Virus record (IMG/VR): IMGVR_UViG_3300037067_015318
Span: 287 to 64,286 of that record
Origin: a virus
Lineage: Duplodnaviria > Caudoviricetes
Strand: one strand, 5' to 3'
DNA length: 64,000 bases
Part shown: positions 1-64,000 of the stretch, in pieces
How positions within the stretch are numbered: position 1 is the first letter of the stretch
Layout of the letters: every line of letters starts with the position of its first letter
Position numbers and translations under genes: made by a program
The notes under the pieces: model-generated
Told to the model about the DNA's origin: nothing
The model's input: only the letters and a program-made list of their open reading frames with translations
Databases searched by the model: none

Positions 1-498
1 ATTGCGTGGATTGAAGATTTTCAATCTTGTGTATCTAATCAGGAGTTGATTGATTTGTCCCATTACAAAGGAGGCATGTATCGTATGATAACGACATCGC
101 TTAGATCGGGACAAATGGATGAAAAAACAGCCAGGATAATAAAGTCATTGGATACTATATTCAAGACACATGCAAGTTCTGTTGGGAAGAGATCGGTATA
201 CCGAGGGGCTGCGTTTGATAAGCTTACCGCCGATAAGTTTGTAGTCGGTGAAACGTTTACCGATAGATCTTTTATTTCTTTCTCTGCAGAGAAGGGAGTT
301 GCAACCCAATTTGCTTCTAACAACGCTGAGGGTGGAATGGAGAAGGTGCTGTTTGAATTGAAAACAGATAACAGGGATAGATGGCTACCCGGTGTACTGT
401 CAGAACTTGAATTGATTGGTCAGAGGGATATGATACTTCGGGTTGTGGGTGTAAAGGTAGAGAATGGTATAAGGGTAATACAATGCGTAACAGTGTAA
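1..498 (+). CDS. C-terminal part of a protein with an R-S-E clade (VIP2/Alt-like) ADP-ribosyltransferase domain; 5' truncated by the window
   Basis: Frame is open from base 1; motifs VYRG, SFISFS and ELE in the expected order. Confidence 0.75.
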   Translation: MAWIEDFQSCVSNQELIDLSHYKGGMYRMITTSLRSGQMDEKTARIIKSLDTIFKTHASSVGKRSVYRGAAFDKLTADKFVVGETFTDRSFISFSAEKGVATQFASNNAEGGMEKVLFELKTDNRDRWLPGVLSELELIGQRDMILRVVGVKVENGIRVIQCVTV

Positions 499-944
499 GT
501 GCTCGGCTGGGTTGGCTTCCTAATCAAATAGTATTCAAAGGGAAAGGTACAGGAGGCAGGATACTCAAGAAATCGAGTAAGGGGCCTAAAGGAGTTCCTT
601 TCCGCATTGCGATGGAAAAGGACACACTTAGTAACAAGAACTACAGGAAGGTAGTTCATACGGGTACCCACGCACAGCTTGTACTGATGTCATTGAAGCC
701 AGGCGAGCAAATCGGGAAAGAGGTGCACAATGATCTCGATCAGTTCATACGAGTAGAGGGTGGGAAAGGGATCGCACAGATTGGCACTACTCGTTATGAA
801 TTGGAGGACGGTGTTGCAATAATCGTACCTGCGGGTGCATATCATAATATCATCGCATCCGATGACGGTCTGAAGCTTTATACAGTATATACATCCCCAC
901 ACCATGAGGATGGTCTTGTTGAAGAGACAAAGGGGGGAGAATGA
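483..944 (+). CDS. Cupin-domain protein
   Basis: QLVLMSLKPGEQIGKEVH..DQFIRVEGG and VPAGAYHNI cupin motifs; start could be 483 or 612. Confidence 0.8.
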   Translation: MRNSVSARLGWLPNQIVFKGKGTGGRILKKSSKGPKGVPFRIAMEKDTLSNKNYRKVVHTGTHAQLVLMSLKPGEQIGKEVHNDLDQFIRVEGGKGIAQIGTTRYELEDGVAIIVPAGAYHNIIASDDGLKLYTVYTSPHHEDGLVEETKGGE

Positions 945-1198
945 ACGAGAAGATTGTAGCAGCAGCTATCAGGTATCGTGGAAAGATCTGGTCAGGAAGG
1001 TCTCACACAGACATACTCAAGAAGATGTTTGCAGAGGATGTTACCCCGGAGTCATCTGATACTGACATGGGGTTTCTTGTATCTGATGGAAGGTTTGTAT
1101 CGAGGGAAGAAGCTGCTCAGATTGCATTCAAAGGTGGACAGACTGAGACATTGAAAGCCTCGTTGTCCTCTTGTGATATCTGGATAGAGAAGGAGTAG
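941..1198 (+). CDS. Hypothetical phage protein
   Basis: ORF with overlapping start; GFLVSDGRFVSREEA-type motif seen in small phage proteins. Confidence 0.6.
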   Translation: MNEKIVAAAIRYRGKIWSGRSHTDILKKMFAEDVTPESSDTDMGFLVSDGRFVSREEAAQIAFKGGQTETLKASLSSCDIWIEKE

Positions 1199-1200
1199 GT

Positions 1201-1377
1201 ATGGAAGTAAGTCGTACGAAAGTTCGTCTCGTTATGGGTTCGGGATATACTGTTCCCATAAGGTGTGAGGGATGTAATGCCCTTCTCTTCAAAGCGAAAC
1301 TCCCATTACAGAAATCACTGAATCCATTGGGGATAGAGATCAAATGCCGAAGATGTGGAAGTATGAATAAATTATGA
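1201..1377 (+). CDS. Com-family zinc-ribbon regulator (58 aa; not in the ORF track)
   Basis: Manual translation MEVSRTK...IRCEGCNALLFKA...IEIKCRRCGSMNKL; AAGGAG RBS upstream. Confidence 0.75.
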   Translation: MEVSRTKVRLVMGSGYTVPIRCEGCNALLFKAKLPLQKSLNPLGIEIKCRRCGSMNKL

Positions 1378-1383
1378 AAGGGC

Positions 1384-1412
1384 TTGACAATTTGGCCAAG
1401 TTACCTTACAAT
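1384..1412 (+). promoter_or_regulatory. Sigma70-type promoter for the head operon
   Basis: TTGACA-N17-TACAAT. Confidence 0.8.
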
Positions 1413-1433
1413 TAAACTGTCGAGCTTCTAGAA

Positions 1434-1506
1434 AGCCGCAGTCTCTCAGATCACCTTGTGGGTTGTCCTCCTGGCAAGGGATCGGAAAGGGATTGCGGCT
1501 CTTTTT
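1434..1506 (+). promoter_or_regulatory. Long leader hairpin with T-tract (attenuator-like)
   Basis: AGCCGCAGTC/GATTGCGGCT outer stem, GATC-CCTTG/CAAGG-GATC inner stem, then CTTTTT. Confidence 0.55.
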
Positions 1507-1524
1507 GTGTATGGGGGGTTGTTG

Positions 1525-2337
1525 ATGAGAGGGTTTCCAGATCTTCCTGCCGACATGGAGTCGAATAGCCCATTCTACGCCAGTTTCTCCAATGCCATGC
1601 TCGTTAAGGCAGAGGAGGAGGGAGCGCGGTGGATTGTCTATCTCGAGGCTTCAAATGAAAGGGAAGATCAGGATGAAGAGATCACAGTAATGAAGGCGTT
1701 GAAGGACGCGTCCGATTACTATCTCTCCCACGGAGTCATATCGTGGGATCATCAGCACAAACTTCAGAAGGATCCTGCTTTCATTATAGGTGAGCCCATT
1801 GATGTAGCGTTCACTTCCGAAAAGTCAACGCTCGTGAAGGGGATGCTATACAAGGAGAACAAGCGGGCGCAGAGTGTCATGGAAAACGTGATGTCAAAGA
1901 CGTCGCGTCTTGGTGCATCCATCGGTGGGTACATTCTCAAGAAGGCCATCGAGAATGCTCAGAAGTTTATCAGACGTGTTATCTGGGATGATACGGCGAT
2001 AACGCACAAGCCAGTTAATGACAGTACGTTGGGACATGTTCAGGTTGTCCCCTTTGGTGCGTTCGCCAAGAGCCTTATGGCTGGTAGCGGAGTGGATGCA
2101 GGTTCCTTCACAGGGGGACGGGCATTGGTGTCTGAGAGCCTCCAAGGAAACGTTGTCAAAGTAGAGCCTGAGGTGTTAAGTGGTCTTTTCAAAGCTTTTC
2201 TGAAACACGTCAAGGACGGGAAGGGGAAGAGCTATCAGGAAACTCGTGAATGGATACGAGGGCAGGTTGCTTCTGATGAGGTGGCAAACCAGGTCATGGA
2301 TTTCTTGTTCAGTAAACTTGTAAATCGGTCCTCGTAA
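1525..2337 (+). CDS. Prohead maturation protease
   Basis: Position before scaffold and capsid genes; ASNEREDQDEE, SWDH and ASIGG motifs typical of HK97-type proteases; start inferred from the GGGGGG RBS. Confidence 0.75.
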   Translation: MRGFPDLPADMESNSPFYASFSNAMLVKAEEEGARWIVYLEASNEREDQDEEITVMKALKDASDYYLSHGVISWDHQHKLQKDPAFIIGEPIDVAFTSEKSTLVKGMLYKENKRAQSVMENVMSKTSRLGASIGGYILKKAIENAQKFIRRVIWDDTAITHKPVNDSTLGHVQVVPFGAFAKSLMAGSGVDAGSFTGGRALVSESLQGNVVKVEPEVLSGLFKAFLKHVKDGKGKSYQETREWIRGQVASDEVANQVMDFLFSKLVNRSS

Positions 2338-2383
2338 TTGTACTGAGGGCTTTAGATATAAAGATTCGAAGGAGGTATCCTAC

Positions 2384-3142
2384 ATGGGTGACAAGACGAA
2401 AGAGCAGGAGCTCGATTCCACTATCCTCGAGAAGAGCTGGAACGCCGCGTGCACCGATCTTCAGAAATCACTTGGCGACGAGGCGTCCGGTACCACGGAG
2501 CTGGAGCGTGCCAAGGCCATCCTCGCCAAATCCGATGCTTCTGTCGATGAGCTGAAAGAGGCTCAGACGATCCTTACCAAAGCATTGCCCCCCGAGGACG
2601 ATGACGACGAAGAGGACGACGAAGAGGAAGAGGAAGAGGAGGAAGGAAAGAAACCGGCGCCGGTCAAGAAGTCCCTGGAAGAAGGTATTGCCGAGGGTGA
2701 CCCCGAAGCCGAAATCGCCATGGATATCGAACCCTACCTGAAGTCGTTCGCGCATGAGGTGGGAGTTCGGTTCGAGGAGATCGGAAAGCCCCTGACCAAA
2801 CTCAAGGCACTGGAGAAATCCCTTGCAGACCTGACTACGATCGTCCGCGCGCTCGCCAAGGTATCGCTCGTTGGTGCGGAGATGCAGAAGTCCCTGAATG
2901 AACGCGTCGGCAAGATCGGGTCAGTCGACATTCCGTCGCTCGCCAGACTGCGGAAAGGGGGCGATCGGTTCGACATCGAAGAGGGTGTACAGATGACTGG
3001 AGTCGAGATCATGGCAAAGGCCACTGAACTCTGCCGGAATGGGCGGATTTCAACGACCGATGTCGCGGTACTCGAGAGTCGTATTCAGAAAGGGGTAGAA
3101 ATCCCCGATAATCTCAAACCGCTCTTCGCGAAGAAGGCGTAA
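2384..3142 (+). CDS. Putative capsid scaffolding protein
   Basis: Acidic, helical, poly-D/E tract, many K[SA]-hydrophobic motifs; lies between protease and MCP. Confidence 0.6.
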   Translation: MGDKTKEQELDSTILEKSWNAACTDLQKSLGDEASGTTELERAKAILAKSDASVDELKEAQTILTKALPPEDDDDEEDDEEEEEEEEGKKPAPVKKSLEEGIAEGDPEAEIAMDIEPYLKSFAHEVGVRFEEIGKPLTKLKALEKSLADLTTIVRALAKVSLVGAEMQKSLNERVGKIGSVDIPSLARLRKGGDRFDIEEGVQMTGVEIMAKATELCRNGRISTTDVAVLESRIQKGVEIPDNLKPLFAKKA

Positions 3143-3157
3143 GGAAGGAGGAAGAGA

Positions 3158-4600
3158 ATGGATCCTTTTGAGAAGAACTTCAGTGGCTTCGCCCAGAGCA
3201 ACTCCGAAACGATGGAGCTCCTGACGAAAGCCCTCACGGCGGGAAGCGGCGTAGATGCCGGTTCCTTCACCGGTGGTCGTGCCCTGACCCCGGAATCGCT
3301 GGACTACACGCTCGTCAATATCCTGCATAACCAGGATGAAGCGAGACTGTTCCAGCGCCTCAAGAAGACGCCGATCAAGTCGGTCGTGCGTCAGTGGAAC
3401 GAACGAAACGGCGTTGGTGGGGATGATGGTGCGTGGGTGGCGGAAGGTGGTACTTCCGAATCTGCCGATCAGACCATCGCCCGTAAGTACGCGGTCGCCA
3501 AATACCTGCAGACCTTCAGGCAGGTGACGCTACAAGCGTCCATGAGTGACATGGTCGAAAACGCCATGGCAATCGAGAAGGAAGCTGGAACCCTCTGGCT
3601 CATCCGGAACGTGGAAAAGGCCCTCTTTGAGGGGAATGAGGCTTACATCGCAGAACAACCGAACGGTCTCAAGGCTCAGATCCCTGCTTCCAACGTCGTC
3701 GATTTCCGTGGGAAGCATGCGGATGGAGAGAACTTCGAGGATGAGATCACCAATGGTCTCGGACTCATCAGGCAGAACTATGGGAAGGGTAATCTGCTCC
3801 TCTCGTCTGTCAAGGTCACCACGGACATCTCGAAGATGCTTCGGGACAAGTACCGTGTACCTCTCCCGGCCAGTGGAGGCTCCCAGATGGGTGTTCCTGT
3901 CGGCGGTGGAGCTTCTGGTGGGTCAGTCGCTTCGACGTTTCCCATCAACTTCCCGACGCCTTTCGGCAACCCGGAAGTGCTGGATGACGTGTTCCTTCTG
4001 GAAGGTACGACTCCTGCCGCGTCCAGCCTCACCACCAAACGGCCCGATGTCTCGACCCTTTCGGACTACGCGCACGCCCCGGACGCACTCTCGTTGTTCG
4101 GTTCCCCCGACGCCGGCGACTACGTGTATAAGGTGGTTGGAGTCAACAAGTACGGTGATTCCGTCGCCAGTGCTGAAATCGCGGCTACGGCCGTTGCTGC
4201 GGGCGACAAGGTCACCTTCCGTGTCACTCCGGGAGCTGTTGCTCCTACTGCGTGGAAGGTCTACCGGTCCAAAGTCGGTGCTGCCGCGGGTACCAGTGCG
4301 GAAGTGCGGTACATGTTCACGGTCGCCTACGCCCTCGACTCCGGGATGGCCTACCAGACCATCACCGATTACAACAATGACCTCCCGGGCTGCTCGGACG
4401 TGTATCTCCTGACCATGGACACCATCTTCGACGCCATCGAGTGGTTCCAGTTCCTGCCGCTCATGAAGTTCGACCTGTACCCGACCAACGCCGCGGTGTT
4501 CCCGTTCCTCATGATCCTGTACGGGGCCATGGCTCTCAAGAAGCCCGTTCAGCACGTGCGGATCAAGAACGTCTGCCCGATTAACGGTGGGTGGTTCTGA
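3158..4600 (+). CDS. Major capsid protein (Twort/SPO1-like, with beta-rich insertion domain)
   Basis: 480 aa; N-terminal KA|LTAG...RALTPESLD, YKVVGVNKYGDS insertion, C-terminal RIKNV; strong codon bias. Confidence 0.85.
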   Translation: MDPFEKNFSGFAQSNSETMELLTKALTAGSGVDAGSFTGGRALTPESLDYTLVNILHNQDEARLFQRLKKTPIKSVVRQWNERNGVGGDDGAWVAEGGTSESADQTIARKYAVAKYLQTFRQVTLQASMSDMVENAMAIEKEAGTLWLIRNVEKALFEGNEAYIAEQPNGLKAQIPASNVVDFRGKHADGENFEDEITNGLGLIRQNYGKGNLLLSSVKVTTDISKMLRDKYRVPLPASGGSQMGVPVGGGASGGSVASTFPINFPTPFGNPEVLDDVFLLEGTTPAASSLTTKRPDVSTLSDYAHAPDALSLFGSPDAGDYVYKVVGVNKYGDSVASAEIAATAVAAGDKVTFRVTPGAVAPTAWKVYRSKVGAAAGTSAEVRYMFTVAYALDSGMAYQTITDYNNDLPGCSDVYLLTMDTIFDAIEWFQFLPLMKFDLYPTNAAVFPFLMILYGAMALKKPVQHVRIKNVCPINGGWF

Positions 4601-4611
4601 GTGACATTCAT

Positions 4612-4635
4612 AGTGGGGCATATGAGCCCCACTAC
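4612..4635 (+). terminator. Hairpin after the MCP gene (possible weak terminator or stabiliser)
   Basis: TAGTGGGGC-loop-GCCCCACTA, poor T-tract. Confidence 0.45.
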
Positions 4636-4652
4636 TCTTCCACAAGGAGGGA

Positions 4653-5909
4653 ATGAGAATGAATCCAGCTATAGTGGATAGGTTGAACAGTGCTTGTCCC
4701 GCTCTCAGGGCGGCTCAGCTCGGTTCACTCCTAAATGACCTCGATAGCCTCTTCCTGGGCATGATAAGGGGGACGTGGTATTTCGTTGACCCTTGGTTCG
4801 GGAACGATGGAAATGACGGGCTTACTCCCGAAACGGCCCTCAAAAGTATCGTAACGGCCTACGCTCGGTGCAAGGATGGGAATGGCGACGGTATCGCGTT
4901 GATGTCCGCCGGCACGCAGTCCATCAATACGTCCAGTTACCTCAAGAGTACGCTCAACTGGACCAAGAGTGGGATCACGGTCATCGGTATCGCCTCAGGT
5001 ACCCGGAAGGGAAGCAGGGCGCGTATCTCGACTACGAAGGTTACCTCAACCGGCACCACCTTCGCTCAGACGGCCCATACCATCACCCGAGAAGTCGGAT
5101 CGTTCATCAACGATGGATGGGTTGTGGGGATGACTGGGTATATCGCGGACAGTGGATCGAACGACGGGGCTACCTTCACTGTTACCCAGGTGTCAGCCCT
5201 TACAGTCACCGTGACGGAGACTCTCAACGTGCAGAGTAAGGCGCAGACGGTGTCCTGTGTCCTCTCAAGTTATCTTGCAGAGGTCATCAAAGTCACGGGT
5301 GCCAACAATGCCTTCTTCGACATTTCTGTGGGTAACTACGGAGATCAGGTCGGAGCCCTCGGAGCTGTTACGGTAAAAGGTGAGCGGAACTACTTCGATC
5401 GCTGCCATATCTTGGGTGCATGCAATGCCGTCCCTGCTGCTCAGGCGGGTGCTTTCGATCTCAAGTTCGGGGACAACGGTAGTGAGAACACCTTCGAAAG
5501 GTGCACTATCGGGTCCAATACGATCATCCGAGCGGCAGCCAATGGAAACATCGTACTCGCCGGTACGGCTGCGGCTACGGCCCCTGACAGGAATGCCTTC
5601 TACGACTGCGACATTCTGGCGTGGTCAGATACGGCTGGGAAGGGTGCTATCAAATCTGACGGTGCCCTTTCGATGCAGGGTGTCCTGGTCTTCTCACGCT
5701 GCCGTTTCATGAACTGGAACGACAATGGTATCGGTAACCTGGACAGTGCCTTCATTGGAACCAAGCCCACTTCGGGTGCAATCCTGATGGATTCGTGCTC
5801 GTTGGTTGGATGGACGGCGTGGGATTCCGTAGCAGGAAACGACATGGTCTACGTGGCCAACTCAGCTGCTGTCGCCAGCGGCGGTGGGGGTATCGCAACT
5901 ACCGTCTAA
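4653..5909 (+). CDS. Putative virion protein with beta-helix/pectin-lyase-like features
   Basis: YFVDPWFGNDGNDGLTPETALKSI motif; G/N/T-rich. Confidence 0.55.
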   Translation: MRMNPAIVDRLNSACPALRAAQLGSLLNDLDSLFLGMIRGTWYFVDPWFGNDGNDGLTPETALKSIVTAYARCKDGNGDGIALMSAGTQSINTSSYLKSTLNWTKSGITVIGIASGTRKGSRARISTTKVTSTGTTFAQTAHTITREVGSFINDGWVVGMTGYIADSGSNDGATFTVTQVSALTVTVTETLNVQSKAQTVSCVLSSYLAEVIKVTGANNAFFDISVGNYGDQVGALGAVTVKGERNYFDRCHILGACNAVPAAQAGAFDLKFGDNGSENTFERCTIGSNTIIRAAANGNIVLAGTAAATAPDRNAFYDCDILAWSDTAGKGAIKSDGALSMQGVLVFSRCRFMNWNDNGIGNLDSAFIGTKPTSGAILMDSCSLVGWTAWDSVAGNDMVYVANSAAVASGGGGIATTV

Positions 5910-5939
5910 GGCGGATAACGTCATAGACAGGAGGGGAGG

Positions 5940-5979
5940 AGGGGGAGTGCGTCCTGTTATGGGATTCACTCCTCTTTTT
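5940..5979 (+). terminator. Probable intrinsic terminator
   Basis: GGAGTG...CACTCC stem followed by TCTTTTT. Confidence 0.4.
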
Positions 5980-6361
5980 GAATATGAGTACAGTAAGATA
6001 TACATTGAAGGTTTCAGATGACGAACTTACGAATCTCATAGACCTGACCTCGGTTGAATACGAGCGTCGATTCTGTTTTGAGAGGGAGTTGACGTATGCT
6101 GATGATCTCGTCTCGATAGACACCTCGACGTATGTTGGGGAACAAGCAGTCATTTTTCTTAGCACTTCCACTCCCATCGACATATACTTAGTAGGGATGG
6201 GAGGAACACCTATTCGAGTAGATTCGGTTTTCTTTTGCACGCACGGGGTGGCAATCGAAGCTATCCAGAACATGGATGAAGCTGTTACCGCTGTAGTGAA
6301 ATTGTATGTGTACGGTGAAGCTCCCGCTGGCGGCGGTGGTATCGGTGGTGGAATTGGCTGA
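5978..6361 (+). CDS. Hypothetical virion protein
   Basis: ORF in the structural operon. Confidence 0.55.
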   Translation: MNMSTVRYTLKVSDDELTNLIDLTSVEYERRFCFERELTYADDLVSIDTSTYVGEQAVIFLSTSTPIDIYLVGMGGTPIRVDSVFFCTHGVAIEAIQNMDEAVTAVVKLYVYGEAPAGGGGIGGGIG

Positions 6362-6374
6362 TCTCGTGGAGTAG

Positions 6375-7529
6375 ATGAAGATGGTACGACTACAGTTCTT
6401 CGTAGAACCTGAAGACCTCTACCTTTTCATGCACACGAAAGGATACACCCATATTCGGGTGTATCAAGGTGATACGGAGACAGGGACGTTCAGTGAGATT
6501 ACTACTTCCAGTACAAGAGTCGTACTGCAGCTTGGTGTTGTCAAATACAACTTCGTAGTAGATGTAAGTCCTGATACGAAGTGGTTCAAATATTCTTTTG
6601 GAAATGATACTACAGAATCAGTACTCTCCTCTGCTTTCCGTAATCAGCTTGGGGATCCTGATAGAGTAGGGTACACGTTCGGTAATTACGCAGCATCCCC
6701 TGGGACGTTCGGGAAGGTACTCACTGCAGATGACATGAGATACAATTACTTGTGGGGGATTGACCTCGTGTCTAACAATGCGGGAGCAGACGAGTGGGAT
6801 GATAAGCAGTCCGACTATTCTGTCATGGCAAGTGTTCAGGATTTTGAGAAGACACTCAATATTGATATCATTAGGCGCAAGTGGAAGACGAAACCTGTTG
6901 TGGGTGTAGATCGGAAAGTAGATATCTGGATGGAAGGGGATTCTTCAATCTACACTGATGAGGAGTTCCCATATGATTTTGATCCTGATACTTGGATGAA
7001 TTTCGGGTTCTTGCAGCTGCGGCATTTTCCGATACTGAATGTCTCCCGGTTCATGTTAGTGGGCCCGACGGAATCATCAATACTCGATCTGCTTACATGG
7101 ATGAGAGCTGAAAAGGAGCATGGACAGTTACACGCATTTCCACGAAACCAAATGCTGTATGGTCCTTTCCTGGGCGCGTACGGAACCGTGCTCTTGTGGC
7201 AGATGAAAAGATACCCTCAAGGGATTGAGGTTGATTACGAGACGGGTTTTGCAAATTCAGATGCCGTCCCCTCCGACCTTAGGGATGTAATCGGGAAGTG
7301 GGCCGCTTGTAAGATGCTCAACATCGCAGGTGACGGTATCCTTCCAGGGTTCAGTTCACAGTCGTTGAGTTTGGATGGACTTTCAGAGTCGTTCTCCTCA
7401 ACGCAGAGTGCAACGAACGCATATTTCGGTGCGAGGATCAACCAGTATATCAAGGAGATTGGTGACTGGTTACAGAAGAACAAGTACAAGTACGGGGGCA
7501 TTCCCCTTGGGTTTGTAAAGGGTAGCTGA
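6375..7529 (+). CDS. Putative head-tail adaptor
   Basis: Synteny; VDYETGF...VPSDLRDVI and SLSLDGLSES motifs resemble neck adaptors. Confidence 0.6.
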   Translation: MKMVRLQFFVEPEDLYLFMHTKGYTHIRVYQGDTETGTFSEITTSSTRVVLQLGVVKYNFVVDVSPDTKWFKYSFGNDTTESVLSSAFRNQLGDPDRVGYTFGNYAASPGTFGKVLTADDMRYNYLWGIDLVSNNAGADEWDDKQSDYSVMASVQDFEKTLNIDIIRRKWKTKPVVGVDRKVDIWMEGDSSIYTDEEFPYDFDPDTWMNFGFLQLRHFPILNVSRFMLVGPTESSILDLLTWMRAEKEHGQLHAFPRNQMLYGPFLGAYGTVLLWQMKRYPQGIEVDYETGFANSDAVPSDLRDVIGKWAACKMLNIAGDGILPGFSSQSLSLDGLSESFSSTQSATNAYFGARINQYIKEIGDWLQKNKYKYGGIPLGFVKGS

Positions 7530-7530
7530 T

Positions 7531-8679
7531 ATGGGTGTAATGCAGATGCGGCCCTCTTATCCTTCATTGTGGGAAGAGGGAATAGAACGACGAGGACAGC
7601 ACGTCCTCTGGTACTCAGCATCTGCATGTTACTGTGTTTCTGATAATGGCAGAGTTGATCCCAACTGTCCAAAGTGTTTCGGGAAGGGATTCACATACGC
7701 CCCGGCTACTTCAACAAGGCGAATCATTCGATCGGTTGCAAAGGGGAAGGCAGTCAATGACCTTTCGTCCGTTGGTGTAAACATCAAACAGGTCTACGGG
7801 GTGTTTCTCAAGGCCGATCAGAAGATAGAACTCACCTCTTTCACCACCAGTTCCATTACCCCCGTTACACCCATCAAGAAGGGTGTACAATTCACGTTGG
7901 ATTACGAGCACAATCTCTTAAGTACCTACATCGGAGAATGCACCTATCTAGGGAAGGGAATAATTGAGGTTCCAATTAAACTCATCAACAACCAGAATTA
8001 CTTCGCAGGTCATCTGGTGGAAGTGGCTTCTCTTGTTAATATGACGAGTGGTAAGAGTGTAAAGATCGAAGGAGTCTGGGCGAACAAGATTCTCACCTCG
8101 TCGGTAGTGTATCCGGGAGATGAGTTGACTATTGCATGTCAGTATGTTCAAGCGTTGAAGTTTCTGATAACGTCTATCAATCCGAAGACGAAAGTAGACA
8201 ACAATATGATACTTCAGAAGGCTGATGCTATGATGTCCTTCCCTGGTACGTATCATATCGGCAGAGGGGATGTCATCGTACTGCAGATGGCTGAGATGAA
8301 AGAGACGATCATAGGGTACAATGAGGGCACGTCTTACACGTTCCCGTTCCAGTCCGTCTCCCGTATACTGCGGGTTGAGGACAAGTACGGTGAGATCACT
8401 GACTATTCGCTGGTGCGAGATAATGAGATCATCTGGAATGGAAGGAGACCCGAACGGTTCTCCTGTTCTTTCATGTACCATCCTACCTTCGCCGTACTTG
8501 AGGATCTTCCGTCTGTGAGGTATTCCGAGAACAAGATCTGGCCCAAGCGGGTGTTCCTGAAGAAGTTTGGATGCTTTACACACTCCTCAAAGGTACTTCA
8601 GATTCAGGATGCAAACGCTGCTGATCAGGGAATACTCGACGATCCGTCAGAATACGAGGAACAAGGAGGCTTGATATGA
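7531..8679 (+). CDS. Putative head closure/neck protein
   Basis: CYC...CPKCFGKG motif at N-terminus; synteny. Confidence 0.55.
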   Translation: MGVMQMRPSYPSLWEEGIERRGQHVLWYSASACYCVSDNGRVDPNCPKCFGKGFTYAPATSTRRIIRSVAKGKAVNDLSSVGVNIKQVYGVFLKADQKIELTSFTTSSITPVTPIKKGVQFTLDYEHNLLSTYIGECTYLGKGIIEVPIKLINNQNYFAGHLVEVASLVNMTSGKSVKIEGVWANKILTSSVVYPGDELTIACQYVQALKFLITSINPKTKVDNNMILQKADAMMSFPGTYHIGRGDVIVLQMAEMKETIIGYNEGTSYTFPFQSVSRILRVEDKYGEITDYSLVRDNEIIWNGRRPERFSCSFMYHPTFAVLEDLPSVRYSENKIWPKRVFLKKFGCFTHSSKVLQIQDANAADQGILDDPSEYEEQGGLI

Positions 8680-9509
8680 GTGCTGATCGAATCATTCAAG
8701 TCTCAATTGTTCCGGATGACGAAGCCTTGGGAAGTGTTATCAGTGCACTCTCGATGCTGTCGTCCAAGTATCTTCCAAATACGACTCGGGCTGTCAAGAC
8801 CTCAGTAGCCATATTGGAGTATACGTGGAAAGCGTATGCAATGGGTGCACCCATCCCTGGGACAAGTATACGCTTGAAGTCCATTAGAGGGGAGTATGCT
8901 AGGTCTATTCATAGGACATTGAATGGGCTTTCAGGGACTGTCTACTCAGATAGCCCCTATGCTGTTGAAATCGAGGAAGGATCAGAGGCAAAGGACCTTA
9001 AGAAGATTATTCCCTTTGGGCCTCGTGCAAGAATGGGGAAGAATGGGCCGTACACAATCGTTCCATTCCGACATGGTGTTCCGGGCTCATTGAATGCACC
9101 AATGCCCCAAGCCGTGTACTCGCAGATTCTCTCAAAGATACGTGCTGGCGAGATAAAGAAGTCAGTAGTAAAAAAGCAGATGCTACCGGGGATGAACGCA
9201 GCGGGACAAGTCGTTCTTTCTCATACGTACAAGTGGGGGACGCGTATGAAGGTCCCTCAGTTCCCGAATCTGGAAGGGATGGTCGTATTCAATGTATCTG
9301 CAGGGAATCAGAGTAGGGGGCAGTATCTGACATTCCGTGTTGTTTCTGCCAATCAGCCTAAGCAGTCCAAGGCCCAGAAAGGGTGGCAGAACTCATGGAT
9401 CGTGCCAGCACGACAGGGTATGCACCTTACAAAGTACGTTGTTGCCAATACCAAGGAAGTTATTGGTGAGGCTATTAAGATGGGAATCTCGATGGATCTT
9501 CTTCCATGA
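8676..9509 (+). CDS. Putative tail completion/neck protein
   Basis: Basic protein with YTIVPFRH, YLTFRVVS and WIVPA motifs; synteny. Confidence 0.5.
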   Translation: MSADRIIQVSIVPDDEALGSVISALSMLSSKYLPNTTRAVKTSVAILEYTWKAYAMGAPIPGTSIRLKSIRGEYARSIHRTLNGLSGTVYSDSPYAVEIEEGSEAKDLKKIIPFGPRARMGKNGPYTIVPFRHGVPGSLNAPMPQAVYSQILSKIRAGEIKKSVVKKQMLPGMNAAGQVVLSHTYKWGTRMKVPQFPNLEGMVVFNVSAGNQSRGQYLTFRVVSANQPKQSKAQKGWQNSWIVPARQGMHLTKYVVANTKEVIGEAIKMGISMDLLP

Positions 9510-9524
9510 GTAAGGAGTGAGAGA

Positions 9525-10244
9525 GTGTCAGTACTTACACTTACGAAAGTTCCAGATTGTGAGGCTCTCATAGCCGATGACCTCAGGACCTGGTTCGATA
9601 CTGATCAGAAGTTCTCAAATCTCTTTCCGGGTGTGAACCTGAAGATCTCGACAGACCATCCTTTCGTCAATTTGATGCAGCAGTCAGTTCCCGATACTGG
9701 CAAGTATGATACTACTGGGTTCCCCTGCCTCACAGTGATTGATACTAATTTCAATAAGTTGGTAGAGACACCGGTAGCCCCAGAGACAGTCAGATTGCTT
9801 CCATCCCTCATAGATGAAATCAAGGCTGGTGGAAGGAACAAGTTCATTATGTCAAAACAAGCTCTTGCGGAGCTTGAAGCTGCGTTCGAGGGTCAGGAGT
9901 TCCTGAGAGCCGAGGGGTATCAAACACTTCGTCGCACGCAGATTGCCATGGAGATATGGACCACAAATAAGGTTCAGAAGGACAAGACATTCGATTTGGT
10001 ATCGGCATATCTTTTCGGTCCAAATAGGTTCAGTCAGCACACCGACAATGAAGTCATCATAGAGGAGGAGTCGGTGACAGGTGAGAAGTCCGGAATCTAT
10101 AACATGGACTTCGGTGAGATATTATATGGTGGGATGCTCCGGTTTACCTGCGCCTATAGTGTCGGGTATTATATTGTGAGGGAGTTTACTATTGGGCGCG
10201 TGGTAGAGGTACAGGTCCATGGAATGGTAGGAGGAGTTGATTGA
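9525..10244 (+). CDS. Putative tail terminator protein
   Basis: Synteny upstream of the sheath gene. Confidence 0.45.
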   Translation: MSVLTLTKVPDCEALIADDLRTWFDTDQKFSNLFPGVNLKISTDHPFVNLMQQSVPDTGKYDTTGFPCLTVIDTNFNKLVETPVAPETVRLLPSLIDEIKAGGRNKFIMSKQALAELEAAFEGQEFLRAEGYQTLRRTQIAMEIWTTNKVQKDKTFDLVSAYLFGPNRFSQHTDNEVIIEEESVTGEKSGIYNMDFGEILYGGMLRFTCAYSVGYYIVREFTIGRVVEVQVHGMVGGVD

Positions 10245-10543
10245 TGGCAAAGAAACCAGTGAATATTGATGTGGGAATGGTGTCGATACATGATAACACC
10301 ACAGGAACCAACGACGTAGCATTGGGGGCGAACTCACAGCCCAATGCTCACAGTGAGAAGAAAGCAGAGAAAGCGCCAAAGGGCAACCTGCTTGATATTC
10401 AGAAGTACCTTTCACAGAACGTAGATCTGAAGTTGAAGGACATTCAGATTCGAGCGTTCTGTCAGCAATTTCATGGAAGAATCCTCCCTCGTGAAAGGTG
10501 GGAGCAGATTATTCACAAAGAGCTCACACGTAAGGTGAGATGA
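10241..10543 (+). CDS. Small hypothetical protein
   Basis: ORF between neck and sheath genes. Confidence 0.5.
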   Translation: MMAKKPVNIDVGMVSIHDNTTGTNDVALGANSQPNAHSEKKAEKAPKGNLLDIQKYLSQNVDLKLKDIQIRAFCQQFHGRILPRERWEQIIHKELTRKVR

Positions 10544-10556
10544 AGGAGGGAATGAA

Positions 10557-12272
10557 ATGGGAGTGAAAGCTGCCGTATTTCAGAGTGGGGGACAAGCCTC
10601 ACAGCACTTTATCCCGGGAGCCTATTCCCGGATAGATTTCCAGAGGTCCGCTGGGGGTCTTTCGAGTATCAACAACGCGGTTATCATGGGGGATAGCCGT
10701 GGAGGACAGCCCAACGAGCTACTCTGGTTCAGCTCACCGTCCGAAGCTGAGGCCGTACTTAGGAGTGGGCCGTTGCTGGATGCTATCAAACATGCATTCA
10801 GTCCGGGGGGTGGGTACGTACCACAGAGGATCTCAGCCCTTCGGGTCAATCCTGGGGCACAGGCTTCGAAGAACTTCCTCAAGACGGCTGACGCGGTCAT
10901 CATCGCTAAAGCCTGGGACTGGGGGCTCCATGGAAACCAGGTAAAGGTGAAACTGGAGAATGGAACCAGTAGCGGGAAGAAGCTCACCATCCAGTTCATG
11001 TCCGAGACTGCATATGTCGTGGATAACATCGGGAAGTCATCGTTCTCTATCGACTACACAGGGGCGGAAGTTTCCTGTACGATGACGATTACCTCGACGT
11101 CACTCACCACGACCACGGCTACCCACACGCAAGAGCTTGACATCACGCTCGCGAATTTCCCGACAGTGCAGGACTTGGTGAACTACATCAACGACCAAGC
11201 GGGATATTCTTGTTCGGTTCTGAGTCTTACTCCCTCAACGGATCTTTCGACGGAGTTGGATTGGGTTACGGCTGTTAACATCAACGATGCCAGTCCCTAT
11301 GCGGCATATTCCAACGTGTCAGCGCTGATTGAGGCCATGGAGGATTGCCCGTGGATCTACTCCGCGGAGTACAATGTCACCGCGAGTGGACGTGTACTTC
11401 CTGACAATATTGCCACGTGGGCGTACTTCACCGGAGGTACCGACGGAACATACACTACGTCAGAATGGACTGACAGCCTCGAGTATCTCGAAACTCAGGA
11501 TATTCAGTTCATTGGAGCATCGTCAAGCGATGCAGGGGTTCACGCCCTAATCAGTGCCCATGTCGATAGCATGAACTCAGTGACGGGAAGATCGGAAAGA
11601 CAAGCCATCCTGGGTGGAGCTTCCGGTGAAACCGTAGCACAGGTTATCGCCCGTGCGGAGGCTCTGAACTCGATGGCTGTGATGCTTGTATACCCTGAGT
11701 TCCAGGATTGGAACGCACAGAATACTGCGGTTGTTTGGTGGGGACCCGCTTACTACGCTGCCAAGCTCATCGGGTTGACCACGTGCCTTCCTCTCAACGA
11801 ACCCCTTACCAACAAGGTGATGTCAGTCCTGAACTTCAAGACTCTTACGAATTCCGAGTTGGAGCAGTTGATTCAAGGAGGAGTATGTGCCGGGTACAAG
11901 AACCCGTTAGGGCTCTTCGTCAACGTACGGCAGGTGACTACCTACCAGGGATCAGAACTTCAGAAGTGCGAGTTCTCGATGGTCCGTGAGGCACTGTACG
12001 TCGTGAGGGATCTCAGGAACAACGTGGAACAGACGTTTGTTGGAAGGGCGATGACGAACAGCCTCCTGACGGATATCGACGCCACGGTCAACCTCAAGTT
12101 GGCCCAGTACGCTGCATTAGGGCTTTTCAATGGGGATCCTCTCTATTGGGGATATCTCAGAAGGGTCAATGGTGACCAGATCATCATTGAATTCAATTGT
12201 CATCTGACGCCGCCTACCAACTTCATTTTCATCACGTCGCATATGGCGGTGTATGCGTCGGTAGCGGCATAA
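10557..12272 (+). CDS. Tail sheath protein
   Basis: 571 aa; N-terminal PGAYSRID, FTGGTDG, C-terminal sheath-like domain. Confidence 0.9.
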   Translation: MGVKAAVFQSGGQASQHFIPGAYSRIDFQRSAGGLSSINNAVIMGDSRGGQPNELLWFSSPSEAEAVLRSGPLLDAIKHAFSPGGGYVPQRISALRVNPGAQASKNFLKTADAVIIAKAWDWGLHGNQVKVKLENGTSSGKKLTIQFMSETAYVVDNIGKSSFSIDYTGAEVSCTMTITSTSLTTTTATHTQELDITLANFPTVQDLVNYINDQAGYSCSVLSLTPSTDLSTELDWVTAVNINDASPYAAYSNVSALIEAMEDCPWIYSAEYNVTASGRVLPDNIATWAYFTGGTDGTYTTSEWTDSLEYLETQDIQFIGASSSDAGVHALISAHVDSMNSVTGRSERQAILGGASGETVAQVIARAEALNSMAVMLVYPEFQDWNAQNTAVVWWGPAYYAAKLIGLTTCLPLNEPLTNKVMSVLNFKTLTNSELEQLIQGGVCAGYKNPLGLFVNVRQVTTYQGSELQKCEFSMVREALYVVRDLRNNVEQTFVGRAMTNSLLTDIDATVNLKLAQYAALGLFNGDPLYWGYLRRVNGDQIIIEFNCHLTPPTNFIFITSHMAVYASVAA

Positions 12273-12284
12273 GGGAGGTGAGAT

Positions 12285-12749
12285 ATGGCGCAGAAATTGA
12301 TCTCCGGTGGTGCATGGGTTCAGGTGAGGGTACTCGATGAGGACTCACAGTGGAAGGCCATTGGGCTCGCTTCGGGATGTTCCTATGATGAGGATTGGGC
12401 GATACAGCCAGCCAATGTTCTCAATCATCTTGGTCCTATCTCGTACGATTCTCAGGGGTATTCGTGTAGTATCACGATCAATACCTTCGTTCCTGAGAAC
12501 CCTGCATCGCTCAGCATTCTCCCCGATGGTGGAGAAATCACGATAACGGATCTTCTTCCTACTCGGGACCAGGTCCAGATAGACGGGAAGGGAAAGCAGT
12601 TCGGTGGACTTCAGTTCGTCAATACTGCTACCCAGGAAACCCTTCACGAATTCGCGGATGTCATCATCGCTTCCAACGGCGAGCAGGTCGCGCCCAACAG
12701 CTACGTGACTGCGAACATTCGTATGAACGCTGTGAAACGGACGAAGTAA
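12285..12749 (+). CDS. Tail tube protein
   Basis: 154 aa directly after the sheath gene. Confidence 0.8.
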   Translation: MAQKLISGGAWVQVRVLDEDSQWKAIGLASGCSYDEDWAIQPANVLNHLGPISYDSQGYSCSITINTFVPENPASLSILPDGGEITITDLLPTRDQVQIDGKGKQFGGLQFVNTATQETLHEFADVIIASNGEQVAPNSYVTANIRMNAVKRTK

Positions 12750-12756
12750 GTTCAAC

Positions 12757-12785
12757 CGGCTCCTAGAAATGGGAGCCGGGTTTCA
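12757..12785 (+). terminator. Intrinsic terminator after the tube gene
   Basis: CCGGCTCC-loop-GGAGCCGG then GTTTCATT. Confidence 0.6.
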
Positions 12786-12803
12786 TTCCAAAGGAGGACA
12801 AGG

Positions 12804-13334
12804 ATGAACAAAGCAGCAAAAGCCTTACAGGATCAGGAGAAGAATTCCAAGAGCAGCACTCCTACCATGGAGATGACTGACACCATGAGAAAGCTTCTGA
12901 ATGGAGAGGACATACTCGAGTCGATCGAAACTCAGCACGGTGTCTTCGTCATCAAGTTTCCCCGCCCGAGGGTTCTCAGGCAGATCCAGATGTTACTGTC
13001 ACAGAGGTTCGTGGGTGTAGACCTCAGCAAGCTTCCTGACAAGAATATCAGATTCCATGAAATCTATGCCACGTTGGACGTGGTCGTAGTACGTGCTCCC
13101 CAGTGGTGGGATGACCTGGACTCCTCAGAGGATTGTCCTGATGATAATCTCGTCATGACTCTCTACAGGAGGTATCTTCGGTTTTACAATCGAGTACAAC
13201 AGGAGATTTCTGGAACTGGAGAGAAACCTGGAGAACACGATCAAGTCGGCACCGGCGGATCTGAAAAAGCGGATGTGGGTGATGGACCATTTTCGGGTGT
13301 TACCTTCGGATCAAAGGTATCAGGAACTCCTTGA
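12804..13334 (+). CDS. Tail assembly chaperone
   Basis: Lies between tube and tape measure genes. Confidence 0.7.
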   Translation: MNKAAKALQDQEKNSKSSTPTMEMTDTMRKLLNGEDILESIETQHGVFVIKFPRPRVLRQIQMLLSQRFVGVDLSKLPDKNIRFHEIYATLDVVVVRAPQWWDDLDSSEDCPDDNLVMTLYRRYLRFYNRVQQEISGTGEKPGEHDQVGTGGSEKADVGDGPFSGVTFGSKVSGTP

Positions 13335-13533
13335 TGAAGAGATAAACATCTTGTTTCTGTATCATGTCATCCGTCCTACAGAGGAGCAGCTAAAGGAGTT
13401 TTACAGACAGGAGAGCGCGGCTGAAGTTGCTCAGAAGGAACTCCCAGTTGATTTGCTGAAAGGGCATGGATGGACCGCCGAACAGATCGCGCGGATCAAG
13501 GAAGATATTCCACTTTCAATAAAAGGACAGTAA
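13273..13533 (+). CDS. Second tail assembly chaperone ORF (possible frameshift partner)
   Basis: Overlaps the previous ORF in the +1 frame; HFRVLPSD motif. Confidence 0.6.
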   Translation: MWVMDHFRVLPSDQRYQELLDEEINILFLYHVIRPTEEQLKEFYRQESAAEVAQKELPVDLLKGHGWTAEQIARIKEDIPLSIKGQ

Positions 13534-13537
13534 CAGA

Positions 13538-15931
13538 ATGCCAGGGGAAGTAGTAGGGATTCAAATAGATGTAAGTGAAAACGCATCTACCGCTGGTCCT
13601 CGCGTCGCCGAACAGCTCAGGAGAGTAGGTGAGGCTGGGAAAGATGCGGGAGAAGCCTTACAATCCGCGTTTGACACAACTCGAGCGGAAGCCCAACTCA
13701 CTTCCTTTGCTGACAAGATTGATAAGCTCTATGAAATGAAGTTTGGCCGTGAACGCGAAATGAAACTTCGTTACATGGAGCTTCGGAACCAGCAGATGGA
13801 ACAACGGCTTGTCCCAAAGTCTGGTACCCCGGAGGAAAATGCACTAAATCGTATCGGTGTCGATCGGGCGTTGATGACTACATCACGAGCAGGCAGTACC
13901 ATAGCACAGATAGGGCACACAGGCCAAGCAGTACAGCCTGCTGCGTCGATACTGGAAACGATTACAGGAGCTGTGTCAAAAGCAGGGCCCGTAGGAGCTA
14001 CAATCGCCGCTGTTGGTTCAATGGTGGCGGTTGGTGCTGTGATTACAGATCAACTTGTACGAACCTACGAACCGTTCATCTCCCAGCTCATGGATACTAC
14101 CGCAGCATTCGGGGATTTGAAGAATACGACTACGGAGAACTCCCTTGCCTTTCGGGAAAGCCTCAGGCAGGCCGGAGAATCCGCCTCACAGTTTGGGTAC
14201 TCCCTCGAGGTTGGAGTAGACATTCTCAACCAGCTTGCTAAGGGTGGCCTCGGGAGAGGTGCAGCTGTCGCTTCAGAAACACAGCTGTTAGCATATGCTC
14301 GTGGGTACGGCGTTTCCCCTGGTAACTTAGTAGGAGCGCAGATACTCGCACAGCGGTACGGACAGGGAAATGTCCTGGGCTTGGCTGCTGGAGGAACAGC
14401 ATTTCAGGGAATGGGATCGGGCCGGTACGAGGAATATCTGAATGCAATGACCTCCATATTTGAAGAGGCTATTGGTAAGGGTGTTTCCCGTGGATTTGAG
14501 GACATTTCAGGTACTTTGAACTTCTTCGGGCGCTTGGGCCCAATGTGGCAGGGGCAAGTTGGTGCTCAGAAAATAGGGACATTGAATCAAGCGGTCTCAG
14601 GGGCTACTGGTCTTCAGTCTGAAACAGACGTTCTCCTGTACCGAGCTGCCAAACAACAAGCACAAGGGGCAGGCAGTTACATCGATGTAATGATGGAACT
14701 TGAGAAAGGTGTGACTGTAGGGCTGTTCCAGAACGTGTACGAGCAAATCAAGCAGATGACTGGAGGATCAAAGACGGACATGGTGGAGCTTCTCCGCCAG
14801 ACGTTTGGTATCAACTACTCAATGGCTAGTCAGTTGTATGAGGCAGGGCTTCCCGGAACGGGTGCTGACCTTGATAAACTGATAGCACAACTTCCTCCGC
14901 CTTCTGCTGAATCAGATGAAATGCAACTTGTTCGTGCCGAGAACGAACTGAAACTCGCCATTATAGAAGCAGGTGAGTCCCTCCTTGGTGCTAAGGTGGA
15001 CTTGGTCAATTCAGCAAATGACGTTGTCAAGTGGCTCTCAGCTGTTGCCGGTACGTCATATACGGCACAGGTGCAGAAAGCTGAAGATAAGAAGGTGGAA
15101 CTGGCTGCAAGTGAGTTTGCCCAGGATTACTACGATAAGTTCCTTGAGTGGGTACAGGGAGCTTCTGCAACCTCTGGGGGAAGTACGTTACTCGATCTCC
15201 TTGGAAGCGTCGGAGTTACTGGGGCCACTGGTGCAATGTCTCGAATGATGGACCCTCAGTATATTACTCGTTCAGGAATGAGCGAGGCCCAGTATCTGCT
15301 TCAACAACAGGCGATGATGGGGCTGGTTGGGGGCATAGGTGGACTGAACGAATCCCAGATGGCCCTTCTCGCGGGGAAGTCCTCACAGGTCCGAGGAGCT
15401 GTATCCGGGATTGGTAACAAAGACTGGACACTCCAACCTGAAGAGATGCTCGATTTCTACAATCAGTTCAAGCCCATTCTTGACGAGGTTGTAAAAGAAT
15501 CAATACAGATGACTTCGGCAATGTACTCTACAGGGCGGGTTGGAACCATTGAAGCACTTTCCAAGTACACAGAATTGCAGCCTGGAGAGAGTTCTTACTC
15601 ATTGCAAGCTGGTGGTAGATATGGTTTAGAGAGTATTCTGGCGGGTCTTCAGAAATTGCAAGCTCCGAGGGCTACAGGATTCTTTGGGATTGGTGGTGAG
15701 TCCGAACAAGCATACAATCAGCGCATGGAGAAAGCAAAGAGACTGGAGGATGTACTTACAGGGCTTACGACAGGGCAGCTGGAAGCCCTCATTTCGACAG
15801 GTACACTTGGAACAATGTATTCAAAACAGCAGTTGAGTACAGCCGATGTCGACGCACTGATACAGGCGTTGAGGGAAAACACAGCAGCATTGAACGCACC
15901 TGCAACGGTGATGGTACAAGGGAAGGAGTAG
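13538..15931 (+). CDS. Tape measure protein
   Basis: 797 aa, A/G/Q-rich, helical; synteny. Confidence 0.8.
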   Translation: MPGEVVGIQIDVSENASTAGPRVAEQLRRVGEAGKDAGEALQSAFDTTRAEAQLTSFADKIDKLYEMKFGREREMKLRYMELRNQQMEQRLVPKSGTPEENALNRIGVDRALMTTSRAGSTIAQIGHTGQAVQPAASILETITGAVSKAGPVGATIAAVGSMVAVGAVITDQLVRTYEPFISQLMDTTAAFGDLKNTTTENSLAFRESLRQAGESASQFGYSLEVGVDILNQLAKGGLGRGAAVASETQLLAYARGYGVSPGNLVGAQILAQRYGQGNVLGLAAGGTAFQGMGSGRYEEYLNAMTSIFEEAIGKGVSRGFEDISGTLNFFGRLGPMWQGQVGAQKIGTLNQAVSGATGLQSETDVLLYRAAKQQAQGAGSYIDVMMELEKGVTVGLFQNVYEQIKQMTGGSKTDMVELLRQTFGINYSMASQLYEAGLPGTGADLDKLIAQLPPPSAESDEMQLVRAENELKLAIIEAGESLLGAKVDLVNSANDVVKWLSAVAGTSYTAQVQKAEDKKVELAASEFAQDYYDKFLEWVQGASATSGGSTLLDLLGSVGVTGATGAMSRMMDPQYITRSGMSEAQYLLQQQAMMGLVGGIGGLNESQMALLAGKSSQVRGAVSGIGNKDWTLQPEEMLDFYNQFKPILDEVVKESIQMTSAMYSTGRVGTIEALSKYTELQPGESSYSLQAGGRYGLESILAGLQKLQAPRATGFFGIGGESEQAYNQRMEKAKRLEDVLTGLTTGQLEALISTGTLGTMYSKQQLSTADVDALIQALRENTAALNAPATVMVQGKE

Positions 15932-15932
15932 T

Positions 15933-17351
15933 ATGGGCCTCAGTTCTTATACCAGAACACCAGGATTCAAGATCGAGATTGTCCGTCCTGACTACGAGCA
16001 CGCACAGTCGTACCGGGAGGACAATGTTGTGACATTTGGTGTCAATACCTCGGAAGGTGCTAGCACTGCATGTGTCTCTTACAGATTCAGTGAGGCACTG
16101 TCATCTCCTGAGGGGGCTTTCAGTCTCAGTCTTACCCCCGAACGTGATAGCCAGGGAAGGACGTGGTATGATAAGATTCGGAAACGCGATCTTGTTAGAA
16201 TCGAGGAACACGGGCTTGTAAGGTTCGTAGGGTACGTGACGAACCGACGTTATGCGGCACGAATGGGCGACAAAGGGCCTGAGAGGAATATTATTATTAC
16301 AGGGAACTCAATCGGTGCACTCCTTGTGTACTTTACAATACTTCTCGATATTCACATTCTTTCCTCTACCGCAACGGGTGAAACAGCGCAGATACAGTAC
16401 ATGGAAACGATCGCCGCCAATATCGACAAGAATCAATCATTTGCGGGTATCATACAGAGTATCAAGACAGCCTACTTTCAAGCGATGGAGGCTACTGGGG
16501 GGAACCAGAATCTGGGAGTACGTCACATTATTGATACCTTCTTTGACTTCTCTACAAAGATGTCTTCATCAGTAGTAGCCCAGTACCCAATCGTCGTATC
16601 TGCTTTCCAGACGGGTGAGAATAACCTTTGGGAAACAATACAACAGCTTCTAAATCCTCCTTTTCATGAGCTATTCGGTATGTGGAACCCTACATCCAAG
16701 AAGTACGAACTATGGTTTCGGCAAACACCCTTCGATGCAACGGATTGGGCGAGTCTACCGATAACGAGAATCCCCGACGACCTACCTGCGTTGCTGTTTC
16801 AGGATTATGATATTGGGGATTCAGACGAAGATGTAAAGACTTGGTTTATCTGTACACTTCCTGGATCGGCCATTTCAAGAGAGAAGGCGACGACACTGGA
16901 TTCATACTCACGGTCATCTGTCAAGGATGAAAGCAAGTGGCCTTACTACGGATACAGGCCGATGTATGCTGAGTGTCGGTTCTTCAATCGATCTGAGGAT
17001 AATCAGCAGGAGTTCAGTGGTGCCGAACAATTGATGCACGACCTGTCGCAGAAGCTGAAGGATTGGTACTCCAACAACGCTGATTTCCTAACAGGGACGA
17101 TTACGTGTATGAATGTCCAGAACTCAGACTATTCATCGTATCCACGTATTGGGGAACGTCTCGGATTCCTCGATGGGGAATTCTACATAGAGGGGACCGA
17201 ATCCTCTTGGCAATATGGTGGCCCTATGCTACGGACGCTTCAAATCTCCCGTGGGTATATGTACACGTCGGGTGGAGCGCAGAGGGAGCCTATACCGCAG
17301 GTAGGTCCCAAGATTGGTATACTGGAACAAGAGGAAGTATCTCATGGGTAA
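15933..17351 (+). CDS. Baseplate hub-like protein
   Basis: Follows the tape measure; PRIGERL...FYIEGTESSW C-terminus typical of hub proteins. Confidence 0.6.
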   Translation: MGLSSYTRTPGFKIEIVRPDYEHAQSYREDNVVTFGVNTSEGASTACVSYRFSEALSSPEGAFSLSLTPERDSQGRTWYDKIRKRDLVRIEEHGLVRFVGYVTNRRYAARMGDKGPERNIIITGNSIGALLVYFTILLDIHILSSTATGETAQIQYMETIAANIDKNQSFAGIIQSIKTAYFQAMEATGGNQNLGVRHIIDTFFDFSTKMSSSVVAQYPIVVSAFQTGENNLWETIQQLLNPPFHELFGMWNPTSKKYELWFRQTPFDATDWASLPITRIPDDLPALLFQDYDIGDSDEDVKTWFICTLPGSAISREKATTLDSYSRSSVKDESKWPYYGYRPMYAECRFFNRSEDNQQEFSGAEQLMHDLSQKLKDWYSNNADFLTGTITCMNVQNSDYSSYPRIGERLGFLDGEFYIEGTESSWQYGGPMLRTLQISRGYMYTSGGAQREPIPQVGPKIGILEQEEVSHG

Positions 17352-18093
17352 GATGATGAAATTCGTGTTCTACACACCTCCTAAACCAATCCCACAGAAT
17401 TCTGAAAGGCAAAACAAGGAACGGATGCGAGTTACGTCATTCGGTACTCAAGTACTTCCTTTGATGTGGGCGAAAGTGACGCAGCAAACTGGGATGCAGA
17501 CAGTTGACCTCGAACTGACGAACGGGATGAAAGTACGGAATGTTCCTGTAGCTAGTTCCCGTTGGGTACGAAAGGGGACAACTAATGCAGAAGATGAGGG
17601 AACAGGAAGGAAAGACCTCCCGAGGAAAGGTACGAATGTATTAGTAGCATTTCCTGATGGCGTGATAGATAACGCAACAGTACTCCCTATTTCCAAGTTC
17701 GATGTATTACAGGGTGCACATACGAAGACAATTTTGAAGCAGGATGAACAGAATATTATCATGGATGTTGATGATTACGGGTGGATATACTCTTTCGATA
17801 AGGATACAGGAAAGATCACCTATCAATCTCCTGAGGTGGATTCGGGGAACCGTGTATCCATAACGATGGATGTTGAGGGGAACTCGATTGTACTTCAGCA
17901 TCAGTATAGTACTACTTCCACGGACAAGAATGTGATTACAATCAATGATAGTGGGATCTCAATTGTTGATAGCAATGGGAATGAAATCACCCTCAATAAT
18001 ACAGGGCTTGACATCACTGATAAGAACGGCAATACTATTGAAAGTACAGCTACAAGCCTAATAGTGAATGGAAACTTGGAGGTACTACAGTGA
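17344..18093 (+). CDS. Baseplate central spike-like protein
   Basis: N-terminal OB-fold-like region (PRKGTNVLVAF); C-terminal ITI-D-NGN beta repeats. Confidence 0.6.
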   Translation: MGKMMKFVFYTPPKPIPQNSERQNKERMRVTSFGTQVLPLMWAKVTQQTGMQTVDLELTNGMKVRNVPVASSRWVRKGTTNAEDEGTGRKDLPRKGTNVLVAFPDGVIDNATVLPISKFDVLQGAHTKTILKQDEQNIIMDVDDYGWIYSFDKDTGKITYQSPEVDSGNRVSITMDVEGNSIVLQHQYSTTSTDKNVITINDSGISIVDSNGNEITLNNTGLDITDKNGNTIESTATSLIVNGNLEVLQ

Positions 18094-18482
18094 AGGACGT
18101 GGCAGTTTCCGGGTACGGCCGAGGGATTGTTACTATAGTGGGTGTATCTCCTCAGGGCACTGTAGCAGATGTTAGTCTACCCTCAACGAAGGTTTTGGCT
18201 GAGGGTAGCGGTGTGTTACTTGACGGACATCAGATACAGGTATCCGGGATTACTGATCCTGGAGCTGGTGCTACGATACCTGATCCTGGTCCTTATACTA
18301 CGTCTTTTGCTGCTGTTGCTACGAAGACGAAGATATCTGGGAGTGTTGTTCTCCGGGTGGATGATGAAACAGGGATCGTGAATGCTACGCCACAAATCCC
18401 CGGCTCTCCTCCGGTTCCTTTTCCGGTGTCGTTCAAGTTCAAGATCACCTCAGGTGGGCAAGTAAAGGTGAGGGCAAGGTAG
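18090..18482 (+). CDS. Putative spike tip protein
   Basis: Small beta-rich ORF after the spike; VLLDG and VLRVDD motifs. Confidence 0.45.
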   Translation: MKDVAVSGYGRGIVTIVGVSPQGTVADVSLPSTKVLAEGSGVLLDGHQIQVSGITDPGAGATIPDPGPYTTSFAAVATKTKISGSVVLRVDDETGIVNATPQIPGSPPVPFPVSFKFKITSGGQVKVRAR

Positions 18483-18486
18483 GCAT

Positions 18487-20184
18487 ATGAATTCGTACCC
18501 CGAGCTTTACCAGAAATCAATTCTCCTCGAGGTCATAAACTTAAGGAATCCAGGAGAGATTGTCTCAGCATTCACACTTACTATCCCCCCAGATCAATTT
18601 GAGGTTGTGCAGTCACAGAGGATTACACGTACGAAGACATTCGGCGGCGTGTTCCAAGATGACTATGGATTGGATACCGCGAAGATATCAATCTCTGGTA
18701 CAACTGGGAACAATGATCTCCGTGCTACGTACATCCCTGGCAAGGGGGGAGCGCTAGAAGAATACAGTGGTAAGGCGGCCATCTACGTACTACGGGACCG
18801 AATTGGAAGGTACAAGAATCTTCTGGCTGGCAAGGGATTTGAAAACTACGAGATGAGATTGTACGATCTTTCCACTCTTCCCAATGCCAGAGGGATGGAA
18901 TCGATACAGAGTACTGCTACCGATGGATGGATTGTTTCTCTTGATGATTTCAAGATCTCCCGTTCTAAGGATCGGCCGTTGTGGTACAGTTATTCCATTG
19001 AGCTCACAGGGATTGCACCACTTCCCCTTGTAAGGCCGAAAGCTCCATCAGTTATGGATCAGCCCCCAGAACCAACAGGAGAATCCTCAATTCAATCGTT
19101 ACAGAGTGAGTTGAATGAGGGCAAGGACCTGATAAAGGTTCCTACTTCGAAAGACTGGCTACAGGATGCAATTTCAACTCTGCGACGCTGTGTCAATGCT
19201 GTAAAGAACGCATACTCTTGGTCGGCCAATTTGATAAATTCTATCGATAATGTTTTTGCAACGATTGATGATCTTGAAAATCTTACTGTAGAGTACATTC
19301 ACGCTTCGGGGAATCTTTTGACATCTGGATTTGGGTTTTACAATAAACTGTTCGAGATCGCCAAGTTCCCGGGGTCCTTGGCAGTGGCAACTGTCGAAGA
19401 GGTGAATGATCTCATGAATGAGATAGAAGACACGATGGAATACACTGCCTCCATCCAGGAAGTCCTTGGAGAGGATTACGATTACGTCGTGCAGGTATGT
19501 GAAGAAACAAAACGCGTCACTGCCAGAATCGCGACGTATGGGAAATCACAACAAGCTGATACGAATATAACTGTTGAGGTCAATTCCGAACCTGTCACAA
19601 TATTCGGATCAACCACCAGGATTGCAACAGGAGCAACGACGTTGGAAGGTTTGGCGGCGGAGTACTATGGAGATCCTAGTCTTGCAGCCCTGATTGGTTT
19701 GTTCAATGGTATTACCAATGAAGATATCGAGCTTGGTATGACATTGAGAATTCCACAGATAACGAGGTCAACGCAGATTGAAACTAATCGAATCTACTCA
19801 TGGGACAGGGCTTCGAATTACGGTACAGACATCAGATTCGATCCTGCACAGCACTCCGTAGAATTGGCAATTAGTGAGGCAGGAGACTTCTTGTATATTA
19901 GCGGAAAAGATAATATAATACAGGCAATCAATATGAGACTGAATGAACGCCTTGGGAAGAGACTCCGTCTGTCGGTGTATGGACTCACTGCAGCGTTTGG
20001 CTCTGCTAGATCAAATCTGGCTCCTGTGGGCTATATCGTTACGAATCTGGAGGATACATTGAAACAGGATCCAAGGGTGAAGAGTATTACGAATATCAAA
20101 CTTCTTGGAGATGGAGATAATCTCCAGGTGACATTCAATGTCAGTACCATCGAAGATCAGATCTTGTATGAGGGGGTGATTTGA
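18487..20184 (+). CDS. Multidomain baseplate protein (tube-initiator-like, LysM-like and gp25-like wedge domains)
   Basis: RITRTKTFGG..DDYG N-terminus; TLEGLAAEYYGD...LRIP; C-terminal GKDNIIQAI...QDPRVKSI. Confidence 0.55.
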   Translation: MNSYPELYQKSILLEVINLRNPGEIVSAFTLTIPPDQFEVVQSQRITRTKTFGGVFQDDYGLDTAKISISGTTGNNDLRATYIPGKGGALEEYSGKAAIYVLRDRIGRYKNLLAGKGFENYEMRLYDLSTLPNARGMESIQSTATDGWIVSLDDFKISRSKDRPLWYSYSIELTGIAPLPLVRPKAPSVMDQPPEPTGESSIQSLQSELNEGKDLIKVPTSKDWLQDAISTLRRCVNAVKNAYSWSANLINSIDNVFATIDDLENLTVEYIHASGNLLTSGFGFYNKLFEIAKFPGSLAVATVEEVNDLMNEIEDTMEYTASIQEVLGEDYDYVVQVCEETKRVTARIATYGKSQQADTNITVEVNSEPVTIFGSTTRIATGATTLEGLAAEYYGDPSLAALIGLFNGITNEDIELGMTLRIPQITRSTQIETNRIYSWDRASNYGTDIRFDPAQHSVELAISEAGDFLYISGKDNIIQAINMRLNERLGKRLRLSVYGLTAAFGSARSNLAPVGYIVTNLEDTLKQDPRVKSITNIKLLGDGDNLQVTFNVSTIEDQILYEGVI

Positions 20185-21266
20185 TGAGTACTTACAATCC
20201 GAAGACCTATCGAGCAATACTCTCAGATATGGAAGCATGGATTATAGCAAACCAGGATCATATCACAGACTTCAATGAGGGGTCTGGTATTACATCGTTC
20301 ATTGAAGCTATCGCACAACAGATTGAGCAGATATTTCTACGAGGGAAGATTGGATTCACAAAGTACCTGCCCTTACTTCCTTTCTATGCCTTCGGGTTCA
20401 CTAAACTCGTAGGGGTAACAGCTTCAGGCGTAGTCAAGTTTTCCCGCAACGTAGCTACAGTGGACAGTGTTACCATTCCAATTGGTACACTGGTTTCGAC
20501 CTCGTCGGGACTGATCTACACCACCACCACGCTCGGTACAATCGCGGGAGGAGCAACAGAATCAGGAGATGTAAGCATCCAGGCTTCCGAGGTTGGGGCT
20601 GACTACAACGTCCCAGCTCACTCCGTTCTTGTGTTGACAACTCCTGTTGTGGGTGCTGACACTGTTGACAATGCACTTCCCATTACGGGAGGGACGGATG
20701 ATGAGTCAGACAATTCCTTCCAACAGCGATTCCGTGAGTACATACTGGGACTTGGCACCGGTAATATCTACGGGTTGATACGAGGTGCAAAGACGGTTAC
20801 AGGTGTCCATGCTGTTAGTATCGTAGAACACTTTCCCCCACTTTCGGGTTTGTATAATGTTTCGGTCTATGTGAGTGACAGTTCTGGGGATGCTACTCCT
20901 GAGATGCTTGAGGATGTCGAGGCTGTATTAGTAGGATCGGGAACAGTGTCTGATCCTGGGTACAAGGCTGCGGGAATCAATCTTCGTGTCATAGGTCCCA
21001 CGAAAGTGACTGTTGATGTGGAAGTGGACATTATAGATACAGGTGAGATCAGCCAAGCTACTATTACTACAAATGTCCAGACTGTTGTAACTGAGTATAT
21101 CAATGGCCTGACAATGGGTGAGGATGTAGTCTTCAATGAATTAGTACAAATCATAATGGGGGTTGCAGGAGTGTATGATCTTACACTTGTAGCTCCTGCT
21201 TCTAATGTGTCAGTGGGATCTTCACAGATTGCTCGTGTTGGTACGATAACAGTTACGTATTCGTGA
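20184..21266 (+). CDS. Baseplate J-like protein
   Basis: ASEVGADYNV and GGTDDESD.SF..RF motifs. Confidence 0.85.
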   Translation: MSTYNPKTYRAILSDMEAWIIANQDHITDFNEGSGITSFIEAIAQQIEQIFLRGKIGFTKYLPLLPFYAFGFTKLVGVTASGVVKFSRNVATVDSVTIPIGTLVSTSSGLIYTTTTLGTIAGGATESGDVSIQASEVGADYNVPAHSVLVLTTPVVGADTVDNALPITGGTDDESDNSFQQRFREYILGLGTGNIYGLIRGAKTVTGVHAVSIVEHFPPLSGLYNVSVYVSDSSGDATPEMLEDVEAVLVGSGTVSDPGYKAAGINLRVIGPTKVTVDVEVDIIDTGEISQATITTNVQTVVTEYINGLTMGEDVVFNELVQIIMGVAGVYDLTLVAPASNVSVGSSQIARVGTITVTYS

Positions 21267-21278
21267 TAGGAGAGGGTT

Positions 21279-22439
21279 GTGTCACAGATAACTGACTTGA
21301 ACAAATACATGCCTACTGACCTTGATAAGACAACCATTGAATATACTGCGATCTTTGGGAATGAAGTTTTTACACCTGTAGATCCTATTGATGAATCTGC
21401 AGACTTCAATTGTGGAGCTGTAGCCAATGAGCTTGAATATGTTAAAGGGTTCATTGATTATATTACAAGGTCAGGAATTATTGATGAGTTCTATGGTGAG
21501 TACCTCGACCGAGTAGTATACTACTTCACGGGAATTCGTCGCATCCCAGGGGAGGATGATGCTTATTTACGAATCAGGTTCAAGTCACTCATACATCGAA
21601 GATATAATCCCAGTTGGATTACGAAGTGGATGATACGAGATGTGTTCTCATACTTCGTCTCGGAAGAGGGTATGTATGTCATCGAGAACTACATTGAGAC
21701 AAACCTCATAACCGATCCATCATTCGAGTTGAACCCAGCACTTAACTGGACGAAGTATGAGCCGGGGAGCGCGACGATAATATGGAATACTTCCGAAATG
21801 TTTGATGGTGGTAAATGTGCTGAGATGGCAATGGTATCTGGATCACTTTTGTCATTATCGCAGACGGTATCTTCCATCGTCGAGGGGATGCACGTACTTT
21901 CATTCTATACAAAGGATGACGGTACCTTTGGCGGTACAATTCCTCTCCAGGTTGCTCTACAGCGTTCCTCCGATTCATATTATTACAATTTCACTACGCA
22001 GGAATGGCAATCTGCTACGTCCTACTGGTTGATTGCAAAGAATGAAAGTACTCGATATGAACCTCAGCAGGCGTTTGTAGACATTCCCTTGGGGATGGCT
22101 GGGCAGGATGTTACATTGTTCTTTCATAACGTCCCAGGTGCCCCGGGCAGTTATTCGGTGTACATTGATCTTGTAGAGTTTGGATCCATCCTCCCGAACC
22201 CTTCTGTGGAGGTTGTTATTGTAGGTGGTATCTCTACAGGGGAAGAATACATTAGTATTGCAGAGGGAACAGTGGATCCTATAGTAGGACTTGACTACGA
22301 TATTGCCAGTTATCTTGGACATGATTTTTTGTCAGGGTTTTCTGGAGGCAGCATTACATACTTTGATGAGCTTCTACAGATGGTTAAGCCCGCGGGTGTA
22401 CAGTCACGTGTCCGAGTTGTCGAAAGATCTGTCGTGTAA
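21279..22439 (+). CDS. Baseplate wedge protein (gpI-like) with inserted carbohydrate-binding-like domain
   Basis: GEYLD, PGEDDAYLR and VKPAGV motifs; internal NLITDPSFE domain. Confidence 0.6.
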   Translation: MSQITDLNKYMPTDLDKTTIEYTAIFGNEVFTPVDPIDESADFNCGAVANELEYVKGFIDYITRSGIIDEFYGEYLDRVVYYFTGIRRIPGEDDAYLRIRFKSLIHRRYNPSWITKWMIRDVFSYFVSEEGMYVIENYIETNLITDPSFELNPALNWTKYEPGSATIIWNTSEMFDGGKCAEMAMVSGSLLSLSQTVSSIVEGMHVLSFYTKDDGTFGGTIPLQVALQRSSDSYYYNFTTQEWQSATSYWLIAKNESTRYEPQQAFVDIPLGMAGQDVTLFFHNVPGAPGSYSVYIDLVEFGSILPNPSVEVVIVGGISTGEEYISIAEGTVDPIVGLDYDIASYLGHDFLSGFSGGSITYFDELLQMVKPAGVQSRVRVVERSVV

Positions 22440-22451
22440 GAGGAGGGGATA

Positions 22452-25400
22452 ATGAGTGGGATCAACGTATCTCAGTTTTATGATAACGAGATAATCAAGA
22501 GGAACGATCTCGAGTTCTCAGAAACCAGCGAGGTAGGGAACCTTGATACTGTACTCCTAAATCTGGTGTTGTCCGCTGCCTCAAAGAACGCGATCCTTCG
22601 AGGATTGACAGTACAGGAGTGTTCGGTTCCTTCCATGAATGTCGATATTACAGAAGGGATGATCCTCGATAACATGCTGGGTATTATTATCGACAATCCT
22701 GCTATACAAGGACCCATTGCCATTGAGGCAGCTGATCCCTCTTACGACAGAATTGATATCATCCAACTACGGCGCGTGCTCACTGGGTATGATGAGGAAC
22801 AACGAGCATTCCGGGACCCTTATACTGGACTCATCACATATGTGGATGTCGATACAAAGGGAGCGTACGTAGCGGAGTTCGTTGTCAAAAAAGGTACAGC
22901 AACAGGTTCTCCTGTTGCTCCCACGGTGGATGCAGGGTATGTGAAGATCGCAGAAGTCCTTGTTGGGGCAGGCGTAACTTCAATCGTGGATACTAACATC
23001 AGAAATTGTACGGCAGTTTCTGATGGTGACGAAACCACACTTTGGACTACTGAAAAGACATCAGCGTTCCAGATTGGTAATGTTTCTACTATGAGAGAGT
23101 CCCTACTTGCTCATATCGCAGAGGGAGGCGGGGATGGAGTGCATGGAGCAGATTCTGCTAACACCGCTGGTGCAGTTGTTACTCGTGATGCTAGTGGCGA
23201 ATTTTCAGCAGGAGCTCTTGTACTGTTAGGAGGAGAGGGGTTTCTACAGGGAGTACGCGTTGGGAAAGGTGGAGGATCCATTGCTTCCAATACTGCCGTA
23301 GGATATGAAGCATTGGAGACGAACTCCACAGGGGCAAGTAACGTAGCTGTAGGATATTTGGCACTGAATTTGAATACCGTTGGCGAGTGTAATGTTGCTG
23401 TTGGATTCCAAGCACTCCTTTCAAACACAACGGGTGTAAGCAATGTTGGTATCGGTTGTGAGGCTCTGAAGGAAAATACCACAGGATCGAGTAACATAGC
23501 TGTCGGGTATCAGGCGATGACATTGAACACTGTAGGTATTCGGAACGTGGCTGTTGGCCATCGCAGCCTAACTGCAAATACGACGGGTACTGACAATGTC
23601 GTAATTGGGTATCAGTCAATGCTTGTCAATACAATAGGTATTCAGAATACTGCGCTTGGTACGCAGACCTTACTGTCAAATACGACAGGAGTAGGTAACG
23701 TTGCAGTAGGTCATCAGGCAATGTACTTAAATACCACGGGGTCCTACAATGTAGCAGTAGGGTATAAGGCGTTGTATTCAAATGTTAGTAGTATAAATAA
23801 TATCGCTATTGGATACCAAGCTCTTTACTTGAATACTGTAGGTAGTAACAATATCGCTATTGGATATAGGACTCTAGCATCCTGTACTACAGGCGGCACT
23901 AATATTGCTATTGGAAATAATGCTCTTGCTACAAGTACCACAGCGCAGAGTAATCTCGCAATTGGATATAATGCTCTTAATAAAACTACGGTAGACAATA
24001 ATCTCGCAATTGGTTACAACGCTCTTGCTATGCTTACCACAGGTAACTATAATCTTGCAATTGGTACGCTTTCTCTCGATGCGTGTACTACGGGTACTTT
24101 CAATGTTGCAATTGGAGCTCAGGCCCTAACCGCAAACACAATAGGATCATACAATTTCGCGATTGGGCCACTTGTTCTTAGAGCGAGTACCACGGGAAGT
24201 TTCAATATGGGGATTGGCTCCGAAGCTCTTGCTTCTTGTACCACAGGAGGATATAATCTTGCAATAGGCTGGCGTGCTCTCACAACAAGCACTATAGCAA
24301 ATTACAACCTAGCTATTGGATGTGAAGCCCTGAGGGAGAATACTACAGGACAGTACAATGTGGCAGTCGGATACCAATCACTGTGCGCGAATACCACAGG
24401 TGTCCGAAATACTGCTGTTGGGCATGCGTCCCTAAAGTCAAATACAACGGGTACAGATAATGTTAGTGTTGGCTACGAGGCTCTTCAAGCAAATGTTGGA
24501 GGGCGCTACAATGTAGCTGTAGGTACTGAAGTACTGAGACTCACCACGGTGGGTACTGAAAATGTTGGAGTCGGTTATCGTGCCCTTTATGTAAATGCCG
24601 GAGGGGCAGGCAATGTGGCTGTAGGTTCGCAAGCAATGTTGGCTAATGACATGGGGATGTACAATGTAGCGATAGGTACCTCAAGTCTACTTAGCAACAT
24701 CAATGGAAATATGAATATCGCTGTTGGATCATATGCTCTACAGTTCAATACGGTTGGGGAATATAACATAGCAATTGGGTATGAGGCATTGTGGAGTAAT
24801 ACTATATCCAGCACCGTAGCAATTGGGTATCAAGCTCTAAAAGCTAATACTACGGGAGTAGGAAATATTGCCATTGGCTACAGAGCCCTTGCAACGAATA
24901 GTACAGGTGGCAGTAACCTTGCCCTTGGCTATGAGGCGCTAGTTACCAATACTGCATCATACAATGTAGCTATTGGGTATCGGGCTTTGTATACAACTAC
25001 CACGGGCACTACTAATATTGGTATTGGCTATCAATCACTATATGCAAATACCTTTGGGATCCAGAATGTGGGTATTGGTCACAATACCTTGTATAGTAAT
25101 ACCACAGGTGCCGCAAATATAGCTATCGGAGTTGAGACATTGTACTCAAACACAATTGGAACCTCGAATATTGGCTTAGGTGTCAGAGCTTTACAGTTTA
25201 ACACTACGGGGTCTGACAATGTTGGTATCGGATATTTGGCACTATATACAAACACAGTGGGTCAACAGAACGTGGGTGTGGGAACTGAGACGTTGAAAGC
25301 TAATACTACCGGGTCCTACAACGTCGCGGTAGGGTACAATGCGTTGAAAGCGAATACTACGGGTGTCCAAAACATAGCTATGGGCCACTCAACTCTTCTC

Positions 25401-26219
25401 TTGAATACTATCGGTGATAGAAACGTCGCCATTGGCTTCTACACACTTGCGAGTAATACTACGGGAAGAAGAAATATTGCGGTTGGAGCGGAAGCCCTTA
25501 AGAACAATAGTGTGGGAACTGATAACGTAGCGATAGGAGATTATGCACTTATAGAGAATACTACTGGGTACAAGAATACAGCTGTTGGGTGCGGAGCCCT
25601 GGATGCAAACACTACAGGGTACTACAATGTAGCTATTGGTTCAAGTGCCCTCGGGGCTAATACCGTAGGTATTTACAATGTAGCAGTAGGGCACACAGCA
25701 CTTTCAGGCAATACTACAGGAACTGGTAACGTAGGTGTGGGAGAGAGTGCTGGCTCGAATATTTCTACTGGAACATACAACTTAGTTCTGGGAGCGAACT
25801 CACAGGCTAGCGCTGTTGATGTGAACAATGAGGTTTCCATCTATTCCGGTACCCAGTATGCTAGATTCCAATCGTCCGCAGGTGCGTGGAGCTGGGTATC
25901 TGACGAGAGGGACAAGACTGATATCGAAGTGTGCACTGCTGTTGGACTTGAATTTCTTAGAAAGGTTCCTGTCATGAAATATCGTTGGAACAACCGTGAT
26001 GGATCATACAAGTCCGATGACTGGGTGTTAGGATTCACAGCGCAGTCACTTGATAAAGCCGAATCAACACTTGACTTCCCAATCGGGCTTGTATCGAAGG
26101 CTGATCCGGATCAGTGGTTGATAGCAGATACGAAAATGATTCCAGTTCTTGTAAACGCAGTGAAGCAACTCGATGACAAAGTAGAAGCACTTTCCAGACA
26201 GGTGTCTGGTGTAATTTGA
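22452..26219 (+). CDS. Long tail fibre with 17-aa repeats and C-terminal intramolecular chaperone (Peptidase_S74-like)
   Basis: Tandem NxAVGxxALxxNTTGxx units; SDERDKTDI autocleavage motif. Confidence 0.85.
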   Translation: MSGINVSQFYDNEIIKRNDLEFSETSEVGNLDTVLLNLVLSAASKNAILRGLTVQECSVPSMNVDITEGMILDNMLGIIIDNPAIQGPIAIEAADPSYDRIDIIQLRRVLTGYDEEQRAFRDPYTGLITYVDVDTKGAYVAEFVVKKGTATGSPVAPTVDAGYVKIAEVLVGAGVTSIVDTNIRNCTAVSDGDETTLWTTEKTSAFQIGNVSTMRESLLAHIAEGGGDGVHGADSANTAGAVVTRDASGEFSAGALVLLGGEGFLQGVRVGKGGGSIASNTAVGYEALETNSTGASNVAVGYLALNLNTVGECNVAVGFQALLSNTTGVSNVGIGCEALKENTTGSSNIAVGYQAMTLNTVGIRNVAVGHRSLTANTTGTDNVVIGYQSMLVNTIGIQNTALGTQTLLSNTTGVGNVAVGHQAMYLNTTGSYNVAVGYKALYSNVSSINNIAIGYQALYLNTVGSNNIAIGYRTLASCTTGGTNIAIGNNALATSTTAQSNLAIGYNALNKTTVDNNLAIGYNALAMLTTGNYNLAIGTLSLDACTTGTFNVAIGAQALTANTIGSYNFAIGPLVLRASTTGSFNMGIGSEALASCTTGGYNLAIGWRALTTSTIANYNLAIGCEALRENTTGQYNVAVGYQSLCANTTGVRNTAVGHASLKSNTTGTDNVSVGYEALQANVGGRYNVAVGTEVLRLTTVGTENVGVGYRALYVNAGGAGNVAVGSQAMLANDMGMYNVAIGTSSLLSNINGNMNIAVGSYALQFNTVGEYNIAIGYEALWSNTISSTVAIGYQALKANTTGVGNIAIGYRALATNSTGGSNLALGYEALVTNTASYNVAIGYRALYTTTTGTTNIGIGYQSLYANTFGIQNVGIGHNTLYSNTTGAANIAIGVETLYSNTIGTSNIGLGVRALQFNTTGSDNVGIGYLALYTNTVGQQNVGVGTETLKANTTGSYNVAVGYNALKANTTGVQNIAMGHSTLLLNTIGDRNVAIGFYTLASNTTGRRNIAVGAEALKNNSVGTDNVAIGDYALIENTTGYKNTAVGCGALDANTTGYYNVAIGSSALGANTVGIYNVAVGHTALSGNTTGTGNVGVGESAGSNISTGTYNLVLGANSQASAVDVNNEVSIYSGTQYARFQSSAGAWSWVSDERDKTDIEVCTAVGLEFLRKVPVMKYRWNNRDGSYKSDDWVLGFTAQSLDKAESTLDFPIGLVSKADPDQWLIADTKMIPVLVNAVKQLDDKVEALSRQVSGVI
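23275..25790 (+). repeat. Degenerate ~51-bp coding tandem repeat, roughly 48-50 units by hand estimate
   Basis: Visible in the translation of 22452..26219. Confidence 0.8.
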
Positions 26220-26241
26220 ACCATAACTAGGAGGAAATGAA

Positions 26242-26919
26242 ATGAAAGAACGCAAAGAGGTGAACAAGGAACCGCAGATCAGGAGGATCATGATAGCAAC
26301 TCCTGCGTACAGTGGGACAGTCCACGTGCTGTATGTGGACTCGCTCCTCAATACGATGCGATCGGCGCCTCAGGGGTGTATGGTAACCCCGGTCTGGATC
26401 CCAGGAGATGCGCTCTTACAGCGGGCACGCAATTCCTTGTGTGCGATGGCAATAGAAGCTGAGGTGGATGACCTTGTCTTCATCGACTCGGACATGGCAT
26501 GGAACCCTCAGGGCTTCTGGAGGCTACTGTCCCACGACGTGGATATGGTAGGAGGCCTGATCAGACAGAAAAGGGAACCCGTCGTGTTTACGTTCCGTCC
26601 CAAGCCGGGTGAGGAGCCCGATACGAGGGGCTTGTTGGAGGTGAATTCGACAGGATGTGGATTCCTTCGTATCACTAAGAAAGCCCTTCACAAACTCTGG
26701 AATGCCTCCAAACCCTACAAAGATGGCCCTCACAATAGCCGGGCTCTCTTCGAAGTCGTCTACGAGAAGGGCGAGATCATATCAGAGGATATCGCCATGT
26801 GTCACAAGTGGAAGTCAATGAGAGGACAGGTCTACATTGACACTCAGGTGGCGTGTGGGCATATCGGTGAGATCCTTTACCGGGTTCCTACTGCTGCTGA
26901 GACTGAGAGGAGGAACTAA
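26242..26919 (+). CDS. GT-A fold glycosyltransferase-like protein
   Basis: IMIATPAY, LVFIDSD (DxD), TGCGFLRI, SEDI.MC and CGHIG motifs. Confidence 0.75.
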   Translation: MKERKEVNKEPQIRRIMIATPAYSGTVHVLYVDSLLNTMRSAPQGCMVTPVWIPGDALLQRARNSLCAMAIEAEVDDLVFIDSDMAWNPQGFWRLLSHDVDMVGGLIRQKREPVVFTFRPKPGEEPDTRGLLEVNSTGCGFLRITKKALHKLWNASKPYKDGPHNSRALFEVVYEKGEIISEDIAMCHKWKSMRGQVYIDTQVACGHIGEILYRVPTAAETERRN

Positions 26920-27246
26920 ATGAACGACTCCGAGAGAGACACACTTCTTAGGGACATCAGCGAAAACGTGGTTGAATTGAGGACTGTCATTCTCGGAGTC
27001 AATGGATTCCCGGGAATGCAAGGAAACCTCCAGACGCTGGTTGGTAAGGTTGAGGGGATAGAGAAAACTATCCCCACCTTGCAAACGAAGGCGGAATGTA
27101 CTGGTATCAGGAAATCCGCAGTGAGCCATGAGGAACATCATAAACTTACCCGACGTGAGTGGATTATGATAATGCTCACCAGTGTCATGGCTATAGGAAC
27201 AGTGGTGAGCATTTACATTGCTTTCACAGGAGGTGGAGGATGCTAG
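26920..27246 (+). CDS. Small membrane protein (XhlA/holin-like)
   Basis: Coiled region plus a single C-terminal TM segment. Confidence 0.5.
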   Translation: MNDSERDTLLRDISENVVELRTVILGVNGFPGMQGNLQTLVGKVEGIEKTIPTLQTKAECTGIRKSAVSHEEHHKLTRREWIMIMLTSVMAIGTVVSIYIAFTGGGGC

Positions 27247-27923
27247 TAGGTTCCAAATATGGGAGCATCCGGGATTATTATTACATTCAGACCAACAATG
27301 CCGTCGAGCATATCATCAAAGCCATCAAACAAGAAACGATTGACAAACTGATGGAGGTAGGGGTATCGCAGTCAATCATCGATCAGATAAAACTCCGTTC
27401 ATACCTTGAATCCTGCGGTGCGAATAGTGTTGTAAATGCATGTGCAAACCTTCTTGGCCCAAGCCTGCCGGGGATTCAGTTACCTTCCATTTTCCCCGGA
27501 TGGCCACGTGGACCTCAGCTTGATGACATCGCGATGCTTTGTTTCTCTGATCCGAATAACGCTGCTGAGGTGGTGAAGGCAATCAAGTGGATCGAAGGTG
27601 AAACTGTGATGGAAAACCGGTATATGCAGTTACATCCAGTCATCGCACGCATCATGTTCGGGATACACGCTGAGTGGGGTGAGTGTCGTACGTATCGGGA
27701 GATATACAATTCCATTACTGCTGGAAACTCGGTTGGGATCCTGTTACCCGGTCATTATGTTTCGGCTGGAATTGTAGACGACTTGACAGGGGATCTTCGC
27801 ATAAAGGATTCATGGCCCAATAGGAAGCCGGAATGGAAGGGCGACGGGTTTCTACAAGCACTCACGCAGGATGAGTTCAGTACTGTGAAACAGACTGTCG
27901 TATATTACAAACCAGGGAGGTGA
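27240..27923 (+). CDS. Papain-like (C39-type) peptidase; candidate endolysin
   Basis: Q(TNN), SCG, GHY and DSW catalytic-type residues in order; lies in the lysis cassette. Confidence 0.6.
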   Translation: MLVGSKYGSIRDYYYIQTNNAVEHIIKAIKQETIDKLMEVGVSQSIIDQIKLRSYLESCGANSVVNACANLLGPSLPGIQLPSIFPGWPRGPQLDDIAMLCFSDPNNAAEVVKAIKWIEGETVMENRYMQLHPVIARIMFGIHAEWGECRTYREIYNSITAGNSVGILLPGHYVSAGIVDDLTGDLRIKDSWPNRKPEWKGDGFLQALTQDEFSTVKQTVVYYKPGR

Positions 27924-27927
27924 GTAT

Positions 27928-28365
27928 ATGAATCTTTTGAAAGATGCTTTCGGGGACAAGTCGAGTGGGATTTTGATGATGGTAGTGATGTTCATCGCAG
28001 CCGTTGCCATCGCCAATGTCGGGGTGTGCTTCGGAATGGAACTCGGGCAGCTCTCCCTCCTTGTTTCTATCTTCCTCGTGCCTGTTGTCGGTGGGCAGAT
28101 TGGACAAGCTATACAAGGGCTACCATGTGTTCCAAGCTCTCCCAACGACAAGCCTCAGTCTCTAGGTGTATTCCATAACCCATTAGGAACGATCGACGTT
28201 GGGAGAGTTCTTAAGCTGGCTGCCGTACTTGTAGCGATGGAACTTGCTATTCTGTTGATAATACTCCGAAAGGATGCCAGTCTCACTGGGATCGCTGAGA
28301 TATGCGGGGTGTTCCTAGCATACTCGACAGCCAGTGAGATCGCACAGAAAGCAGGGCATGTATGA
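27928..28365 (+). CDS. Holin-like multi-TM protein
   Basis: About 4 hydrophobic segments forming two similar halves. Confidence 0.55.
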   Translation: MNLLKDAFGDKSSGILMMVVMFIAAVAIANVGVCFGMELGQLSLLVSIFLVPVVGGQIGQAIQGLPCVPSSPNDKPQSLGVFHNPLGTIDVGRVLKLAAVLVAMELAILLIILRKDASLTGIAEICGVFLAYSTASEIAQKAGHV

Positions 28366-28775
28366 GCTGGGATACGGTCAAAGTACACCTCCATTCGATT
28401 GGTGCGTGGGTACAGAAGCATTGGAAAGCACTCGTATATGGGATTCTAGGGGCACTAGGACTCATAACAGGTGTCTCCGTCTGGAGGAAGATACGGGTGC
28501 TATTCGATTCTGTCCCGGTGGGATCGTCGACAGTACAATGGATCAAATCAAAAGAAGATCCTACCTCCATTTCCGTTGTGGTTCCAGAGAGTGGTGAGAT
28601 TCGGAAGGTTACGTTACCGACAGGGCAGGTGTCTGATAGTATCACTTGTGTTGGATATGATTCTGACAAACATATCCTCATTGTGGAGGTTGCACATGAG
28701 AAAACTGACAGGCGTAATACTACTCCTATTGCTAACAGTGCCTTCGATACTCTCACAAAACGAAACCCCGATTGA
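28362..28775 (+). CDS. Membrane-anchored protein (spanin-like candidate)
   Basis: N-terminal TM; overlaps the next gene. Confidence 0.4.
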   Translation: MSWDTVKVHLHSIGAWVQKHWKALVYGILGALGLITGVSVWRKIRVLFDSVPVGSSTVQWIKSKEDPTSISVVVPESGEIRKVTLPTGQVSDSITCVGYDSDKHILIVEVAHEKTDRRNTTPIANSAFDTLTKRNPD

Positions 28776-29124
28776 CATTCCTTATGTCCCTCTGACAAGG
28801 GAGGAAGCGGAGAAATGGCTCAAATCTATTACGATGGATGAGCTCATTGATTTTGTGATCAAATACGATACAGTGGAACACTCAGTTCCCCGTTTCGATT
28901 CTTTCGACTACGTGGCAGTAGTCTCTGGTAGATCTGTTACGGTTATTCCTACTCCCACTGTGGTACAGGTAGATATTGCAACGTTACAATATCAGGTGAC
29001 CTTACCCGCGTTGCAATTCAATGATATCATCCCACAGTGTCCTTCATACTTCTGGAGGGATTTCGGGATTGGAGTGGGATCGGCGACAGCTGTTATTCTT
29101 CTCATGGTGGGACTTCTGAAATAG
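28696..29124 (+). CDS. Exported protein with C-terminal TM (spanin-like candidate)
   Basis: MRKLTGVILLLLL signal peptide; C-terminal hydrophobic helix; GGAGG RBS. Confidence 0.45.
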   Translation: MRKLTGVILLLLLTVPSILSQNETPIDIPYVPLTREEAEKWLKSITMDELIDFVIKYDTVEHSVPRFDSFDYVAVVSGRSVTVIPTPTVVQVDIATLQYQVTLPALQFNDIIPQCPSYFWRDFGIGVGSATAVILLMVGLLK

Positions 29125-29138
29125 AAAGGGAGGGTTGT

Positions 29139-29396
29139 ATGGCAACGCGAGCTAACAAGATTTGGACATTGGCTATCACAGAATCTACTGAGGAGATACT
29201 CGTAGATACTGTCAGGTGGGTGGCGGTGGGAGCAACAATAGGGGATGAGTGTATACTGAAAGATCCCGATGGAAACATTGTATTCCATTCTGTTGCTACT
29301 GCTGCCAATTTCGTGGATTCGTTCCACCTTAACAGGACTGTGAAACTCGTAGCAGATACACTCGATGCGGGAACAGTTTATCTCTATGAAGCATAA
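29139..29396 (+). CDS. Small hypothetical protein
   Basis: ORF with GGAGG RBS. Confidence 0.55.
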   Translation: MATRANKIWTLAITESTEEILVDTVRWVAVGATIGDECILKDPDGNIVFHSVATAANFVDSFHLNRTVKLVADTLDAGTVYLYEA

Positions 29397-29417
29397 GAGG
29401 GAGGTGATCATACATCT

Positions 29418-29447
29418 AATAGCGGGACATTTCCCGCTATTTATTTT
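29418..29447 (+). terminator. Intrinsic terminator ending the late operon
   Basis: AATAGCGGGA-CATT-TCCCGCTATT followed by T-rich run. Confidence 0.75.
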
Positions 29448-29542
29448 TGAAAATTACCAAAAAAGTAGTTGACTTTCTTTCCATTATATTATACAATTTC
29501 ATTATAGAGATTCATAAAAAGAATCTTACAGGAGGACAGAGA
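29445..29542 (+). repeat. Promoter/RBS cassette copy 1
   Basis: TTGACT(29469)-N17-TACAAT(29492) ... TCTTACAGGAGG; near-identical to copies 2 and 3. Confidence 0.9.
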
Positions 29543-29743
29543 ATGAAGGGAAGACGGATGGACATTCTGGACGCTAAGGTTTTCGTAAGTAAAGAAGTGG
29601 CGAGTATCAGAACCGCTGGGTTCGGTCATATGGAAGACGTTCTCAGGACGGCTCTTTTTACATGCGTTTCTGACACCGATTGGCGGGATAAGATTATTCC
29701 CGCACTGTTAAAATCCCATCCAGAATTGGGGGTGAGAGAATGA
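29543..29743 (+). CDS. Small hypothetical protein
   Basis: ATG after the cassette RBS; the ORF-track start at 29447 lies within the promoter. Confidence 0.55.
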   Translation: MKGRRMDILDAKVFVSKEVASIRTAGFGHMEDVLRTALFTCVSDTDWRDKIIPALLKSHPELGVRE

Positions 29744-30330
29744 AAACAACTACCATCAACTTCAATGCATCGAAAGAGGATCGGGAGAAACTCGATCAAA
29801 TTGTCTCCCGATTCCAAACCGACTATCAGTCTCGTACGGGTGTTCCTCCCGCGGATCCTCTTTCAGTAAACATGGACTTGACTGTCACACACCTCAACGG
29901 AACACCACTTGATCTTGACAAACTCCTCGCATCCGACAACTTCAACTTTCTCCACGATGTTATGGGGATTATTCGCCACCTAAACCGAACCACAGGGAAA
30001 CTTAAAGATCACTTCCTTCCTCGATGTGCAAGGAAAGACAGTGCCGAGGATATTTTTCAGGGTATCAAAGTCAACTTTCTCGATATAAGCACTGGGGAGA
30101 TCCGGCAGTATTCCTTACAGAGAGGAACACTCAAGCAACAACTGAAAAGACTCCGGTATCGGATACGGAAGGTTGAGGAGGTGTACTGCGGGCTCGAAAT
30201 CGAGTTTTCAGGGTTCGGTCCTGATTACGAAATGTGGTCAGGTACGTATTCCTCTGAGGAAGGATACAAGCTTCTGCGAGCCAAATTGCAGGAACTAAAT
30301 TCAGGGTACAAGGAGTGGATGCAGAAATGA
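29740..30330 (+). CDS. Conserved phage hypothetical protein (N-terminus resembles DUF6874)
   Basis: MDL...HLNGTPLDLDKLL.SDNFNFLHDVMGI motif; family name from recall. Confidence 0.5.
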   Translation: MKTTTINFNASKEDREKLDQIVSRFQTDYQSRTGVPPADPLSVNMDLTVTHLNGTPLDLDKLLASDNFNFLHDVMGIIRHLNRTTGKLKDHFLPRCARKDSAEDIFQGIKVNFLDISTGEIRQYSLQRGTLKQQLKRLRYRIRKVEEVYCGLEIEFSGFGPDYEMWSGTYSSEEGYKLLRAKLQELNSGYKEWMQK

Positions 30331-31040
30331 AAGAAACTAGGAAGCTCAAGATTGCATCTGTAATTATCATCGGAAGTGGGTACTACAACGATGAGGCTTC
30401 AAAAACAATAGGATTGGATGCCGAATTCGCCTCCCCTGAAAACAGTCCTACTGGCGAATTGAGCGATAGAGGTGTTTATGTACTCAAGAAAGTTGATGAG
30501 CATATTCGTGCCAAATTGTCACTTAGCCCGGATGTGGAATTGAGTCATGTTTGGGACTTAAACTGTTGGCATGGAGCATCTTCCCACTATCCTGGCTATA
30601 ACGTACTTCTATCAGTAGAAGACAAGCCTAGTAACAATGAGTACTACGATGCTCTAGCGTTGTATATAAGTGCAGAACAGGAAGCACAATTACATGTCAT
30701 AGTGCAGTCTTCTATCGCTATCGAGGTAGGAATGCAGGTTCATCGGCTGTACCAGCTTCTAAAGACGTTAGGGTATACTCAGATACGGAATGCCTTTGTG
30801 TCTGAGTTGGGTACTTCTCCAATCCGTGCGGAAGGTGCTCCTGAACAACTCATTCAGAGACCTCAATGTCAGCTTTTAGGACAGGAGGGAAACATCTTTA
30901 ATTTGCTAGGGATTGCTATCAAATGTCTACGGAAGGCGGGGCAGAAGGATAAAGCAAAGGAATTGGCAACCCAGGTGTTTAAGTCTACGTCATACAACGA
31001 AGCCATCAAGATTATCTCGGAATACGTTGATATCTTTTGA
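30327..31040 (+). CDS. Two-domain hypothetical protein; N-terminus paralogous to 31579..32052
   Basis: Shared NDEASKTIG; C-terminal GQEGNIFNLLG...SYNEAIKIISEYV domain. Confidence 0.55.
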   Translation: MKETRKLKIASVIIIGSGYYNDEASKTIGLDAEFASPENSPTGELSDRGVYVLKKVDEHIRAKLSLSPDVELSHVWDLNCWHGASSHYPGYNVLLSVEDKPSNNEYYDALALYISAEQEAQLHVIVQSSIAIEVGMQVHRLYQLLKTLGYTQIRNAFVSELGTSPIRAEGAPEQLIQRPQCQLLGQEGNIFNLLGIAIKCLRKAGQKDKAKELATQVFKSTSYNEAIKIISEYVDIF

Positions 31041-31066
31041 CATTATATCTTACAGGAGAGCTTCAG

Positions 31067-31468
31067 ATGAAAGAGCTTGAGCGTTCTTTCAAAGGATTCA
31101 AGGGTGTCGATTTCGATGGTACCCTTGTACGAGATGACGTCCCAGAGGCGAACGTACCTATAATGCCCATGGTAGAGAGAATAAGGAAGTGGCTTGCTGA
31201 GGGTGAGGATGTCATTATCTTTACAGCTCGAGGATGGCAACAGGGGGTGGAAGATTTCTGCGTCGAACACTTCGGTAGAGCACTACCTATTACTAATATC
31301 AAACTACGAGGGTTGTCTGAGTGGTACGATGACCGTTGTATTGCCGTAGAGCCTAATACCGGTAGAATTCTTGATACCGCTGCTTTGGTTGAGGAGAATA
31401 AACTCCTGAAACGAAAACTTACATACCTCACTTCGCTCCTGAAAATTCATAAGGAGATGGTGTCCTGA
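31067..31468 (+). CDS. HAD-family phosphatase-like protein
   Basis: DFDGTL, IFTAR and YDD motifs. Confidence 0.75.
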   Translation: MKELERSFKGFKGVDFDGTLVRDDVPEANVPIMPMVERIRKWLAEGEDVIIFTARGWQQGVEDFCVEHFGRALPITNIKLRGLSEWYDDRCIAVEPNTGRILDTAALVEENKLLKRKLTYLTSLLKIHKEMVS

Positions 31469-31481
31469 TATCACTATTTCT

Positions 31482-31578
31482 TTTTGAAAACTACCAAAAA
31501 AGTAGTTGACTTTCTTTCTATTATATTATACAATTTCATCATAGAGATTCGTAAAAAGAATCTTACAGGAGGACAAAG
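31482..31578 (+). repeat. Promoter/RBS cassette copy 2
   Basis: TTGACT(31506)-N17-TACAAT(31529) ... TCTTACAGGAGG. Confidence 0.9.
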
Positions 31579-32052
31579 ATGGAAGGGAAGAAAAGGAAAG
31601 TCAGAATCGGAAGCATTTACATATTCGGTAAAGAAATGTTCAACGACGAAGCTTCAAAAACTATTGGAGCTTCCTTGGTAGGTCCTGACATGAGACAGCT
31701 TACTATCAACCGTCGTCAGGCGAAAGGAAAACTCACGGATACCGGCCGTACTGCGTATGACAAAGCACTTGCAATGTTCAGAGAATACGTCGGGGCCAAA
31801 GAGGGTCTGAAATTGTTCGTCCAGTGGGACATCTACTGCGGCTGTTCGTGTCCTTGTTCCCCCGGGTATAAGATCAGTGTCGAGTACGATCCTGCGATCT
31901 ATATACTCCCATGGGAGTTTTCTATAAGGGGGATGCGTAAGGAATCAATAGTTGATGTCCGTGTTGGTGAGAATGGTTCCCCTTACATTGCACCTCCAAG
32001 GAATCAATCAGTTAAGGAGTTTGTTCGAAAACTCAACAAGTCGATAGCATAA
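31579..32052 (+). CDS. Hypothetical protein
   Basis: ORF after the cassette RBS; CGCSCPCSPG motif. Confidence 0.6.
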   Translation: MEGKKRKVRIGSIYIFGKEMFNDEASKTIGASLVGPDMRQLTINRRQAKGKLTDTGRTAYDKALAMFREYVGAKEGLKLFVQWDIYCGCSCPCSPGYKISVEYDPAIYILPWEFSIRGMRKESIVDVRVGENGSPYIAPPRNQSVKEFVRKLNKSIA

Positions 32053-32125
32053 GTCGAAACGGCATCGTGGAAATACGATGCTGTAGCAGGGAAAATGACC
32101 TACCCTGCCTGAAGATGACAGGTCA
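32053..32125 (+). ncRNA. Type II hammerhead ribozyme with loop I pseudoknot
   Basis: GTC-GAAA-stem III-GTA-stem I (GCAGGG/CCCTGC)-CTGAAGA-T-GAC; 3' AGGTCA pairs with loop TGACCT. Confidence 0.85.
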
Positions 32126-32142
32126 ATAACAGGAGGACACAA

Positions 32143-32424
32143 ATGCAACCGAAAGCATTCGAAAGGCTCAGTTCTGAGGACACTCCCGTCGAGGAAAAGA
32201 ACCCCACTTTTACAATCGGGGAAACTACTCGTAGAATCTACGCGGTGGTGTCTACCAAGGATTTCACCTCATTCGTTTCTCGGTGCAAGGCCGAGAAGAT
32301 CACCGTCGGAGAGGCATTCTCTGAACTTGTGCACCAGTACGCTCGGGGAGCGAACCTTATTCATGCGGACAAGCATCCGAAGAGCAAGTCGACGGGTGCT
32401 GATTATCTCAAGAAGAATCCCTAA
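32143..32424 (+). CDS. Small hypothetical protein (possible DNA-binding)
   Basis: ORF with AGGAGG RBS directly after the ribozyme. Confidence 0.55.
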   Translation: MQPKAFERLSSEDTPVEEKNPTFTIGETTRRIYAVVSTKDFTSFVSRCKAEKITVGEAFSELVHQYARGANLIHADKHPKSKSTGADYLKKNP

Positions 32425-32438
32425 CATAAGGAGAAACT

Positions 32439-33375
32439 ATGTCACACTTTACTGTCATGGTCTTTGGGAGCGATCCCGAAAGTCAGCTTAGACCCTTCCA
32501 AGAGAATAACATGAACACGTGCTCACAAGAATTCCTTGAGTTCGAAGATAAGGAAGACGAGCTCAGGGATGAGTATCAAAACAAAGGAACGGGACGAGTC
32601 ATTATGCCAGACGGAAGGAAGCTCCTCCCCTGTGATGATACGTTTCGTGTTCCTGGGCAATTCGGATATGGAACAGGATGCCACAAAGTCCCAGAGGAAT
32701 TCAAGGTGGAAGAAGTCCCCTTCAAAGAGAGCTATTCCTCACTTGAACAGTTTGCTGAGGAATGGCATGGGTTCGAGGTTCGTGATCCCAAAACAGGACG
32801 TTTTGGTTATTGGAAGAATCCGAATGCCAAGTGGGATTGGTACGAACTGGGAGGTAGATGGGTTGAGTACTTCCATCTGAAGGGGCAGGAAGGTCTCGTT
32901 GCTCAAGCTAAGAAAGGCGATATTGATATCGAGTATATGAAAACGAAGGCCAGAAAAGCTGCGGAGGAAAGATACCAGAGGGTTCTTTCTGCCTTTCCTG
33001 GGAATGGCATACCTGAGATCAAGACTTGGAAAGAGTTCTTAGTTGATGTTGAGTTAGGAGTACTCACTATTGATGATGCTCGTAAGAGTTATCACAGCCA
33101 GGCCCCACTCCAAATGCTCAAAACAGTAGGTATCTTTGCATCCCTTGACGAGTATCAGATCCCCGAGGATGAATTCGTACAACAGGCTCTCGACTCTGTT
33201 ATCGTTCCTCATGCACTTATCAAAGATGGCAAGTGGTATGAACGTGGAGAAATGGGGGTGGTGGGGATGTATTTCCAACGAGAAGGACAAGAGCTGCTGG
33301 AATGAAGAATTCTGGAAATTGTTCAACTCCTTCCCCAATGATGCCCTTGTATCAGTTTTTGATTGCCATATCTGA
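32439..33375 (+). pseudogene. Conserved phage protein interrupted by a frameshift in a G5 run at 33254-33258
   Basis: One fewer G joins ...YERGEMG to WWGCISNEKD...VFDCHI. Confidence 0.6.
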
Positions 33376-33389
33376 AAAAGGAAGGAATC

Positions 33390-33737
33390 ATGACCAGTAC
33401 ACATCCTGGATGTGGGGACTATCCACTGAATGCTCGACTTGATATAATTAAGACGGCAATAGCTCAGGGTCGGATCGGAGCAGATTATCAAGTAGACGCA
33501 ATAGAGGATGAGAGCTGTTGGGCGGGTGTTCTTAAGTGTGTCTCCACTCCCGAGATACCTTGCCCGCACGGCCGGATCTCGTGTGATCTCCTGAAGAGTG
33601 CATACATCTTCGACACTTCGGATGAAGCAAAACAGTGGGTGTGTGAAACATTAAACACATTACAAAAGGACACACAACGCACTGTGCGTAACGAATTGGA
33701 CGAGGTGTTAGGCCGCATTCTTATGAAGCTTATTTAG
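33390..33737 (+). CDS. Hypothetical protein
   Basis: ORF with RBS. Confidence 0.5.
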   Translation: MTSTHPGCGDYPLNARLDIIKTAIAQGRIGADYQVDAIEDESCWAGVLKCVSTPEIPCPHGRISCDLLKSAYIFDTSDEAKQWVCETLNTLQKDTQRTVRNELDEVLGRILMKLI

Positions 33738-33748
33738 GAGGAAGAGAG

Positions 33749-34237
33749 ATGAATCTCCAGCGGGCATATACAGACGAACCTGACACGTGGTATGACATCA
33801 CTATGGATACGTTCATACTCCGAACAGAGTGGGCAGGGTACTATCCTCGTGGGACGGCATTACAAGAACTTCAAAAACGTGGGACTCTTACGACTCCCGC
33901 TTATATCTTCAGAATCAAAGAGGAGAAAGAAATGAGTAAAAAGAAAGCAGTCAACATCGCCCCGGAAGCAGCGGTCGTCACCACCTCACCCGAACAGGGA
34001 AGTATGGACACGACTCCCCTCGAGCAGAAACCGGCTGCCGAGAAGAAGCCACGGGGCTTCCCCCTCGGAACAATCCGCCACTACAAGAACGGGGAAGCTT
34101 TCCGGCGTATTGCTCCTCCGAAGGGATGGGAGTACATCGGAAAGACGGGCTCGGAACGTGTGCTCGCAGCCGAAGCTACCGCCAGAGCAAACGGGTTCGA
34201 TGTCATCTACTTCCAGCCGACGTCAAAGGAGGAGTGA
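33749..34237 (+). CDS. Hypothetical protein with a possible second in-frame start at 33932
   Basis: AGGAG RBS before the internal ATG. Confidence 0.5.
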   Translation: MNLQRAYTDEPDTWYDITMDTFILRTEWAGYYPRGTALQELQKRGTLTTPAYIFRIKEEKEMSKKKAVNIAPEAAVVTTSPEQGSMDTTPLEQKPAAEKKPRGFPLGTIRHYKNGEAFRRIAPPKGWEYIGKTGSERVLAAEATARANGFDVIYFQPTSKEE

Positions 34238-34447
34238 ATGCCTCAGTGCGAGGGCTTCCGAAGGTATGGGGGTGCATTCACCCTCGGTCCTGTCAAATGG
34301 GAACAGTGCAAGGAGGAGGCTGAGTTTACCATTACTGTTGAACAGGATGGTAAACCACAGACCCTCCCTTGCTGCAAGACCTGTTGGCAGGAAGCAATCA
34401 CCGCAGGGATTAGGGTGTTGAAAATCGAACCGCTTCCAGTGAAATAA
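34238..34447 (+). CDS. Small Cys-rich protein
   Basis: Cys motifs including CCKTC; AGGAG RBS. Confidence 0.5.
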   Translation: MPQCEGFRRYGGAFTLGPVKWEQCKEEAEFTITVEQDGKPQTLPCCKTCWQEAITAGIRVLKIEPLPVK

Positions 34448-34464
34448 TACAATGGAAATATTTA

Positions 34465-34547
34465 AGAAAGTAGTTGACTTTCTTTCTATTATATTATACA
34501 ATTTCATCATAGAAATTCGTAAAAAGAATCTTACAGGAGGAAACAGG
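34465..34547 (+). repeat. Promoter/RBS cassette copy 3
   Basis: TTGACT(34474)-N17-TACAAT(34497) ... TCTTACAGGAGG. Confidence 0.9.
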
Positions 34548-35603
34548 ATGAAAGGTAACTATCAGACAATGGAAGAGTTCGCAACCCGCATCGAGCAAAT
34601 CGAACGCACCAAGCAGGATTTCATCGTCCCTCATAACGCCATGCGAATGCATGAGGATGGGGAGACACTTGAAATAATGGGGGGTACTAAGATGTCTTTT
34701 CCTCTCACCCCCATCGCACACCAGCAAGTGGCGGAAAAGCTGGGGATCCCCAAAAGATACTACGATATGATGGCGGAAATCCCCGAACTGCGAGCCCAGA
34801 ACGTGAATTCCTGGCTCAAGCATACCGATGGGGACCAGAAGATGGTACGAACCCTGGACAACAAGGGACGTGCCTTCCTCTCAGACAAATTCGTCCCCTT
34901 CGACAATTTCGTCGTCATGGAATCGGCACTTCCGATTATCAGGAACTTCGTCGACCTGAAGGTGGCTGCCCTTTCTCTCACGGAAACAAAGATGTACGCG
35001 CAGATCGTCATCCCGAGCATCCGCGCAGAGGTGCGGCCTGGGGATATCGTACAAGCGGGAATCGTACTTTCCAACAGCGAAGTCGGGTACGGGGCGATCG
35101 ATGTTTCTCGTATCATCTGGAGGCTTCAATGCCTGAACGGTCTCGTGGGGCAGAGCCTTCTCAATCGGTATCACATCGGTAAGAAGGTTACGAACATCGA
35201 CGGTGAGATGAACATCTTCAAACACGATACCCTGTTAGCAGAGGTCGAGACTTTCAAACTTCAGCTCCGCGATGTATTGGAACATTCACTCACCCAGGCT
35301 TTCTTCGACGCCGAGGTGAATAAACTCCGAGAAGCTGCCGAGGACAAGATCACCAATCCCGTAAGGGTCGTCGAGAATGTCACTAAGCGGTTCGGCTTCT
35401 CAGACAAGGAAGGCGAAGGAATCGTCACAGGGCTCATCGCCGAAGGGGATGCAACCCGATGGGGTCTTGTCAACTCTATCACGGCCCTCGCGAAGTCGAT
35501 CGACAATAGGGATCGGCAGTATCAGGTCGAACAGATCGGGTATGAGATCGTCACCCTCCCTCCCACCGATTGGGAAGTCATCAAAGAAGGGAACGTCGCG
35601 TAA
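34548..35603 (+). CDS. DUF932-like protein
   Basis: LGIPKRYY, RAFLSDKF and SNSEVGYG...RLQCLNG motifs. Confidence 0.7.
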   Translation: MKGNYQTMEEFATRIEQIERTKQDFIVPHNAMRMHEDGETLEIMGGTKMSFPLTPIAHQQVAEKLGIPKRYYDMMAEIPELRAQNVNSWLKHTDGDQKMVRTLDNKGRAFLSDKFVPFDNFVVMESALPIIRNFVDLKVAALSLTETKMYAQIVIPSIRAEVRPGDIVQAGIVLSNSEVGYGAIDVSRIIWRLQCLNGLVGQSLLNRYHIGKKVTNIDGEMNIFKHDTLLAEVETFKLQLRDVLEHSLTQAFFDAEVNKLREAAEDKITNPVRVVENVTKRFGFSDKEGEGIVTGLIAEGDATRWGLVNSITALAKSIDNRDRQYQVEQIGYEIVTLPPTDWEVIKEGNVA

Positions 35604-35615
35604 CATATGCCCCTC

Positions 35616-35641
35616 TTACGAGGGGCTTCTCTTTCAAATAC
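35616..35641 (+). terminator. Intrinsic terminator
   Basis: GCCCCTC-TTAC-GAGGGGC then TTCTCTTT. Confidence 0.65.
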
Positions 35642-35663
35642 AAGTCTTACAGGAGGACAACAA

Positions 35664-36020
35664 ATGATTATGATCTCCGTTTCTCAGAAAGGTGCCCGGG
35701 CTGATACGGTCCGTGAAATCGTCGAAGCGGCTCTCAGGGAGAAGTACCCGAATGCGTCGATCCAGGTTGTTCGGAAGGAACCCGCAGAATCGCGAGGTGA
35801 CCGGATGGATGAAGCAATGGGACTCGTGGAAGATGCACAGTCAATTGCCGAAGAGCTGAAAGACGAGCTGGAAACCTGGAAAGACTCCCTCCCAGAGAAT
35901 CTCCAGAGCGGAGACAAGGCCTCACAGCTCGAAGATGCCATCAACTCGTTGGACGAATTCATCAACTCCTGCGAAGAAGCCTCAAGCAACTCCGGGATAG
36001 AATTCCCCGGCATGTACTGA
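35664..36020 (+). CDS. Acidic helical hypothetical protein
   Basis: ELETWKDSLPENLQ motif; RBS. Confidence 0.6.
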   Translation: MIMISVSQKGARADTVREIVEAALREKYPNASIQVVRKEPAESRGDRMDEAMGLVEDAQSIAEELKDELETWKDSLPENLQSGDKASQLEDAINSLDEFINSCEEASSNSGIEFPGMY

Positions 36021-36033
36021 CAGGAGGTATACG

Positions 36034-36573
36034 ATGACAGAGAAGTTGGAACTACGACAGGAGATGAAACCCTCATATCTTATCCAACGTCTTAAGAGAC
36101 CTAACCACTGGACGAGGCTTGACGGAACAAAGGTGGATAATCCTTTTAACTTCGGTGGTGGGCTTGTAAACGGAGGACTACCGAAGGAAGTCATGGACGT
36201 GCTTCGAGAGATCTTCTCCTTCGATTACATGGGTTCTGCAGAATTCGAGTTCGGGGCAGTGCCCGAAGCGCTTCGGTTCTTGGTAATAGAATACCGCAGA
36301 GGTAAGACAACCACGGGTACTGTGCAGGAGGTCTTCTATATCTGCCCGACGTCTTACAAGAATGAAGTAGTGAAGCGAATCACTGAGTTCAAATCAGCTG
36401 AGCCTCAGGGGCATACCAAGGAACATGTCGGGCTGTACGAACGGCTCAAGGATCCTACAGGATACTACAGAGATCTTGTAGGGTGGTTTGAAATCAGTAA
36501 CGGGTATATCTTCTTCGTTGACGAGAAAGCATACCAGGGATTCTTAGAATTCCTGAAATTATTCAAGAAGTAA
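36034..36573 (+). CDS. Hypothetical protein
   Basis: FSFDYMGSAEFEFGAVP motif seen in phage proteins. Confidence 0.6.
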   Translation: MTEKLELRQEMKPSYLIQRLKRPNHWTRLDGTKVDNPFNFGGGLVNGGLPKEVMDVLREIFSFDYMGSAEFEFGAVPEALRFLVIEYRRGKTTTGTVQEVFYICPTSYKNEVVKRITEFKSAEPQGHTKEHVGLYERLKDPTGYYRDLVGWFEISNGYIFFVDEKAYQGFLEFLKLFKK

Positions 36574-36583
36574 AGGAGGACAT

Positions 36584-38620
36584 ATGCAATTTGAGAGATT
36601 CAGTAAAGCTGTTGCAGACCAGGTTACTGCAATGGTACAGGATGGCGCGAAGCTATTCCTGACTGATGTAGTGGGTGATTTCCTATGGGAAACGTACATA
36701 GCGAGCTTTCCCGCGGGAACAAACCCATTATTCAAGAAAAGGACGGAACACGATTGTAGTGCTTGTAAGCACTTCATCAGACGGTTCGGGGGAGTCGTAA
36801 CACTCAAAGATGGGAAAGTTCGTACCATCTGGGACATTGCACTCCATGAGGACCCATACCAGACCGTGGCTGACGCGATGGCACGGGTTGTTCGGAATGC
36901 TGCAATAACGGACATCTTCGTGACTCATGAAGCACTCATCGGGGTGGAGCGGTCAATTCAACAAATCAGTACAGGGCTTCTTACTTGGAGTCACTTACAT
37001 GCCAAACTTCCTCCTAACCTCGTTGCTCAGAAGTCATCCTCTCTTCCGGAACTCCAAGCTGCAATTCGGGATGTGAAAACTGTTCTCAAGCGGTCATTGG
37101 ATGAACTCAATCCTGTGACTGTCGAAACGGTATTCGAATTGATAGTTCAGAGATCTCTGTACAAGGGTGAGGAATGGGAGGGCCCCCTTAGAAAGTTCTA
37201 TGTACTCTTACAGCAGTACCACAATTCCAAGCTCAATGAAGCTATTAAGGATCGACTTGTATGGGAATGGGCTTTGACTGTAGGTCCTGTGGTAGGGAAG
37301 ATCTACAACCATTCCATCGGTACGCTTCTGAAGGACATCGAGTCAGGAATAGATCTTGATGAAGCGGTAAAGCGCTACGAGGCGATCGTTGCCCCCAGCA
37401 ATTACAAGCGCCCCAAACCAATCTTCACAAGAAAGATGCTCGAGAATGCACAGAAAACACTCGAGGATCTGGGGATGACCAATGCACTCGGAAGGAGATT
37501 CGCAGTTACAGAGGATGTGTCTGTCACAAATGTCCTCTTCGCTGATCGGGATGCCGTCCGCCGGATGAAGGGATCAGTATTCGACGAAATGGCGCAATCC
37601 GTGGCAGTCAATCCTCGGGATTTCAGTAGAGTGGAGGAGATCGGTATTGATGAATTCATCAAAAATGTACTCCCTAGCACCACCAGTATTTCCGCCCTCT
37701 TTGAAAGCAGGCACGGCGCAAATCGGGTGTCAGTCATTGCCCCCCAGGATTCCACCGCACCCACGCTGTTCAAATGGGGCAACCCGTTCTCGTGGGCGTA
37801 CACAGGCAATCTCACAGACTCCATGCGTGAGCGAGTCAAGGCGATGGGCGGCAGAGTCGATGGGGCTATGCGGTTCTCCATTCAGTGGAATGACAACGAT
37901 GATAGCCGGGACGACCTCGACGCGCACTGCATCGAACCTGGAGGAGAGGAACTGTGCTTCTACCACAAATGTTCCGAAAAAACGGATGGGGAGTTGGATG
38001 TAGATATCATCTTCCCTGACGGCGTCGCAGTAGAAAACATCATCCATCCTTCGGAAAGGCAACTCCGGGAAGGAGCGTACCAGTTCTTCGTACACTGCTA
38101 TAACAGCAGGGGTGCTCGATCTGGGTTCACAGCTGAAGTCGAGTGTGGGGGGCAGACATATAGTTTTGCGTACAACAAGCACTTGCATTCCAAGGAAACC
38201 GTGGCTGTTGCTGATGTGTACTACTCCCATGCAAAAGGATTCGAAGTACGTGAAAGACTTCCCTCTACCACCTCCTCTCGAAAGTTGTGGGGTGTAGATA
38301 CCAATCAGTTCCTCCCCGTGGAGTTGATGATGTATTCCCCCAACTACTGGGACAAGAGTATGGGAATTGGGAATCGTCACTACTTCTTCATACTCCAAGG
38401 GATGTTCAACGATGAGAATCCTAGTGGATTCTTCAATGAGTATCTGAGAGAGGATCTGATGAAGTACAAACGAGTCTTCGAAGCCCTCGGGAATAAGATG
38501 CGAGTGGAGAATTCGGCTTCCCAGCTTTCAGGACTTGGATTCTGCTCAACGAAACGAGACTCGGTCATCGTAAAGATCGAGGGAGCCGCAGTAAAGCGGA
38601 CTCTGAAAATTCAATTCTAG
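36584..38620 (+). CDS. Conserved large phage protein with Zn-binding N-terminus and YfaP/TerD-like C-terminal domain
   Basis: HDCSACKHF; RFSIQWND...DLDAHCIEP...LDVD. Confidence 0.55.
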   Translation: MQFERFSKAVADQVTAMVQDGAKLFLTDVVGDFLWETYIASFPAGTNPLFKKRTEHDCSACKHFIRRFGGVVTLKDGKVRTIWDIALHEDPYQTVADAMARVVRNAAITDIFVTHEALIGVERSIQQISTGLLTWSHLHAKLPPNLVAQKSSSLPELQAAIRDVKTVLKRSLDELNPVTVETVFELIVQRSLYKGEEWEGPLRKFYVLLQQYHNSKLNEAIKDRLVWEWALTVGPVVGKIYNHSIGTLLKDIESGIDLDEAVKRYEAIVAPSNYKRPKPIFTRKMLENAQKTLEDLGMTNALGRRFAVTEDVSVTNVLFADRDAVRRMKGSVFDEMAQSVAVNPRDFSRVEEIGIDEFIKNVLPSTTSISALFESRHGANRVSVIAPQDSTAPTLFKWGNPFSWAYTGNLTDSMRERVKAMGGRVDGAMRFSIQWNDNDDSRDDLDAHCIEPGGEELCFYHKCSEKTDGELDVDIIFPDGVAVENIIHPSERQLREGAYQFFVHCYNSRGARSGFTAEVECGGQTYSFAYNKHLHSKETVAVADVYYSHAKGFEVRERLPSTTSSRKLWGVDTNQFLPVELMMYSPNYWDKSMGIGNRHYFFILQGMFNDENPSGFFNEYLREDLMKYKRVFEALGNKMRVENSASQLSGLGFCSTKRDSVIVKIEGAAVKRTLKIQF

Positions 38621-38630
38621 GAGGCATTTC

Positions 38631-39038
38631 ATGGAAATGTTCGAAAAAGCAACGCGAATGAAACTAAGGTTCGACGTCCCCACCATCGGCAGGGTCACCG
38701 CCGAGGATCTTTGGGATCTCTCCCCGGAACTTCTCGACAGTACCTACAAACGGCTCTCCTCCATAAAGAAGCAAACCGAGGAGGACTCGTTACTCGGAAG
38801 CAAATCGAAGGAGAACAAACGGGTATCCCTCAGCATCGAAATCGTCAAACACGTGTTCCAGATCAAGGACGAGGAGGCCAAGAAGCGAGCCCTGGTGCGG
38901 GAGAATGCGGAACAGCGACGGAAGCTTCTGGAAATGATCGCCGCCAAGCAGGACAAAGAACTCGATACCAAATCCGTCGAGGAACTCCAGGCCATGGTCA
39001 ACGAACTCGAGAAACAGGGGGAGGACGACGAGGAATAA
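38631..39038 (+). CDS. Conserved coiled-coil phage protein
   Basis: FEKATRMKLRF...EDLWDL motif. Confidence 0.6.
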   Translation: MEMFEKATRMKLRFDVPTIGRVTAEDLWDLSPELLDSTYKRLSSIKKQTEEDSLLGSKSKENKRVSLSIEIVKHVFQIKDEEAKKRALVRENAEQRRKLLEMIAAKQDKELDTKSVEELQAMVNELEKQGEDDEE

Positions 39039-39041
39039 CAA

Positions 39042-39071
39042 CAAGAGGGGGGGATATCCTCCCTCTTTTTT
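39042..39071 (+). terminator. Hairpin with T-tract immediately before the tRNA
   Basis: AAGAGGGGGG-ATAT-CCTCCCTCTT-TTT. Confidence 0.5.
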
Positions 39072-39158
39072 GGAGTGGTGGCAGAGTTAGGCTGATTGCA
39101 CCGGTCTTGAAAACCGGAGGACTTTCGGGTCTCGTGGGTTCGAATCCCACCCACTCCG
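39072..39158 (+). tRNA. tRNA-Ser (anticodon UGA), no encoded CCA
   Basis: GGAGTGG/CCACTCC acceptor stem, CCGGT-cTTGAaa-ACCGG anticodon arm, long variable arm, GGTTCGAATCC T-arm. Confidence 0.9.
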
Positions 39159-39171
39159 TAGGAGGACTTAC

Positions 39172-39498
39172 ATGAAAACAATTTACAAGTATACGGCACC
39201 CATAACTGATCTGATCACGTTGGAACTCCCACTAGGATCAAAAATCCTTAGCATCCAGAATCAGAAGGAGCAGTTCACTTTCTGGGTAGAGGTAGAATTA
39301 GACGAAAAGGAAGTCCTTGAGCATCATTTTGTTGTGTACGGTACAGGACATCCAATCAATGATCACGCTGTCCAACTGAAGTATCTCGCTACTGTTCAGT
39401 TTAACGCGGGTATGCTTGTGTTCCACGTATATGGAATACTCTCGAATGATCGTGCCCTTATAGACACAATAAAGGGGGAGAGGAGGGAGAATGAGTAA
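39172..39498 (+). CDS. Conserved small phage protein
   Basis: KTIYKY...ILSIQNQ...FWVEV...GTGHP motif. Confidence 0.6.
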   Translation: MKTIYKYTAPITDLITLELPLGSKILSIQNQKEQFTFWVEVELDEKEVLEHHFVVYGTGHPINDHAVQLKYLATVQFNAGMLVFHVYGILSNDRALIDTIKGERRENE

Positions 39499-39910
39499 TA
39501 CTTCTGAACTCACCATATTGATGGAGAAGATTCATAGAAAGGAAGAATTCATTTCTCAACAACAGAGAGAACTAGAATCGTTGAGGGAGACTGCCAAGAA
39601 TATTCCCTTCAAGGACCAGATGGAACGGTCGTATGAGGCGTTTCGGGGGAGACTCTGCCTCTTTTGGGATACGTGGACTACTCCGCCCCATGGACAAGGT
39701 ACGAGGGTTCCTGCGGGAGGGATCATTCGGTTTTTCTCACGAGCAGAATATCGGAATGGAATTCTTCGGTACTATGCATCTGATATCTGCACAGGTTCTG
39801 AGGTCATGCATGGGTGGAAGAATTTCCGTGTTATTAGGCGTGATGAAATCCTGCAAATGATAGATGTTCCTGGACGTAGGATAGCCCTGTATCCAGAGTT
39901 TGGTATCTAG
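39491..39910 (+). CDS. Hypothetical protein
   Basis: ORF with RBS. Confidence 0.5.
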   Translation: MSNTSELTILMEKIHRKEEFISQQQRELESLRETAKNIPFKDQMERSYEAFRGRLCLFWDTWTTPPHGQGTRVPAGGIIRFFSRAEYRNGILRYYASDICTGSEVMHGWKNFRVIRRDEILQMIDVPGRRIALYPEFGI

Positions 39911-39930
39911 TTTATTGAGGGAGGACGTAC

Positions 39931-40635
39931 GTGGGTGAGCACAGTGATTTCACAAGGAAGTATCAGGTGCCAGATGTGCCTGAGGGGCAATCAGGAGACT
40001 GGTTTATCAAACGGTTTGAAGTCTCCCTCAGTGACGCGGTATGGGATAGGATTCGGTCGAATGGTGTAAGGTATACACCTGAGGGGAAGTATACAGGACT
40101 ATATCGAAAGGACCCTGATTTCAATTCTAGGGTAGTAGTCATGTCAGATACTCCTGACGAAATCTACGATCATGCAGCTCCTATACAGAATGCAACGGGA
40201 AATGTTCTCATTGTAGGCTTGGGACTGGGAATGTTACTGAATGCTCTTGCTATGAAGCCGGACATTACGCATATCACGGTGATAGAGAAGTCTCCCGATG
40301 TGTTAACATTGGTCAGGGAGCACTATCAGAAGAAGTATGATACTAGAATCGAGTTTATTCAGGCGGACATATTCGAATGGGATCCTCCTCCGGGTGTACA
40401 TTGGAACTACATCTGGTTCGATATCTGGGACACCATAAGTAGTGAGAACTTACTCCAGATGTCACAATTGCACAAGAAGTTCAAGAAATTCACTGAGCAA
40501 GATGCTTTCTGGTGTCAGAAGTTGTGTCAGCGTCAGGCTAGGAAAGAGATAAAGGAAATGAAATTGCGTTCCATGCGCAAGCTGGTGCGTGACGGTAGGC
40601 GTATATCTCTTGATGACGACGGTGTCGCTTTGTAA
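39931..40635 (+). CDS. Class I SAM-dependent methyltransferase (spermidine-synthase-like)
   Basis: VLIVGLGLG, VIEKSPDV, ADIF and WFDIW motifs. Confidence 0.75.
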   Translation: MGEHSDFTRKYQVPDVPEGQSGDWFIKRFEVSLSDAVWDRIRSNGVRYTPEGKYTGLYRKDPDFNSRVVVMSDTPDEIYDHAAPIQNATGNVLIVGLGLGMLLNALAMKPDITHITVIEKSPDVLTLVREHYQKKYDTRIEFIQADIFEWDPPPGVHWNYIWFDIWDTISSENLLQMSQLHKKFKKFTEQDAFWCQKLCQRQARKEIKEMKLRSMRKLVRDGRRISLDDDGVAL

Positions 40636-40639
40636 TTGT

Positions 40640-40672
40640 TTTTTCAAGTATCCTGTGTTGAGCACAATAATA
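40640..40672 (+). promoter_or_regulatory. Candidate phage-specific promoter, copy 1
   Basis: TTTTTCAA-N17-CAATAATA, also at 52918 and 63908. Confidence 0.6.
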
Positions 40673-40715
40673 ATATGTGGGGGTACTTTTCATCCCATAA
40701 AAGGAAGGGAGGACA

Positions 40716-42323
40716 ATGGAGGTATCACTCTATCGAAAGATACTGAATGATGGCAATTTCATTGGAGTACGAAGGGAGTTCATAAAAACATTAGGCCCCT
40801 CCTACGCCATATTGCTATCGGAGTTGATCAAAAAAGAGAATGATCTAGCTTCGTCACACATGTTGTCCGACGAGGGTTTCTTTTATTTTCTATCCATGGA
40901 CATTCAAGAAGACATAGGCTATTCGAGTGATAAGATCTCGTCCCATATAAAGAGTTTCGAAACTATGGGCATCCTGGAAACGGTGCGTCGAGGACAACCA
41001 CCCAGAAATTGGTACAAGTTAGACTACAATAGAATCATCCAACTCATCACCGCTTGCGAACAGGAAGATGAGGAAATCAGACAGGAATTAGCCGGTGACA
41101 ACTCGGTAGCATGGGTTTCCTGGAATACAGCTCACCCAGAAGATCCAATCTACCCTGGAAGTGGATATTGTATACATCATATAGACTTCGATCGAGATAA
41201 CAATAATGTTACGAACTTGCAAAAGCTAACCCTTTCGGAACACTTACAAACGCATATCAGATTCCGGAAAAGTCGGGATTCTAATTCCGGAAAAGTCGGG
41301 ATTCTAATTCCGGAAAAGTCGGGATTGGTACTACGTAATAAGAGTATAAATGATAAGAGCATACGTAATAAGAGTGATCTACATAGTAGATCATGTAACG
41401 ACGAAGCGTTACCAACTTCTGGAAATAATCATTCTGCATTGAAAAAAGAAATAAGAGAGCTTATTCTGGAAATATTGCCCATGGGAGGTTTTACAAACAA
41501 GCCACCAAAAGAAGATAAACCTGTCTCACAGTTGTATCTGGATGTACAAAAGTTCCTTACGCTACTTCCGAACCCAAAGGCTTTCGCACGCTTGTATGTT
41601 TTCGATGAAGATTGGTTACGTCGTGAGGGCATCTCACTGGAGTACTTTTCGGGTCGCGCGGTTGAACCCTTAGTTAGGAGGGCTGTTCGTCGTTACGCCC
41701 TGATGCGGAAGGAGGGGTATGAGCCGGAAAAGAAGAGTGTTCTTACTACGTATGTACAGGATTTCTTCTACAACCGCGCGCAGAACAAGAGCTGGTTCCT
41801 CTATTGCTGTTTCCACGAACCTGTCACGGTCAGTGGGAGTAAGGATTCAACGATGCCTGAAGATAGTCGGATGATATTTCTTAAGTACAAACCGAAAGAG
41901 TGGTCTGAAAAAGGATACCTTCAGAGAGCTATCAAGCTATTGAAGTGGTATCAAACGTCATACCAAGATCTTCAAACGTATAACTTCTATGTTACCGATG
42001 CTACAACGTTTTGGCAGACTCGGTTCTCGACGCTTGAGCTCTTCTTAGGAGTTATAGAGGAATATTCACGAACATGGAAAGACTGGAACCTTGGTAATTT
42101 CGGGATAGAGAACGGAACGTGGATCCATTTCGTCAAGTGGTGCAGAGAGACATTTGGTGTTGAGCTTACTCCGTCTCAAGAGGGGATTGTACAGGCCAAT
42201 AGTAAGAAGTTACAGGAAGCCACCAGAAGGAAAGAGAGTGTTGTTGTTCCTGATCCCATCTTGTCACAAGGAGCGGAGAGACTTCGTGAGGAGTTATTGA
42301 GTAGTGTTGAGGAGGATACATAA
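40716..42323 (+). CDS. Replication initiator (N-terminal wHTH) with internal HNH-like segment
   Basis: GFFY...DIGYS...RRGQPPRNWYKLD; IHHIDFDRDNNNVTNLQKLTLSEH; internal iterons. Confidence 0.7.
   Translation: MEVSLYRKILNDGNFIGVRREFIKTLGPSYAILLSELIKKENDLASSHMLSDEGFFYFLSMDIQEDIGYSSDKISSHIKSFETMGILETVRRGQPPRNWYKLDYNRIIQLITACEQEDEEIRQELAGDNSVAWVSWNTAHPEDPIYPGSGYCIHHIDFDRDNNNVTNLQKLTLSEHLQTHIRFRKSRDSNSGKVGILIPEKSGLVLRNKSINDKSIRNKSDLHSRSCNDEALPTSGNNHSALKKEIRELILEILPMGGFTNKPPKEDKPVSQLYLDVQKFLTLLPNPKAFARLYVFDEDWLRREGISLEYFSGRAVEPLVRRAVRRYALMRKEGYEPEKKSVLTTYVQDFFYNRAQNKSWFLYCCFHEPVTVSGSKDSTMPEDSRMIFLKYKPKEWSEKGYLQRAIKLLKWYQTSYQDLQTYNFYVTDATTFWQTRFSTLELFLGVIEEYSRTWKDWNLGNFGIENGTWIHFVKWCRETFGVELTPSQEGIVQANSKKLQEATRRKESVVVPDPILSQGAERLREELLSSVEEDT
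41261..41326. repeat. 23-bp tandem iterons (2.9 copies); candidate replication origin
   Basis: ATTCCGGAAAAGTCGGGATTCTA repeated, followed by an AT-rich tract containing TACGTAATAAGAG twice. Confidence 0.75.
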
Positions 42324-43018
42324 TGGTAGTAGATGGGCTTGTAATTTCTAATGTCATCAGGGATCGGGCGATGAGGAGACTCCCCGTTAAGTGGCTTCGA
42401 GACTCCGGCATCCGTGAGGTGTACATGGCAGGTAACTGTCTGAATCGGGATATTCCTCGTGATATTGATCTATTTCCTGTTGACAAGGGTGTACGTACTC
42501 GTTTGGACTTGTGGAAATCCTATGAGGGACACGAACTTATCAGTACTACTCGGAATGCTATGACATTTAAGGTGGGAGAGCAGATCGTGCAGTTGTGTTT
42601 CTACCCCCAGCCAACTCTGAAGGCATTGGTCGATTCTTTTGATTTTGCACATATCCAGGTAGGCGTACACATACATATAGGGGACGTTGATGGTCTTAGT
42701 ATTGCAACTGTTTCCTCAGTTTACCATACTGAGGCCTGGGTCACAAGTCACGCCATGCAGACCACGTGGTATACAGGTTCGGAATACCCACTCTCAAGTC
42801 TTCTCCGGTCGATAAAGTATGCTAGCAGAGGCGACTTTGCTGGGAAATCCTACATCCCTTCAGCGATTAACATCTTGAAGGGCATCATCAAAAGAGGGTT
42901 CTCAGGATATGAGGACTTCAAGGACCAGTTAGATGCTGTGGATTTGGGGCTGATTGAGAAAGATCTGGAAGGGTGCAATATTTCTGAGTTGTTCGAGTTG
43001 CTGAGGAGGGATAAGTGA
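42323..43018 (+). CDS. Pol-beta superfamily nucleotidyltransferase-like protein
   Basis: MAGNC...RDIDLF and SFDF motifs. Confidence 0.6.
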   Translation: MVVDGLVISNVIRDRAMRRLPVKWLRDSGIREVYMAGNCLNRDIPRDIDLFPVDKGVRTRLDLWKSYEGHELISTTRNAMTFKVGEQIVQLCFYPQPTLKALVDSFDFAHIQVGVHIHIGDVDGLSIATVSSVYHTEAWVTSHAMQTTWYTGSEYPLSSLLRSIKYASRGDFAGKSYIPSAINILKGIIKRGFSGYEDFKDQLDAVDLGLIEKDLEGCNISELFELLRRDK

Positions 43019-44124
43019 GCGATCAACAGGAGAAGCTTATTGACGAAGAGTTCCTGAGCAGTGTCAGGGAACATCTGCTGAGTATGTACAAGAAGGATGG
43101 GCGTCTTCCTTCCATCCGGTTTGTAGCTGCTCACTTCGGAGTTTCTGAGTATCGTATGAACGAGGTTTTCCGGCTTCTTGTTCATGGTGGATTCCTTCGG
43201 AGGAATTACTCTCGGTATAAGATGTCAGAGAATACTACACCTGTCGATCCTGTTTTGGAGGAAGCTGTTGAAGCCCTCGTCGAAGAGGGTTCTCCTGATT
43301 CTATTCCACAAACTGAGACCCCTCGTGGTTCTGTGGACCCAAGAGAGGGTTGGTCTGTGTCTGTGATTCGGATAGTTCTGGGGTTTGTAGGTCTTGGAGC
43401 CATAGGGATGTCTGTTTATTATACATCCATCTGGTTCTTTGAATACCTCCCTCCCAGTCTGGCAATACTTCTTTCGACAATTATGGTTACATTTTCCACA
43501 ATGGCATTCGAGGTTGTATTGCATCTGGTGGAGATGCGGAGGAGAATTCTTGCTGCTGGGTTCCTTATCCTCTTTGTTATGGTACTACTGTTCTCTATGA
43601 TGTCTACGGTGGCAGGACAGTACAACAAACAGGTGGAGGTCCGGAGAGAGCTGATAGAGGAGACTTCACAGGGGGCTTACTCGAAGGTTGCATATGAAGC
43701 ATTACTCGACCAAGAGAGAAGGATAGAAGATCAGATTCGTAATCAGGACAGCCTCCGTTCTGTCCACCAAAAACTATTTGAGTCGTATGATGCCATTGGG
43801 AAGGTTATTGACCCCGAAGGGTTTGCAGATGCTCAGGAGCAGTTGAACAAGATCGATAATACGATAGCTCAGTTGCTGCAGCAGTTGTCGGTGAAACAGT
43901 CGGAGCGTACCACGTTTCTTTCCAAGGCTGGAGTAGTAGGTGTAACTCCTGATTCTAGTATCGAGGCGCCTTCCTTCTATGTCTGGGTAGCGAGTTTGGT
44001 AGGAAGGGAAGATCGTGTGGACTTAGTACAATTCTGGATTTCCGTCTTCCCTGCTGTCTTCATAGATCTTATTGCTCCATTTTCGTTAGCCTTCGCATTG
44101 TTCAAACAGAAAAGGAGGAAGTAA
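43015..44124 (+). CDS. Membrane protein with N-terminal HTH-like region and coiled coil
   Basis: PSIRFVAAHFGVS; three TMs, coiled coil, C-terminal TM. Confidence 0.55.
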   Translation: MSDQQEKLIDEEFLSSVREHLLSMYKKDGRLPSIRFVAAHFGVSEYRMNEVFRLLVHGGFLRRNYSRYKMSENTTPVDPVLEEAVEALVEEGSPDSIPQTETPRGSVDPREGWSVSVIRIVLGFVGLGAIGMSVYYTSIWFFEYLPPSLAILLSTIMVTFSTMAFEVVLHLVEMRRRILAAGFLILFVMVLLFSMMSTVAGQYNKQVEVRRELIEETSQGAYSKVAYEALLDQERRIEDQIRNQDSLRSVHQKLFESYDAIGKVIDPEGFADAQEQLNKIDNTIAQLLQQLSVKQSERTTFLSKAGVVGVTPDSSIEAPSFYVWVASLVGREDRVDLVQFWISVFPAVFIDLIAPFSLAFALFKQKRRK

Positions 44125-44138
44125 TGTTAAGAAACTGC

Positions 44139-44167
44139 TTGACTTTTTTGGTAGCAGGCGGTATCAT
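44139..44167 (+). promoter_or_regulatory. Sigma70-type promoter
   Basis: TTGACT-N17-TATCAT. Confidence 0.65.
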
Positions 44168-44184
44168 ACTTGTGGGGGGACACT

Positions 44185-45399
44185 GTGTTTGAGAGGCTTA
44201 CACTCAAAAACTATCAATCACATGAATGTACCACAATCGAGTTCCATCCAGGAATAAACGTAATCACAGGACCCAGTGACAATGGGAAGTCAGCGATTCT
44301 CCGTGGGTTGGAATGGCCGGTCAGGAACAAGCCTGACGGTATTGGATTTGCTTCACACTGGGCCGTCAATTCCAAGGGAGTATTGCTTGCATCAGTTGAG
44401 TCCGTCCTTGAATTTGATGGTGGGAGAAGTGTTGTACGTCGTAGAGCGAAGGATTCCAATCAATATGTGGTTGATGGTATTGTATTGGATGCTGTTGGTA
44501 GAGATGTACCTCCTGAGGTCCTTTCTTCTTTGGACGTGACAGAGGTGAATATCCAGGATCAACTCGATCCTCATTTTCTCTTATCTGATTCAGCCGGTGA
44601 GGTTGCACGGATATTGAATCGCACAATCCGGTTGGATGATATCGATAAGCTTCTTTCTCTAGTGGAGCAAAAGAAACGTGCGACGAGGACTTCCCTAGAG
44701 AATGCTACGCTTAATATCGCTCGTTTGGAGGAATCAGTACAATCACTTGACTGGATAGACAATATCGAGTTCCTGTTGTCAAAGTGTGCAGTTCTGTCTG
44801 GCACAATTCAAGAATGTGATGAAGCTATAACTACGTTGGAAGATTCGTTACAAGAATATGAACGGTTAGAAGGTGTGTCCTTACGTTCCAATGTCACTTT
44901 TGTAGAGCCTTTCATACAAGAATCAGAGGCACTTGGACGTAGTTTGTCAGGTGTGGAGGATCATATCACGGCCTTACAGGTGTCCCTGAGTAAGTACCAG
45001 GATGCTTGTGCTATTATTGTTGCACTAGAAGGGATCGCTGATTGGGAAAAGTGGATTGATTGTGCCCGGGATCTTAATTCTGAGAAGCGTAGTTGTGATC
45101 AGGATATCAATACACTATCGACGACACTAAATGATTTTAGGGAGTATGAGCGGATCTGTTCTGACACCGATGGCATTGCTACAATATTCCCGCTTCTTAC
45201 TGAAATTGATGCTATGTCCAAGGATCTTCTGGATATCAATAAGTCTTCTGAGAGCCTCCGTAGTTCATTACATTCCTACCAACAGTTAGATGATGAGATT
45301 CTGAGGATTGTCCCTGAGATACAGGAGCTTGTGGACTCTCTTCCTGAGGATTGCCCCCTGTGTGGGACTCCTGGAGCACTGAGAGGGAGGGCTCAATGA
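44185..45399 (+). CDS. SbcC/Rad50-like ATPase, N-terminal half
   Basis: LKNYQSH, GPSDNGKS Walker A, Q-loop, ends at a CPLCG zinc hook. Confidence 0.8.
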   Translation: MFERLTLKNYQSHECTTIEFHPGINVITGPSDNGKSAILRGLEWPVRNKPDGIGFASHWAVNSKGVLLASVESVLEFDGGRSVVRRRAKDSNQYVVDGIVLDAVGRDVPPEVLSSLDVTEVNIQDQLDPHFLLSDSAGEVARILNRTIRLDDIDKLLSLVEQKKRATRTSLENATLNIARLEESVQSLDWIDNIEFLLSKCAVLSGTIQECDEAITTLEDSLQEYERLEGVSLRSNVTFVEPFIQESEALGRSLSGVEDHITALQVSLSKYQDACAIIVALEGIADWEKWIDCARDLNSEKRSCDQDINTLSTTLNDFREYERICSDTDGIATIFPLLTEIDAMSKDLLDINKSSESLRSSLHSYQQLDDEILRIVPEIQELVDSLPEDCPLCGTPGALRGRAQ

Positions 45400-46319
45400 A
45401 GTATGTTATTACTGCCGACTGGCATCTACGAGAGGATCGACCTGTTTGTAGGAATGATGTTGACTGGATTGAGACACAATCCGTTGCTGTTGCTTCCGTC
45501 TTTTCTTATGCCAAGGACGTGGGAGCTGAGGTCATCATCAATGGGGATATTTTCCATCGTCCTACAACTGCGCCCACGCTAGTGTCAATATTTCTATCAG
45601 CGGTACATCAGTTTGGTGCTCCCGTGTATATCCTGCCGGGGAACCATGACTTGCCTTATCACTCCTTCAATCATCTCAATAAATCTTCTTTTGGCATCCT
45701 ACGGGAGGTTATGGACATAGGGGGTACAAATCTTTTTGATTCCAGTAGAAAAGCTGCTGTGGTTGATTTTGGTCAGCTAGAGGATAAGGTTTATGGCACC
45801 AAGTCCGATTTGCTTTGTCTACATCAATTGGCGTTTCCATCCTTGAAAGATATGCCTCCGAATGAACAGGGGATATTGGCAGAGGACTTGTGTTATAGGT
45901 TCCCTGGTGTAAAGTGGATACTCGTAGGGGATAATCATAAACATTTCTGTTATCAAGGTGGTACGCAACGTGTTGTAAACCCTGGGTGCCTCCTGAGTCA
46001 GGCTTCTGATTTGATTGATTATGTTTCGGGGTTCTACCTGATTGACACGGCCTCTGACTCAGTGGAGTTTGTTCCTACTAAGGATATTGGTACAGTCTCG
46101 GAGGATCACGTCGTAAAGGAGAAGGATCGGGTAGGACGGATCGGTGCGTTTGTGGAAGCATTAGAGAAGAGCAAAGTACTAGGGTTGGATATTGTTCTGA
46201 ATCTTATGAGAGGGTTACCTGCATTAAGAATACCGACTGCAGATGTTGTTAAGGAGTTGATCAATGAGGTTCGTGGGCTGAATGAGGTTGGATATCCAAA
46301 GAATGACGATGAGCGGTAA
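45396..46319 (+). CDS. SbcD/Mre11-like nuclease
   Basis: TADWH, NGDIFH, PGNHD and GDNH metallophosphoesterase motifs. Confidence 0.85.
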   Translation: MKYVITADWHLREDRPVCRNDVDWIETQSVAVASVFSYAKDVGAEVIINGDIFHRPTTAPTLVSIFLSAVHQFGAPVYILPGNHDLPYHSFNHLNKSSFGILREVMDIGGTNLFDSSRKAAVVDFGQLEDKVYGTKSDLLCLHQLAFPSLKDMPPNEQGILAEDLCYRFPGVKWILVGDNHKHFCYQGGTQRVVNPGCLLSQASDLIDYVSGFYLIDTASDSVEFVPTKDIGTVSEDHVVKEKDRVGRIGAFVEALEKSKVLGLDIVLNLMRGLPALRIPTADVVKELINEVRGLNEVGYPKNDDER

Positions 46320-46331
46320 AGGAGTGTTGTT

Positions 46332-46577
46332 ATGCTTACTATCGAACAGATACCGGAAGTGAAGAGGAAGATCGGCGTTTTACAGGAACGGAGGGCAAGG
46401 GCCGAGGGAGGGAAGGAAACCATCCGAAAGCGGTGGAAGGATGAATTCAACTGCGATAGTGTAGAAGCCGCAAGGGAAGCAAAAGAACGGAAAGTGCAAG
46501 AAAGGGAGGAACTCCTGCGGCGCCTGACCGTTCTTTTAGAGAAGATTGAAAAAGCATATGATTGGGAGTCAGTATGA
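46332..46577 (+). CDS. Small coiled-coil protein
   Basis: ORF within the SbcCD cluster. Confidence 0.55.
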   Translation: MLTIEQIPEVKRKIGVLQERRARAEGGKETIRKRWKDEFNCDSVEAAREAKERKVQEREELLRRLTVLLEKIEKAYDWESV

Positions 46578-47206
46578 GCTCTTCTGCTACAGAGAAATTA
46601 GGGGCATACTTGAAGAAGTTAGAACAGCTGAAAGGGCGGCGGGCTCTTTTATCAAAGCAGTTAAGTGCATTGCAGACTGAACAAGTTTCATTGAAGAGTA
46701 ATCTTATTGCCATAGAGGAAGCTCAGGCGTATATCCAGAAGGTAGCAAAGGAAACACAGGAACAGTTACGGTACCATATCGAGGATGTTGTACAGTTGGC
46801 AATAGATTCGGTCTTCCCTGATGAGTACGAGTTTAAGGTGCGATTTGAGATAAAGCGTGGGAAGACTGAAGCACGTCTTTGTTTCCTGCGTAATGGTATC
46901 GAAATTGATCCCCTGACCTCAGCAGGTGGGGGTGTCTCTGATGTAGTCTCGTTTGCATTGCGCTTGGCAGTGTGGTCTTTGAGTAAGACGCGAAAGGTTG
47001 TTATCCTGGATGAGCCCTTTCGTTATCTCTCCAAGGACTTGCAGTCACGAGCTGGTGTGATGCTCCGGGAGTTGTCATTGAAGTTAGGCTTACAGATAAT
47101 AATGATAACTCATGAGGCTACGATGATGGAGATAGGTGATCGGCGGTTTGTCGTATCTTTAGTTCGTGATGGTGAATATCGGAAGTCAGTTGTAAAGGTG
47201 GTCTAA
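46574..47206 (+). CDS. SbcC/Rad50-like ATPase, C-terminal half
   Basis: SAGGG signature, ILDEPF Walker B, IITH H-loop. Confidence 0.8.
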   Translation: MSSSATEKLGAYLKKLEQLKGRRALLSKQLSALQTEQVSLKSNLIAIEEAQAYIQKVAKETQEQLRYHIEDVVQLAIDSVFPDEYEFKVRFEIKRGKTEARLCFLRNGIEIDPLTSAGGGVSDVVSFALRLAVWSLSKTRKVVILDEPFRYLSKDLQSRAGVMLRELSLKLGLQIIMITHEATMMEIGDRRFVVSLVRDGEYRKSVVKVV

Positions 47207-47208
47207 GC

Positions 47209-47751
47209 GTGGGAGTGAAAGAGCAGCTATCAGATAGTACAACTCGTATATTCGAGTCGTGTAAGGGCATTATTCGGAAAAAAGCATGGAGTGTTGTGAA
47301 GTCTCATTTCTTCTATGACTTCCAGCAATATTTCGACGAGCTGTACTCGAATGGATGTCTGGTTTTTTTGGAAGTTCTCAAAAAGTATGATCCTGAGAAA
47401 GGAAAGCTTTCCACGTATTTGACAAGCAGTCTCCAAAGTGTTTTCGATATATACTTGAGGGAGAATAAGGATATTTTACACGTTACGTATGATGACGAAT
47501 TGTTGGAATCCTCTCCTTGTTCGGGTTTTGCAAGGTTCTGTGAACTGTTAGAGTTCTATGATTGTACTCATACGGAATTATCGGAAGATGCACAGAATGT
47601 GTTGAGCCATATTATTTCCAATCCTCAGAAGAGGCATACGAAAAATTCTGTTACGTGCTTCTTCAGGGAGCATTGCAAATGGTCCATAAAACAAGTGGAG
47701 TGTGCATATGAAGAAGTAGAGCGATGGTGGAGAGGGGCTTCTATCGCATAG
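47209..47751 (+). CDS. Phage sigma70-family factor-like protein
   Basis: ELYSNGCLVFLEVLKKYDPEKGKLSTYL resembles sigma region 2. Confidence 0.65.
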   Translation: MGVKEQLSDSTTRIFESCKGIIRKKAWSVVKSHFFYDFQQYFDELYSNGCLVFLEVLKKYDPEKGKLSTYLTSSLQSVFDIYLRENKDILHVTYDDELLESSPCSGFARFCELLEFYDCTHTELSEDAQNVLSHIISNPQKRHTKNSVTCFFREHCKWSIKQVECAYEEVERWWRGASIA

Positions 47752-47761
47752 GAGGGAAGTA

Positions 47762-48145
47762 ATGTTTGATTTGTATGATTATCTTTCTCTATACCTTTCT
47801 GATTGGCAACGACTTTGGATTGGAAGTACATATATCCAGTCTCCTGAGCGATTCGAGAGGTTCAAAGAGTTGTGTGTTGCTACTAAGAATGTGACAATCA
47901 CACCGAATGCAGTAATGGTGTCTAAGTACTTACTGGATGTACACGAGATTGTTTGTTTTCCTCATATTGTTATCACCCGATCTCAGGAGAAGGGTGTTGG
48001 GAAGTGGGAGTTACGAACATTGCATGGTGACACGCATATTAGGTCTTCTGTCCCTCTCACCACTGTTGTTGAGAGGATTCATTCAGGTATGTCAATTACA
48101 GTGACACCCCATCTCGATAATTGTTTCTATGAGATTACGCTGTAA
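47762..48145 (+). CDS. Hypothetical protein
   Basis: ORF with RBS. Confidence 0.5.
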   Translation: MFDLYDYLSLYLSDWQRLWIGSTYIQSPERFERFKELCVATKNVTITPNAVMVSKYLLDVHEIVCFPHIVITRSQEKGVGKWELRTLHGDTHIRSSVPLTTVVERIHSGMSITVTPHLDNCFYEITL

Positions 48146-48162
48146 AGGAGGGAACGTATAGT

Positions 48163-48933
48163 ATGACTTCCCGAGATGTACTCAGTTTGTTGAAAAGGAA
48201 ACATGTTGCTGACTTATTTGTACCTGAATGCAAGAGCGGTCCTACACTCGGAACGACTCATGTAAGATTGGATGCATGGGTGATGCCCCGTTCGTGGCAA
48301 CATCGCAGATGTACTGGGTATGAGATCAAAGTATCCCGATCGGATTTCCTTGGGGATAATAAGATGCGAGAGTATTTGTCTCTCTGTAATAGTTTCTATG
48401 TGGTAGCTCCTGCTGGTGTAGTACTGGATCCATCGGAGCTGATTCCCGAGGCGGGACTCTTACAAGTGTCCTCTGGTGGGAATCGTCTTATTACAAAGAA
48501 GAAAGCCCCCTGTCGAGAGATACCGGACCCTGTGGATCTTTATCTTTATGTTCTTATTTCGAGGACACGGGTTGTTAACAATTCTTTCCAGATTGACATA
48601 GAACCCCCCGAGTTTTGGAGTAGGTGGATTGAGAGTAAAGAGATCAACCGGGAGCTTGGTTCTCGTGTAAGTTCGGCCATTACAAAACGTGTCATTTCAG
48701 AAATAGAGGAATTGCGTGGCACAAATGCCAAGCTAGAAAGGAGGATCCAAGACTTCCAGAAGGTTGAGGAGAAGATTGTGGCCTTGGGTCTCGATCCTCA
48801 AGTTGATGCGTGGAGTTTGCTACGTCAGCTTGATCAACGCAAGAATGGTGATATTGTACATACACGGAATTGCATCAAAACGGCTATCAGCTCTCTCCAA
48901 GAGATATCCAAGATGATAGAGAGTGGGATATGA
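48163..48933 (+). CDS. MmcB-like PD-(D/E)xK nuclease-fold protein
   Basis: GYEIKVSRSDF...CNSFYVVAP motif. Confidence 0.7.
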   Translation: MTSRDVLSLLKRKHVADLFVPECKSGPTLGTTHVRLDAWVMPRSWQHRRCTGYEIKVSRSDFLGDNKMREYLSLCNSFYVVAPAGVVLDPSELIPEAGLLQVSSGGNRLITKKKAPCREIPDPVDLYLYVLISRTRVVNNSFQIDIEPPEFWSRWIESKEINRELGSRVSSAITKRVISEIEELRGTNAKLERRIQDFQKVEEKIVALGLDPQVDAWSLLRQLDQRKNGDIVHTRNCIKTAISSLQEISKMIESGI

Positions 48934-49829
48934 GTTTTGATGCTTTGTCCTTCCTTAGGGAAAATGGGATACAGTACTTTGAGGAGGGGGCGAACGTCCA
49001 GAGTGGGTGGGTAGGAGTACAATGCCCCTTCTGTTCTGATCATTCAAACCATGGAGGGTTCAATCTCTCTGCTGGGTATTACAACTGCTGGCGGTGTGGT
49101 GGACATAGGGTTGTTGATTACATTGTCGAAGTCCTTCGGATACCAGAATATGAAGCATGGGATATTCATGATAGGTATTCCACGAGGGATCTTCTCCTAC
49201 ACAAGCTCAACTCGAAGAAGATTGCCAAAGCTCAGAGTGTCGAGATGCCAGGGGAAGAGCTTACGAAGTACCATCGCAGGTATCTCAAGTCGAGAGGGTT
49301 CGATCCTGATTTTATCCAATCCAAGTATGGTGTAAAAGGTACAGGGCCTTTAGGAGATTTCAAACTTCGGTTGATGATCCCTATAATATATCATAAGCAG
49401 GTTGTTTCGTATACAGGACGAGACATTACGGGTAGACAACAGATTCGATATAAGACCCTGCGAGTGGAGGACAGTGTTATCAATCCGAAACATGTGCTAT
49501 ATAATGTGGATAACTGCACTGGAGATTGGGTTGGTGTTGTCGAGGGTCCCATTGATTGTTGGAGGATGGGTGATAACTTCTGTGCAGGGTTGGGTACTAG
49601 TTTTACGGATCAGCAGATCCGTATGTTGTCTTTCTATGAGCGAGTGGCCTTTCTCTTTGATCCCGAACCTGAGGCACAAGCCCGAGCTGAGAAGTATGGG
49701 GTTCTCCTATCTTCTTTAGGAGTTAGGAAGGTGATAACAGTGGATGTTGAGCTCGATAAGGATCCAGGGGAGTTTTCTGAGAGGATGGCCTCCCGTGTTC
49801 GTGATAGGATTTTACATTTACTACGATAG
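48930..49829 (+). CDS. DNA primase (Zn finger plus TOPRIM)
   Basis: CPFC...CWRCG; VVEGPID; FDPE. Confidence 0.85.
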   Translation: MSFDALSFLRENGIQYFEEGANVQSGWVGVQCPFCSDHSNHGGFNLSAGYYNCWRCGGHRVVDYIVEVLRIPEYEAWDIHDRYSTRDLLLHKLNSKKIAKAQSVEMPGEELTKYHRRYLKSRGFDPDFIQSKYGVKGTGPLGDFKLRLMIPIIYHKQVVSYTGRDITGRQQIRYKTLRVEDSVINPKHVLYNVDNCTGDWVGVVEGPIDCWRMGDNFCAGLGTSFTDQQIRMLSFYERVAFLFDPEPEAQARAEKYGVLLSSLGVRKVITVDVELDKDPGEFSERMASRVRDRILHLLR

Positions 49830-49843
49830 ATGAGGGTGCAATA

Positions 49844-51484
49844 TTGAAGGTTGTCGACATGCATCAAGATCTCCTTTCTATCCGTTTCCGGATGGGTAAT
49901 AGATCGGAGTTTTTTGCGATTCTTGACAAGATAAAGAAAGGAGTTACTGGCAGATTCTGGGATGGCAAGACCAATTCATGGAAAGCTCCACCCAGCAAGA
50001 AAAATGTTGAGTACCTTAAGTCCCTGGGGTTCATACTGACAGCACCAGTTGAAGCAGTATTAGGGAAGGATACGGGTAGGACGTTTGTTGTACCTTCTTC
50101 TACTCCTGTTTCGATTGATGTTTCTAAGCTGGTTGGGTTCTTTCCTTATCAGATTGAAGGTGTTAGATTTCTTGAGACTCGGGGAGGTGTAGGCATTATT
50201 GGTGACGAGATGGGTCTAGGAAAGACTGTTCAGGCATTAGGGTATTTAATACTTCATCCTGATGAATTACCGGCTCTTGTGGTATGCCCGGCTGTTGCTA
50301 AGTACGTGTGGGTTGATGCTGCGATGCGTTGGATGGGACTACCAGAGAGTGAGATAGGAGTTCTCTCAGGGAGGTCTTCTTGTGAAGTGGATAAGAAGTC
50401 ACTGTATGTTATTAACTATGACATTCTCCGTGACTGGGAGGGTGTTCTTAAGGGGATGGGATTACGGGTACTAATTGGAGATGAGTCTCAGTACGTATCC
50501 AATCAGAAGGCGCAGAGGACAAAGGCACTTATTGGTATTGCAAGAAAAGTCCGGAAGCGGATCTTTCTCTCTGGCACCCCTATCAAGTCATATCCTTCTG
50601 AGTTTTTTACAGTACTAAATCTCGTGGACCCTCGAAACTTTCCTAATCATTGGGCATACCTACAGAGGTACTGCGATCCAAAGTATAATGGATTTGGGTG
50701 GGAGTTCAAAGGGGCGACGAATCAGTCTGAACTTCGGTGTTTGATACAGTCTGTGATGATACGGAGAGAGAAATCACAGGTATTGGCAGATCTTCCCCCT
50801 AAGTTGAAACAAGTAGTCTGTCTTGAATGTGAGCCCGTGGAGTATGCAGCATACTTGGATGCCGATACGGCATTTTGTGAGTGGGTGAAGACAAATGTTT
50901 CTAACAAGAAGACCGTTGAAGCTGAAAATCGATTGGAGGGATTGAAGCAGCTGGCATACTTGGCGAAAAGGAACTCCGTACTGCGTTGGATCGAGGAGTT
51001 TCTTCAGTCAGGCAAGAAGCTTGTAGTCTTTGCATCCCATCTCAAAGCCCTCGATGATATTCAGAGGAAGTTCTCTAGTATCTGCGTCCGTATTGATGGG
51101 AGTGTCAAAGCTGAGGATCGGAAGATAATTGAACACAGGTTTCAGAATGATGACTCAATTCAATTGTTCTTAGGGCAGACTACCGCAGCTAGTGTAGCTA
51201 TCACACTTACTGCTGCATCCTCTGTAGCTATTGTTGAATTCCCGCGTCACAATGCCGATATCGACCAGGCATTGGATCGGTGCCATCGTATTGGACAGAA
51301 GGATACAGTGAATGGTTACTTTCTTGTCGCGAATGGTACAGTCGAGAATAGAATCATCAAACATTTTGACAAGAACAGAGGAGTTGTAACAAATCTCCTT
51401 GATGGTAGAGAAGTTGAGACTACTGATCTTTTGGAGAATCTTCTTGAGGATTACCTAAAGGAAGGGGCTATCTGTGAAAGCTAA
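49844..51484 (+). CDS. SNF2-family helicase/annealing ATPase
   Basis: DEMGLGKT, DESQ, LSGTP and QALDRCHRIGQ motifs. Confidence 0.9.
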   Translation: MKVVDMHQDLLSIRFRMGNRSEFFAILDKIKKGVTGRFWDGKTNSWKAPPSKKNVEYLKSLGFILTAPVEAVLGKDTGRTFVVPSSTPVSIDVSKLVGFFPYQIEGVRFLETRGGVGIIGDEMGLGKTVQALGYLILHPDELPALVVCPAVAKYVWVDAAMRWMGLPESEIGVLSGRSSCEVDKKSLYVINYDILRDWEGVLKGMGLRVLIGDESQYVSNQKAQRTKALIGIARKVRKRIFLSGTPIKSYPSEFFTVLNLVDPRNFPNHWAYLQRYCDPKYNGFGWEFKGATNQSELRCLIQSVMIRREKSQVLADLPPKLKQVVCLECEPVEYAAYLDADTAFCEWVKTNVSNKKTVEAENRLEGLKQLAYLAKRNSVLRWIEEFLQSGKKLVVFASHLKALDDIQRKFSSICVRIDGSVKAEDRKIIEHRFQNDDSIQLFLGQTTAASVAITLTAASSVAIVEFPRHNADIDQALDRCHRIGQKDTVNGYFLVANGTVENRIIKHFDKNRGVVTNLLDGREVETTDLLENLLEDYLKEGAICES

Positions 51485-52913
51485 AGAGATTGATACATCT
51501 GTAGAAAGACAGATTGTGACGTATGCAATCACTTCTACAAGGTTCCTTCGGGATGTTGGTTCCGCCCTGCGCCCAGAGAATCTGAAGTCAGCGTATGCCA
51601 GAACTGTTGTGAAGTGGGTTTTGGAGTATTACACTGAGTATCACGAGGCCCCTGGGAAGCATATTCAAGAGCTGTATCAAAAGAACTTCACCCAAGTTCG
51701 GGATGAGGATGAAACCGAGCTCATTTCGGAGTTCTTAGTACGTCTTTCAGATCGCTATAAGAACGAGACAATATCGCCAGAGAAAGACAATATCGAGTTT
51801 ATTGTAACGAATGCCACGACGTATTTGAGATTACAGAAGCTAGAGCGGCTGAAAGAGTCAATAGAACTTGCTGTTCTGAACAAGGACCCAACGAAAGGAG
51901 AGCAGGAAGTTGGAAGTTTTCAGCGTGTTGGTACGATAAGGGATAAAGGTGTTTCTATATTTGATGATACTGTGGCAGTTACAACAGCATTCCTCGAAGA
52001 AGAAGATGTCCTGTTCAGATTTCCAGGAATACTTGGAGACGAGTTGGGTCCTTTCGTGCGAGGGGATCTTGTGTCGTATATGGCAGCTTCAAAAAGAGGG
52101 AAGTCATGGTGGGAATGGTACACAGGTCAAATTGCGGCTTATTATGGATACCATGTTGTCTTTTTTAACCTTGAGATGACTCCTAATCAAATTATTAGGA
52201 GGGCGTGGACTTCATTAACTGGTGTTCCTCGTAGGAGGAAGGCAGGACAGGCGAAACGGATTATTAGTGTCCCTTATTTTGACTCTGAGAACGAGGATGG
52301 TCCATGGACAGTAGAGGAAGCGAAGAAAGAGTATAAGACGATTGATCTCTCATCAGTACGGCTGAAGCAAAAGAATTTCAGACGGCAGTTTCATTCAGGT
52401 AATGTTAGGATTTTCTCTCTTCCCGCGTACTCTGCTACATTGAAGGATATAGTAGCGCATCTTGATAACCTGTATTACTATGATGATTACGTTCCCGATG
52501 TTGTTGTTGTGGATTATGCAGATCTTCTTGTTCCAAGTAATGCTCGGGTTGAGACTCGCCACCAATTGGATGAGATCTGGAAAGGGTTGCGACGGATAGG
52601 ACAGGAGAGGAATTGTCTTGTTGTTACTGCCTCTCAGGCAGGAAGAGCTGCTTTCGATGCGGATGCCACCGAGAAGGATATTTCAGAAGACATTAGGAAG
52701 ATTGCACATGTAGCGAAGTTGGTATCTATTAACCAGACCCGTCCTGAGCGAGATATTGGTGTATGCAGGCTTAGACAGCTTGTGGAACGTGATGATAGGA
52801 TGGGTGGGGGCAAGGTGGTTGTGTTACAGTGCTTAGATTTGGGTCAGGTGTGTTTGGATTCTCGATTACAGGAGGATGTCATTCTTCCTACTTCCCCAGG
52901 TTCTAAGAGTTGA
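51474..52913 (+). CDS. DnaB-like replicative helicase
   Basis: AASKRGKS, FNLEM, VVDYADL and TASQ motifs. Confidence 0.85.
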   Translation: MKAKEIDTSVERQIVTYAITSTRFLRDVGSALRPENLKSAYARTVVKWVLEYYTEYHEAPGKHIQELYQKNFTQVRDEDETELISEFLVRLSDRYKNETISPEKDNIEFIVTNATTYLRLQKLERLKESIELAVLNKDPTKGEQEVGSFQRVGTIRDKGVSIFDDTVAVTTAFLEEEDVLFRFPGILGDELGPFVRGDLVSYMAASKRGKSWWEWYTGQIAAYYGYHVVFFNLEMTPNQIIRRAWTSLTGVPRRRKAGQAKRIISVPYFDSENEDGPWTVEEAKKEYKTIDLSSVRLKQKNFRRQFHSGNVRIFSLPAYSATLKDIVAHLDNLYYYDDYVPDVVVVDYADLLVPSNARVETRHQLDEIWKGLRRIGQERNCLVVTASQAGRAAFDADATEKDISEDIRKIAHVAKLVSINQTRPERDIGVCRLRQLVERDDRMGGGKVVVLQCLDLGQVCLDSRLQEDVILPTSPGSKS

Positions 52914-52917
52914 AAAG

Positions 52918-52956
52918 TTTTTCAACTCTCGGGGTGTGATATCAATAATATATTGA
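52918..52956 (+). promoter_or_regulatory. Candidate phage-specific promoter, copy 2, overlapping the palindrome TCAATA-ATA-TATTGA
   Basis: TTTTTCAA-N17-CAATAATA. Confidence 0.65.
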
Positions 52957-52977
52957 AAGGATTGAGGAGGAGTTTTC

Positions 52978-53316
52978 ATGTTTATAGTTCAGAAGACTAT
53001 GGAGGTCTCAGCGGCTCATTCCCTTGAGTTAACTTACCAATCACCTTGTTCCTCTCTCCATGGGCACAATTGGATGGTGACTGTCTTTTGCCGCTGTAAG
53101 GATGACCAGTTGGATGAGAATGGGATGGTCATTGATTTTACTAAGATCAAGAAAGTTGTCAACAGACTTGATCATTGTTCCCTCAATACAATTATTCCAC
53201 AGCCCACCGCCGAGAATATTGCCAAGTATCTTGTAGAAGAGATTCCCCTCTGTTTCAAAGTGGAGATTGAGGAGACTCGAGGAAATAAGGTGATATATGA
53301 GCCAGACTGTGACTAA
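52978..53316 (+). CDS. queD: 6-carboxy-5,6,7,8-tetrahydropterin synthase
   Basis: SAAH, CSSLHGHNW, LDH and PTAENIA motifs. Confidence 0.9.
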   Translation: MFIVQKTMEVSAAHSLELTYQSPCSSLHGHNWMVTVFCRCKDDQLDENGMVIDFTKIKKVVNRLDHCSLNTIIPQPTAENIAKYLVEEIPLCFKVEIEETRGNKVIYEPDCD

Positions 53317-53911
53317 GATTCGTATTAACGAGATTTTCTACAGTATTCAAGGTGAAGGATATTGGACAGGGTCTCCTGTAGTGTTCATTCGTTTCTCAGG
53401 ATGTAATCGCCACTGTTCCTGGTGTGATACCGAACATTCTTCATATGAGGAGATGACTGTAGAGCAGATTATTCAGAAGGTTACTACGTTGGTTCCAAAG
53501 TCTACAGACCGAAGAACCACTGTTGTTATCACTGGAGGGGAGCCCTGTTATCAGTTGAAGGAACTCCGTGATTTAACATCCTCCCTACTTTTTGATGTAG
53601 GAGCTCGTGTCCATATTGAGACGAATGGGGATGTAAAATTACATAGAGATTTCGAACAAGATACTTGGTTGACTGTCAGTCCCAAAGGTCCTGAGTGGGT
53701 ACAGCGTGCGGGAAGCGAGTTGAAGGTTGTTTATACAGGGCAATCGTCCGATGAGTTGAATGAGTACCTCAAGTATGATTTTGAGAACTTCTTCCTCCAG
53801 CCCTGTTCTACTCCCGAGGGTTCGAATGTTAGGGAAGTAGTAGAGATTATCAAATTGGAACCTCGGTGGAGGCTCTCGTTACAAACACATAAGTTGATAG
53901 GAGTAAAATGA
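53297..53911 (+). CDS. queE: 7-carboxy-7-deazaguanine synthase (radical SAM)
   Basis: EIFYSIQGEG, CNRHCSWCDT, TGGEP, IETNG and LSLQTHK motifs. Confidence 0.92.
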   Translation: MSQTVTKIRINEIFYSIQGEGYWTGSPVVFIRFSGCNRHCSWCDTEHSSYEEMTVEQIIQKVTTLVPKSTDRRTTVVITGGEPCYQLKELRDLTSSLLFDVGARVHIETNGDVKLHRDFEQDTWLTVSPKGPEWVQRAGSELKVVYTGQSSDELNEYLKYDFENFFLQPCSTPEGSNVREVVEIIKLEPRWRLSLQTHKLIGVK

Positions 53912-54630
53912 TGATTGCTACCTGTTTTCGTTGTGGGGTAAGTCTTCCTCTTGAGCCGTCCCATCATGATATTCATATCAAGCAGCTTTGTGATTCCTGC
54001 TGGCGCAAACTGAGAGATCTTAAAGACGTCCTATCTGACGAGTTTGTAGGGATCTATAAGGTGGAGCAGGGGATGACTACTATCCTTGAGGGTCTTCGGG
54101 ATACATTCGGTCTGGATATTGAGGATGAGAATTTTAAGGATACTCCTCGTAGAGTTGCTCGCGCCTACGCTGAGATCTTTCGTGGGATCAAGGACACTGA
54201 TTTACAAGTACAGAATATCCTTAATACCTCTTTTCCTTCCACTGTTTCAGAGATGATAGTTGTGAAGGATATCAAAGCGTTTTCAATGTGCCCACACCAC
54301 TTCCTCCCTGTGGAGTATGATATTGCTGTAGCGTACATTTCGAAGGATCGCGTACTGGGGATTTCGAAGTTAGCTAGGTTAGCTGAATTACTGGCGAAGC
54401 GTCCAGTTCTGCAGGAGACCTTCACTGAGGACATCGCAGAGAGGTTGTACACAGGAATTGGAGCACAAGGTGTTGGTGTGTACGTTGAGGGAGCTCATTC
54501 CTGTATGCGTATGAGGGGTGCTGGTCAGGTGAATTCTAAGACGATTACTTCGGCCCTTCGGGGTTCTTTTATGGAATCAGCGGTTCGAGGAGAATTCTTG
54601 TCATTGATTTCTAAAGGAGGCACTCTTTGA
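53908..54630 (+). CDS. folE: GTP cyclohydrolase I with Cys-rich N-terminal extension
   Basis: DTPRRVA, SMCPHHFLP, GISKLAR, LQE and HSCMRMRG motifs. Confidence 0.92.
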   Translation: MMIATCFRCGVSLPLEPSHHDIHIKQLCDSCWRKLRDLKDVLSDEFVGIYKVEQGMTTILEGLRDTFGLDIEDENFKDTPRRVARAYAEIFRGIKDTDLQVQNILNTSFPSTVSEMIVVKDIKAFSMCPHHFLPVEYDIAVAYISKDRVLGISKLARLAELLAKRPVLQETFTEDIAERLYTGIGAQGVGVYVEGAHSCMRMRGAGQVNSKTITSALRGSFMESAVRGEFLSLISKGGTL

Positions 54631-55271
54631 GAAATAAACTAATCATTGTCTCTGGGGGGATGGATTCCGTGACTCTTCTCCACCAGAGGAAGATGGAGAT
54701 TCGGGAAGCCCTTTCTTTCACATATGGGCAGAAGCACAAGAAGGAAGTACAGTTTGCACTCAGGAATTGCGAGCGCCTTGGGATCAGGTGGAGGCTAGTC
54801 GATCTGTCAGTCCTGCTCCCCCACCTGCGTTCCAATCTACTCGATGGAGGTGGGGCAATTCCTGAGGGGCATTATGAGGATCAGAATCAGAAATTGACGG
54901 TAGTGCCCTTCCGGAACGGTATTATGTTATCCATTGCCTGTGGAATCGCTGAGTCCTGTGAGTGCAACTCGGTTTTGATTGCCAATCATGCGGGGGATCA
55001 TGCTATCTATCCTGATTGTCGGGATGCTTTCATTGATCCGATGGGTGCCGCCATGTCAAGTGGTACTTACAGACATATTCAGCTCGAGGCTCCTTATACG
55101 CATCTTACAAAACGTGATATTGGCCTGATGGGATACAGATTGGGTATCGACTACGGCCAGGATACGTGGACTTGTTACAAAGGAAACGATGTTCACTGTG
55201 GGAAGTGTGGTTCCTGTGTTGAGAGGAAAGAAGCACTCCAAGGGTTTGATACCACAGTGTATGAGGAGTAA
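54627..55271 (+). CDS. queC: 7-cyano-7-deazaguanine (preQ0) synthase
   Basis: SGGMDS, VPFRNG, YPDCR and TWTCY...CGKCGSC motifs. Confidence 0.93.
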   Translation: MRNKLIIVSGGMDSVTLLHQRKMEIREALSFTYGQKHKKEVQFALRNCERLGIRWRLVDLSVLLPHLRSNLLDGGGAIPEGHYEDQNQKLTVVPFRNGIMLSIACGIAESCECNSVLIANHAGDHAIYPDCRDAFIDPMGAAMSSGTYRHIQLEAPYTHLTKRDIGLMGYRLGIDYGQDTWTCYKGNDVHCGKCGSCVERKEALQGFDTTVYEE

Positions 55272-55274
55272 TAG

Positions 55275-55592
55275 ATGAAACTGTCTGAGTTACGACCCTG
55301 TGATAATTGTGGGAACCCCATCAATCCAATTTTCTACGTGGTCCGATATTCTATGGCCGTCATTGACCAGCAGGCAGCTCGAGGTACACTTGGGTTGAGC
55401 CAGATGTTCGGAGGGCAGTTAGGGTTGGCTGAGGTCCTTGCCCCCTCACCCGATGCTGCTAAGGTGTTGATGGATGAGCCCAATGAGAAGGGCAGTCGTA
55501 CAGAAGTCTTTCTTTGCCCCGATTGTTATTGTCAGGATATCAATCTCGCAGTCCTAGCTGAGAAAATAACGAAAGAAGAAGGAGAGGAGTAG
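55275..55592 (+). CDS. Hypothetical Zn-binding protein within the que cluster
   Basis: CDNC ... CPDC. Confidence 0.55.
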   Translation: MKLSELRPCDNCGNPINPIFYVVRYSMAVIDQQAARGTLGLSQMFGGQLGLAEVLAPSPDAAKVLMDEPNEKGSRTEVFLCPDCYCQDINLAVLAEKITKEEGEE

Positions 55593-55594
55593 GG

Positions 55595-56044
55595 ATGAAA
55601 ACAACGCTACAAGATATTGCAAATTGGGTTCCTCTGGCACAGATGGAATCGGCAAGTGATAAGGTCTACCTGGAACGGATCCAGGGAGCCATGGAAGTGG
55701 ATCTTCCTCATCAGGACCTTGTCCTTATCCCTTATATCGGTCGTCCAGAGCTAGTGGAATATTCCTCAGACGAGTTGATTGCATTGTGCCCTGTGACATT
55801 CCTCCCTGACATTTACAAGGTGCGTATCCGTTACGTACCAGGTAAGGTAATCCCCGAACTGAAGTCCCTGAAGTACCACTTTTTGGACTATGCGAAGTTG
55901 CCGATCTCACACGAACATCTCGCATCCCGTATCTACGCCCAGTTCAAGGAGCAAGTCCAGCCTGTGGCGCTTCATGTCATCCTGGATGTGGCTGTTCGAG
56001 GAGGCATCAAGACAACGGTTAGTATTGGGGCGGAAACTTTATGA
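55595..56044 (+). CDS. queF: preQ0 reductase (short QueF type)
   Basis: ELIALCPVT..PD, ELKSLK, SHE and VRGGI motifs. Confidence 0.85.
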   Translation: MKTTLQDIANWVPLAQMESASDKVYLERIQGAMEVDLPHQDLVLIPYIGRPELVEYSSDELIALCPVTFLPDIYKVRIRYVPGKVIPELKSLKYHFLDYAKLPISHEHLASRIYAQFKEQVQPVALHVILDVAVRGGIKTTVSIGAETL

Positions 56045-56919
56045 AGATATCGTTACTTCTGGATTCCGGGGCTTTCTCAGCATGGACAAGAAAGACTCCC
56101 GTAGACATCGACGCTTATATTTCTTTCATCCAAGAGTATAAGGATCAGTTCGAGTACTATGTCAATCTTGACTGTATTCCCGGGGAATGGGGAAGGAAGC
56201 CCTCGCGTGATGAGATAGAGAAGTCAGCTCAGAAAGGGTACGAGAATTATCATTACATGTTGAGTAAGGGTATTCCCAAAGAGCGTTTGATTCATGTTTT
56301 CCATCAGCACGAAGACTGGAAGTGGCTGAAGAAGATGGTGCAGGAAATCCCTTACATTGGGCTTTCCCCTGCGAACGATTCCAGCCAGGACAGTAAACAA
56401 CGGTGGTTGGATGAGTGCATGCAGTATACCACCGATTCACGAGGATACCCACTTGTGAAGACGCATGGGTTTGCGGTTACAAGTGTTTCTCTCATGTATC
56501 GTTATCCCTGGTTTTCGGCGGATTCAATGAGCTGGAGGATGTGTGCTGGGTATGGCTCAGTTTTCGTGCCCACTTGGAATATGAAAGGTGAGTTTGTGTA
56601 TGACAGGACACCCCTTGTGATTAAGTTCACGAGTAAGGGAGGTACATCGCAGGCGATGGTTCGAGCCTTTGACTACCTTTCAGCACACCGGAGGGAGAAG
56701 GTTGCAGAATATATACATTCCAAAGGGTTTGTGATAGGTTCGTCAGAGGTCAAGGATGGGGAGGAGCATATTGTCGAAGAGGGGTTATGTAATTCCCATC
56801 GTCACAGGGAGCTCATGAACATTCTGTATTTTCAGGACTTTCTTTCCCGTCTTGAACCATTCCCTCACCGCAGGTACCGTGGGAAGGATCTATCCTCTCA
56901 GGAGTTCAGTTTTGTGTAG
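56041..56919 (+). CDS. DpdA-like 7-deazaguanine DNA transglycosylase (TGT-fold)
   Basis: LLDSGAFS, NLD, VFHQ, YIGL, HGFA and SADSMSW motifs; next to the que genes. Confidence 0.7.
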   Translation: MKISLLLDSGAFSAWTRKTPVDIDAYISFIQEYKDQFEYYVNLDCIPGEWGRKPSRDEIEKSAQKGYENYHYMLSKGIPKERLIHVFHQHEDWKWLKKMVQEIPYIGLSPANDSSQDSKQRWLDECMQYTTDSRGYPLVKTHGFAVTSVSLMYRYPWFSADSMSWRMCAGYGSVFVPTWNMKGEFVYDRTPLVIKFTSKGGTSQAMVRAFDYLSAHRREKVAEYIHSKGFVIGSSEVKDGEEHIVEEGLCNSHRHRELMNILYFQDFLSRLEPFPHRRYRGKDLSSQEFSFV

Positions 56920-56949
56920 TACAAGATTTTACGAGAATACGGGGGATAT

Positions 56950-57198
56950 ATGAGAATCTACTTTGCTGGATTTTACAATTTGAAACCCGAGTACCTCAAA
57001 AGGATTGAGGGTATAGAAGAATTGTTCGTGTTGCGCTCATATTATTACCGTCAGGATATGATGCAGTTCTTGAAAGCTACTAAGAAACATATGGATCAAT
57101 TACAAGGGGGAGATAATGGCATCAGTGAACAGGGAGAAGTTGCTCCAACGTCTTCAGAATGCGATAGTAGGGGCGGAGAAGGGGGAGTTTTTAACTAA
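56950..57198 (+). CDS. Small protein resembling the N-terminal module of DpdA-like proteins
   Basis: MRIYFAG ... LRSYYY. Confidence 0.4.
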   Translation: MRIYFAGFYNLKPEYLKRIEGIEELFVLRSYYYRQDMMQFLKATKKHMDQLQGGDNGISEQGEVAPTSSECDSRGGEGGVFN

Positions 57199-58174
57199 TG
57201 CCTTCTCCTTTCGTGATGGTTATGTACACACGTTCAAAGATTTCATAGCGTTGTCGATATATCTGGGGGATGAGTTCAAGTTCCTCACAGGGTCTATCAG
57301 GGCTACCGAATTCTTTGCACTCCTGTCGAAGTATACCAGTGACACAATCGACATAACTACGTCTGAGAGCGGCTTGGAGATTTCCAGTGGGCGGTCCCAC
57401 GCTGTCTTCACGTTCCTAGAAGATTCCGTCCTGAAACAGGTGGACAATATGGCTCTATCTACGCTGGTCTGGAATCCCATACCCGTAGAGTTTCGGGAGG
57501 CTCTGTCATACTGCTTACTTGGGGCGCGGGAGTACAACTTGGAAGGGGTGCGTGTACGAGGGGATGTGGTGCTGTCTGTTGACTCGAAGAGAGCCAATCG
57601 TTTCGTGATGTCCAGCAATGGGGGTGATTTCCTTCTGGAAGAGCGCGTAGTATCTGAGCTCCTCAAGTTTCAGGATTTCGTGGAATATTCCGTTTCCCCT
57701 CAGCGCGTGTTCATCCGATTGAATGGTGGTACGATCGTCTCGGGTAGACGGAAGGTTGATTCCGAGTACCCAACAGACAAGATACTTAGGATGATCGAAA
57801 CGTTAGCTCCAGATAAGGCTGACCCTCATGGTGTACTTCCCGAAGGGTTCCGTGCAATGATGTCGCGAGCTTCCATTCTGTCCGGTGACCTGTCAGGATT
57901 GTCGGTTGTGAAGTTGACCTTTACTAAGGAGTGCATTCAGGCCTCCTCCCAACGTTCCACAGGTAAGTATGATGAGAAGCTAGGGTGGGAGAAAGAACCC
58001 GAAGGTCTTGAGGAGCCAATCACAGTTTGTTTGGAGTCCTCATCAGCGTTCTATGCCCTTGAGAAGTCATCCACGTTTGCTATCAAATCAGTAAATGGGT
58101 TGAAGCGGTTTGTATTCATTGGAGAGAACTGCTCTTGTTACCTTGCTGCATATATGGAGCGTACTGGTGAATGA
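57116..58174 (+). CDS. Sliding clamp (beta-clamp-like)
   Basis: 352 aa, VNREKLLQRL start, three-domain length, SEYP motif; next to the polymerase. Confidence 0.65.
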   Translation: MASVNREKLLQRLQNAIVGAEKGEFLTNAFSFRDGYVHTFKDFIALSIYLGDEFKFLTGSIRATEFFALLSKYTSDTIDITTSESGLEISSGRSHAVFTFLEDSVLKQVDNMALSTLVWNPIPVEFREALSYCLLGAREYNLEGVRVRGDVVLSVDSKRANRFVMSSNGGDFLLEERVVSELLKFQDFVEYSVSPQRVFIRLNGGTIVSGRRKVDSEYPTDKILRMIETLAPDKADPHGVLPEGFRAMMSRASILSGDLSGLSVVKLTFTKECIQASSQRSTGKYDEKLGWEKEPEGLEEPITVCLESSSAFYALEKSSTFAIKSVNGLKRFVFIGENCSCYLAAYMERTGE

Positions 58175-60845
58175 GGGATTCTTCGAGGACTTGGGGGTAC
58201 ATGCTCCCAAGGTAAGTAGGCAGAAATCTCCTCGTACCCCTACAAAGGGAGCACCTTCTAAGAGCACACAGACCGTTCTTACCTGTGAGGATTGTGGACT
58301 TTACAAGAACTGTCATTCACCTAAGATGCCTCCCACGGGGCAGGGCAGGAAAAAGATTCTTGTAGTAGCTGAGGCTCCAGGAAGGAAGGAAGATGAGGAA
58401 GGGACACAACTCATTGGGAAATCTGGGCAGTACCTACGGGAAGCCTTGAATGCTTTGGGAGTTGATCTTGACAAGGATTGTTGGAAAACAAATGCAGTGA
58501 TTTGCCGTCCTCCTGATAATAGGACACCTACCCCCAGGGAGTTGAAGATCTGTCGTACAAACTTGTTGAATACAATCGAGATATATCAGCCCAGGGTTAT
58601 CATCCTCATAGGTGGAGCCTCCTTCGATTCATATATGGCTCCTCGGTTGTTGGGAAGGGTTGTTAACACCCCCTATAGTAGTTGGGTAGGATGTACTATT
58701 CCTGATCAAGAGACAGGAGTATGGATCTGTCCAATCTATCATCCCTCATATCTTCTACGTCCTCAGAATGTAGTCAGGAAGGACCGGGAAGGAGAGGAGG
58801 ATAAAGTACTAGCTGCAATGTACCGAAGGCATCTCAAGAGGGCTGTTGAGTTGGTTGATGTGGAAGTCCCTCGAGTTGATTTAGGTGATTTTGAGACTAC
58901 TTCTGATGAGTCCTTAGCAGTTGAGTGGATACATGGTTTGATGGAGAGGAAGCCTCGGTGGGTGACTTTTGATTATGAGACTACTGGTTTGAAGCCTCAT
59001 CGGGAAGGACATAGCATTAAGGTCATTTCGTTCTGTGATGGCACGTATACGAGGGCCTTTATGAATACCCCTCGAGTTTCGGAAGCATGGCGGATGTTTC
59101 TTTCATCATGTGATGATAATCATACGGGTATTATCTGTCATAACATTTCCTTCGAGGAGATGTGGTCTCTTCAGTGTTTAGGTGTCTCTCTCGATATACG
59201 ACGAAGATGGGACACACTTCTAGGTGCTCATATTATCAATAACAAATCCTCAGTGGGTTTGAAGTTCCTGGTATATTCACAGTTCGGTGTGCTAGGATAT
59301 GATACTGATGTAGATTACTTCATTGAGAATGTGAAGCCAGGGGAAGATCCTAAATCTTGTAATTCATTCAATCGGATTGATGAAGCAGACCCTCAGAAAC
59401 TTTTAGTATATGGAGGGGAGGATTCTTTCTATACACATCGGCTATTCTTATCTCAGTATGAGACATTCAGGAAGGATCATCATATAAGTAATGGTGCAGC
59501 ATTCTTTTTTGATGCAGTAGGAGCATTGGCGAGAATGCAACAGAATGGGGCGTGTCTTGATACTACTGAGTTGCAGCGTACAAAGATTAAGATATCCCGG
59601 AGGCTTGAGTGTATACGAGAACGGATTCAGGAGAGTCCTGCAGTCAAGAAGTGGGATAAGCCCGAGCCCTTCAATTTCAATTCCCCTCCCCAATTGATTC
59701 ATCTTCTGTATGATATTATGAAAGTCCCTGTTAAGAACGTGACTGCTACAAAGCGGCCAAGTGTGAATGAGGAAACCCTTGAGAAGTTGAAAGATACTAT
59801 TCCTGTTGTTCGTGAGATCCTCGATTATCGGCATTGGTCTAATAAGGTGTTGAAGACCTATCTTGGTCAGTACGAACGTGAGGTTATCGAGGGGCTTATA
59901 CATGCTTACTTTGGACTCGGGAATGTTGATACATTTCGGTCCTCTTCATACGATCCTAATCTACAGAATGTCCCGAAGCGAGACGAAATCATAAAATTAC
60001 TTCTTAGGTCCTTGATTCGTCCGAGGCCAGGTCATAGACTTATCGAGTATGATTACAAAGCACTCGAAGTTGTTATAGCCGGGTGTGTTTTCAAAGATCC
60101 TAATTGGTTGTCATATTGTCGGGATACCACAAAGGACATGCATCGTGATACAGCAATTGAAATACTATACTTGACTGATCAGTATGGGGTTCCTTGGTCC
60201 TCTCTGGATAAGGTAACTGCAAAGGTGACTCGGCAGGCTTCAAAGAACGGGTTTGTATTTCCTTCGATCTATGGATCTTCTGGTAAGTCTGCTGCTGCAG
60301 GAATGTGGGAGCAGTTACCAGATATTATACTAAAACACTTAAAAAACAATGTTGGTATTAGGAATCTTGGAGACTTTACATTCCGGATGATGGATTACGA
60401 AAAAGTGTATTGGGGAGAGCGTTACCCTATTTACGACAGGGCTCGTAGGGAACTATTCAGGTCATATGAAAAGAAGGGGTATATTGAACAGGTTACAGGG
60501 TTTCGATGTTATGGGCCTATGTCATTCATGCAGGTTGTAAATTCCCCAGTACAGGGACCCGCTTCTCATGTCAAGTTGAAGACCTTATCTGAGGTGTCAA
60601 GAAGGATAGATGAGGAAAGGAGAGACATACTCCCAGTCATGGAGATTCATGACTCAATGATTTTTGATGCTTCCCCCGAAGATGAGGAGTGGTTAGATAG
60701 CACGGTACAGTACCATGGCACCATTAAGGTTGTGAAAGATTGGGATTGGGTTATTGCACCTCTACTTCTTGAGAAAGAAAGGAGTGAGGTTGACGGTTCT
60801 TGGGCGCGTATGGAAGGATGTGGGTATCTTAAGGAGATCGTATGA
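58167..60845 (+). CDS. Family A DNA polymerase with N-terminal family-4 uracil-DNA glycosylase domain
   Basis: CEDC..C, AEAPG, CRPPDNR and HPSY (UDG); FDYET exonuclease; PNLQN, YDYKALE and IHDS (PolA). Confidence 0.9.
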   Translation: MNEGFFEDLGVHAPKVSRQKSPRTPTKGAPSKSTQTVLTCEDCGLYKNCHSPKMPPTGQGRKKILVVAEAPGRKEDEEGTQLIGKSGQYLREALNALGVDLDKDCWKTNAVICRPPDNRTPTPRELKICRTNLLNTIEIYQPRVIILIGGASFDSYMAPRLLGRVVNTPYSSWVGCTIPDQETGVWICPIYHPSYLLRPQNVVRKDREGEEDKVLAAMYRRHLKRAVELVDVEVPRVDLGDFETTSDESLAVEWIHGLMERKPRWVTFDYETTGLKPHREGHSIKVISFCDGTYTRAFMNTPRVSEAWRMFLSSCDDNHTGIICHNISFEEMWSLQCLGVSLDIRRRWDTLLGAHIINNKSSVGLKFLVYSQFGVLGYDTDVDYFIENVKPGEDPKSCNSFNRIDEADPQKLLVYGGEDSFYTHRLFLSQYETFRKDHHISNGAAFFFDAVGALARMQQNGACLDTTELQRTKIKISRRLECIRERIQESPAVKKWDKPEPFNFNSPPQLIHLLYDIMKVPVKNVTATKRPSVNEETLEKLKDTIPVVREILDYRHWSNKVLKTYLGQYEREVIEGLIHAYFGLGNVDTFRSSSYDPNLQNVPKRDEIIKLLLRSLIRPRPGHRLIEYDYKALEVVIAGCVFKDPNWLSYCRDTTKDMHRDTAIEILYLTDQYGVPWSSLDKVTAKVTRQASKNGFVFPSIYGSSGKSAAAGMWEQLPDIILKHLKNNVGIRNLGDFTFRMMDYEKVYWGERYPIYDRARRELFRSYEKKGYIEQVTGFRCYGPMSFMQVVNSPVQGPASHVKLKTLSEVSRRIDEERRDILPVMEIHDSMIFDASPEDEEWLDSTVQYHGTIKVVKDWDWVIAPLLLEKERSEVDGSWARMEGCGYLKEIV

Positions 60846-61066
60846 ATAAGAGACTTCGTGAATCTGTGGATGAGCACAACGAGAATGACCAGGAGTGGCG
60901 TGAGGTAGTGGATACATGTGACGAAATGTTGCTGGATGAGGATTACATCTTTGCTTCTGACACAATCCAGGGCATCCGGGATAACATTGAGGAGAGTAAG
61001 AGGGTCACGCCAAACCAGAAGCGGGCAATTGATAATATTAAAGAATCCGTCGAAAGTCGGAGATAG
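60842..61066 (+). CDS. Small hypothetical protein
   Basis: ORF overlapping the polymerase stop. Confidence 0.5.
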   Translation: MNKRLRESVDEHNENDQEWREVVDTCDEMLLDEDYIFASDTIQGIRDNIEESKRVTPNQKRAIDNIKESVESRR

Positions 61067-61097
61067 AACCACTTAATTGTTTACGAAGGAGGAAGGG

Positions 61098-63173
61098 ATG
61101 GGGTTGTACCACAAATATCGACCACAGAGTTTTGATGAGTTACTCGGCAACAAGGAAGTGATTCAGACTCTGAATGACGCATTATCAAATCCGAGTCGTG
61201 CACATGCTTACCTTTTCACAGGGCCCAGTGGTTGTGGGAAGACAACGGCTGCACGCATATTCGCCAGAGCTTTGGGGGTCTCTGACCTTGCTTTCAAAGA
61301 AATTAACTCTGCCAATAATAGGGGAATTGATACCGCAAGAAATATCATTGCAGAGATGCAGTCATATCCGTTCGAGGGGAAGATTTGGGTATGGATTATT
61401 GATGAGTGTTTCCACAGGGATACCCTTATCAGTACACCAAGCGGAGAAAAGCCCATCTCGTCAATTTCCCCAGGGGAAGATGTGATTTCTGCTGCGGGGA
61501 TTTCTAAAGTTCGTCATGTATATAAGAATATAGTTCCCTTAGATCGCATAGTTCGTGTTGACCTTGAAAAGGGCCCAATCTTTACGACCAAAGACCACCT
61601 GTTTTTTACGGTAAGAGGTTGGGTGAAAGCTGGTGAGTTAACGCGCGGCGACTTGACTTTTATAGCTCCCGCGGGTATAATGGAATACAGTATACCTGGA
61701 GGGGATTATGAGAAGAAACGACAGAAAGTACAAAAAAATCTGCGTAGTATGTGGGAAGGAATTCTACGCCGCACTCGATCGGGCGAAGTGTTGTTCAGAG
61801 AGTTGTCGAGTCAAGCTGAACAATATGAGGTCCCCGACTATCAAAAAGGTGTGTCCTCAGTGCGGGCGAGAGTTTATGGCTTTTGGAAAAGCTTCAAAGT
61901 ATTGTTCTCACAGTTGCCTTGGAAAAGCAAATACTGCTTCTCCACAATGGAAGGAGAAAATGAAGAACCCCGAGCGTTCCGCGAAGATACGAGCTGCAAG
62001 GTTGGCATTTCCTCCAGAAGTGAAGGCACGATTGAGGATGGAATCATCAGAAAGAATGAAGAGGAACAATCCATCAAAGAATCCATTAGTGATTCAAAAG
62101 ATTATAGAAACAAAAAGAATGCATGGTACTCTCGATGTGTTAAAATACTATCGTGGTGGGAATGGGCACTATACCGATTCTCAGCTTTTGTTAGGGGCGG
62201 TTTTGGGATGGGATATGGAGCGAGCTATTCCTACCAAGAAGGTGATGGCACAGGTGCCAAACTCTTACAAGGTGGATTTAGCCCATCCCTCTTTGAACCT
62301 TGCAATCGAAGTAGATGGGCCAGATCATTTACTTCAGAAGCACCTTCTTTTAGATCAGAAGAAAGAGGAGTGTCTCAGACGTCTAGGGTGGAAGGTGTTA
62401 CGAGTTACAAACCAGGAGGTCATAACCGATCTTTCGACAGTTGTATCTCGTGTGAGGATGTGGATAGGGGCTATGTCGAGTTCTACGACTTAGATGTTGC
62501 GGGGCATCATTCGTATTTCGTTGAGAAGGTGCTCGTACATAACTGTCATATGACTTCCAAGGATTTCCAGAATGCAATGCTGAAGCCTTTGGAGGATACA
62601 CCTGATCATGTTTACTTCTTCCTTTGTACAACGAATCCTGAGAAGCTCATTCCTGCCATCAAGACACGGTGTGCCGAAGTTCAGTTTTCTACCCTTGAGC
62701 CTCGGTATATTTCCCTTCTGGTGAAGCGTGTAAGCCGACAGGAAGGAATCGAACTGGATCAGGAGGTCATTGAAGAGATAATTGATGCTTCCCAGGGTTC
62801 AGCTAGGTCAGCCCTTGTCATCCTGGAGAAGATCTCCAAACTAGGGAAGGAACAAGCACTTAAGCTTCTCAGATCCCATCCTACCGATCTTGAGATGGAG
62901 GGAGGGAAAGTACTGGACTTGTGCCAAGCACTTACTCGTAAGGATGGTACGTGGGGGGACGTGGCTAGTGTCCTAAAGGAGGTGTATGAGGAGGAATCAG
63001 ACCTCGAGAAGATACGCTATCAAGTGTTAGGGTATGCAGCCTCTGTTCTCTTACGGGGGAAAGGAGGGAATCGGGCTGCATTGATCATAGAGTGCTTCTC
63101 CCAGCCTTTCTACGACACGGGGAGAGCTGGGGTGACATTGGCTTGTTACCAATCAATGACGTTAGGCAAGTAA
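61098..63173 (+). CDS. dnaX: Clamp loader (DnaX gamma/tau-like) precursor containing an intein
   Basis: LYHKYRPQ, GPSGCGKTT, IIDE|intein|CH, NAMLKPLED and IKTRC motifs. Confidence 0.9.
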   Translation: MGLYHKYRPQSFDELLGNKEVIQTLNDALSNPSRAHAYLFTGPSGCGKTTAARIFARALGVSDLAFKEINSANNRGIDTARNIIAEMQSYPFEGKIWVWIIDECFHRDTLISTPSGEKPISSISPGEDVISAAGISKVRHVYKNIVPLDRIVRVDLEKGPIFTTKDHLFFTVRGWVKAGELTRGDLTFIAPAGIMEYSIPGGDYEKKRQKVQKNLRSMWEGILRRTRSGEVLFRELSSQAEQYEVPDYQKGVSSVRARVYGFWKSFKVLFSQLPWKSKYCFSTMEGENEEPRAFREDTSCKVGISSRSEGTIEDGIIRKNEEEQSIKESISDSKDYRNKKNAWYSRCVKILSWWEWALYRFSAFVRGGFGMGYGASYSYQEGDGTGAKLLQGGFSPSLFEPCNRSRWARSFTSEAPSFRSEERGVSQTSRVEGVTSYKPGGHNRSFDSCISCEDVDRGYVEFYDLDVAGHHSYFVEKVLVHNCHMTSKDFQNAMLKPLEDTPDHVYFFLCTTNPEKLIPAIKTRCAEVQFSTLEPRYISLLVKRVSRQEGIELDQEVIEEIIDASQGSARSALVILEKISKLGKEQALKLLRSHPTDLEMEGGKVLDLCQALTRKDGTWGDVASVLKEVYEEESDLEKIRYQVLGYAASVLLRGKGGNRAALIIECFSQPFYDTGRAGVTLACYQSMTLGK
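61653..61681 (+). promoter_or_regulatory. Sigma70-type promoter inside the intein
   Basis: TTGACT-N17-TATAAT, followed by GGAGGGG (61698) and ATG (61708). Confidence 0.8.
61708..62493 (+). CDS. Nested +1-frame endonuclease (Cys-finger repeats plus DUF559/Vsr-like domain)
   Basis: CVVC..CCSESC, CPQC..YCSHSC, YKVDLA...LAIEVDGPDH...LRRLGWKVLRVTN. Confidence 0.85.
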   Translation: MRRNDRKYKKICVVCGKEFYAALDRAKCCSESCRVKLNNMRSPTIKKVCPQCGREFMAFGKASKYCSHSCLGKANTASPQWKEKMKNPERSAKIRAARLAFPPEVKARLRMESSERMKRNNPSKNPLVIQKIIETKRMHGTLDVLKYYRGGNGHYTDSQLLLGAVLGWDMERAIPTKKVMAQVPNSYKVDLAHPSLNLAIEVDGPDHLLQKHLLLDQKKEECLRRLGWKVLRVTNQEVITDLSTVVSRVRMWIGAMSSSTT

Positions 63174-63181
63174 GGAGGAGA

Positions 63182-63907
63182 ATGATGGGGATTCTTAGGG
63201 ATTTCAATGTAGTGGAGAGGAAGCTGTTCGGAGGGTTCAAGCTGTACGGAGTTTTCCTGGCGGCATTTATCACCCTTTTACTGCTATCAAACATCATAGC
63301 AGTAAAACTCATAGCAGTGGGGCCCATTGTGCTCACCGCCGCCGTTTTTCTGTTTCCATTTTCTTACATCTTTGGGGATGTACTCACCGAGGTGTATGGA
63401 TATTCTGGATCTAGGAAGATCATCTGGCTAGGTTTTGCTGCTAACCTTCTGATGGTTCTCGTCTTCTGGATGACTATAGTATTACCCTCCCCCTCATTTT
63501 GGAAGGGCCAGGAAGCATTGGTGGTAACGTTAGGATCAGTCCCTCGGATAGTCTTCGCCTCTCTATTCGCATATTGGGTAGGGGAGTTTACGAATTCGTT
63601 TACCTTGGCAAAGATGAAGGTGTGGATGATCAAGTGGGATCCTGAGCATAAACATCTTTGGATGCGTACAATTGGATCTACAGTACTGGGAGAGGGAATC
63701 GATTCCATACTGTTTGTTATGGTAGGGTTCCTTGGGACTATGCCAATAGAGTCAGTGGTCTCTATGATCTTGTGGCAGTGGGTATTCAAATGTTCTGTCG
63801 AGATACTATTTACTCCCATCACTTACGTCATAGTACGGGGTGTGAAGCGGATAGAGGGGATTGACACGGTCGGGGCTAGGACATACAATCCCCTCAAACT
63901 AAGTTAG
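63182..63907 (+). CDS. yhhQ: Queuosine-precursor transporter (YhhQ/Vut_1 family)
   Basis: SNIIAVK, FPFSYIFGDVLTEVYG, PRIVFASL.AY, R.IGST..GE.IDS motifs. Confidence 0.88.
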   Translation: MMGILRDFNVVERKLFGGFKLYGVFLAAFITLLLLSNIIAVKLIAVGPIVLTAAVFLFPFSYIFGDVLTEVYGYSGSRKIIWLGFAANLLMVLVFWMTIVLPSPSFWKGQEALVVTLGSVPRIVFASLFAYWVGEFTNSFTLAKMKVWMIKWDPEHKHLWMRTIGSTVLGEGIDSILFVMVGFLGTMPIESVVSMILWQWVFKCSVEILFTPITYVIVRGVKRIEGIDTVGARTYNPLKLS

Positions 63908-63946
63908 TTTTTCAACTTCCGTGACTTCGGATCAATAATATATTGA
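63908..63946 (+). promoter_or_regulatory. Candidate phage-specific promoter, copy 3, with the same palindrome
   Basis: TTTTTCAA-N17-CAATAATATATTGA. Confidence 0.65.
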
Positions 63947-63965
63947 GTACATAAAGGAGCAGTTG

Positions 63966-64000
63966 ATGGATACACAGAGCCAGCGGGAGCAGCTGGAAAA
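63966..64000 (+). CDS. Start of an ORF truncated by the window end
   Basis: AAGGAG RBS followed by ATG. Confidence 0.45.
   Translation, partial: MDTQSQREQLE

Follow-up and report, generated by a model that had tools for sequence, protein, structure and literature searches.

A predicted Vsr-like homing endonuclease gene nested out of frame within the intein of a phage clamp-loader gene

Inteins whose endonuclease gene lies out of frame or antisense to the intein have been published (Gosselin, Arsenault & Gogarten 2025, bioRxiv 10.1101/2025.01.02.630785). The types described there are an antisense LAGLIDADG endonuclease, an antisense VSR-like endonuclease and a same-strand, frame-3 endonuclease VII-like gene. 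These cases are from actinobacteriophages, reside in polymerase, minor capsid, terminase and thymidylate synthase genes, and are called rare. They are proposed to have arisen when a free-standing endonuclease gene invaded an intein. The Synechocystis dnaX intein, with an antisense LAGLIDADG endonuclease, is cited in the same preprint (Gorbalenya 1998, as cited in bioRxiv 10.1101/2025.01.02.630785). In fractured genes, a free-standing Vsr-like endonuclease gene is located between the halves of a split intein (Dassa et al. 2009, PMC2677866). The founding EDxHD homing endonuclease is I-Bth0305I (Taylor et al. 2011, PMC3239194; PDB 3r3p), and the Aeh1 nrdA endonuclease is controlled by a hairpin that sequesters its ribosome-binding site (Gibb & Edgell 2007, as cited in PMC2677866).

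The locus described here lies in a 64,000-nucleotide stretch of DNA from a virus of the Caudoviricetes (the window; IMG/VR record IMGVR_UViG_3300037067_015318). An initial annotation of this DNA knew of no description of the architecture. That claim did not hold, since such or kindred cases are described by Gosselin et al. (2025), Gorbalenya (1998, as cited there) and Dassa et al. (2009). The novelty is limited because out-of-frame intein endonucleases and fractured genes are already described; a search of the literature on clamp-loader inteins and endonucleases in a different reading frame found nothing closer. We propose, with considerable confidence, that the locus is a composite selfish element, made of a contiguous cis-splicing intein and a nested out-of-frame endonuclease gene, in a phage clamp-loader gene. 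The intein, inserted at DE|CH of the Walker-B motif, would be translated within one contiguous precursor and splice in cis. The endonuclease gene, with its own Shine-Dalgarno (SD) sequence, start and stop, would lie in the +1 frame, with the N-terminal splicing part before it and the C-terminal one after it, and the intein-frame reading of its DNA would be an unstructured stretch that is excised with the intein. The host frame would be kept open by synonymous avoidance of T-ending endonuclease codons. The features are listed in Table 1.

Table 1. Features of the intein-containing clamp-loader gene and of the gene nested in it (positions are those of the window).
Feature	Position	Strand	Basis
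Clamp-loader gene (DnaX/RFC-like AAA+) with intein	61077..63173	+	ORF of 698 aa; Pfam match
Class-1 intein, 379 aa	61407..62543	+	Between DE and CH of the Walker-B motif; gap against L087
N-terminal splicing (Hint) part, intein residues 1-95, with C1 and T61xxH64	61407..61691	+	pLDDT >90; conserved in 35 inteins
Sigma-70-like promoter TTGACT-N17-TATAAT inside the intein (putative function)	61653..61681	+	11/12 match
RNA hairpin pairing the nested-gene SD and AUG, with the -10 box in its 5' arm	61660..61711	+	Predicted folding
Shine-Dalgarno sequence GGAGGGG of the nested gene	61698..61704	+	Sequence
Nested homing endonuclease gene, 261 aa plus stop (predicted)	61708..62493	+	+1 frame relative to intein; Pfam, conservation, fold
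Intein-frame read-through ("filler")	61710..62366	+	Open, poorly conserved, no predicted fold
Two CxxC...CxxxC zinc ribbons, endonuclease residues 12-33 and 49-70	61741..61917	+	Conservation
DUF559/Vsr-like (EDxHD) nuclease domain, residues 154-258	62167..62481	+	Pfam, invariant residues, Z scores
Catalytic residues E201, D203, H207 and D216 of the endonuclease	62308-62355	+	Invariant in 49 sequences
C-terminal splicing part, intein residues 321-379	62367..62543	+	pLDDT 80-95; conserved RVE..YDL..HN block

The clamp-loader ORF and the 261-aa ORF in its +1 frame exist as the initial annotation described them. The host frame has no stops from 61077 to 63173, and the probable true start of the clamp-loader gene is the ATG at 61098, with GAAGGAGGAAGG before it. 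Pfam matches on this ORF are DNA_pol3_delta2/AAA and Intein_splicing, the latter at 38.6 bits (cutoff 35.8). The splicing blocks, which had been called intact, are all present. C1 at 61407, right after DE, is invariant in the 35 aligned inteins, as are the terminal H378 and N379; block B reads T61-K-D-H64, with H64 at least 90% conserved in the same set, and the +1 Cys is at 62544. A structural search with the intein model, in which the N and C parts have pLDDT 80-96, gave 35 PDB matches at E <= 0.001, nearly all of them inteins or related Hint domains, and the top match was the gp41-1 intein (E 4.9e-7). gp41-1 is a fast split intein, and we take it to be one of those from fractured genes, although the title of the PDB entry reads just "gp41-1 intein". 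The intein frame matched none of the endonuclease families in Pfam or PHROGs, in agreement with the earlier reading that the intein has no in-frame endonuclease. From its intact residues and the selection for an open frame, the clamp-loader intein presumably splices in cis.

The +1 product had been described as two finger repeats, a helical linker and a DUF559/Vsr-like domain, and our results bear this out. DUF559 (PF04480) matches residues 185-249 of the nested ORF at 38.5 bits (cutoff 20.6, E 1.1e-9), and the structural model is confident (pLDDT 92.1). C49, C52, C66 and C70 in the zinc ribbons are each at least 90% conserved, the ribbons have weak YacG/FCS-type matches, and a helical linker joins them to the nuclease domain. 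Foldseek with the whole endonuclease model as query gave no match at E <= 0.001. The clear Z scores came from domain-level comparison, in which the nuclease domain scored 13.2 to 3hrl, 11.7 to 3r3p (I-Bth0305I) and 10.2 to 1cw0 (Vsr). The nested product is a Vsr-like/EDxHD homing endonuclease of the free-standing type, with its function predicted from sequence and fold.

Over the nested ORF, the intein frame has 0 stops, compared to 16.7 expected from synonymous shuffling and 21.5 from codon-order shuffling, and zero was reached in none of 20,000 shuffles. The third frame has 22 stops over the same ORF. Because the wobble base of each endonuclease codon is the first base of an intein-frame codon, an intein-frame stop arises only where one endonuclease codon ends in T and the next starts with AA, AG or GA. 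A synonymous T-to-C change in the endonuclease is enough to remove any stop of this kind. T-ending codons before codons that start with AA, AG or GA number 0 of 78 in the window, against 39% T elsewhere, and 0 of 6285 in 73 unique loci, against 31% T elsewhere. Stop avoidance, the predicted folds and the indel-free contigs support the claim of a dual-coding element whose intein frame is kept open and whose read-through is excised.

The middle ~260 codons of the intein had been called stop-free and motif-less. The first part stands, with 0 stops, but the second does not, since the last ~40 codons overlap the conserved C-terminal splicing part. Residues 129-320 of the intein model, in the filler, have pLDDT <50. 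From 62367 to 62493 (~127 nt), the DNA codes for both the endonuclease C-terminus and the intein C-terminal part, and both frames are conserved. Since these last ~40 endonuclease codons overlap the first, folded C-terminal splicing strands, this stretch is not filler; it is doubly constrained and links one part to the other. The intein ends 50 nt downstream of the endonuclease stop in the window and 8-74 nt downstream in relatives.

Among relatives, third codon positions of the endonuclease diverge 2.5-3x faster than positions 1 and 2, and amino-acid identity is higher for the endonuclease than for the host frame in every listed pair. Judged by these substitutions, the +1 frame is under purifying selection in the relatives, and stop avoidance is the only clear selection signal in the intein frame, as the initial annotation had expected of the two frames. 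This evidence was taken from other family members and not from the window element, since the window has no close intein-bearing relative; the best endonuclease identity is 44%.

A nucleotide search of the region against GenBank phages gave no match, and neither did a viral-contig search with the single endonuclease protein as query. Relatives in viral contigs were recovered with an alignment as query. Mycobacterium phage matches were rejected as relatives because they cover the zinc-finger part only, and they are therefore silent on the antisense VSR-like inteins of the 2025 preprint. Nuclease ORFs in an alternative frame, for which a search in other inteins had been proposed, recur: in 85 of 85 loci compared, the host frame is long and open and the endonuclease is read in +1 relative to it. 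The IMG/VR share of these loci is the best 80 of 215 relatives. The host genes are clamp loaders, SNF2-like helicases and DEAH-type helicases. The +1 relation is present in 4 GenBank phage genomes as well as in these 80 IMG/VR loci, and three further metagenome contigs also have it. Cultured phages with the same layout include Vibrio phage CP-T1, Pseudomonas phage MR14 and Corynebacterium phage phi673. The annotation of the 4 GenBank phage records inspected gives the helicase alone and omits the nested nuclease. Single-indel variants of both kinds, split-like and in-frame endonuclease, also turned up. These loci, L091 and L092, are a single indel away from the standard layout, with the N-intein in frame with the nuclease and a two-ORF arrangement; at the L092 junction, both continuing frames are open.

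An intein-less allele (DE|VH) was found in a related contig, L087, which is 79% identical and whose alignment has a 1141-nt gap exactly at the intein position. The intein-less homologue has 319 aa, the alignment begins at MGLYHKY, and the candidate empty site reads ...ATCGACGAG|GTGCATATG.... The sporadic presence of the intein, as seen against this contig, fits continued mobility. In the composite element that we propose, the endonuclease would cut intein-less alleles near the DE|VH codons, after which repair would copy the whole composite into the intein-less allele.

The internal promoter-like sequence and the SD sequence reported for the intein are both present (Table 1). Promoter scores of at least 11 were found in 8 of 1460 control windows, and scores of at least 10 at 11 of 73 loci compared to 43 of 1460 controls. 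Since intein residues are encoded by the -35 and -10 bases as well, coding may account for some of the conservation of these bases. An SD of at least 4 nt precedes the nested gene in 56% of relatives, and this gene has an SD and ATG to itself in most loci; in the SNF2-like group, the calling of start codons is uncertain. The hairpin has a predicted energy of -21.3 kcal/mol (z -4.76, 0 of 200 shuffles); z < -2 was obtained at 16 of 70 loci and 7 of 70 controls, and a Wilcoxon test was not significant. T4 I-TevI is under translational control by a hairpin that sequesters its ribosome-binding site. In the read-through mRNA of the window locus, the hairpin would hide the SD and AUG of the endonuclease gene, and a transcript from the internal promoter would leave them free. 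The near-consensus promoter and SD-hiding hairpin suggest separate, gated endonuclease expression, and the internal promoter could plausibly drive such expression independently. A search for RNA sequencing runs containing this stretch found none. Only a subset of relatives have promoter-like sites and SD-hiding hairpins, with no significant excess over controls across all loci. From these counts, the regulatory model may apply at best to a subset, mostly clamp-loader loci.

An improbable alternative is that the nested endonuclease is a decaying relic, unexpressed or inactive, and that the locus is a mini-intein with a junk insert whose frame is open only for the host gene. A promoter and hairpin that are not universal among relatives could be expected of a relic, as could the long terminal branch of the window endonuclease (1.24 in a quick tree). 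Decay does not agree, however, with an ORF that is intact in 85 of 85 loci (the IMG/VR ones being the best 80 of 215 relatives) or with conserved catalytic and zinc-binding residues. The confident endonuclease fold, the purifying selection on the +1 frame indicated by third-position-biased divergence, and the mobility suggested by comparison with L087 also argue against it.

Another explanation, which we consider very unlikely, is that the locus is a fractured gene, with the read-through unused and the C-intein and C-extein translated separately and joined by trans-splicing. As in such genes, the endonuclease is of the Vsr-like family and its gene overlaps the C-intein at the 3' end; the intein fold is closest to the gp41-1 split intein, and L091 and L092 have two ORFs. 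A dispensable read-through would gather stops, however, and the free-standing relative L006 has 20 in the frame corresponding to the host frame, compared to 0 of 6285 dangerous codon pairs at the nested loci. There is also no stop after the N-terminal part, and trans-splicing was rejected because the host frame is open throughout. We give as little credence to programmed ribosomal frameshifting that fuses the N-terminal splicing part to the nuclease and makes an intein-endonuclease fusion the true product. In its favour, both frames continue open past the L092 junction, but two shifts would be needed to regain the C-terminal splicing part, and such a mechanism would not need the host frame to stay open over the full length of the nested gene. 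The fusion was rejected on account of the two shifts and of the nested gene's own start signals, an SD and ATG in most loci. Hardly credible, and largely refuted, is the idea that assembly or sequencing frameshifts mimic two frames and that the endonuclease is really an in-frame intein domain: the contig is from a metagenome, and L091 and L092, with the N-intein in frame with the nuclease, are one indel from the standard layout, but one and the same sequence is open in both frames, a state that indels cannot create; the metagenome contigs, from 4 runs belonging to 3 studies, are identical and ungapped (two of these runs may be the source of the window contig and thus not independent), and the compensating indels that the initial annotation named as a possible refutation are in none of the independent contigs; the same +1 relation is found in 4 GenBank phage genomes and 80 IMG/VR loci (the best 80 of 215); and the nested ORF is equipped with a start, an SD and a stop of its own.

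The locus is a clean natural example of a 786-nt same-strand overlap, in which one frame stays open by a simple, countable rule that costs the other nothing. On the path from a mini-intein to a split intein, or to an intein with an in-frame endonuclease, the expected intermediate is a contiguous intein in which a free-standing endonuclease gene is nested. Relatives of the gp41-1-like intein tolerate an unstructured insert of ~230 aa, which may interest intein engineers. We regard as possible, though somewhat doubtful, a broader reading, in which +1 nesting is fixed and ancestral in a large family of DE|C(H) Walker-B phage inteins, together with the ~40-codon lock, a +1-only register and hairpin-plus-promoter timing. 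If true, the targets of the family would be clamp loaders and helicases, nesting would not be a rare accident, and +1 would be the sole same-strand register that can always be opened without amino-acid cost to the endonuclease.

In common with the inteins of Gosselin et al. (2025), the intein described here is contiguous and presumably splices, has no endonuclease fold or motif in its own frame, and holds an endonuclease ORF in another. None of the types reported there has the combination seen here, a same-strand VSR-like gene in the +1 frame of a clamp-loader Walker-B intein. The layout is also uniform, in contrast to cases called rare, being found in 85 of 85 relatives (the IMG/VR share being the best 80 of 215). 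With the fractured genes of Dassa et al. (2009), the locus shares a phage replication gene, the same endonuclease family, the same strand, an endonuclease that brings its own control elements, including an upstream hairpin (here predicted), and an endonuclease 3' end that overlaps the C-intein coding region. In fractured genes, the host frame stops after the N-intein and a spacer of 27-51 nt precedes the endonuclease gene, whereas the present locus lacks both stop and spacer, and its host frame spans the whole endonuclease gene. The catalytic fold matches that of I-Bth0305I (Z 11.7, 90 residues aligned, profile E 2.7e-3), and conserved E, D, H and D residues are common to both. This comparison covers the catalytic domain; I-Bth0305I is in a group I intron of phage recA, and the nested endonuclease is in an intein. 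As for the Aeh1 nrdA endonuclease and T4 I-TevI, a stable hairpin, here predicted, pairs the endonuclease SD and start codon in the host transcript; the predicted fold would place an internal -10 box in its 5' arm. The locus thus links two published pictures, fractured genes and non-canonical inteins.

The nested out-of-frame endonuclease in the intein is real and well supported. The window belongs to a viral contig in IMG/VR that is 64,286 bases long, with an estimated completeness of 75%. Upstream of its clamp-loader gene lies a family A DNA polymerase that carries a UDG-family domain at its N-terminus, and downstream lies a Vut_1-type transporter, whose true start may be further downstream than that of its longest ORF. 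Since the intein runs from C1 after IIDE to HN before CHMTS, it is inserted in the Walker-B DE/CH motif. Feature positions are listed in the table.

Features of the clamp-loader region and other open frames in the window
Feature	Position	Strand	Size	Observation
Clamp-loader host ORF	61077..63173		698 aa	DNA_pol3_delta2, AAA and clamp-loader lid domains plus Intein_splicing; likely start ATG 61098, preceded by GAAGGAGGAAGG
Intein	61407 (C1) to 62543 (HN)		379 aa	Next residue Cys of CHMTS
Nested endonuclease ORF	61708..62493	+	261 aa	+1 frame; DUF559 (Pfam 1.1e-9, exceeds curated cutoff); endonuclease families in PHROGs
Promoter-like TTGACT-N17-TATAAT	61653-61681			11/12 consensus match
Predicted RNA hairpin	61660-61711			-21.3 kcal/mol, z -4.76, 0/200 shuffles
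Family A DNA polymerase	58110-60845			Uracil-DNA-glycosylase-superfamily domain, residues 75-219
Vut_1/YhhQ-type transporter, longest ORF	GTG 63092			82-nt overlap with clamp-loader 3' end, 63092-63173
Capsid-like gene ORF	3158-4600			Weak SU10_MCP match
Open +1 frame in capsid-like gene	3546-4412	+	288 codons	Arg/Ser/Pro/Thr-rich translation; region 58.6% G+C

The initial annotation had read the +1 frame as a coherent protein with two fingers, helices and a DUF559/Vsr-like nuclease, and both the family match and the structural model bear this out. With a 49-sequence alignment as input, the model (mean pLDDT 92.1) consists of two zinc ribbons, helices and a C-terminal nuclease domain. This domain matches 3hrl (Z 13.2), 3r3p, the I-Bth0305I catalytic domain (Z 11.7), and Vsr 1cw0 (Z 10.2). 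Residues E201, D203, H207 and D216 are invariant in the alignment. The family is large, with 3209 clusters at E <= 0.001 and 842 at E <= 1e-10. The intein frame matched no endonuclease family in Pfam or PHROGs.

The intein frame has no stops across the 786-nt nested ORF, compared to 22 in the third frame. When the nested gene's codons were shuffled, the mean number of intein-frame stops was 16.7 for synonymous exchanges and 21.5 for permuted codon order; neither procedure gave a stop-free frame (0 of 20,000 shuffles). The double open frame therefore exceeds chance. Each intein-frame codon begins with the wobble base of an endonuclease codon, so a stop in the intein frame requires a T-ending endonuclease codon followed by one starting with AA, AG or GA. 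In the window, none of the 78 codons before AA, AG or GA ends in T, compared to 39% of 182 elsewhere; in 73 unique relatives the values are 0/6285 and 31% of 12,160. In the standard code each NNT codon has a synonymous NNC, so an open intein frame in the +1 register never requires an amino-acid change in the endonuclease. The genetic code likewise implies that, in the other same-strand register, a Met codon before one starting with A would create an unavoidable TGA. The capsid-like gene also has a +1 frame that is longer than expected (P = 0.005 by synonymous shuffle); it has no match in Pfam and is probably a composition effect.

Indels of any kind, including compensating ones that would place the nuclease in frame, were absent from the matching contigs of four runs. 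Two of these runs are possibly the source of the window contig, and coverage by the remaining two is 21 and 13 of 30 bins. These contigs come from two landfill studies (2018) and one groundwater study (2022), and differ from the stretch at only 2 bases, in one piece.

In GenBank phages, tblastn located the endonuclease within entries annotated as 'helicase'. All four records inspected (Pseudomonas phage MR14, Corynebacterium phage phi673, Vibrio phage CP-T1 and Vibrio phage 1.088.O) have a +1 endonuclease inside a helicase CDS with a DE/CH intein. In these published genomes (MT104474.1, NC_042354.1, NC_019457.1 and MG592463.1) only the helicase CDS is annotated, with the intein and nested +1 gene left unannotated. 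An IMG/VR profile search gave 215 relatives, and the best 80 were retrieved for comparison. Among 85 loci, including the window, the endonuclease was always in the +1 frame of an open host frame (617-1369 aa), with no case in the +2 frame or on the opposite strand. The 70 unique loci comprise 39 clamp loaders, 24 SNF2-like helicases and 7 ResIII/DEAD helicases. All N-terminal junctions that could be placed are at the Walker-B DE/C site, and inteins end in HN/C or SN/C (AHN/C in one case). The anatomy is uniform across loci. In most of them the N-part spans 78-106 aa up to the endonuclease start. The distance from the endonuclease stop to the intein end is 8-74 nt, mostly 50 or 65. Three further short metagenome contigs have +1 nesting.

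A free-standing endonuclease without an intein (L006:465-1106) provides a natural control, its corresponding frame being interrupted by 20 stops. Small genes flank it on both sides, with a 14-nt overlap with a MazG-family gene, and it is among the closest called protein relatives (42-44% identity). Two SNF2-like helicase genes (L044:729-4835 and L058:837-4802) have, in addition to the DE/C intein with its nested nuclease, a second insert further upstream with a LAGLIDADG_3 domain. Two metagenome loci (L091:102-2110 and L092:588-2893) differ from the standard layout by an apparent single indel, located at an A-run in L091. Their N-extein and N-intein continue in frame into the nuclease, and the C-intein and C-extein form a separate ORF overlapping the nuclease end by 82 nt (L091) or 31 nt (L092). 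Either these layouts reflect errors, or they represent natural fractured/in-frame intermediates.

The intein in the window lacks a close relative, so selection was assessed in other family members. As the initial annotation had predicted, the +1 frame is under purifying selection: in moderately diverged pairs, endonuclease position 3 changes at 2.5-3 times the rate of positions 1 and 2. Divergence at positions 1, 2 and 3 is 0.063, 0.071 and 0.172 for the pair L076/L081 and 0.080, 0.089 and 0.254 for L058/L073. Amino-acid identity is higher for the endonuclease than for the host frame in all listed pairs. A related phage contig with gene order in common (L087) encodes an intein-less, 79% identical clamp loader of 319 aa that reads WIIDE-VHMTS, and its nucleotide alignment with the window has a 1141-nt gap precisely at the intein. 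In a quick tree, endonucleases cluster largely by host gene type (5 label changes versus 26 shuffled), and a few well-supported pairs mix types. This tree is suggestive of occasional jumps between ATPases sharing DE/CH.

The intein-frame model (35-sequence alignment) is confident for residues 1-95 and 321-379 (pLDDT 80-96), which match solved inteins, gp41-1 best (E 4.9e-7). For residues 129-320 pLDDT is below 50. The intein middle had been described as motif-less filler. This holds for about 220 codons of the overlap, but not for the final ~40 endonuclease codons, from LGWKVLR... to the stop, in which the intein's conserved RVE..YDL strands are also encoded and which are constrained in two frames. 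Both frames encode real protein, each in different places.

The promoter-like sequence noted within the intein is present, and only 8/1460 control windows score as high. The predicted hairpin pairs GGAGGGG and the AUG of the nested gene, with the -10 box within its 5' arm. A transcript begun near 61688 would lack this arm, exposing the ribosome-binding site, and in read-through clamp-loader mRNA the hairpin would hide it. SD-pairing hairpins of differing sequence recur in a subset of clamp-loader loci and are not general. Hairpins just 5' of endonuclease genes in fractured genes have been likened to the phage Aeh1 translational attenuator (Dassa et al. 2009, PMC2677866).

In those fractured genes, an endonuclease gene lies between split-intein halves (Dassa et al. 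2009). The endonuclease family and 3' overlap are the same, but the host frame is broken there. Contiguous inteins with an endonuclease in another frame or strand have been reported and called rare (Gosselin et al. 2025, bioRxiv 10.1101/2025.01.02.630785). The types are antisense LAGLIDADG, antisense VSR-like and same-strand EndoVII-like, and an antisense case is in a cyanobacterial dnaX intein (Gorbalenya 1998, cited therein). The initial annotation's view that the architecture was undescribed is therefore wrong. The same-strand, +1, VSR-like combination in Walker-B inteins, uniform in 85 loci, is not among these types, and our literature search found no paper on it. The layout belongs to an already known kind, of which this specific combination is a new variant.
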